Below, in pieces: positions 1 to 32,459 of a stretch of 32,459 bases of DNA (positions are counted from its first letter, which is position 1; each line of letters begins with the position of its first letter). The DNA is taken from NCBI GenBank assembly GCA_009782665.1, contig WRIP01000001.1, positions 1 through 32,459 on the forward strand, read 5' to 3'. The notes below the pieces were generated by a model that was not told where the DNA came from, did not search any database, and saw nothing but the letters and a program-made list of their open reading frames with translations. The DNA comes from Oscillospiraceae bacterium. GTDB taxonomy: Bacteria; Bacillota; Clostridia; Oscillospirales; Ruminococcaceae. Made by a program: the position numbers and the translations under genes.

Positions 1-2006
<2,006 letters not shown>

Positions 2007-2176
2007 TCATATAGCTAAATATTAACAAATTGACGGGTTGTTGTAAAGGTTACAATTGCCTTAATCATCCGTTTCGGTATCGATGTATCTGTTATCGGAC
2101 GCAACTGAGTGTATATACCGGTCACTGGATAGTTGACAGAAGCTACAAGAGAGATTTTTATCGATTTATTCTGAAC

Positions 2177-2217
2177 AAAAAACCATCAGGAGTCGGTTAT
2201 GATATAACTCCTGATGG
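2177..2217 (-). terminator. Rho-independent terminator of the rubrerythrin gene
   Basis: A perfect 11-bp stem (CCATCAGGAGT 2183..2193 pairs with ACTCCTGATGG 2207..2217) with a 13-nt loop. On the minus strand it is followed directly by TTTTTT (A-run 2177..2182), 16 nt past the rbr stop. Confidence 0.8.
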
Positions 2218-2232
2218 TCGGGTTTACTATTT

Positions 2233-2766
2233 TTAGTAGTTTACTAACTCAAGCTCGAAATATGCTTGGGGATGCTTACAGACCGGACATAGCTCTGGTG
2301 CTTCCTTAGCAACATGTATATGCCCACAGTTGCTACATTTCCAAACGACTATATCATCCTTGACAAACACCTTATCGTCCTCAAGGTTAGCGAGTAATGC
2401 TCTGTAGCGTTCTTCATGTGATCTTTCTATTTCGCCTACCTTCTCAAACAACCATGCGATATCTTGAAATCCTTCTTCTCGTGCCGTTACTGCAAATTCT
2501 GCATACATGTCGGTCCACTCTTCGTGTTCTCCCTCGGCAGCTGCTAGAAGATTTTCGGCGGTTGAACCGATTCCTACTGCTAATTTGTACCAAATCTCTG
2601 CATGTTCTTTTTCATTACCAGCGGTCTCTGTGAAGATATTTGATATTTGAACATACCCTTCACTTCTGGCTTTACTTGCAAAATATGTATACTTGTTGCG
2701 AGCTTGTGATTCACCAGCAAATGCATGTAACAGATTTGCTTCAGTTTTTGATCCTTTCAGGTCCAT
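2233..2766 (-). CDS. rbr: Rubrerythrin (N-terminal diiron ferritin-like domain plus C-terminal rubredoxin-like CxxC...CxxC)
   Basis: 177 aa. [30 protein letters not shown]...EKEHAEIW...EGEHEEW...ERSHEERY are diiron E/ExxH motifs. The C-terminus has CSNCGH...CPVCKHP. AAGGAG lies 6 nt before the ATG. Confidence 0.93.
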
Positions 2767-2847
2767 ATCGTACTCCTTACTCCTAATATTTATATCATTC
2801 GTATGACGACCGTATTTTACATCCGTAATCGGTCGAGATACAACTAT

Positions 2848-2876
2848 ATTATACTTTATCCGATATATTTTTTCAA
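2848..2876 (-). promoter_or_regulatory. Candidate sigma-A promoter for rbr
   Basis: On the minus strand, TTGAAA (complement of 2871..2876), a 17-nt spacer, then TATAAT (complement of 2848..2853), about 80 nt upstream of the rbr ATG. Sequence match only. Confidence 0.4.
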
Positions 2877-3195
2877 TGTCAATAGTTTGATGATTTCTCT
2901 GCTCCCGGGAGAAAAATCCTTTCAGTACTATACAACTACTCGACAGTTATGAGAACAAGGAATATCCGGGATAAAGCAATGCTCCTATTGCTACCATTCT
3001 TAGGATACTCTATCAAATACCAATACTTATTTTTCATAGCTGTCACATAATGGATTTTTGACAATTCATACAGTATCTGAAGTATCAACAATCAGATTCC
3101 TAACCATATCAAGCAACTATCCTCAACCGTCGAAACACCACTATATTCTTGTGTCGACGACTGTTTTATGTTTGTGGATTCAGGTTTTTCCTTTA

Positions 3196-6100
3196 TCATT
3201 CGGAGCGTAACGCTTCAACAGGTGCTCTACGAGCTGCAGCAGATGCAGGAATCAAACCGGCAATATATGTCAACGTCATACTTATGATTACGAGTATAAC
3301 CGGTATCCCCGGCGGCATGATAACCAACCTTACGATTCCGAGCAGGTTATTCAGAATGATATTTGCAACTATGACAATAAGGGAAGTAATGAGTACTCCT
3401 ATAACCCCTGCAGTGAATCCGATTATTAGTGTCTCAGCATTGAAAACAAGTCGGATATTACCTTTACTAGCACCTACAGCTCGTAAAATTCCTATTTCTT
3501 TTTTCCTTTCGAGGACAGAAATGAAGGTAATAACGCCTATCATTATTGATGATACAATTAGCGCAACCGAGACAAAGGCAACCAGTGCATAGCTGACCAT
3601 ATCGATTATGTTGGTAACTGAGGACATCATCAATCCGACCATATCGATGAAATGTATCACTTTTTCAGGCTCATCATTTTCTTCCATACTCGCGTTATAT
3701 ATGTCCAAAATATCCAGCATTCTTTCCTTTGCTTCAAAGCTTCTCGGATATATATCAATCTGTGAAGGGATATTTACATCGGCATATCCCAGTTTTCGTA
3801 AATTCTGTTCATAGTCAGTCACCGATGGATTCATTATTGACATAATGAGATCATAGATTTCATCCTCACCTATTTCCATTTTAAATGCATCTGCCAGAGT
3901 TTCACCGTTGAACGATTCCATTGAGTCTTTCATTTTTACGGAAATCTCTTCAAATGTGCTTTGAATGGTGCTGGCAATTTGACCGGTAACAGCACTCATT
4001 GCAGCTTCCATAGTTTTAGGCAGTTCCGACATAGATTCTTTCAATGCCTGTCCAATTTGAGACGAGAGATTTTGCATGGCATCTTGAATGGCCGTTTCAA
4101 TTTGTGAAGACACTGCATTCATCATACTCTCCATGGCAGATTGCATCATGCTTTGCATTGCACTTGCTAAAGCTGCTTGCAATTGCTGTTGTACTGCCTG
4201 AACCACCTGTGTCATATATGCCGAGGTAGCCTGCATCATATACTCGGTCAACGCCGTTATTAAGGTTCCACTCAAATCTGTTGTTTGAAGCACATCCTCA
4301 AGTAGATTGTTTATCATTTCTTGTGTTTCCGACAGAGTAATATATTCAGTAAATACCGTCAATATCTCTTGCGGTGTTGTTGCACCAGGTGAGGCTGATT
4401 GCAGGTAATCCATGAAATCTGACATGATTAGATCAAGTATACCGGTAAGAGTACCGGGAGGCAGGTTGAGTTGAGTTGCCAAGGAAATGAGTAGATTATC
4501 AATATCGAACTGCGGAGGAGGTATGTTTGAGAAGTCTAACGTAATGTTACTAAAATCAATGTTTCCCATATCAATACCGCTAAAGTCAATATTACTGAAA
4601 TCCAAACCTTTTAAATCGAGGCCACTGAAATCCATACTTCCGAAATCGATATCCCCAAAATCTATGGCACTGAAATCAAAACTTTTGAAATCCAAATTGC
4701 TGAAGTCCATGCCGGAAAAATCAAACCCGGATAATGCATCTTCGAAGTCGAGTGTATTTCTGAACAGCTCTTCATCTACCGATATGATTTTTGAAAAATC
4801 AAATTCATGATCGGGATTATCTCTTTCATCCTCAAACGTTCTGCCTGACAGTATATTAATATCCGGATGAGCCAACTGTTCTTTCACCACATGATTACTT
4901 CGCACTTCCTCCATCAGATGAGTTATGAGCTCCGGTGTGTAGTTGACACCCATTGATAAAATTGTAGCGGTAGCATCTTCATTTGGTTGCACAATACCTA
5001 CAATCTTAAGATCTAAACTGTTTTTTATTAATTTCTTCATGAAGCCGGTATCGCCGGATTTATCTACCCATACGTCATACAATTGATCATATTGATACCA
5101 CTCAGCCGGATGTACGACCTTAAAGTACAAACTCATAAAGGTATCGTACGAATAGATCCCTTTCCCTTCAGATACTTCTATTTCAATATCGGTAGCATTT
5201 CTGAAAGAGTCAATCATCTGTCTCATTTCATCCCGATCGCGTACACCCAAGCAGAATAACATATAGTCAGTAATACTGTTATTACCTCTGAGAACCAGAA
5301 CTGCTTCATCATACCGCTGAGGCCAACGTCCCGCCAAGACATCATATTGAGATTCATAAAGATCCGGTTCATTGGGCAACTCTGAAAAAGCATTCATGTT
5401 ACTCATGATTAATCCGCTGGATGCATCACCGCTTCTCATACCTCTCATACCACCGAATACCGAATCCGGGTTAATCTGATCTATCCCTGTTGATGTATCT
5501 GCAATGAATATTTGCGGTGTAATATCATACTTATAGTGTACTGTACTGACATATTTTGAAATAGTCTGCTCATTCTCTTCCAAGTACTTTTTCAGACTCT
5601 CTAGATCATTCGTAGTTTGGGTAGAAAACAAAGTCTTCATGATATTCATTTCACGAACCCCGTCTATGGGTTCTGCTTCCAGCATCTCGCGTCTTACCTC
5701 CGAACGCATGTTCTCCCCGTCATCATTGTCCGATATGATATCGGACAAATCAAAACTCTGAGTTTGAATGACAAGCGGATATACGCTGAGGGTATCTTCT
5801 TCAATACCTCTGATATACTCATTAATCCCATTTGAAAATGCAAAAATTGTCGCAATTCCAATGATTCCTATCGAACCGGCAAAAGCAGTCAAGAATGTAC
5901 GACCTTTTTTTGTCATCAGATTAGAGAATGAAAGCGCGACTGCAGTAAAGAATGACATCCGTGATTTGCGTGTTTGGCGTCCTGTAGACCAATCTTCTAC
6001 TACTGGCTCATAAGGATTTGAATCTGAAGCGATTTTACCGTCTACGAGGTTGATAGTGCGATTTGCATATTGATGCGCCAACTCATTATTATGTGTGACA

Positions 6101-6684
6101 ATTATAACCAATCGGTCTTTTGCAATCTCTGTAAGCAGTTCCATCACCTGTTTGCTTGTAGTTGTATCGAGAGCTCCAGTGGGTTCATCTGCTAACAGTA
6201 TTTCAGGATCATTAATGATGGCCCTGGCAATCGCAACACGTTGCATCTGACCACCGCTGAGTTGCCCGGGTTTCTTTTTCATGTGATCTTCCAACCCGAC
6301 TTCTTTTAATACCGCTATTGCACGTTGACGACGTTCTCTCTTCGATACACCGCTCAAGGTTAAAGCCAACTCAACATTGGCAAGAACAGATTGGTGAGTA
6401 ATGAGGTTGTAGCTTTGAAATACAAACCCTATACGATTGTTCCGGTATGTATCCCAATCACTATCTTTGTATTCTTCGGTGGAAACATTATCTATTTCCA
6501 AGTCTCCAGAATCATATCTGTCAAGACCTCCGATAATATTGAGCATTGTGGTTTTCCCTGAACCGGATGGACCTAATATGGCTGCAAACTCATTATCTCG
6601 AAATGCAATCGAGACTTCATCTAAGGCATCTTGTGTAAAACCAGCAGTTGTATATGATTTCTTGATGTTTGTTAAACGTAGCAT
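3196..6684 (-). CDS. Fused ABC ATPase plus MacB/FtsX-type permease, 1162 aa, with a very large repeat-containing extracytoplasmic domain
   Basis: The N-terminus has Walker A GPSGSGKTT, signature LSGGQMQRVAIARA, Walker B LLADEPTGALD and H-loop VTHN. A first TM follows (FLTAFAGSIGIIGIATIFAF), then a roughly 740-aa ectodomain. The C-terminus is an FtsX-type 3-TM bundle (...ERKKEIGILRAVGASK...AARRAPVEALRSE). AAGGAAA RBS. The stop is TGA. Confidence 0.92.
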   Translation of the reverse strand: MLRLTNIKKSYTTAGFTQDALDEVSIAFRDNEFAAILGPSGSGKTTMLNIIGGLDRYDSGDLEIDNVSTEEYKDSDWDTYRNNRIGFVFQSYNLITHQSVLANVELALTLSGVSKRERRQRAIAVLKEVGLEDHMKKKPGQLSGGQMQRVAIARAIINDPEILLADEPTGALDTTTSKQVMELLTEIAKDRLVIIVTHNNELAHQYANRTINLVDGKIASDSNPYEPVVEDWSTGRQTRKSRMSFFTAVALSFSNLMTKKGRTFLTAFAGSIGIIGIATIFAFSNGINEYIRGIEEDTLSVYPLVIQTQSFDLSDIISDNDDGENMRSEVRREMLEAEPIDGVREMNIMKTLFSTQTTNDLESLKKYLEENEQTISKYVSTVHYKYDITPQIFIADTSTGIDQINPDSVFGGMRGMRSGDASSGLIMSNMNAFSELPNEPDLYESQYDVLAGRWPQRYDEAVLVLRGNNSITDYMLFCLGVRDRDEMRQMIDSFRNATDIEIEVSEGKGIYSYDTFMSLYFKVVHPAEWYQYDQLYDVWVDKSGDTGFMKKLIKNSLDLKIVGIVQPNEDATATILSMGVNYTPELITHLMEEVRSNHVVKEQLAHPDINILSGRTFEDERDNPDHEFDFSKIISVDEELFRNTLDFEDALSGFDFSGMDFSNLDFKSFDFSAIDFGDIDFGSMDFSGLDLKGLDFSNIDFSGIDMGNIDFSNITLDFSNIPPPQFDIDNLLISLATQLNLPPGTLTGILDLIMSDFMDYLQSASPGATTPQEILTVFTEYITLSETQEMINNLLEDVLQTTDLSGTLITALTEYMMQATSAYMTQVVQAVQQQLQAALASAMQSMMQSAMESMMNAVSSQIETAIQDAMQNLSSQIGQALKESMSELPKTMEAAMSAVTGQIASTIQSTFEEISVKMKDSMESFNGETLADAFKMEIGEDEIYDLIMSIMNPSVTDYEQNLRKLGYADVNIPSQIDIYPRSFEAKERMLDILDIYNASMEENDEPEKVIHFIDMVGLMMSSVTNIIDMVSYALVAFVSVALIVSSIMIGVITFISVLERKKEIGILRAVGASKGNIRLVFNAETLIIGFTAGVIGVLITSLIVIVANIILNNLLGIVRLVIMPPGIPVILVIISMTLTYIAGLIPASAAARRAPVEALRSE
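4556..4735 (-). repeat. Twelve in-phase 15-nt tandem units encoding pentapeptides (F/M/L/I)-D-(F/L/M)-(S/G/K)-x inside the ABC ectodomain
   Basis: Plus-strand units share the core nnnGAAATCnAn (for example gccactgaaatccat, acttccgaaatcgat, ggcactgaaatcaaa). The minus-strand translation is FDFSG MDFSN LDFKS FDFSA IDFGD IDFGS MDFSG LDLKG LDFSN IDFSG IDMGN IDFSN. Confidence 0.9.
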
Positions 6685-6804
6685 TAAGTAGTTTTCCTTC
6701 TTGTGTGTTTTATTCTGAATTCCTGTATTATCTGAATACGAATCTCTCTTTATTCGTAAGTCTGTGAGTTACAGCTTCTCCCAGTATTAAAGTGCTCAAA
6801 TTTT

Positions 6805-7251
6805 TCACTGTTCCGAGTGCATGTATTTTTGCGACAACTCATAGAATTGCTTTATCGAGTTTAAGAACAGTAATGTATCATCCTTCCCCATTTCAATAAA
6901 AACATTCGAGTAGATTTGCTTGATACTCTTTGTTTCCTCTTCGAAATACCTACGACCTGCATCAGTTATCGTTACGTGTATGTTGCGTCGGTTATTCTTG
7001 TCTGTTTCTCGATGAATATAACCTTTTTTCTCTAGACTAGCCAGAAGTGCAGATACTCTGCCGGTAGTGACCTGTAATGCCGTGCTCAGTTCGGTTGGTA
7101 ATACCTTTACATCCTGCTGAGTCAGAAAATGTAATGCAAAAAGCTCTCCCTTATTTGCTCGATTTATGTTTTCCAGCATATCCTTTTTACCACTTGCCAG
7201 AGTGTGACATAATTCGTCAAATGCTTTATCTACAAAATCCAAATTATCCAT
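6805..7251 (-). CDS. MarR-family transcriptional regulator, directly upstream of and co-directional with the ABC fusion
   Basis: A winged-helix core: ...LPTELSTALQVTTGRVSALLASLEKKGYIHRETDKNNRRNIHVTITDAGRRYF. The track ORF starts at 7272. I prefer the ATG at 7251 because AAAGGAG sits 5 nt upstream of it (ATGTTGATGAAAGGAGTATGGATG). Confidence 0.85.
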   Translation of the reverse strand: MDNLDFVDKAFDELCHTLASGKKDMLENINRANKGELFALHFLTQQDVKVLPTELSTALQVTTGRVSALLASLEKKGYIHRETDKNNRRNIHVTITDAGRRYFEEETKSIKQIYSNVFIEMGKDDTLLFLNSIKQFYELSQKYMHSEQ

Positions 7252-7432
7252 CCATACTCCTTTCATCAACATTACATAGTAATTATTATTAACAGTATTA
7301 ACAGTTTATACTATATAATTGTTCCTGTCAATAAATCTTTTGTTTAGATTGAACTTGAAGCAACAACCATGTTAAAATACAAACCGAAAGCAGCTTGACA
7401 TAACAACTATACGAATAACATGGAGAGCATTT

Positions 7433-8092
7433 ATGAAACAATATATGTATGCAATCTTTGATCTTGATGGGACATTGCTTGACACTGCTGAAGATCTGGC
7501 TGATTCAGTAAATCATGCCTTGACTCTGTCTAATCTTAATCAGCGTACACTCGAGGAGATTAAGCGGTTTGTCGGGAACGGCATAGCCAATCTTATCTCT
7601 CTTTCGGTCGGTAACGATGTATCCGAGGATACATACCAAAAAGTATTATCTGATTTCAAACAACACTATGCTTCAAATATCGCAAACAAGACTAAACCGT
7701 TTGACGGAATAATAGAGCTGCTTACCGCACTCAAAGAACACTCCGTTTCGGTTGCGGTATCTTCTAACAAATATCAAGCGGGTGTAGAAGAGTTATGTGA
7801 GTTATACTTCAAGGATCTTTATACCGCCGCGTTCGGAGAAAGGCCGAACGTACCTAGAAAGCCCGATCCCTCCATCGTATATACTGCTATAAGACAGCTG
7901 GGAGCATCATCTGACCTTACGCTATATATCGGTGACTCAGAGGTGGATGGTCAGACAGCAAAAAACGCCGGCATTGACTTTGTCGGAGTTTCCTGGGGGT
8001 TAAGACCTATTGAACTACTCATCGAGAGCGGTGCGATGGCAATAGTCGACCGGCCCGAGCATCTTTTAGCTTTTTTTGAGCCTTCCCTATAG
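7433..8092 (+). CDS. HAD-superfamily hydrolase, phosphoglycolate-phosphatase-like
   Basis: 219 aa. HAD motif I is FDLDGTLLDT, motif II region is VSSNK, and the C-terminus has a GDSEVDGQTAKNAG (GDxxxD) motif. GGAGAG RBS. Confidence 0.82.
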   Translation: MKQYMYAIFDLDGTLLDTAEDLADSVNHALTLSNLNQRTLEEIKRFVGNGIANLISLSVGNDVSEDTYQKVLSDFKQHYASNIANKTKPFDGIIELLTALKEHSVSVAVSSNKYQAGVEELCELYFKDLYTAAFGERPNVPRKPDPSIVYTAIRQLGASSDLTLYIGDSEVDGQTAKNAGIDFVGVSWGLRPIELLIESGAMAIVDRPEHLLAFFEPSL

Positions 8093-8698
8093 GGTGAAGA
8101 TCCTTCCAGTCAGGCTATAGATAGCCATTGCTAAACCTGCCAGATACAGTAATGTAACCGGCAACCCTTTGAAGGCGGCAGGGATATCACGACTCTGCAA
8201 CTTACGCTGTCCCTCCACTACATATATGATAGCAAGGGTGTATCCGATTGAGCTACCTATTGAGTAGACTATCGTCTCACTTAGTGTCATCTGCTCAATA
8301 CTCGACAGCATTATGACACCGAATACCATACTGTTAAAGGTCGCTGTGGGCATCGCCTCAGCGGCTTTTCCGATATGTTCATACGGAATAATTTTTATCG
8401 CAGTTATGAATACCAGAAGATATATCACCGACATAACCAATACCAATATCAACACACGGAAGATGGTTGCGTTTTCGATTCGATCGATATACGAGTGATA
8501 TATAGAGTAGTATATGACACTGCTTAAGGCCGTAGTCAATGAGAGCAGAATGCAGAAGATGACGGTGCTGCGTACATTGTCGACCAAAGAAATGACTCTA
8601 GACAAACCCATTGCGCGGGTAAAGACGACATTCTCAATCGTGATTGCTGCTAAAATTATCAGCAGATAATCTCCTAATATATTACCCATGTTACCCAT
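8087..8698 (-). CDS. RnfA/NqrE-family membrane protein, cysteine-less variant
   Basis: 203 aa, polytopic. The C-terminal DIPAAFKGLPVTLLYLAGLAMAIYSLTG matches the RnfA D(V/I)P.PF.G..I.LI.AGLM..AF.GFSG signature. The conserved LG(L/I)CP and TNCAVLG motifs read MGLSR and FNSMVFG. Confidence 0.8.
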   Translation of the reverse strand: MGNMGNILGDYLLIILAAITIENVVFTRAMGLSRVISLVDNVRSTVIFCILLSLTTALSSVIYYSIYHSYIDRIENATIFRVLILVLVMSVIYLLVFITAIKIIPYEHIGKAAEAMPTATFNSMVFGVIMLSSIEQMTLSETIVYSIGSSIGYTLAIIYVVEGQRKLQSRDIPAAFKGLPVTLLYLAGLAMAIYSLTGRIFTL

Positions 8699-8715
8699 GT
8701 TTGTTCCATTCTCCG

Positions 8716-9399
8716 CTATATTGTTTCGTCTGAGTCTTCGGTAAACTGTGTGTCCTTGGCATAACGATACCGTGCGCGTTTAATTAAACTGACTAAAAAC
8801 TGAAAAACTGCACAGAAAGCTGCAGCTATTATTAACCCTCCGACAGCGGTGGTAAATATCGGGAAAGGTGCCGGTGAGATAATCGGGCTACCCCACAAAC
8901 TACCGTGACCGAGTAACTCACGCAGAGCACCCACAAGGAATACCGACATAGCAAATCCCACCGAAGATAGTATGCCACTCAGCAGACAGCTCCAACCCTT
9001 TTCTCTTTGTGGTATCTCTGCCGGTGAGGTTATGATTGAATCCACTACCAATATGGGCAGATAGATACCCATCGCTGCAACACTCATGCCAAACAGATTG
9101 GTGATTACCGATAACCCGGGTATATATATGAGGGCTGCAACTACCGAATACACCATTATTCTGAGTTTCTGCGGGATGGTACCTATCAGTATATTACCGA
9201 TGAATCGGGTAGGTATAAGTAGGATAGGTATCATAATCGACAGGATGGTCGCATTACGCAGGGTAGTCGCTGCTCCGATAACCGGAGTAAGCGCAAGCCC
9301 TTCGATGAACACCGGATTATTTACTAAAATCCGATCGTTTTTCAATCGTTCCTCGGTGCTGCGTATCAATGACTGATTTGATTTAGGGTTTCTTCTCAT
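8716..9399 (-). CDS. RnfE/NqrD-family membrane protein, lacking the conserved cysteines
   Basis: 227 aa. NNPVFIEGLALTPVIGAATT and GIYLPILVVDSIITSPAE...LVGALRELLGHGSLWG parallel RfnE-type N(N/P)..LV.LLG(L/M)CP and GIFIPLIV(T/V)NCI(V/I)(V/L)GRAEAF...G.(L/I)REI(I/L)G.GT(L/I)F(D/G), the canonical RnfE motifs. The ATGA overlap couples its start to the upstream rnfD-like stop. Confidence 0.8.
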   Translation of the reverse strand: MRRNPKSNQSLIRSTEERLKNDRILVNNPVFIEGLALTPVIGAATTLRNATILSIMIPILLIPTRFIGNILIGTIPQKLRIMVYSVVAALIYIPGLSVITNLFGMSVAAMGIYLPILVVDSIITSPAEIPQREKGWSCLLSGILSSVGFAMSVFLVGALRELLGHGSLWGSPIISPAPFPIFTTAVGGLIIAAAFCAVFQFLVSLIKRARYRYAKDTQFTEDSDETI

Positions 9400-10334
9400 C
9401 GGGTACCCCCGGTTTTAGGCGGAAACTTTCGGTCGAGATATGGGGAAATCGGGTTGATTACTACTACAGCAAACACTACACCCATCTGATATATTCCGTA
9501 ACGTCCGAATAACATAGCTGTCAATCCTAACAGCACACCATAGATGAGCTTGGCTTTCGGATTAACTGGAGAGGTGACAGGTTCTGCGGCTATATATACC
9601 GCTCCGAAAATAAGAGTGTCAGATAAAACTTCGTAGAGCACCGAATAGAGTCTGCTGATCTCTAACCTCGGGAAACAGAACGCAAATACGACAATCGCTA
9701 GCAGGTACATGAACGGGGTATGCCAAGTGGTTACCTTACAGGCAATCAAAAAAACGAGTATAGCCAGTATTACAAGGCTATATGAAGCACCTATTGGACC
9801 GGGATGGTTACCCAGCAAAAAATCTACCTTATCAATGTTGCCGGGTATACCACCAGCTTTTATGGTTTGTGAAGCCGATTCGAATAGTTGAATCGATTCA
9901 TCGAACTTTAGCCCGATATTGGTGAAGGGTTGAGGATAGCGGAATATCTCGGTAGGCCAACAGATAGCCGAAGCCATAAACCCGAAGGCAGAAGGATGCA
10001 GGATACATCCGGTATAGTCTCCGAATGCATGTTTGATAAACACCGTTAGTATACTTCCACAGAGTACAATTGAGTATCTGACCGTAGCCGGTAGTAACAG
10101 CACAAAGATTACCGTAAACATAATGCTGCTCATATCCTGTCCGTTATAGCTACGTTTTCTCATTAGTGCTACCAAGAGGTCGCTGAGAACCGCTATAACT
10201 ACGGCAATGAGCAACAAAATAAGCGGCCGAATACCATAGAGATAAACCGTTATTCCGATGAGTGGAACAACCGAAAACAGAAAGGCAGAAAACCGTTTAT
10301 ATATGAAAGGTGTCGATTGTTTTTTCGATGGCAT
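9396..10334 (-). CDS. RnfD/NqrB-family membrane protein, divergent
   Basis: 312 aa, polytopic. The C-terminal ...LIFGAVYIAAEPVTSPVNPKAKLIYGVLLGLTAMLFGRYGIYQMGVVFAVVVINPISPYLDR resembles RnfD ...MLGAFF(I/M).TDPVT(S/A)..T..G..IFG...G.L...IR..G.YP.GV.(F/Y)(A/S).LL.N...PLID. Confidence 0.75.
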   Translation of the reverse strand: MPSKKQSTPFIYKRFSAFLFSVVPLIGITVYLYGIRPLILLLIAVVIAVLSDLLVALMRKRSYNGQDMSSIMFTVIFVLLLPATVRYSIVLCGSILTVFIKHAFGDYTGCILHPSAFGFMASAICWPTEIFRYPQPFTNIGLKFDESIQLFESASQTIKAGGIPGNIDKVDFLLGNHPGPIGASYSLVILAILVFLIACKVTTWHTPFMYLLAIVVFAFCFPRLEISRLYSVLYEVLSDTLIFGAVYIAAEPVTSPVNPKAKLIYGVLLGLTAMLFGRYGIYQMGVVFAVVVINPISPYLDRKFPPKTGGTR

Positions 10335-10351
10335 AAACTACCCCAGTAATA

Positions 10352-11008
10352 TCATTGAATAGCGGCATGTCTTAACTTCTCTATTGCCGCCATATAGTTA
10401 TCTGTTTTAAAAATACTGCTGCCTGCCACCAGCATATTGGCACCGTGAGCAATAGCGATTGCTGCTGTCGTCATATTGATCCCACCGTCGACCTCGATAA
10501 GCAGATTCAATCCTCTCTCGGTTGCTTGCTGCTTAATGAAGGTGATGGTCCTGGTCGTCTGAGGTAGAAAGGTTTGACCTCCAAACCCTGGTTCCACCGT
10601 CATTACCAATACCAAATCTATCAGTTCAAGATAGTCAACTATCTCAAGCGGAGAGGTAGATGGCTTAATAGATATCCCCACCATGATACCGCAAGCCCTT
10701 ATCCGCTCAATGGTTTTTATCACATCTGATCTAGACTCTAGATGAAAGGTCAGGATATCCGCTCCGACATCGGCAAACGCATCGATATATTCTATGGGAT
10801 CCGAGATCATCAGATGTACATCGTATTTAGCGGTTATATGGCTTGACAATGATTCGAGTACCGGTATTCCGAAAGATATATTCTTTACGAACTGTCCGTC
10901 CATCACATCAAAGTGAAGAAAGTCGGCACCGGCCTGTATGACCAAGTCCGCCTCTTCACCGAGTCTGCTGCAATCTGCTGCAAGTAATGAAGGTGCAATA
11001 TATATCAT
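10352..11008 (-). CDS. rpe: Ribulose-phosphate 3-epimerase
   Basis: 218 aa. IAPSLLAADCSRLGEE...GADFLHFDVMDGQFVKNISFG...HLM...MTVEPGFGGQTF...VDGGIN are canonical Rpe motifs. Confidence 0.93.
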   Translation of the reverse strand: MIYIAPSLLAADCSRLGEEADLVIQAGADFLHFDVMDGQFVKNISFGIPVLESLSSHITAKYDVHLMISDPIEYIDAFADVGADILTFHLESRSDVIKTIERIRACGIMVGISIKPSTSPLEIVDYLELIDLVLVMTVEPGFGGQTFLPQTTRTITFIKQQATERGLNLLIEVDGGINMTTAAIAIAHGANMLVAGSSIFKTDNYMAAIEKLRHAAIQ

Positions 11009-11132
11009 CTGTCATCCTTACCGATGTTATAAAAATACTGCTCAAGCAGCTATATCTACTGTGTGAGTAATGTCTAGACTATATCAAAATTGTTGAGCTA
11101 AGGCAATAACGAAACGACTGAGCAAGATACTT

Positions 11133-12302
11133 CTAGTGTAGATATAGTCCAGTATCTTCGATGAGCTCCAGCTCAAATTCGATATATCTGTCCTCTATAG
11201 GACGATATATCTGTACAACCACCGTTTCGGTATACTGCGATAATAGTTGCTCAAATAACTCTACCGAATCGACTGATTCTTCCGATACTGATAGAATAAT
11301 ATCTCCGATCATCAAACTCTCCTCCGGTTGTCGGTTTAATGCAGGTAGATCTGCAACATACAAACCGACAGGCCATTGTTTGGGACGAGAGACAACCTCG
11401 CTTATTGACTCAACGAATAATCCTAATGTATATCGATCGTTGACATATCCGTGTTTGATGATGTCATCAATGATACCTCTGGCATCATCGACCGATAAGG
11501 CATAGAGCATATTCAACGAATCATCGGCAACAGCGCATCTGAACCCAACTATCTGCCCCAGATAGTTGACGATAACCCCTCCACTACATCGATCGGACAC
11601 AACTCTATCGGTTGCGGTGAGTTTCAAATAGGAATACCCGGCTTCAGTCATGATATATCGACCCTCTGAAGCACCTAGTAATCCCTGAGAAATATTCGGG
11701 ATCTCTCGTTGTCCCAACCCGATATACAAGCATCCATCACCCTCCTTCATACCACCACTGCCAAAGGAAGCCGTTCTGAGATTTTGTCCGTCGATTCGAA
11801 GGACACAGAGATCCGTCTTGAGATCATACCCGATAACGGTAGCCATGTATTTCCTACCGTCATAGAGTTCCACCTCTATGATACTCTCATCTCGGATCAC
11901 ATCGACCGAGGTGATGATATATCCCGACTCATCCATCACCACACCAAAACAGGTGACATCAGCTATGGGGAGACCTCCCTGATTGTATGTTTTTACCTTA
12001 ACAGATGCTAGCAGCACGGTGCGTGAGATATCCTGTATCATATGGTCGTTTACCGGTGAATAACTGTATTCATTGTCGACAGGTGCTTCCCTCACCAATA
12101 GCGTTCCTAGCACATAGTCGTCCGGAAGGCTTCTACTGCCGATACCTCGCCCGTCGATGAACTGTTTGAGCAACGAGCCCATCACCACAACCGCACCGGT
12201 CAGCAGCACTAACAACATCAGACCGAATCCTAGTATTGCAAAATTCAGACTTCTGCGACCCATTGTTCCCTCATCGGTTTTTTGATCTTTTATATCGTCC
12301 AT
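11133..12302 (-). CDS. Membrane-anchored HtrA/S1C-like trypsin-fold protein with a C-terminal PDZ-like region; the catalytic His appears to be absent
   Basis: An N-terminal TM (LNFAILGFGLMLLVLLTGAVVV), then a protease-like core: GYIITSVDVI...DLKTDLCVLRI...DRCSGGVIVNYLGQIVGF. The start is ambiguous. The ATG at 12302 lies 1 nt after the kinase stop; a GTG at 12332 would overlap the kinase by 29 nt and has no SD. Confidence 0.75.
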   Translation of the reverse strand: MDDIKDQKTDEGTMGRRSLNFAILGFGLMLLVLLTGAVVVMGSLLKQFIDGRGIGSRSLPDDYVLGTLLVREAPVDNEYSYSPVNDHMIQDISRTVLLASVKVKTYNQGGLPIADVTCFGVVMDESGYIITSVDVIRDESIIEVELYDGRKYMATVIGYDLKTDLCVLRIDGQNLRTASFGSGGMKEGDGCLYIGLGQREIPNISQGLLGASEGRYIMTEAGYSYLKLTATDRVVSDRCSGGVIVNYLGQIVGFRCAVADDSLNMLYALSVDDARGIIDDIIKHGYVNDRYTLGLFVESISEVVSRPKQWPVGLYVADLPALNRQPEESLMIGDIILSVSEESVDSVELFEQLLSQYTETVVVQIYRPIEDRYIEFELELIEDTGLYLH

Positions 12303-12303
12303 A

Positions 12304-13836
12304 CTAACGTCTGCTTCCTTTTCTAATTCCACGCGATATTCTTCGCATTAGGCTTACCTTTTGTTGATTTAGTTCCTCTACTGTTCGCTCTTGTGTTTGG
12401 TAGGATTGTGACGTTCCGTTCTTAAAAATCACGGTGAACTTTGTAAGTCCGTCAGGTTCACTTTGTACCGTTATACTGCCGTCCATCTTCTCGACCAACG
12501 TCTTGGTTATATATAGACCTAACCCTGAACCACCGGTATCCAAACTCCTAGAAGAATCTAGTTTATAGAATCGGTCAAAAACCTTCTCCAGCTGATCCTT
12601 CGGTATTCCCGAACCGGTATTGCCGATGACAATTTCGGTGGTATCGGCTTTCTTAAACATTTCCACCGATATCATGCCGCCTTCGTTGGTGTACTTCACC
12701 GCATTATCCAGTAGATTATATATGACCTGATGCAGCATATCTTGATCACATTGTATAAACCTGGCATCGACATCCAACTCCTTGATCTCGATTCGTTTTT
12801 CTGCGATACGTTGTTCCATGTTCCACATAATGTCGAGTACAGTATCCCAAGCATTGTGGTTTGTAATGTTCATCTCCTGCTGTTCGGCTTCTAATCGAGC
12901 CACAATGAGCAGAGAGGAGGTGAGTCGTGCGAGTCGTTTCACCTCTTCCGATATGATGTACAGGTAGTGACTTTGTTCCTTCTGCGGTATCGTTCCATCC
13001 AGTATTGCATCGATATATCCGGCAATGGTAGTCATTGGGGTCCTAAGCTCATGTGACGCTGCCTCAACGAAATTGCGGCGTACATTCTCAAGTTCTGATA
13101 CCGAATATGCCATGTTGTTGAATACCTCTGCTAGCATTCCAATTTCATCACCTGCTACCGGTACTTTAACCCGAACCGAGAAGTCTCCAGCACCGAATTT
13201 ACGGGCAGCTTCCGAGATTTCATTGAGTGGTTTGGTCAGCATTCGGGTAGCGTAAAATACGATGATGAATGATAACCCGAATGCGGATGCGGACGAAAAC
13301 AGAAACATCATAATAATCTGATAGAGGAAATCAAACAGTTCCTCCAGCGATTTCGAGATGAAGAGATATCCGCGTATGGTTCCGTCCATCACAACCGGAC
13401 ACCCGTAGGTATAACTGCTCTCGGTGGTAAACACCTCCATATATCCTACCGAAAAGAATTCTCCTTGATTTAGTATAGTTTCGCGTATGACAGAGGGGAT
13501 GGATAGGCTCAGGTGTGAACACATACCACCCTCACTGCAGACCTCAATTCGACCGTCGATATCACAGAACAGTACCGATACGCCCGTAGTACGGTGTATC
13601 AATTCGAATTCTTTCTCGAGTTCGTTTCGGGTTAGAAATCCTTTGTTCCGATCGTAGTTGCTTACCGTTACCTCTATTCCTTTGGATGCCACATTCATCA
13701 GCTGTCTGCGGTTGTCATCCCGAAAATACTGTGTCGCAAAGAACAGTAATACCACACCCAGCATAAAGATACAGATAAGCATAGTTACTGCATAAATGGA
13801 AAAGTATTTTCTGAACAGACTCTTGGGTTCTCTCAT
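12304..13836 (-). CDS. Sensor histidine kinase (2 TM, extracytoplasmic sensor, HAMP, HisKA, HATPase_c)
   Basis: 510 aa. The H-box is FVEAASHELRTPMTTIAGY, the N-box LLDNAVKYT, and the G-boxes GNTGSGIP and GGSGLGLYITK. A HAMP-like LTKPLNEISEAARKFGAGDFSVRV follows TM2. Confidence 0.92.
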   Translation of the reverse strand: MREPKSLFRKYFSIYAVTMLICIFMLGVVLLFFATQYFRDDNRRQLMNVASKGIEVTVSNYDRNKGFLTRNELEKEFELIHRTTGVSVLFCDIDGRIEVCSEGGMCSHLSLSIPSVIRETILNQGEFFSVGYMEVFTTESSYTYGCPVVMDGTIRGYLFISKSLEELFDFLYQIIMMFLFSSASAFGLSFIIVFYATRMLTKPLNEISEAARKFGAGDFSVRVKVPVAGDEIGMLAEVFNNMAYSVSELENVRRNFVEAASHELRTPMTTIAGYIDAILDGTIPQKEQSHYLYIISEEVKRLARLTSSLLIVARLEAEQQEMNITNHNAWDTVLDIMWNMEQRIAEKRIEIKELDVDARFIQCDQDMLHQVIYNLLDNAVKYTNEGGMISVEMFKKADTTEIVIGNTGSGIPKDQLEKVFDRFYKLDSSRSLDTGGSGLGLYITKTLVEKMDGSITVQSEPDGLTKFTVIFKNGTSQSYQTQERTVEELNQQKVSLMRRISRGIRKGSRR

Positions 13837-13844
13837 AGTGGTAT

Positions 13845-14519
13845 CTACTTCAGCTCAAACTTATAGCCTACACCCCATACGGTTTTAAGGGACCATTGGT
13901 CAGATACATTCTCAAGTTTCTCCCGTAACCGCTTAATATGCACATCCACCGTTCGACTATCGCCGTAGTACTCAAATCCCCAGACTTCATCCAACAGTTG
14001 ATCACGGGTGTATACCCGGTTGGGATTCTTAGCGAGATGATATAGCAGCTCTAGTTCTCTAGGGGGTGTTTCAATAATGATTCCGTCCACCTTTAGTTCA
14101 TAGTTGGTGATATTAACCGACAGTTTATCATAGTTGACTACCCCGCTGTCTTCGATCACCGAGCGTCTCAACACCGCTCTGACCCTTGCGATGACCTCTT
14201 TCATATTGTACGGCTTAACAATATAGTCATCCGCGCCGAGTTCAAGTCCCATTACCTTGTCGAAAGTTTCGCCTTTAGCCGTTATCATGATTATCGGTAG
14301 ATTACTGCGTTCGCGCATGAGACGGCAGACTTCCCAACCATCCATGTTGGGCATCATAATGTCCAGTAGGACCATGTCCGGTTGTTCGGTTTTGAACAAC
14401 TCAACTGCCTGTAGTCCGTTGAAGGCCATAATGACGGTATATCCTTCCTTCTCCAGATATAGTCGCAACAGTTCACAGATATTCTTTTCATCATCAACCA
14501 CAAGAATTTTTGTATTCAC
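13845..14519 (-). CDS. OmpR/PhoB-family response regulator
   Basis: 224 aa. The receiver has ILVVDDE...DMVLLDIMMP...ITAKG, and the winged-helix output has ...TRDQLLDEVWG...RTVDVHIKRLREKL...IKTVWGVGYKF. GTG start with AAGGAGG 7 nt upstream. Confidence 0.95.
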   Translation of the reverse strand: MNTKILVVDDEKNICELLRLYLEKEGYTVIMAFNGLQAVELFKTEQPDMVLLDIMMPNMDGWEVCRLMRERSNLPIIMITAKGETFDKVMGLELGADDYIVKPYNMKEVIARVRAVLRRSVIEDSGVVNYDKLSVNITNYELKVDGIIIETPPRELELLYHLAKNPNRVYTRDQLLDEVWGFEYYGDSRTVDVHIKRLREKLENVSDQWSLKTVWGVGYKFELK

Positions 14520-14630
14520 GTAAAGTCCTCCTTATCGGTTTCTTCAGCTATGTCTTCTATCTGACTCAGTATATATCTAATTCATGTACAAATCGTTAAC
14601 TGACCATAAGCTGTGTTCATAATTCCGAGA

Positions 14631-14659
14631 TTGAACTATACTCTCGTTTCCCTTATTAT
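14631..14659 (+). promoter_or_regulatory. Candidate sigma-A promoter for ychF
   Basis: TTGAAC (14631..14636), a 17-nt spacer, then TATTAT (14654..14659), about 60 nt upstream of the ychF ATG. Sequence match only. Confidence 0.35.
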
Positions 14660-14721
14660 ATAGTAACGGGCATAACAATAGTAGAATCATATACCATTTA
14701 TGATAGAGGGAAGGATAAAAG

Positions 14722-15807
14722 ATGAAGATAGGTATTGTGGGATTGCCTAATACCGGAAAAACTACACTGTTTAATGCGTTGACCGGCTCGGGTGCGATCG
14801 CGGCAGACTATCCCTACAGCACCATCGAACCCAATATTGCGACGGTAGATGTACCCGATCCCAGGTTAGATTTTCTGGCTCAACTCTACTCTCCCAAGAA
14901 AATCACCCCTGCGACTATAGAGTTCGTGGATATTGCAGGATTACCTAGAGGTGCCTCCAAGGGGGAGGGTTTAGGCAATCGATTTCTTTCATATATTCGG
15001 GAAGTTGATGCGGTGTTACATGTCGTCAGGTGTTTTGAGAATACCGAGCAGATACCCTGTGATCCGCTAGGAGACATAGAGATTGTCGAGATGGAGCTAA
15101 TTTTAGCAGATATTGAGATTGTAGAGCGACGATATCTCAAGCAGGAAAAGGTTTCCAAGACCGACCGTTCTCTCATACCGGAGGTGAATTTCCTAGCACG
15201 ACTGCTTCAGCTTCTAGCGGACGGCAAAACCGCAAGAGAGCTTACTGTCGTTTCCGAGATGGAAGCAGCTATTCTCAAAGAGATGCCACTGTTATCGACA
15301 AAGCCCATCATATATGTGGCTAACATATCGGATGATATCTACTGGAACGGTGAACCAGGTGAAGGTGTGTATGTTAAGCAGATTGAAAGGTATGCCGCTT
15401 CACAAAAAGCTGAGGTCATCGAGATCTCTGCGTTGGTTGAACAGGAATTCGTTCAGCTCGGTGAAACCGAACGAGAAGAATTCCTCAAAGAAATCGGACG
15501 TCAAAGAGGTCTGGACCGACTCATACGACAGAGCTATGGGTTGCTCAAACTCATCTCCTTTCTCACTGCAGGCAGTCCCGAAGTGCGTGCCTGGACCATA
15601 ACCGAAGGGACTAAAGCCAGAGAAGCTGCCGGAAAGATACATTCGGATCTCGCCAGAGGATTCATACGTGCCGAGATAGTGGCGTTCGAGCATCTCAAAG
15701 AATGCGGGAATATGGCAGCAGCCAAAGAAAAGGGGCTGGTTCGCATCGAGGGTAGAGATTATATCATGAAAGACGGCGATGTCACACTGATTAGATTTAA
15801 TGTCTAA
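14722..15807 (+). CDS. ychF: Redox-regulated ribosome-binding ATPase YchF
   Basis: 361 aa. MKIGIVGLPNTGKSTLFNALT-type P-loop (here GLPNTGKTTLFNALTG), ...EFVDIAGL..GAS.GEGLGN.FL, and a C-terminal TGS-like ...AWTI..G..A..AAG.IHSD...GFIRAE. Confidence 0.96.
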   Translation: MKIGIVGLPNTGKTTLFNALTGSGAIAADYPYSTIEPNIATVDVPDPRLDFLAQLYSPKKITPATIEFVDIAGLPRGASKGEGLGNRFLSYIREVDAVLHVVRCFENTEQIPCDPLGDIEIVEMELILADIEIVERRYLKQEKVSKTDRSLIPEVNFLARLLQLLADGKTARELTVVSEMEAAILKEMPLLSTKPIIYVANISDDIYWNGEPGEGVYVKQIERYAASQKAEVIEISALVEQEFVQLGETEREEFLKEIGRQRGLDRLIRQSYGLLKLISFLTAGSPEVRAWTITEGTKAREAAGKIHSDLARGFIRAEIVAFEHLKECGNMAAAKEKGLVRIEGRDYIMKDGDVTLIRFNV

Positions 15808-15824
15808 CCAAGAAAGGTAGATAG

Positions 15825-16502
15825 ATGAGAATAGGGATTATATGTGCATTGGAAGAGGAGATATCATTGCTTCGTGACTTCTTTGTATACGAGGACATGC
15901 ATCACTGCGGAAGTATTGAGGTAACCGAGAGCTCAATGTTCGACAATCGACTGTTTCTGACGGTGAGCGGTGTAGGAAAAGCCTGCGCGGCCGCAGCCGC
16001 TCAGGCTCTCATCTCGGAGTTAAAGTGCGATATTATTCTAAACACGGGTTTAGCCGGTAGCTGTAGCTATTCGCTGGTACCCGGAAGCGTGATACTAGTA
16101 TCCTCAAGCTGCTATCACGATTTTCATGCTGCCGGGTTCTCTGGTCTAGATAACAATACGGTTTTCTATTCTGACAACCGTTTAAATGCCAAAGCCAAAG
16201 AGGTGTTTAAATCTGAACGTTTTGATTATGTTACCGGCAAGGTGGCAACCGGTGATATGTTTGTGTCTTCCGGCTCGCAAAAAGATGATATTAAGAATCG
16301 AACCGATTGTCTATGTGTAGATATGGAGCTGGCTGCTATTGCTCACATTGCATATCTAAACAATGTACCCTATCTCTCGTTGAAGATAATCTCGGACAAT
16401 GCCGATGAAACAGCACTCTCGGATTTTGTCTTTAATCTTGAACGATATGCAGCCTACTGCTCTCATTTCATATATACCCTGATAAAGGACATATCCTATT
16501 GA
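15825..16502 (+). CDS. mtnN: 5'-methylthioadenosine/S-adenosylhomocysteine nucleosidase
   Basis: 225 aa. MRIGIICALEEEI...SGVGKACAA...NTGLAGS...ATGDMFV...VDMELAAIAH...LKIISDNADE matches the Pfs/MtnN pattern. Confidence 0.88.
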   Translation: MRIGIICALEEEISLLRDFFVYEDMHHCGSIEVTESSMFDNRLFLTVSGVGKACAAAAAQALISELKCDIILNTGLAGSCSYSLVPGSVILVSSSCYHDFHAAGFSGLDNNTVFYSDNRLNAKAKEVFKSERFDYVTGKVATGDMFVSSGSQKDDIKNRTDCLCVDMELAAIAHIAYLNNVPYLSLKIISDNADETALSDFVFNLERYAAYCSHFIYTLIKDISY

Positions 16503-16553
16503 TCGAGATAGAAACCTAGATTGCGATTTTATCTTGCGGTAATAGGGATTGGA

Positions 16554-17597
16554 TCATTCCTGGTATGCTTCAACTACACATACGGGCGACGGTATTTCTA
16601 TTGAAGCCACTAGATCACCAATTGCACCGGTATCGGTATTGCGTTCGGCTACGACTATAAGATTCGAGTCTTGATAGCCAATAACTATGTATCTGTCATC
16701 CTTTGAGATGGTGAAACTACGGGGAGTTAAGGCAAACCCTTCGCGGTATTCCGAAAGAGACAACTTTCCGTCTTTGGCAACCGCATATATCGCAATTCCG
16801 TCCCAACCTCGATTGCTAGCATATAGAAACCTGCCATCACCCGATAGACAAACTTCTGCCGAGAGACTCGGCTTACTGTACCCGGGCGGTGTGATAGATA
16901 GGCTATCCTCCCGGTCTAGTCTGCCGGTATCGGGATCGTAGCTGAAGGTGATGATATTACTGAGTAGTTCGGTCAGTAGATAGACTTTGTCAGCTTTTTG
17001 ATTAAAGCATAGATGTCTCGGACCTTCACCCGCTCTCGTATATACCTCAGGGTTAATCTCGTTAGGTTTTATCTGTCCTTCACCCAGTATATCGTAAACC
17101 ATGATCTTATCGGTCCCCAGATCTGCAACCAAGAGATGTTTCTCGTTAGGACTGATATTAACCGAATGAGCATGTGGTACCGATTGCCGGTGTTGGTTAG
17201 GTCCGCATCCACTATATGTTTCTACCTGAATCAATTCGGTCTGTTCATGGTCATAACCCCGCTTAAATGCCAGTATATCTCCGCTGTTGTAGTTGGCAAT
17301 ATACATGGATTTTGTGTCGGTCGCTAAGATTATATGACAGCTGCCGGCACCTGTGGTACGAAATACCTGTTGCTGTTCCAGTGACAGATCATCTCGCAAC
17401 AGATATCGAGTGTATCCGGCTTGGCTTCCCATCTCATTGACGGCATAAAGAGAGGTTGAATCAACTGCCAAAAAAGATGGATTTTCGGTCATGACACTGT
17501 TTCGTATCTCAAGGTTTTGGTCTTTCTCATCAAACTGCAACACATATATTCCTTTGCTGTTTGTCTCCTTTGTATAGGTCCCGGCGAAAATTATCAC
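16554..17597 (-). CDS. pgl: Lactonase-family 7-bladed beta-propeller protein (Pgl/YbhE-type 6-phosphogluconolactonase)
   Basis: 347 aa. ...GIYVLQFD...NPSFLAV...LYAVNE...GSCHI...PHAHSV..SPN.K.L.VADLG.D.I.VY...GPRH..F.... is typical of the family. GTG start with GGGAGG 8 nt upstream, 23 nt downstream of lepA. Confidence 0.78.
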   Translation of the reverse strand: MIIFAGTYTKETNSKGIYVLQFDEKDQNLEIRNSVMTENPSFLAVDSTSLYAVNEMGSQAGYTRYLLRDDLSLEQQQVFRTTGAGSCHIILATDTKSMYIANYNSGDILAFKRGYDHEQTELIQVETYSGCGPNQHRQSVPHAHSVNISPNEKHLLVADLGTDKIMVYDILGEGQIKPNEINPEVYTRAGEGPRHLCFNQKADKVYLLTELLSNIITFSYDPDTGRLDREDSLSITPPGYSKPSLSAEVCLSGDGRFLYASNRGWDGIAIYAVAKDGKLSLSEYREGFALTPRSFTISKDDRYIVIGYQDSNLIVVAERNTDTGAIGDLVASIEIPSPVCVVEAYQE

Positions 17598-17620
17598 AAA
17601 CTATACCTCCCATGTATTCG

Positions 17621-19417
17621 CTAGTTATCGAGTTTCAGCACTGCAGTGAAGGCCTCGGAAGGTATCTCAACTGAACCCAGAGTCCGCATCCGTTTCTTCC
17701 CTTCCTTCTGTTTTTCCAGCAGTTTCTTCTTGCGGGTAATATCACCGCCGTAGCACTTTGCTAGTACATCCTTCCGCAATGCGCGTATTGTCTCTCTGGC
17801 AATAACCTTACCTCCGACCGCGGCTTGTATCGGCACCTCAAACAACTGTCTGGGGATATGCTCCTTTAGTTTTTCTGCCATCCTACGCCCCTTCTTGTAT
17901 GCACTATCTGCAAACACAATCATAGAAAAGGCATCAATGACCTCCCCGTTTATCAGTATATCCAGGCGAACCAAAGAAGACTTCATGTATCCCTTCATCT
18001 CATAATCGTAACTCGCATAACCTCGAGTTCGGCTCTTGAGAGAATCGAAGAAATCATATATGATTTCACCCAGTGGTAGCTCATAGTGCATCTCAACCCG
18101 TTCTCCCTCGAGATACTTCATGTCCAGAAATACCCCTCTGCGTTCGGTGCAGAGTTCCATAATCGTTCCGATATATTCGGTCGGTGTAAAGATAGTGACT
18201 TTAGCATAGGGTTCTTCCGTCTTAGCTATCGTTGACACATTCGGGTAGTTTGTGGGATTGCTGATATATATTTCCTGATTGTCGGTCTTGGTAATTCGAT
18301 AAGACACACTCGGTGCGGTGGTTATGAGGTCGAGGTCAAACTCCCTTTCCAGTCGTTCGATAACAATCTCAAGATGCAGCAACCCTAAAAATCCGCAACG
18401 GAATCCGAATCCGAGTGCCATCGATGTTTCCGGTTCATAGGATAAAGAAGCATCGTTGAGAATGAGTTTAGCAATAGCATCCCTCAGTGCTTCGTAATCT
18501 GCTCCATCGGCGGGATAGATACCGCAGAACACCATCGGAATAGCATCGCGATAGCCTTGAAGCGGTTGCTCTGCAGGATTTGACAGCAAGGTCACAGTAT
18601 CCCCAACTTTGGTATCACGGACGTTCTTGATAGACGCAGTGAAGTATCCGACCTCACCGGCCAAGAGCATATCACAAGGTTCCAATGAGTCGGCTCTCAT
18701 ATGTCCGACCTCTACCACTAGAAACTGTGAACCTGTCTGCATGAACTTTATGGTATCTCCCGTTTTGAGTTGTCCGTCAAACAGCCGTACATTGACAATC
18801 ACCCCACGATAGGAATCATATATACTGTCAAAGATGAGTGCACGAAGCGGGCTATCTACATCTCCCTTCGGAGCCGGGATATCGGTGATAACCCTCTCTA
18901 ACACCTCTTCGATATTGGTACCCAGTTTAGCGGAGATTCTCGGAGCATCCAGTGCAGGTATCCCGATATCATCCTCTATCTCCTGTGCGACTCGGTCGGG
19001 TTCAGCAGAAACGAGATCTATTTTATTGATGACCGGCAGTATCTCAAGGTCATGTGAGATAGCCAAATACGCATTTGCCAGTGTCTGTGCTTCCACCCCC
19101 TGTGTGGCATCGATGACCAGTATTGCTCCCTCACAGGCTGCAAGCGACCTTGAAACCTCATAACCGAAATCCACATGTCCCGGTGTATCGATGAGATTTA
19201 AGATATATGTCTTACCGTTTTGCGACAGATACTCAAGGGTAACCGCACGCGCCTTAATGGTTATGCCGCGTTCCTGCTCAATCTCCATGTTGTCAAGAAA
19301 CTGACTCTGCATCTCTCGGGCATCCACCGCTCCGGTAATCTCGAGAATTCGATCGGCCAACGTCGATTTACCGTGATCTATATGTGCAATAATACAAAAG
19401 TTTCGATATTCTTCCAT
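17621..19417 (-). CDS. lepA: Translation elongation factor 4 (LepA)
   Basis: 598 aa. [20 protein letters not shown]-type G1 (here [23 protein letters not shown]), [13 protein letters not shown], and the LepA-specific C-terminal domain ...[21 protein letters not shown]. Confidence 0.98.
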
Positions 19418-19510
19418 CGCTTTTTCCTTATGTTATTTTTCAGATTATATCATATTCGGTTGTACCGCTTCCACAAGGCATCCCGGATATTTCATACCGA
19501 GGAGTAATCA

Positions 19511-20122
19511 ATGAAACAGTTCCCCTCTAAACGCAACATCGTATATCTTCAGGATAACCATGTCCATAAACAGCATACCGTTATTTCAACACTTGAAACC
19601 GAACGGGTGTTTCTACATCAGCTCAAGGAAAATGGTGTTAAGGTCCCGATGATTCTAGATATCTGCAGTAATACCTTAGTTACCGAGTATATTACCGGGC
19701 AGACTATCCCGGATTTCTTAGAGCAGTCGGTCACAGCAACCGACTGTAATGCGGTTGCAGAGAATCTCATTTGCTGGCTGAAACACTTCTATTGCGCGGT
19801 AGCGTACACTTCAACCCATGAGATACGCGGTGATATAAACGGCAGAAACTTCATCATTACTTCAGACCTTGAGATATATGGTGTTGACTTTGAAAACCAC
19901 GAGTACGGCAGCATAGAAGAGGATCTCGGGCGTTTGCTGGCATATATCGATAGCTACTACCTGGAAGATAACTCGGCAGCAGTTATGCTTCATTCAAGTG
20001 TTTTAGAGCACGCTATTTCGACTTTTGCGGTTGACATCGATGATATTATGTCAGCTAAACAGACCGAGCTAGCAGCTATGCAGCAACGACGGAGTGACCG
20101 AATTAGTCGGGAAGAACTCTGA
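19511..20122 (+). CDS. Hypothetical protein with a minimal protein-kinase-like fold suspected (APH/Bud32/RIO-like)
   Basis: 203 aa, with GAGGAG RBS 6 nt upstream. A hinge-like LVTEYITGQTI, a catalytic-loop-like RGDINGRNFII (compare HGDxxxxN) and YGVDFE (DFG-equivalent). No Gly-rich loop is seen. The function is inferred from motifs only. Confidence 0.6.
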   Translation: MKQFPSKRNIVYLQDNHVHKQHTVISTLETERVFLHQLKENGVKVPMILDICSNTLVTEYITGQTIPDFLEQSVTATDCNAVAENLICWLKHFYCAVAYTSTHEIRGDINGRNFIITSDLEIYGVDFENHEYGSIEEDLGRLLAYIDSYYLEDNSAAVMLHSSVLEHAISTFAVDIDDIMSAKQTELAAMQQRRSDRISREEL

Positions 20123-20537
20123 CAATATCACCGATTCTTATAGTCGTTCCCACCTCTACCGACAGAAAAACGACAGACTCGGAGAGCATACAATACCGGT
20201 TGGTGGAATGAAGTATGCATTCATCAAAGCAAGGCTTGTTCGCAGTCACCGTGAGAATCCCCTCCCCGATTGCCACTCTGTTGCCGACGGCAAGTTTTAC
20301 GACTTCGGGAGTATCGACCAGTATATTCTCGTCAAACCGCATAAAACACAATCCTTTATCTGTTTGCTGTTCCATCCAATCTCTCGCCTGTTTGGTACAG
20401 AGACATACCTGTTTGCTGCCTCCTTGAATATGATTACCCTCAATACCGACTCCTTCAATCAACCGCATTTCATCCAGCTGTTCGGTAGCCTCTCCTCTTA
20501 CCTTAGCTCGTTTCAATCTAACAGCTTTTGAATCCAT
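20103..20537 (-). CDS. Small MOSC-domain protein
   Basis: 144 aa, with AGGAGG RBS. ...LIEGVGIEGN...QVCL......GENI.V.....L..G.R..IG...L.VT....PC... is the pattern of stand-alone clostridial MOSC proteins. Chosen over the antisense ORF 20094..20531. Confidence 0.75.
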   Translation of the reverse strand: MDSKAVRLKRAKVRGEATEQLDEMRLIEGVGIEGNHIQGGSKQVCLCTKQARDWMEQQTDKGLCFMRFDENILVDTPEVVKLAVGNRVAIGEGILTVTANKPCFDECILHSTNRYCMLSESVVFLSVEVGTTIRIGDIVRVLPD

Positions 20538-20781
20538 AGTATCCTCCTAGTCAGTTATCTGCTATGTATACATATATTATACATATATACATCGGTATTT
20601 ACAGAAATTCATCATATATTCGAGATTACAGCAGCGAGATATCTACACGAAGAATCTAGAATCGGAAAACAGGGCGAAATCTGTATTGCATTTTATACTC
20701 TCAGATGATAAGATATAGCTTGCTAACACCGATTATACATATTTCCCATAGGTATAATCTAGACAAAAGGAGGTGGAATTC

Positions 20782-21036
20782 TTGGCCAACATTAAGTCAC
20801 AGAAAAAGAGAGTCTTAACCAACGCAAAAGCTACCGCACGCAATAAGGCGGTCAGAACCAACCTTAAGACATCCATAAAGAAGGCGAACGCCGCTCTTTC
20901 CGACGGGACTGCCGATCGGGATAAGGTGGTAGCTGACACTTACAGCGTTATCGATAAAGCTGCAAAAAAAGGCATTATTCACAAGAAGACAGCCGCGCGT
21001 AAAAAAGCGTCTATTGCAAAAAAATCAGTGATTTAG
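20782..21036 (+). CDS. rpsT: 30S ribosomal protein S20
   Basis: (M)ANIKSQKKRVLTNAKATARNKAVRTNLKTSIKK... is the canonical S20 N-terminus. TTG start at 20782 with GGAGG (20769..20773) 8 nt upstream. The track start at 20773 (GTG) lies inside the SD. Confidence 0.93.
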   Translation: MANIKSQKKRVLTNAKATARNKAVRTNLKTSIKKANAALSDGTADRDKVVADTYSVIDKAAKKGIIHKKTAARKKASIAKKSVI

Positions 21037-21042
21037 TATTAG

Positions 21043-21077
21043 AGCTTCATCCTGCGATGAAGCTTTATTATTCTTGT
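21043..21077 (+). terminator. Rho-independent terminator after rpsT
   Basis: AGCTTCATC (21044..21052) pairs with GATGAAGCT (21057..21065) around a 4-nt loop CTGC. The T-rich tail TTATTATTCTT follows. Confidence 0.75.
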
Positions 21078-21121
21078 ATCTTCCCGTATGCTCGAAGACT
21101 GCCTCGAGGAGGAGCAGAAAG

Positions 21122-21991
21122 ATGAAAAAATCATCTAAAAAATCATCCCTGCCCTATCTACTGTTAGCTGGTGCCGGTGCTGCATATTTCATCAGACAGT
21201 TGCTCCATGTTTCTCTGACCCGACATACTGTGGAAAGTGAAAAGATACCGGCTGCTTTTGACGGATATAAGGTACTGCATCTGTCGGATCTCCACAACAA
21301 CCGTCTCCTATGTCGTGACGATCGTTTGCTGGAACGAATTAAGCGCTTGTCACCGGATATTATCGTCTTTACCGGCGATATCATCGATAGTCTAATACCT
21401 CAGATCGAGTTAGCCTCTGATTTCGCGTCTAAGCTGACCAAGATCTGTGATGTTTACTATGCTCCAGGTAACCATGAGGCACGGATAGCGCAACGCGATA
21501 TCCTGTTTCGTCAATTGAAGAATGCCGGAGTGAAGATGCTCTTTGACAGTCGTGAAGAGATAGAAAAAGGCGGCGATATCATTACCGTGACCGGTCTGAT
21601 GGATCCCAAATTCGAACGCGGAAGTATTATCAGAAAAACCCACGATAACATGCATATTACATTGAAACTCAGGGAGCTGTCACCTATCGACGAAACAAAA
21701 TATAATATATTGTTATCACATAAACCCGAGCATTTTTCCATCTATGCCAACTATCATTACGACCTCATAATGTCGGGACATGCGCATGGAGGACAGTGGC
21801 GGTTCCCGTTTTTCGGTGCGGTATTCTCTCCGGGACAGGGACTGTTCCCCGCATATACCTCCGGTATGTATACGACCAGGGATTCGACTCTCATCGTCAG
21901 CCGGGGTCTAGGTAACACCAAGTTACCACTGAGAATAAACAATCCATTTGAGTTAGTCTTAGTAACCCTTAAGAAAACCGAACCCGTCTAG
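21122..21991 (+). CDS. Membrane-anchored calcineurin-like metallophosphoesterase (YkuE-like)
   Basis: LHLSDLHNN...FTGDIID...GNHE...LSHKPE...SGHAHGGQ are metallophosphoesterase motifs, preceded by an N-terminal basic stretch and a TM. I prefer the ATG at 21122 (GGAGGAG 7 nt upstream) over the track start at 21074, which lies in the rpsT terminator tail. Confidence 0.87.
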   Translation: MKKSSKKSSLPYLLLAGAGAAYFIRQLLHVSLTRHTVESEKIPAAFDGYKVLHLSDLHNNRLLCRDDRLLERIKRLSPDIIVFTGDIIDSLIPQIELASDFASKLTKICDVYYAPGNHEARIAQRDILFRQLKNAGVKMLFDSREEIEKGGDIITVTGLMDPKFERGSIIRKTHDNMHITLKLRELSPIDETKYNILLSHKPEHFSIYANYHYDLIMSGHAHGGQWRFPFFGAVFSPGQGLFPAYTSGMYTTRDSTLIVSRGLGNTKLPLRINNPFELVLVTLKKTEPV

Positions 21992-22012
21992 AAAAAACCG
22001 GGGATATATAAA

Positions 22013-22055
22013 AAGCTCATCCGACGCTTTTTTCGTCGGTGAGCTTAATCTTTGT
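22013..22055 (+). terminator. Hairpin terminator after the metallophosphoesterase gene, possibly bidirectional
   Basis: Arms 22013..22026 and 22034..22046 (AAGCTCA-t-CCGACG / CGTCGG-TGAGCTT) form 13 bp with a 1-nt bulge and a loop of CTTTTTT. The downstream tail is moderately T-rich (TAATCTTTGTTTAT). Confidence 0.6.
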
Positions 22056-22093
22056 TTATCGTAAAACCGTACCCGAGTTATGGTGTAATTCTT

Positions 22094-22161
22094 CACCCAT
22101 CGACCGATATGGTTTTTTGTGAGCATATCTCGGTTACCTAAACTATCGATGATACTCCAAA
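22094..22161 (-). pseudogene. Relic of the 3' end of an N-acetyl sugar amidotransferase-like gene
   Basis: A 68-nt ungapped match (57/68 identical by my count) to 23533..23600. Its minus-strand translation IWSIIDSLGNRDMLTKNHIGRWV parallels FWSIIDSFYNRDIFEKDDIGRWV of the intact gene. An in-frame TAG (complement of 22166..22168) lies immediately upstream, and there is no start codon. Confidence 0.55.
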
Positions 22162-22276
22162 TAGTCTATAAACAATAATGGAGTTTGCGCTATATATTCA
22201 ATCACCTCTGGCTGATTGGTATAAACTATACATATTGAATCAAGATGGACACAAGTATTAAGTAGGAGGAAAAATC

Positions 22277-23326
22277 ATGACCTGTAAAGAAAGAGTTAAG
22301 GCTGCATTTTCATATATGAAACCGGATAGAGTACCTGTTTTTGCAGAATTTGTTCCGGAGGTCAGGGAAAAACTATATGAGTACTTTGGTGTGAACGATC
22401 CACACCAGCTCGGAGTAATCATCGGAAATGACATGTTGATGCATACCGAAGGAATTCAAAACAGCTATTATGGTCCACAAGAGGAATACACATGTCGTTG
22501 GGGAATTAAGTGGAAATATTTCGATAACCCTTCGGGACGATATACTGAGATGATAGAAAGACCGTTATCAGATGATCCAGACGGTAAAAAACTCCTTGCA
22601 TATACCATTCCTGATCCAACTGATGAATCAATTTATCTGCCATTCAGAGAGTTAGTTAAGAAATATGGGAATGACTACTTCATCTGCGGATCTCTGGCAT
22701 GCACTATCTTTGAGAGTTCATGGTATCTGCACGGTCTTGAAGAGACTATAATCGATATGGTTTTACGTCCTGAATATATGGGTGAACTGTTTGACAAGGT
22801 TATGCAGTTTCCTCTCTTGGTCGGACTACAAATGATAGATGAAGGTGCAGATATGATCTGGCTAGGAGATGATATAGGTACTCAAGATAAAATGATGCTC
22901 TCCCCAACTCTTTGGAGAGAGACGCTAAAACCTCGATTGGCAAAGATTATAACTGCATATAAAGAGCGTAACCCTGACATTATCGTCGCTTATCACAGCT
23001 GTGGATATATTGAACCCGTCATCGAAGATCTGATAGATATTGGTGTCGATGTGTTAAATCCCGTACAACCTCATGCAATGGATCCTGCAATATTGAAAAA
23101 GAAATATGGAAATCGACTCTCCTTCTGGGGATCAATAGATATACAGTATGTGTTACCACACGGAACAAAGGACGATATATATGACGAAGTCTCATTGAGG
23201 ATGCAAACTATTGGTAAAGATGGCGGACTGCTAATGGGACCGGCTCATAATATTCAAGCAGACACAAGCATAGAAAACATCCTTGCTTTTTATGAAGCAG
23301 CCAAAGAATTAGGCAAATATGATTAG
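22277..23326 (+). CDS. Uroporphyrinogen-decarboxylase (URO-D) family protein, MtaA/CmuA-like methyltransferase type
   Basis: 349 aa, with AGGAGGA RBS. ...KPDRVPV......MIWLGDDIGTQDKMMLSP..WRE.LKPR...I......IVAYHSCGYI...I.DLIDIGVDVLNPVQP is typical of this family, including the H-x-C motif. The substrate cannot be called. Confidence 0.8.
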   Translation: MTCKERVKAAFSYMKPDRVPVFAEFVPEVREKLYEYFGVNDPHQLGVIIGNDMLMHTEGIQNSYYGPQEEYTCRWGIKWKYFDNPSGRYTEMIERPLSDDPDGKKLLAYTIPDPTDESIYLPFRELVKKYGNDYFICGSLACTIFESSWYLHGLEETIIDMVLRPEYMGELFDKVMQFPLLVGLQMIDEGADMIWLGDDIGTQDKMMLSPTLWRETLKPRLAKIITAYKERNPDIIVAYHSCGYIEPVIEDLIDIGVDVLNPVQPHAMDPAILKKKYGNRLSFWGSIDIQYVLPHGTKDDIYDEVSLRMQTIGKDGGLLMGPAHNIQADTSIENILAFYEAAKELGKYD

Positions 23327-23502
23327 AGCTCTCCCTTTATGTTTCAACTCAATATTCAAGTCAAAATTCTGAGCGTAAGAGATAATCAACAAAAATCCTC
23401 TACTTCTCTGGTTTCTTTATAACACTTAGTTTCTCAATATCCAAAATGATAACGCCGGATATCTTAACCAAGTTTACCATGTTAACCAAAACATCTACTC
23501 GT

Positions 23503-24621
23503 CTATGATGACTGCGTCAAGGGGTTTTTCAACACCCATCGACCGATATCGTCTTTTTCAAAAATATCTCGGTTATAGAAACTATCGATGATGCTCCAAA
23601 ACTCGGTATCGGAATATCCTAGAAACTTACAGAAGTCTGCGACCGAACGCGAGTCTAGGTCATGGTCCCGTTTGTTGACCAGCTCAATAGCCGCATCCCT
23701 CGTCATCAGTCCGTAACGAATAGCTCTCGAGCAATAATCGGTAGCGGATGCGTGACCGAACTTAGGATACTTCATCCAGCTGTGTACTAAATACGCAGGA
23801 GAATCTATTTGATCGAAGTTTTCCACATGATGTGAACGATCCCATTCATGTGACAAATCATGAAATCCGCGAGATTTAGCAAACTGATAGTTGCGATAGG
23901 AATTCCATTCCATAAAATAGCTGAGGTAGAAAACATCAAGTTGCTCAAGCTGTTCTGGCTCGGGAGCTAGTGTCAACTGCAGTTCCTTTTCGGTTACTCC
24001 CTCTCCTATTAACTCTTCAAGCGGTATTCCGATTGCAACACCGTTATTTATCTGTTCTTTAGCGGAGTATGTTTCGACATCATCTACACCGCCATACTCA
24101 TAGCTGACATTCTCGCCGTAACAGAGCAGTGGTGTATTGAACTTCAACGCCATATGAAGCGGATATGTATAGAGTAACCGGTCGATGATCCAGGTGGGTT
24201 TACCATACTTCTCGAAGGTTTTTCTCATGATCGTCTTCTGTGTACGTATGTCAGGTTTGCATGAAATAATGGTACAACCGAACGTCTCACTGATATTCTG
24301 CAGGTTATGTTTACCAGCATCGGTCATGGGAAAGTTGTCTTCGACGGTATATAAAATGGGATTCATACCCATAACTTCCTTCAGCATATGTACCTGATAA
24401 TGACTATCTTTACCTCCTGACACCGCAACAGCACAGTCATATCCGTTCTCACCGTTCATACCGCGATATTTGTTACACAATGCTTCAAATTCTTTAAAAC
24501 GTGCATCATAATCTACATCTTTACGCATATCATAATGATTACAGGCACAGCAGACACCGTTTTGATCAAACATTATCCCGGGACGGGTATCAGGCATTAC
24601 ACACTTTTTGCAGTATTTCAT
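23503..24621 (-). CDS. N-acetyl sugar amidotransferase (PP-loop ATP-pyrophosphatase family, WbuX/PseA-like)
   Basis: 372 aa. An N-terminal Cys cluster MKYCKKCVMPDTRPGIMFDQNGVCCACNHY and the PP-loop motif AVSGGKDS. Length and layout match this family. Confidence 0.85.
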   Translation of the reverse strand: MKYCKKCVMPDTRPGIMFDQNGVCCACNHYDMRKDVDYDARFKEFEALCNKYRGMNGENGYDCAVAVSGGKDSHYQVHMLKEVMGMNPILYTVEDNFPMTDAGKHNLQNISETFGCTIISCKPDIRTQKTIMRKTFEKYGKPTWIIDRLLYTYPLHMALKFNTPLLCYGENVSYEYGGVDDVETYSAKEQINNGVAIGIPLEELIGEGVTEKELQLTLAPEPEQLEQLDVFYLSYFMEWNSYRNYQFAKSRGFHDLSHEWDRSHHVENFDQIDSPAYLVHSWMKYPKFGHASATDYCSRAIRYGLMTRDAAIELVNKRDHDLDSRSVADFCKFLGYSDTEFWSIIDSFYNRDIFEKDDIGRWVLKNPLTQSS

Positions 24622-25138
24622 ATTGTCTCCCAGCTTCCTTTTGAATATGTATCAATATATCACAGTAACCGAATCTATTGCAAATATGATTGAAGTATAC
24701 TTTCTGTAAACGAGAAAGTACATTACTGAGTTTACTCTTTAGTAACATACCATTCTGAGGTTTTATGGGATCCTCTGAGAAATATAGTCATTTGGTATGT
24801 TCTGTTGCAACTAATTAACCTTCATGAGAGAAGCCATATGAGAGTATCGATAGAAACCCACCTACATTACCTCTTTAAGGTATATGCCTCGCTGCAAATA
24901 GGTGATATGAGCTATAATAGTTTCATAGAATAAAGAAGGGGACAGATCAGAGTTCAAGGGTTTACTCATACATACGCCAGGTTTATCCAGAAGCCTCATT
25001 TAGTAGTGTTGACTGCAATGTACTTTTGACAGAATCTAATTCACATGCGTCAGTATTGGATAAATCAGTATTAAATCGAGAAGATATTTGAGTATTTCAT
25101 TTATGAGCTCAATTGGTGTTCGCTTTTTTAAAGAAGGG

Positions 25139-25167
25139 TTGAATAAAGGTCTATACTTTTGTATATA
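25139..25167 (+). promoter_or_regulatory. Candidate sigma-A promoter for proBA
   Basis: TTGAAT (25139..25144), a 17-nt spacer, then TATATA (25162..25167), 47 nt upstream of the proB ATG. Sequence match only. Confidence 0.35.
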
Positions 25168-25214
25168 TGTTTACAGTGTGATATACTCTGTCTAGATTTT
25201 TTTGTGGTGATGAT

Positions 25215-26015
25215 ATGAACAAGTATAAAAGAATTGTAATAAAGATAGGGTCCTCAACCTTGACCCACCAAACTGGGATGCTCAATCTACGTCAGATCGA
25301 GAGCATCGTCAAGATACTGTCAGATATCAAGAACAGTGGTGTAGAGCTGGTGTTTGTTACCTCTGGAGCCATTCCGGTCGGATACTCCAAATTGGGGTTT
25401 CAGACTAAACCCGAGGATATGGCATCAAAACAGGCTGCTGCTGCGGTCGGACAATGTGAACTGATGTATATGTATGACAAACTCTTCTCGGAGTTTGGTC
25501 ATATTGTGTCTCAGGTACTGCTGACCAACGACGATTTCATTGACGAGAAACGCAGAAGATATGTGGAAAATACCCTCAGCCGATTGATTGAACTGGGATG
25601 TATCCCCATAATTAATGAGAATGACACCGTCTCTGTCAAGGAGATTGAGGTCGGTGTTTTCAGTGAGAACGACGAACTGTCCGCTATCGTATGTCAGCTC
25701 ATAAAGGCGGATCTGTTGGTCTTGGTCAGTGACATTGATGGGCTTTACGACAGCGATCCAAAAGCAAACCAGAATGCTAACCTAATTCCAGTGGTAGCGG
25801 ATATCGAAGAGGTACAACAGTATGCCTCTGGCAGCTACTCTAAATTGGGTACTGGTGGTATGAATACCAAGATTAAGGCTGCATCGCTGGTAACCAACTC
25901 AGGATCTGATGCAGTAATTCTCAACGGAAACGACCCGATGAATTTCTATCTAGCAGTAGAGGGTAAATCGGTCGGTACTTTTTTCCCGGCCAAGAAAGGA
26001 ACCACACAGCAATGA
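25215..26015 (+). CDS. proB: Glutamate 5-kinase (short form without a PUA domain)
   Basis: 266 aa. RIVIKIGSSTLT...VTSGA...GQ..LM..Y...F........QVLLT..D.......Y.N......LL..G.IPIINENDTV...E...GDND.LSA.V..L..ADLL..LSD..GLY..DP. Confidence 0.94.
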   Translation: MNKYKRIVIKIGSSTLTHQTGMLNLRQIESIVKILSDIKNSGVELVFVTSGAIPVGYSKLGFQTKPEDMASKQAAAAVGQCELMYMYDKLFSEFGHIVSQVLLTNDDFIDEKRRRYVENTLSRLIELGCIPIINENDTVSVKEIEVGVFSENDELSAIVCQLIKADLLVLVSDIDGLYDSDPKANQNANLIPVVADIEEVQQYASGSYSKLGTGGMNTKIKAASLVTNSGSDAVILNGNDPMNFYLAVEGKSVGTFFPAKKGTTQQ

Positions 26016-27253
26016 CGGTATTACAGCTGGGCGAAGCCGCTAAGGCTGCCAAATCTCAAATAGCAAACGCTGACAGTAGACTTAAGGATATCGTGCTTAA
26101 AACCATTGCAAAACTTCTGGTTGAGAACACCAATGCAATTCTTGCTGCAAACAAAACAGATTTAGCAAATGCCGCAGATAATGGTATCGGTGAGGTCATG
26201 AGTGACCGCTTGCGGTTAACCGAATCAAGAATCAACAATATGGCGAATGCATTGATCAAGATGGCAGATCTTGAGGATCCAGTCGGTATCTTTGAAGGTG
26301 GAAGCACCCGTCCTAACGGACTAAAGATAATGCATAAGCGGGTACCAATCGGTGTCGTTGCACTCATCTATGAAAGCCGACCCAACGTAACTATCGATGC
26401 TGCATGTCTGTGCATTAAAGCCGGCAATGCCGTCTTACTTCGCGGTGGAAAAGAGGCCATCCACTCAAATATTGCATTGGTAGACACTATCAAGCAAGGT
26501 CTTAGAGCACATGGTCTATCGGAAGATATCGTAGGACTGGTACTCGATACCACACGTGAGTCTGCCAAGCAGCTCATGGAACTCACTGGATATGTGGATC
26601 TGTTGATTCCCCGAGGGAACAAATCACTGATTGAGTCAACCACCCTGAATGCTAAAGTTCCTGTGGTGGAGACAGGTGCAGGAAACTGTCATGTCTATGT
26701 AGATGAGTTTGCGGATATTGAGATGGCTCTTAGTATTGCGGATAATGCCAAGACACAACGCCCATCAGTCTGTAATTCTGCTGAAACACTATTGGTACAT
26801 CGCTCAATAGCAGATGATTTTCTGCCGCGTATCTATGAGCGAATCGGAAACATTGTTGAGTTTCGAGGAGATGACGATGTCAGACAGATCCTACCCGGTA
26901 TATCGGAAGCCACCGAGGAGGATTGGTATATCGAATACAACGACTATATCTATGCAGTACACATCGTAGATACATTGAATGAAGCAATCAAGCATATCGA
27001 AAAATATGGCACCCACAACAGCGATGCCATAATTACCGAGAATGTTGTGAATGCAGACGTGTTTTTAAGCAACGTCGATTCCGCTGCTGTATATTTGAAC
27101 ACCTCTACCCGGTTTACCGACGGAGAAGAATTCGGTCTCTCGGCAGAGATCGGTGTATCCACCAGTAAAATACATGCCCGAGGTCCAATGGGACTGAAGG
27201 CATTAACCACTACAAAAACCATTGTCTTAGGCAACGGACAGATACGAGAATAG
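26012..27253 (+). CDS. proA: Gamma-glutamyl phosphate reductase
   Basis: 413 aa. ...PIGVV..IYESRPNVT.DAA.LC.K.GNA..LRGG.EA..SN....TQRPSVCNS.ETLLVH......HNSDAIITEN......F...VDSAAVY.N.STRFTDG..FG.GAE.G.ST.K.HARGPMGL. Its ATG overlaps the proB stop (ATGA). Confidence 0.95.
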   Translation: MTVLQLGEAAKAAKSQIANADSRLKDIVLKTIAKLLVENTNAILAANKTDLANAADNGIGEVMSDRLRLTESRINNMANALIKMADLEDPVGIFEGGSTRPNGLKIMHKRVPIGVVALIYESRPNVTIDAACLCIKAGNAVLLRGGKEAIHSNIALVDTIKQGLRAHGLSEDIVGLVLDTTRESAKQLMELTGYVDLLIPRGNKSLIESTTLNAKVPVVETGAGNCHVYVDEFADIEMALSIADNAKTQRPSVCNSAETLLVHRSIADDFLPRIYERIGNIVEFRGDDDVRQILPGISEATEEDWYIEYNDYIYAVHIVDTLNEAIKHIEKYGTHNSDAIITENVVNADVFLSNVDSAAVYLNTSTRFTDGEEFGLSAEIGVSTSKIHARGPMGLKALTTTKTIVLGNGQIRE

Positions 27254-27269
27254 ATAAAGAGGCAGCTGT

Positions 27270-28001
27270 ATGGCAAGAGCTTTAGCAACCAGAGAACAAC
27301 GTATCAAACGGCGTAAACGCCTTCGCAGAAAAACCATCGGGGTAGTGTTCCTATTGTTTGCTGTGATAGGTGCAGGCTTTATCATAAGCCTCATAATAGG
27401 TCGGGTTAACGTAGCACTAGATGATACCGATGAAAAAAGAGATTATGAGATCCTCTTTTCAGCGTTGGTGTCGATGGATCCTGCTGACTTTTCTAGTATT
27501 CTCAATGCGGATCCAAAAAAACTGAAGGAAGCAGCCATACTCACCACAATAGAGATGGAAAACCTATTCAAGTATGAGAGTGATGAGTTCGGTTACACAT
27601 ATATACCCACCACCGATATTGACCGATATACCATCAAACTGTTCGGACCCAACATACAGTTAGAGAACGCGACCTTCGGGCAACAAGGACTAATAGCTCC
27701 GGGAGGTGACGGCATCGACTATACCGGCTATCTGTATATACCGGAACGAGAAGCATATCTAGTACCCCCTACCAGCAGTGCGGGAGGATACTTCCCGAGA
27801 GTTGATGCTATTACCCGAAGGGGTAACACGAAGATACTGACCATAGCATATATGCAGCTACCCGACTCACAGACACAAACCTCCTCGATCATGGGTACGG
27901 TCGAACCGGTAATAGTCAAATATCGCGAGTATGTACTACTAAAAGATGGAAAGGACTTCTATCTGTATTCCATCAGAATCCCCGAATCGCAACAGGCATA
28001 A
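27270..28001 (+). CDS. Hypothetical membrane-anchored protein (basic N-terminus, one TM, roughly 190-aa extracytoplasmic domain)
   Basis: 243 aa, with AAGAGG RBS, starting 16 nt after proA. MARALATREQRIKRRKRLRRK, then the TM IGVVFLLFAVIGAGFIISLIIG. I recognise no family. Confidence 0.7.
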   Translation: MARALATREQRIKRRKRLRRKTIGVVFLLFAVIGAGFIISLIIGRVNVALDDTDEKRDYEILFSALVSMDPADFSSILNADPKKLKEAAILTTIEMENLFKYESDEFGYTYIPTTDIDRYTIKLFGPNIQLENATFGQQGLIAPGGDGIDYTGYLYIPEREAYLVPPTSSAGGYFPRVDAITRRGNTKILTIAYMQLPDSQTQTSSIMGTVEPVIVKYREYVLLKDGKDFYLYSIRIPESQQA

Positions 28002-28083
28002 ACCCATATGCTACATAAATATACCTATCCAGCAAAGCTCATTGGCATATCAGATTGATCATGACGACAACGCGAAGAACCGT

Positions 28084-30089
28084 ATGGATTTCAAGGAGTA
28101 TAAACTACGTAAACCTCTGTTTAATCCTGTACCAGTAAATACATATATTTACGGTTTAATTGGAGCACTAGTATTTGTTTCGGTATTTGGATTTCTTCCC
28201 TTGAATCCGATGCGGGATGCTTGGATCATGAACGGGTATGTTGAGGGAGATATAATCGGGCACTACGCCGGGTAGCTTGGCTTTCGCAGTACTCCCTGGC
28301 AATGGCCCTTGGGTTGGGTTCCCTCATTACAGTATCCCATTGGTATTTCAATATCATTTTCCAATTCAATCCCTCTTGTAGCATATATTTTTAAGTTATT
28401 GTCGTTCTGTCTGCCAAACAGGTTCCAGTATTTCGGAATATATACTCTACTTTGCTATATTTTACAAGGAGTTGCATCCGGTAAACTCGTCGGTCTGTTT
28501 ACCACAAATCGCACTCAGATCTATCTGTCAACGGTATTATTCTGTTTTTCTCCGATACTAATGGAAAGAGCTTTTCGACATACAGCGTTAGCCTCACACT
28601 ATCTGATACTATTTGCCTTGTTCATATATTTTAAGGCTAAGAAATACGGTGAACCGATTTCCCCCGGTTATATTCTTCTGTCAGCAGTTTCCATTCTTAT
28701 TCACCCATATTTTCTGCCGATGATTTTAGGGATACTATTGGCTGATATCATAGACAATACGGCTGTGAGACAAAAGCCCTTTCGCTCATTTATAGTTTTC
28801 GTTGCATCGATCGGATTGACCTTTACAGCGGGATTATGCAGCGGAATCTTTATGTTGGGAGAATCCCAAAGATCATCCGGGTACTGATATTTTTCCATGA
28901 ACCTTAACGCTGCAATCAACCCACGCAGTCTCGGTGATTATAGATGGTCATTGATAATTCCGCCAATGCGTCAGGTACTTGGAAATTATGACGGGTTCAA
29001 TTATCTGGGACTAGGAGTTTTGGTCGCCTTGGGAATCAGCTTAATCGTGATGATAAGGAGAATATCATCAACCGATAGTCGTCTGTTCAAGCTGATAAAA
29101 AAGTATCTCGGCATCATCCTTGTATCAATATTCTTCATCATATTTGCACTCAGCAATACCCTTACTGCAGGAGGACATATTATCTTTGAGTATTCACTAC
29201 CAAAGTTAATAATGTCTCTTTTTTCTCAACTTCGTTCAAGCGGCAGGTTGTTCTACCCGGTATACTATCTCATATTCCTATTGGTGTGTACCACAGTAGT
29301 CAAATATACAAAAAACCGATGATACTGATATCACTGGAAATAACAATCCAGATTTTCGATATGGGAGGAGCTCTTATCCAAAAGCGAGCTTCCTTCTCCG
29401 ATGACAGTATTTTTGCAGCTTCCCGTTCGAATTTCATTAATCGGATAGCATGGGAATTACTGACGGAGACGAATATATCTTCAATAACAGCGGTTGATTT
29501 TGAAAGAGATAATGTTATTGCAGCTTATGCTGCAAAAAACAACATTACTACCAACCTATTAATCTCCCCAAGAGGAAAAACAAACGAACTCAATCAAATC
29601 AGGATGAATACCTTCATCAATATTTTGGAAGGTAATCCGTTAGCAGAGAACACTCTGTATCTGATCACAAAAACCAACCCCTTGTCACCGCTTCTACCAT
29701 ACCTGATTGCGGAAGACGCAAGAATATTTGATCTCGATGAGTATTACGGTTTCTCAGTGATCACCAGTATTTCCGCTCTGAGTGGACGGGATTTTAACGA
29801 TATCGTCATAACGGTTGCTGAAATAACAGATGATTATTGGAGCTATGGAACCAACCATACCATGGGATATATAGCTGTTCCCGATACCGAGTTTAATCGA
29901 TACGCAATACAAAAGGCGAAATATGTAGAATCTGCGTTTGAAAAACTCTCCATAATCGGCTACCGCATTGATGACGCTTACAGTGTATTGGTAATTGAAA
30001 CCATCCGGAATAAGGATCTTAAGGATTTTGAGTATCCATACCCATTTTATATCCGATTTACATTACCAAGAACAAACGAAGGAGTATAA
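28084..30089 (+). pseudogene. Disrupted gene for a large polytopic DUF6311-like membrane protein (two in-frame stops plus one frameshift)
   Basis: Track ORFs 27946-28275, 28309-28887 and 28897-29322 are all in the same frame. They are separated only by TAG (28273..28275) and TGA (28885..28887). ORF 29286-30089 continues in the -1 frame across an A6 run (29310..29315). Read-through gives one coherent protein: ...GDIIGHYAG*LGFRSTPWQWPLG...FQYFGIYTLLCYILQG...SSGY*YFSMNLNAAINP... The likely start is the ATG at 28084. Confidence 0.6.
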
Positions 30090-30122
30090 TTAGGTGACAT
30101 ACTGCTTTGATGTATATTGTTA

Positions 30123-31238
30123 TCATAGTTCAGCAGCAAGTAATAGCTCTGACAGTATTTCATTAGAAACCAAGAAGCCTTTTCGCGTCAAATGTACGTC
30201 ATTATCATACACATTTATGTATCCTTGTTCTTCATATATGGTAAACAGACGTTTCATATTCTCCGGGACAGTAAAGTCAAACATTTGCTTCAGTTTGTTA
30301 AGGGACAGTCCCTCGGTAGTTCGAAGTCTGAGTATGAAATAGTCGGTCCAATCCACCGGACCATCAGATACCATTGCATGCTTGCTGTCACCAGATAATC
30401 TCATAAAGTCCTTCAGGTATTTTCGTGTATCCCCTTCAATGTGGTATCGTTCACAGGCTATGGCGGAGTAAGCTCCAGCTCCGATTCCTATATACTCTTC
30501 ACAGTTCCAATACTTCAGGTTATGTCTACTGCGATATCCGCTGCGTGCGAAGTTGCTTATTTCATACTGACTAAACCCATTTGCAGCTAATACATCGACC
30601 ACATGCATATATATATCGGCAATGATATCGTCGTCGATATACTCTTCTCGATAGAGCTCAGCGAAATATGTATGTGGCTCTCGTTTTAGTATGTATGCCG
30701 ATATATGCTCGATGTCGTATTCCAGAATCGACTCTAACGTCCTATCCACATCGTCGGTGTTTTCACCCGGAAGTGCCAACATAACATCGACACTTATGTT
30801 ATCATATATAGCTGTTGCATACTCCAAGGCGCGTATCGCAACTCGGCGGTCATGGATTCTACCGATATTGCCGAGTGTTAGATCATTTAAGGATTGTATA
30901 CCCAATGAAAGTCGATTGACCCCTGCCAATCGATAATCGGCTAGTTTGGCAAGAGTAGTCGACTCGGGGTTAGCTTCAAGGGTGATTTCAGCATCACTTT
31001 TTACTCTGAAGCGGTTGTTCAGTGCTCCAATCAGTAACGCAAGTTGTTTACTATCGAGTAATGAGGGGGTTCCACCACCGAAGTATATTGTATCAACATC
31101 GATTGGTTCAAAAGCCGAGATCTGGTTGAACAGCGCTGTCATATATGGCTCGATCAAAGAACTATCGGTTTGAGAATAGAAGTCACAGTAGTGACATCGT
31201 TGTCGGCAAAATGGTATGTGAACATATATTCCTGTCAT
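30123..31238 (-). CDS. hemW: Radical SAM HemN-like protein (heme chaperone HemW type)
   Basis: 371 aa. MTGIYVHIPFCRQRCHYCDFYS carries the CxxxCxxC radical-SAM motif. It also has ...IYFGGGTPSLL..., ...NRLSLGIQS... and a HemN_C-like C-terminus. It is divergent from hrcA. Confidence 0.9.
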   Translation of the reverse strand: MTGIYVHIPFCRQRCHYCDFYSQTDSSLIEPYMTALFNQISAFEPIDVDTIYFGGGTPSLLDSKQLALLIGALNNRFRVKSDAEITLEANPESTTLAKLADYRLAGVNRLSLGIQSLNDLTLGNIGRIHDRRVAIRALEYATAIYDNISVDVMLALPGENTDDVDRTLESILEYDIEHISAYILKREPHTYFAELYREEYIDDDIIADIYMHVVDVLAANGFSQYEISNFARSGYRSRHNLKYWNCEEYIGIGAGAYSAIACERYHIEGDTRKYLKDFMRLSGDSKHAMVSDGPVDWTDYFILRLRTTEGLSLNKLKQMFDFTVPENMKRLFTIYEEQGYINVYDNDVHLTRKGFLVSNEILSELLLAAEL

Positions 31239-31309
31239 TGGTCACCTCGTCAAAGCATGGCTAATTCTAACATAATTCAAAAATATTTGTATTTCCGATA
31301 AAAAACCAC

Positions 31310-31337
31310 TTGACAAATGACTAAATCAGAGTATCAT
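31310..31337 (+). promoter_or_regulatory. Candidate sigma-A promoter of the hrcA-grpE operon
   Basis: TTGACA (31310..31315), a 16-nt spacer, then TATCAT (31332..31337), immediately upstream of the CIRCE element. Confidence 0.55.
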
Positions 31338-31342
31338 ATCTA

Positions 31343-31369
31343 TTAGCACTCGTTAGTGTTGAGTGCTAG
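31343..31369 (+). promoter_or_regulatory. CIRCE operator (HrcA binding site)
   Basis: TTAGCACTC-N9-GAGTGCTAG versus the consensus TTAGCACTC-N9-GAGTGCTAA. It lies 22 nt upstream of the hrcA ATG. Confidence 0.9.
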
Positions 31370-31391
31370 CATTTAGTGAAGGTAGCTTTCT

Positions 31392-32402
31392 ATGGAAATC
31401 AGTGACAGAAAACGAACCATACTAACCGCATTGATTACACTCCATGCCGACTCGGGAGATCCGGTAGGATCGGGAATCTTGGCCGGATTCCTTGAATCAC
31501 TCTCGGTCTCTTCTGCGACACTTCGTAACGAGATGGCTGAGTTAACCACACTTGGATTGTTGGAGCAACCTCACACATCTGCCGGACGTATCCCCACACA
31601 GCTTGGTATACGTTACTACATAGATAACCTCATGAATCCCTGGTCGATGGAATCCAAAGAGCGTGAGCAGATAAATAGGATTGTTAGGGGCATGGATAAC
31701 GATCCCGAGAAAGCCACCGAAAAGGCGGCCGGTATTCTAGCAGAGCTGTTCGGGCTATCATCTGTTGCGATGACCCCGCGAGGTAACAATCCGCATCTAG
31801 TACACTTTCGTGTACTAAAGATAGGTAGATATAACTATGCACTCATAGGGGTAACCGATGCCGGTTCGATTCAATCGCGAGTCTGTCGTATTGAAAAAGA
31901 TCTGTCTGAGTCAAGATTGCATCATGTCGAACAACTGCTTAATAAATACCTGGTCTTTATCTCACCCGAAGATGTAAATAATGATTTGATGCTTCGAATC
32001 GGAAGTCAATTGGCAGAAGAATCATTGGCATATACCCCATTGATTCAGTCTGCTCTCTCGTTAGTCGAGAACCTCTCCTCATACAGAGTATACACCGACG
32101 GAGAGCAAAATCTGTTCAGCTATCGCGACGTATACAGTCAGATACTTCCCTATCTTGAGTATATCAACGACAGTAAAAAATTAGCTGAACTACTGCTGAG
32201 AGCACAGACCTCATTTTCGATATATATCGGGGAAGAAATAGATCCCTCTCTCACCAACCTGGGTATGATTACCGGGCATTTCAGAGCCGGACGATTGAAC
32301 GGACATCTAGGAGTTATAGGGCCTGCTCGGATGAATTACGCTTATATACTCCCGAGATTGAGATACTTTTGCGAAGCATTGAGTGAAGCTTTTTCGGAAT
32401 AG
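31392..32402 (+). CDS. hrcA: Heat-inducible transcription repressor HrcA
   Basis: 336 aa. ...RKRTILTALITLHADSGDPVGSGILA.....SVSSATLRNEMAELTTLGLLEQPHTSAGRIPT..G.RYY.D.L. is the canonical HrcA N-terminus. A CIRCE element lies upstream and grpE downstream. Confidence 0.95.
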   Translation: MEISDRKRTILTALITLHADSGDPVGSGILAGFLESLSVSSATLRNEMAELTTLGLLEQPHTSAGRIPTQLGIRYYIDNLMNPWSMESKEREQINRIVRGMDNDPEKATEKAAGILAELFGLSSVAMTPRGNNPHLVHFRVLKIGRYNYALIGVTDAGSIQSRVCRIEKDLSESRLHHVEQLLNKYLVFISPEDVNNDLMLRIGSQLAEESLAYTPLIQSALSLVENLSSYRVYTDGEQNLFSYRDVYSQILPYLEYINDSKKLAELLLRAQTSFSIYIGEEIDPSLTNLGMITGHFRAGRLNGHLGVIGPARMNYAYILPRLRYFCEALSEAFSE

Positions 32403-32421
32403 ATAATATGGAGGAAACATT

Positions 32422-32459
32422 ATGGCAAAAGAAAAAACAGATAACAAGGAGCATGAACG
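32422..32459 (+). CDS. grpE: Start of nucleotide exchange factor GrpE (5' partial, runs off the window end)
   Basis: ATG at 32422 with GGAGGA 7 nt upstream, giving MAKEKTDNKEHE... The call rests on its position after hrcA and a charged N-terminus; only 12 codons are visible. Confidence 0.6.
   Translation, partial: MAKEKTDNKEHE

Follow-up and report, generated by a model that had tools for sequence, protein, structure and literature searches.

We read the three membrane proteins encoded downstream of rpe in the window (the whole stretch of 32,459 nucleotides of Oscillospiraceae DNA that was analysed) as a paralogous complex derived from Rnf, which would have shed its cofactors, would stand outside ferredoxin:NAD+ oxidoreductase and probably serves the gradient-driven translocation of a cation or solute. 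We give this reading a probability of about one half. As far as sequences can tell, the electron path is lost across the whole family: the ligands of the [2Fe-2S] cluster, the FMN-Thr motif, the RnfB-sensing residues of RnfA, and RnfG and RnfB themselves are all missing, which supports the non-electron-transferring role put forward in the preliminary description of this locus. At the same time, the trio is under purifying selection and is not decaying, and the loss of cofactor residues combined with this continued selection makes a role outside redox chemistry, for instance in ion movement, probable.

The trio lies on the minus strand in the order D-E-A, directly downstream of rpe (ribulose-phosphate 3-epimerase; 10352..11008, minus strand; PF00834, 222 bits), which is the first gene of the conserved unit. 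The RnfD-like gene (9396..10334, 312 aa) is separated from rpe by 17 nt and joined to the RnfE-like gene (8716..9399, 227 aa) by an ATGA overlap at 9396-9399, with no gene between them; another spacer of 17 nt, containing a GGAG site, precedes the RnfA-like gene (8087..8698, 203 aa), so that the trio is translationally coupled. A convergent HAD gene on the plus strand (7433-8092) closes the cluster and overlaps the 3' end of the A-like gene by 6 nt. An ORF check returned precisely the coordinates, ATGA overlap, 17-nt gap and convergent HAD end of the preliminary description. Upstream of rpe there is a candidate promoter-like site (11078..11106, minus strand), a weak match to consensus only, and the number of such sites in this region is not above the shuffled expectation. 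Further upstream, the window and many relatives encode a histidine kinase together with a response regulator and a protease of the HtrA type.

In sequence and in fold, the D-like, E-like and A-like proteins are one-to-one counterparts of RnfD, RnfE and RnfA of the Rnf complex (RnfABCDGE, the Na+/H+-translocating ferredoxin:NAD+ oxidoreductase; PDB 9eri, 7zc6 and 8ahx), and their gene order is that of rnfC-D-G-E-A-B minus C, G and B. The D-like protein consists of a single PF03116 domain (173 bits), and its AF2 model (pLDDT 87) matches chain D of 9eri with a Foldseek TM-score of 0.84. PF02508 is found in both the E-like protein (85 bits), whose TM-scores against 9eri chain E are 0.63/0.72, and the A-like protein (56 bits). 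Every NCBIfam Rnf/Nqr model nonetheless scores the trio far under its cutoff: 128 versus 207 for rnfD (TIGR01946), 65 versus 213 for rnfE (TIGR01948) and 71 versus 229 for rnfA (TIGR01943), the best matches being RsxE and rnfE for the E-like protein and rnfA for the A-like one. NqrB, NqrD and NqrE of Na+-NQR come next in structural and sequence similarity, but that complex keeps a membrane [2Fe-2S] cluster, two covalent FMNs, riboflavin, NqrC and NqrF, none of which the trio has; no ORF for NqrA, NqrC or NqrF occurs in the window, and the NQR equivalog scores are 42-54 against cutoffs of 245-414. The distant fold kin of the D-like protein are the Amt/Rh ammonium and UT urea channels (Foldseek TM 0.40-0.46, probability up to 0.99), a kinship already described for RnfD/NqrB (PMC12174285); these channels show no detectable sequence similarity to it, and RnfD is far closer.

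The columns of the cluster cysteines were placed with HMMER alignments to solved Rnf/Nqr chains. In the window all four are occupied by Ser or Thr. In the E-like protein, where LALTP stands opposite LGMCP and VVDSIIT opposite VVNCIIL, the column of the ligand RnfE C25 holds Thr38 (codon ACT, 9286..9288, minus strand; Ala or Thr in the clade), and the columns of N107 and the ligand C108 hold Asp120 and Ser121 (9037..9042, minus strand), the C108 column being Pro, Ser or Gly in the clade. In the A-like protein, GLSR stands opposite GICP and FNSMVFG opposite TNCAVLG; the column of RnfA C25 holds Ser33 (TCT, 8600..8602, minus strand), which is Ser in 52 of 55 clade members, and that of Acetobacterium woodii RnfA C113 holds Ser123 (AGT, 8330..8332, minus strand), one transition away from TGT. 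The preliminary claim that all four cysteines are replaced is therefore right for the window and does not extend to most near relatives, which keep C113 (Cys in 36, Ser in 12, Val in 5 and Thr in 2 of 55). In the E-like subunit the loss is broad: at least 126 of 151 diverse representatives lack Cys at both columns, and both are present in only one. Lineages differ in the single Cys that they keep, or keep none.

The flavinylation site is missing as well. The motif D-x-x-[ST]-x-A-[TS], carried by most canonical RnfD/NqrB proteins, is absent from the window D-like protein, from all 54 clade members and from all 79 D-like proteins. The counterpart of the RnfD FMN-attachment loop (residues 139-158; 9861..9920, minus strand) had been aligned by eye to read E-S-A-S-Q-T-I. 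The absence of an acceptor motif stands, but this register is only one of several, because the residue opposite the acceptor Thr shifts with the alignment (E146, F151, L150 or S153), and the RnfD T156 column is not conserved in the clade. Many canonical RnfD invariants are replaced in the D-like clade, among them N120, R129 and T248 of the flavin pocket, and the clade has invariants of its own; two riboflavin-contact positions are conservatively kept, D249 as Glu/Asp and N123 as Asn/His/Gln. The A-like proteins have also lost the residues with which RnfA senses the RnfB cluster, K32 being replaced by Asp and both R154 and E158 by Gln.

The partner subunits follow the same pattern. No RnfC, RnfG, RnfB or ApbE domain was detected among window ORFs of at least 100 aa (32 kb); RnfG- or RnfB-like ORFs are absent from 34 related loci, an RnfC-like one occurs in 1 of these 34, and no FMN_bind-like ORF was found in the loci examined. 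The description of the trio as stand-alone holds for the window but depends on the lineage: in a sister subfamily D is preceded by an RnfC-like gene, and a fourth gene, encoding DUF4015, is present in many members. The RnfC-like protein is truncated, lacking the N-terminal domain and the FMN loop, and retains both 4Fe-4S motifs. DUF4015 is frequent in the family, though not universal. Its frequency and the context of response regulator, histidine kinase and HtrA-type protease point to the cell envelope at least as much as to ion transport.

The window trio is one member of a large family of paralogues found in Oscillospiraceae-type Clostridia, many of them from gut metagenomes. Intact orthologous trios are found in more than 100 loci, at identities down to about 30%, in the recurrent order rpe-(mecA)-(truncated RnfC-like)-D-E-A-(DUF4015), and wherever the sequence reaches far enough upstream, the D-like gene is preceded by rpe. 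The D-like proteins form one clade apart from canonical RnfD in a neighbour-joining tree that carries no support values. The proposed check, whether relatives share D-E-A synteny and a clade, comes out positive to this extent, for the D subunit and for the fixed rpe-D-E-A order. With its family the window trio shares an E-like protein without the pair of cluster Cys, an A-like protein with a non-Cys first column, the lack of an FMN motif and the separate D clade. The dN/dS of the trio is 0.07-0.23 and translational coupling is conserved among relatives; together with the confident RnfD and RnfE folds, this upholds the earlier view that the genes are retained.

What such a complex might do is suggested by the residues that remain. 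In A. woodii, RnfE R67 and E115 are the proposed Na+-entry ion pair, and RnfE L22 and V106 and RnfA N112 and T110 have been named as Na+-path residues (PMC11889175). Several of these are kept here: E-like Arg80 (9160..9162, minus strand) corresponds to R67 and is Arg or Lys in 37 of 37 clade members, Glu128 (9016..9018, minus strand) corresponds to E115 and is Glu in 33 of 37, L22 is kept in 35 of 37 and V106 is also kept, N112 is kept in 50 of 55, and T110 is Thr, Ser or Ala. E88 of RnfA, from the proposed ion-pair network, is Phe in the clade. The column of RnfE N107 is Asp or Glu in 33 of 37 clade members and in 74 of 151 proteins of the wider set, all 74 of them Cys-free. However, roughly half of the subfamily with an RnfC-like gene has Ala in place of R67 and of N107 and Ser in place of E115, so the argument that the Na+ path is retained fails for the family as a whole.

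The RnfA-E dimer has been likened to alternating-access symporters and RnfD to Amt/urea transporters, while the Na+-carrying subunit of true Rnf and Nqr is disputed (review PMC12174285). In the proposed mechanism, the RnfD-like protein and an RnfE-like/RnfA-like heterodimer would form the membrane complex, the dimer would keep alternating access and move either a cation, be it Na+, H+ or perhaps a divalent metal, or a small solute, and the acid at the N107 position could supply a fixed negative charge where, in the true pump, the reduced cluster draws Na+. The D-like subunit, with its fold related to Amt/urea channels, may act as partner or second pathway, and gradients, not electron transfer, would drive transport. 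A bolder version, which we hold only tentatively, is that a redox ion pump turned into a cofactor-free transporter or channel, making up an unrecognised transporter family, abundant in gut Clostridia, that annotation routinely mistakes for a second Rnf complex; here the fixed Asp/Glu would replace the reduced [2Fe-2S], the E/A dimer would shuttle the cation and the Amt/UT-like D would join in. It is less likely that the family preserves features of an ancestral transporter behind both Rnf and Nqr than that it is such a converted pump. We know of no non-redox relative of the RnfE/A fold.

A role in the cell envelope is an unlikely alternative. D-E-A would then be a membrane platform or transporter for a membrane-anchored, glycosyl-hydrolase-like DUF4015 partner standing in RnfG's place and acting on wall or surface glycans, with the trio exporting or flipping precursors, or anchoring or regulating the hydrolase. 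The DUF4015 gene, which encodes an N-terminal membrane anchor, follows A directly on the same strand in 20 of 34 loci, and likewise in the RnfC-containing subfamily at most of the loci that are not truncated; the domain occurs fused to YkyA, as polysaccharide deacetylase domains do (PMC12700454), and the regulators and protease upstream would fit. However, DUF4015 is missing beside A in the window and its closest relatives, with a convergent HAD gene or an EamA transporter gene in its place, no conserved lipid-carrier or glycosyltransferase genes are found nearby, and the upstream regulator, kinase and protease are not kept in distant loci.

We consider it improbable that the trio is an alternative membrane arm, joining RnfC, RnfG and RnfB from another part of the genome in an Rnf isoform that might be regulatory, uncoupled or inactive. 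In its favour, an 'rnfDEA' operon (CG447_09840-830) is reported alongside a canonical rnfCDGEAB operon in Faecalibacterium duncaniae A2-165 (PMC10781979), the sister subfamily keeps its RnfC-like gene beside D, and the subunit folds are preserved. Against this, no electron path from RnfB through RnfG to RnfD is left, because the [2Fe-2S] ligands and the FMN-Thr are missing; the RnfA residues sensing RnfB are replaced, and the RnfC-like protein is itself truncated. A residual redox function, with a metal or Fe-S centre held by leftover Cys and by Asp, Ser, Thr or Asn, an RnfC-like Fe-S protein and a non-covalent flavin in D, appears very improbable. It could draw on the frequent Cys at RnfA C113, the kept RnfD D249 and N123 positions and the 4Fe-4S motifs of the RnfC-like protein, but the window has none of the four cysteines and no RnfC-like gene, single cysteines that differ by lineage or vanish have the pattern of relics and not of a conserved site, and invariants of the flavin pocket are replaced. 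Finally, that the trio is a decaying, functionless remnant of a duplicated rnf operon, as the lost ligands, the lost C, G and B genes and the low NCBIfam scores might suggest, is effectively refuted by the intact trios across loci and their dN/dS, and is further opposed by the clade-specific invariants, the confident AF2 model of D and the conserved coupling.

Preferring a cofactor-less, Rnf-derived complex has to be contrasted with how these genes are read at present. Their annotations read 'RnfABCDGE subunit D' or 'Rnf-Nqr domain containing protein', and on at least one occasion the module was taken for a second Rnf operon that conserves energy. The Faecalibacterium 'rnfDEA', a D-E-A operon of an Oscillospiraceae-type gut bacterium and probably of the same family as the window trio, is mentioned only in the legend of a figure, which presents it as another putative rnf operon that helps to conserve energy and leaves the missing ligands unremarked (PMC10781979). 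No described function was found, in line with the preliminary description, although the module had thus been named once in passing. The sequence evidence indicates that the trio cannot carry electrons across the membrane, and counting it among Rnf complexes would be a mistake: it lacks the cofactor ligands and RnfB-sensing residues of Rnf, its family has neither RnfG nor RnfB in the loci examined and its window no RnfC, its D subunit falls in a separate clade, and the module is fixed beside rpe and DUF4015. It is also the opposite of the two-subunit, flavinylation-associated Nqr/Rnf-like complexes (Meheust et al. 2021; bioRxiv 10.1101/2024.03.13.584918). In these the flavinylation Thr of the NqrB/RnfD-like subunit is likewise not conserved, but this subunit is fused to a cytosolic NAD-binding domain and paired with a flavinylated RnfG-like protein without RnfA/E, whereas the trio has RnfA/E-like proteins and lacks both an RnfG-like protein and a fusion to an NAD-binding domain.

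Since the Na+-carrying subunit in Rnf and Nqr is disputed, a redox-free trio would be a useful test bed for models of RnfA/E: this natural version keeps RnfE R67, E115, the gate Leu and an acid by the former cluster site, with which alternating access could be examined. In evolutionary terms, the family illustrates how a respiratory complex is stripped step by step, from CDGEAB through CDEA to DEA, in which relic cysteines decay independently among lineages. A precedent is NqrA, an RnfC homologue that has lost all of its cofactors and is yet retained (PMC12174285), and which offers a parallel in which the cofactors went and the subunit stayed. In gut Clostridia, the trio is a conserved and abundant membrane module tied to rpe and often accompanied by DUF4015.

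The three minus-strand genes behind rpe belong to a large cofactor-less family that branched off the Rnf membrane core and is maintained by selection; the most likely function for them is non-redox translocation. The D-like (9396-10334, 312 aa), E-like (8716-9399, 227 aa) and A-like (8087-8698, 203 aa) genes have exactly the ORF positions of the preliminary description. In the window sequence D lies 17 nt behind rpe, D and E share an ATGA stop/start overlap, and E is followed, after 17 nt that include a GGAG site, by A, whose 3' end is overlapped by a convergent HAD hydrolase gene (7433-8092, +). No terminator was found between rpe, D, E and A, and a scan for promoters and terminators returned sites not clearly above the shuffled background. 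D matches PF03116 (173 bits), while E and A match PF02508 (85 and 56 bits); the best NCBIfam matches are rnfD, RsxE/rnfE and rnfA, all scoring far below the curated cutoffs (128 versus 207, 65 versus 213 and 71 versus 229). By these scores D, E and A are genuine homologues of RnfD, RnfE and RnfA that have diverged strongly.

In Acetobacterium woodii, whose residue numbers we use, the intramembrane [2Fe-2S] cluster is held by C25 and C113 of RnfA and C25 and C108 of RnfE (PMC11889175). HMMER alignments to solved Rnf/Nqr chains (9eri, 7zc6, 8ahx and 7xk3) place these columns in the A-like motifs GLSR and FNSMVFG (canonical GICP and TNCAVLG; Cys to Ser in both) and in the E-like motifs LALTP (canonical LGMCP; Cys to Thr) and VVDSIIT (canonical VVNCIIL; Cys to Ser). 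The earlier claim that all four cysteines are replaced by Ser or Thr is therefore correct for the window; it does not extend to most members of the clade of rpe-linked relatives, 36 of 55 of which have Cys at the RnfA C113 column. The other ligands are lost across the clade: RnfA C25 (Ser in 52/55), RnfE C25 (Ala or Thr) and RnfE C108 (Pro, Ser or Gly). Among 151 E-like sequences, namely the window and the top-ranked representatives of a profile search, the two RnfE ligand columns hold no Cys in 126, one in 24 and both in a single case. The FMN-attachment residue RnfD T156 is also lost. The loop that carries this acceptor (D-T-V-T-T-A-T) is variable, and the window residue at its column differs across the four alignments (E146, F151, L150 or S153). 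As an alignment-independent test we scored the presence of the motif D-x-x-[ST]-x-A-[TS], which occurs in most canonical RnfD and NqrB and is missing from the window protein, as previously proposed, and from 54 of 54 clade members. Read in this way, the alignments show that a D-E-A complex would be unable to hold the Rnf membrane electron path.

The trio had been described as standing alone, and indeed no RnfC, RnfG (FMN_bind), RnfB or ApbE domain was found among ORFs of at least 100 aa in the 32 kb of the window. The description fails for a subfamily with the order rpe-(mecA)-C-D-E-A-DUF4015, present in the complete genome LT629952.1 and in 80 metagenome loci, many of them from human gut. Its C is a truncated RnfC-like protein of about 349 aa, encoded between rpe/mecA and D (L027:5984-7033 and loci L034-L113). 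Its alignment to RnfC spans residues ~114-431, the N-terminal domain being absent; DERDGVLLYEKL stands in place of the FMN loop GMGGATFPTHVKL, and both 4Fe-4S motifs are kept. In this subfamily, Cys occurs at either ligand column of E in 0/67, C113 of A is kept in 18/62, and 0/79 D proteins carry the FMN motif. Most simply, a duplicated rnf operon would first have lost G, B and its membrane cofactors and, later on in the window lineage, C too.

What the clade has retained can be set against the residue roles assigned by a structure and mutagenesis study of A. woodii (PMC11889175). On the RnfE side, the Na+-entry residues R67 (Arg/Lys in 37/37), whose R67A mutation abolished autotrophic growth in A. 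woodii, and E115 (Glu in 33/37) are kept, as are the gate residue L22 (35/37) and V106 of the Na+ site. On the RnfA side, N112, beside the cluster, is kept in 50/55, and of the Na+ path T110 persists as Thr, Ser or Ala and P107 is mostly kept. RnfE N107, adjacent to ligand C108, has changed to Asp or Glu in 33/37; the same change is seen in 74 of the 151 E-like sequences, all 74 of them Cys-free. In D, the riboflavin contacts D249 (as Glu/Asp) and N123 (as Asn/His/Gln) are conservatively kept. Many further residues that canonical RnfD holds invariant have changed (N120, R129, W97, T248, G197, G238 and E282), and the clade has invariants of its own: Glu235, Arg223, Asp52 (replacing Glu) and Ala116.

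A review likens the RnfA/E dimer to alternating-access symporters and describes RnfD as a relative of Amt and urea transporters (PMC12174285). According to a proposal for true Rnf, the cluster, once reduced, draws Na+ into an adjoining buried site (PMC11889175). The A/E-like dimer would keep the conformational machinery of RnfA/E, and the Asp/Glu at N107 would put a fixed carboxylate at the former Na+-attracting place, ringed by Ser, Thr and Asn, a chemistry typical of cation sites. We therefore favour a role of the trio as a gradient-driven translocator of a cation (Na+ or H+), or of a solute coupled to one, and give this reading a probability of about 0.5. A divalent metal would be a conceivable substrate too, the site being Cys/Asp/Asn/Ser in most members; Rpe is an Fe2+/Mn2+-dependent enzyme. 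The argument is weakened by the loss of RnfA E88 of the ion-pair network (now Phe), by the absence of R67, N107 and E115 from about half of the RnfC-containing subfamily, and by the disputed Na+ route in true Rnf/Nqr (PMC12174285). Scans of the window and of six loci at gathering thresholds gave no riboswitch or other RNA that could hint at the substrate, nor did window 7900-11300 give any, even at E <= 1.

The neighbourhood offers another reading, an envelope role exercised jointly with a membrane-anchored DUF4015 protein (PF13200, putative glycosyl-hydrolase-like), which we regard as possible but rather unlikely. DUF4015 directly follows A in 20 of 34 loci, as the usual fourth gene (e.g. L008:3996-5174, L027:9319-10608, L031:12367-13497); the window and its nearest relatives have no adjacent copy. 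DUF1015, found further downstream in five loci and after DUF4015 in some (L022, L031-L033), is not adjacent to the window trio either. On the upstream side, wherever the sequence reaches far enough, rpe is found ahead of D and in the same orientation; in five loci mecA lies between them on the opposite strand. Upstream of rpe recur YchF, a response regulator, a histidine kinase and often an HtrA-type protease, in the window and in very distant members. The window block comprises a response regulator, a HAMP/HisKA histidine kinase and a Trypsin_2/PDZ protease of HtrA type (11133-14519, -), with divergent YchF and PNP (14722-16502, +). It is syntenic with relatives, including those of low identity, and presumably resembles the WalR-WalK-HtrC layout of Bacillus. 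PADLOC returned no match to anti-phage defence families.

Docking in trans with canonical RnfC, RnfG and RnfB is less probable still. The Rnf complex is the closest system, yet the trio scores below its NCBIfam cutoffs and has neither the cluster ligands nor the FMN motif nor genes for C, G and B. Meheust et al. described two-subunit "Nqr/Rnf-like" complexes, whose architecture is different. The RnfA residues that sense the RnfB cluster are lost: K32 is Asp, and R154 and E158 are Gln. The canonical place of rnfG, between D and E, holds no gene in any locus, and the D/E and E/A junctions mostly overlap or nearly so. A search with the FMN_bind part of the P0060 fusion against all ORFs of the 34 loci found no RnfG-like protein at E <= 1. 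The sole ferredoxin-motif ORFs in these loci are PFOR, an aldo-keto reductase with an Fe-S domain and a QueG-like protein, the last being the identity of a ~265-aa ORF upstream of rpe considered as RnfB. In the literature a D-E-A operon, probably of this family, appears just once, in a figure legend for Faecalibacterium duncaniae A2-165 (CG447_09830-40) that sets "rnfDEA" beside "rnfCDGEAB" as two putative rnf operons building a proton gradient and leaves missing ligands unmentioned (PMC10781979). In a search for Faecalibacterium rnfDEA expression or proteome data, the supplements listed canonical RnfD, RnfG and RnfA only, and no functional study was found in the literature on Rnf-Nqr-domain proteins, RnfD-like proteins or DUF4015.

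A residual redox function with odd ligation seems very improbable. It could appeal to the Cys at the C113 column, which is Ser in the window and in a distant subclade; other lineages keep the first E-like Cys only, or none. Such a mosaic of single relic cysteines is expected after cluster loss and relaxed constraint on individual ligands. In the window, Ser123 of A (8330-8332, -) is encoded by AGT, a single transition from TGT, and its closest relatives nearly all have TGT/TGC Cys there; the complete loss of all four cysteines may therefore be recent in this lineage.

Finally, decay is excluded by the many relatives, the single D clade, the low dN/dS and the kept folds. A word-index search returned 15 close relatives of E, 31 of D and 32 of A, unnamed or automatically named, from Oscillospiraceae MAGs. 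A scan of one genome per species gave 19 loci, all from uncultured Oscillospiraceae/Bacillota MAGs, one a Pygmaiobacter sp., and an exhaustive E-like profile search reached 2870 representative clusters at E <= 1e-3 (125 at E <= 1e-30). The trio is also present in JAVVTQ01 and JAVXNE01. In a neighbour-joining tree, built without support values, the cofactor-less D proteins, down to very distant ones, all group in a single clade that is separate from NqrB and from canonical RnfD, that of A. woodii among them. Among pairs whose dS is not saturated, D, E and A have dN/dS values of 0.07-0.23 (0.03-0.12 for rpe). The AlphaFold2 model of D is confident (pLDDT 87, pTM 0.87) and matches RnfD (TM 0.83-0.85) better than NqrB (0.73-0.75) or UT/Amt channels (0.40-0.46); that of E (pLDDT 71) matches RnfE and NqrD (TM 0.6-0.7). 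D-E-A is thus kept by selection as a unit, with conserved synteny, and the retained, non-electron-transferring role first proposed for it is supported by the loss of the electron-path ligands under maintained selection.

Some observations concern individual loci. Gaps of 275-700 nt between D and E in distant loci, considered as hiding RnfG, proved to be Lys/Glu-rich C-terminal tails of D. These tails, of 70-220 aa, probably disordered and absent from the window proteins, belong to a distant subclade (L008-L020, e.g. L009:8793-10001, L008:1647-2789, L015:1294-2502) and finish in a conserved acidic peptide, e.g. ..LDIISRAEDEIDQVDFSTQTID...; in L030 (8001-9704) a similar 370-aa tail ending ..LDDILNDLPD is on the E-like protein instead. 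Such an arrangement suggests a tethered docking peptide for some cytoplasmic partner. E-like representatives of 400-570 aa, considered as D-E fusions, have a single Rnf-Nqr domain plus extensions only. The N-terminal extensions of P0135, P0113, P0131 and P0138 (190-340 aa), one with a partial response-regulator receiver domain, could be genuine fusions or could reflect faulty gene calling. The aldo-keto reductase, with its C-terminal 4Fe-4S ferredoxin domain, recurs in eight loci, encoded on the strand opposite to rpe and close upstream of it (L009, L010, L012, L015, L016, L024, L025 and L027, e.g. L027:2094-3236, -). In L005 (8388-9025) the rpe match falls in two overlapping segments in different frames; the cause may be a frameshift introduced by assembly, or rpe may be disrupted in this MAG.

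Elsewhere in the window, 3196-6684 (-) encodes a protein of 1162 aa in which an ABC ATPase is fused to an FtsX-type permease; the central region of this protein has a run of "DFS"-type pentapeptide-like repeats and a long Gln/Met/Ala-rich segment. The DUF6311 profile is split over two consecutive ORFs, 28309-28887 (+; positions 62-209) and 28897-29322 (+; positions 254-303), which may therefore be a frameshifted or interrupted gene.
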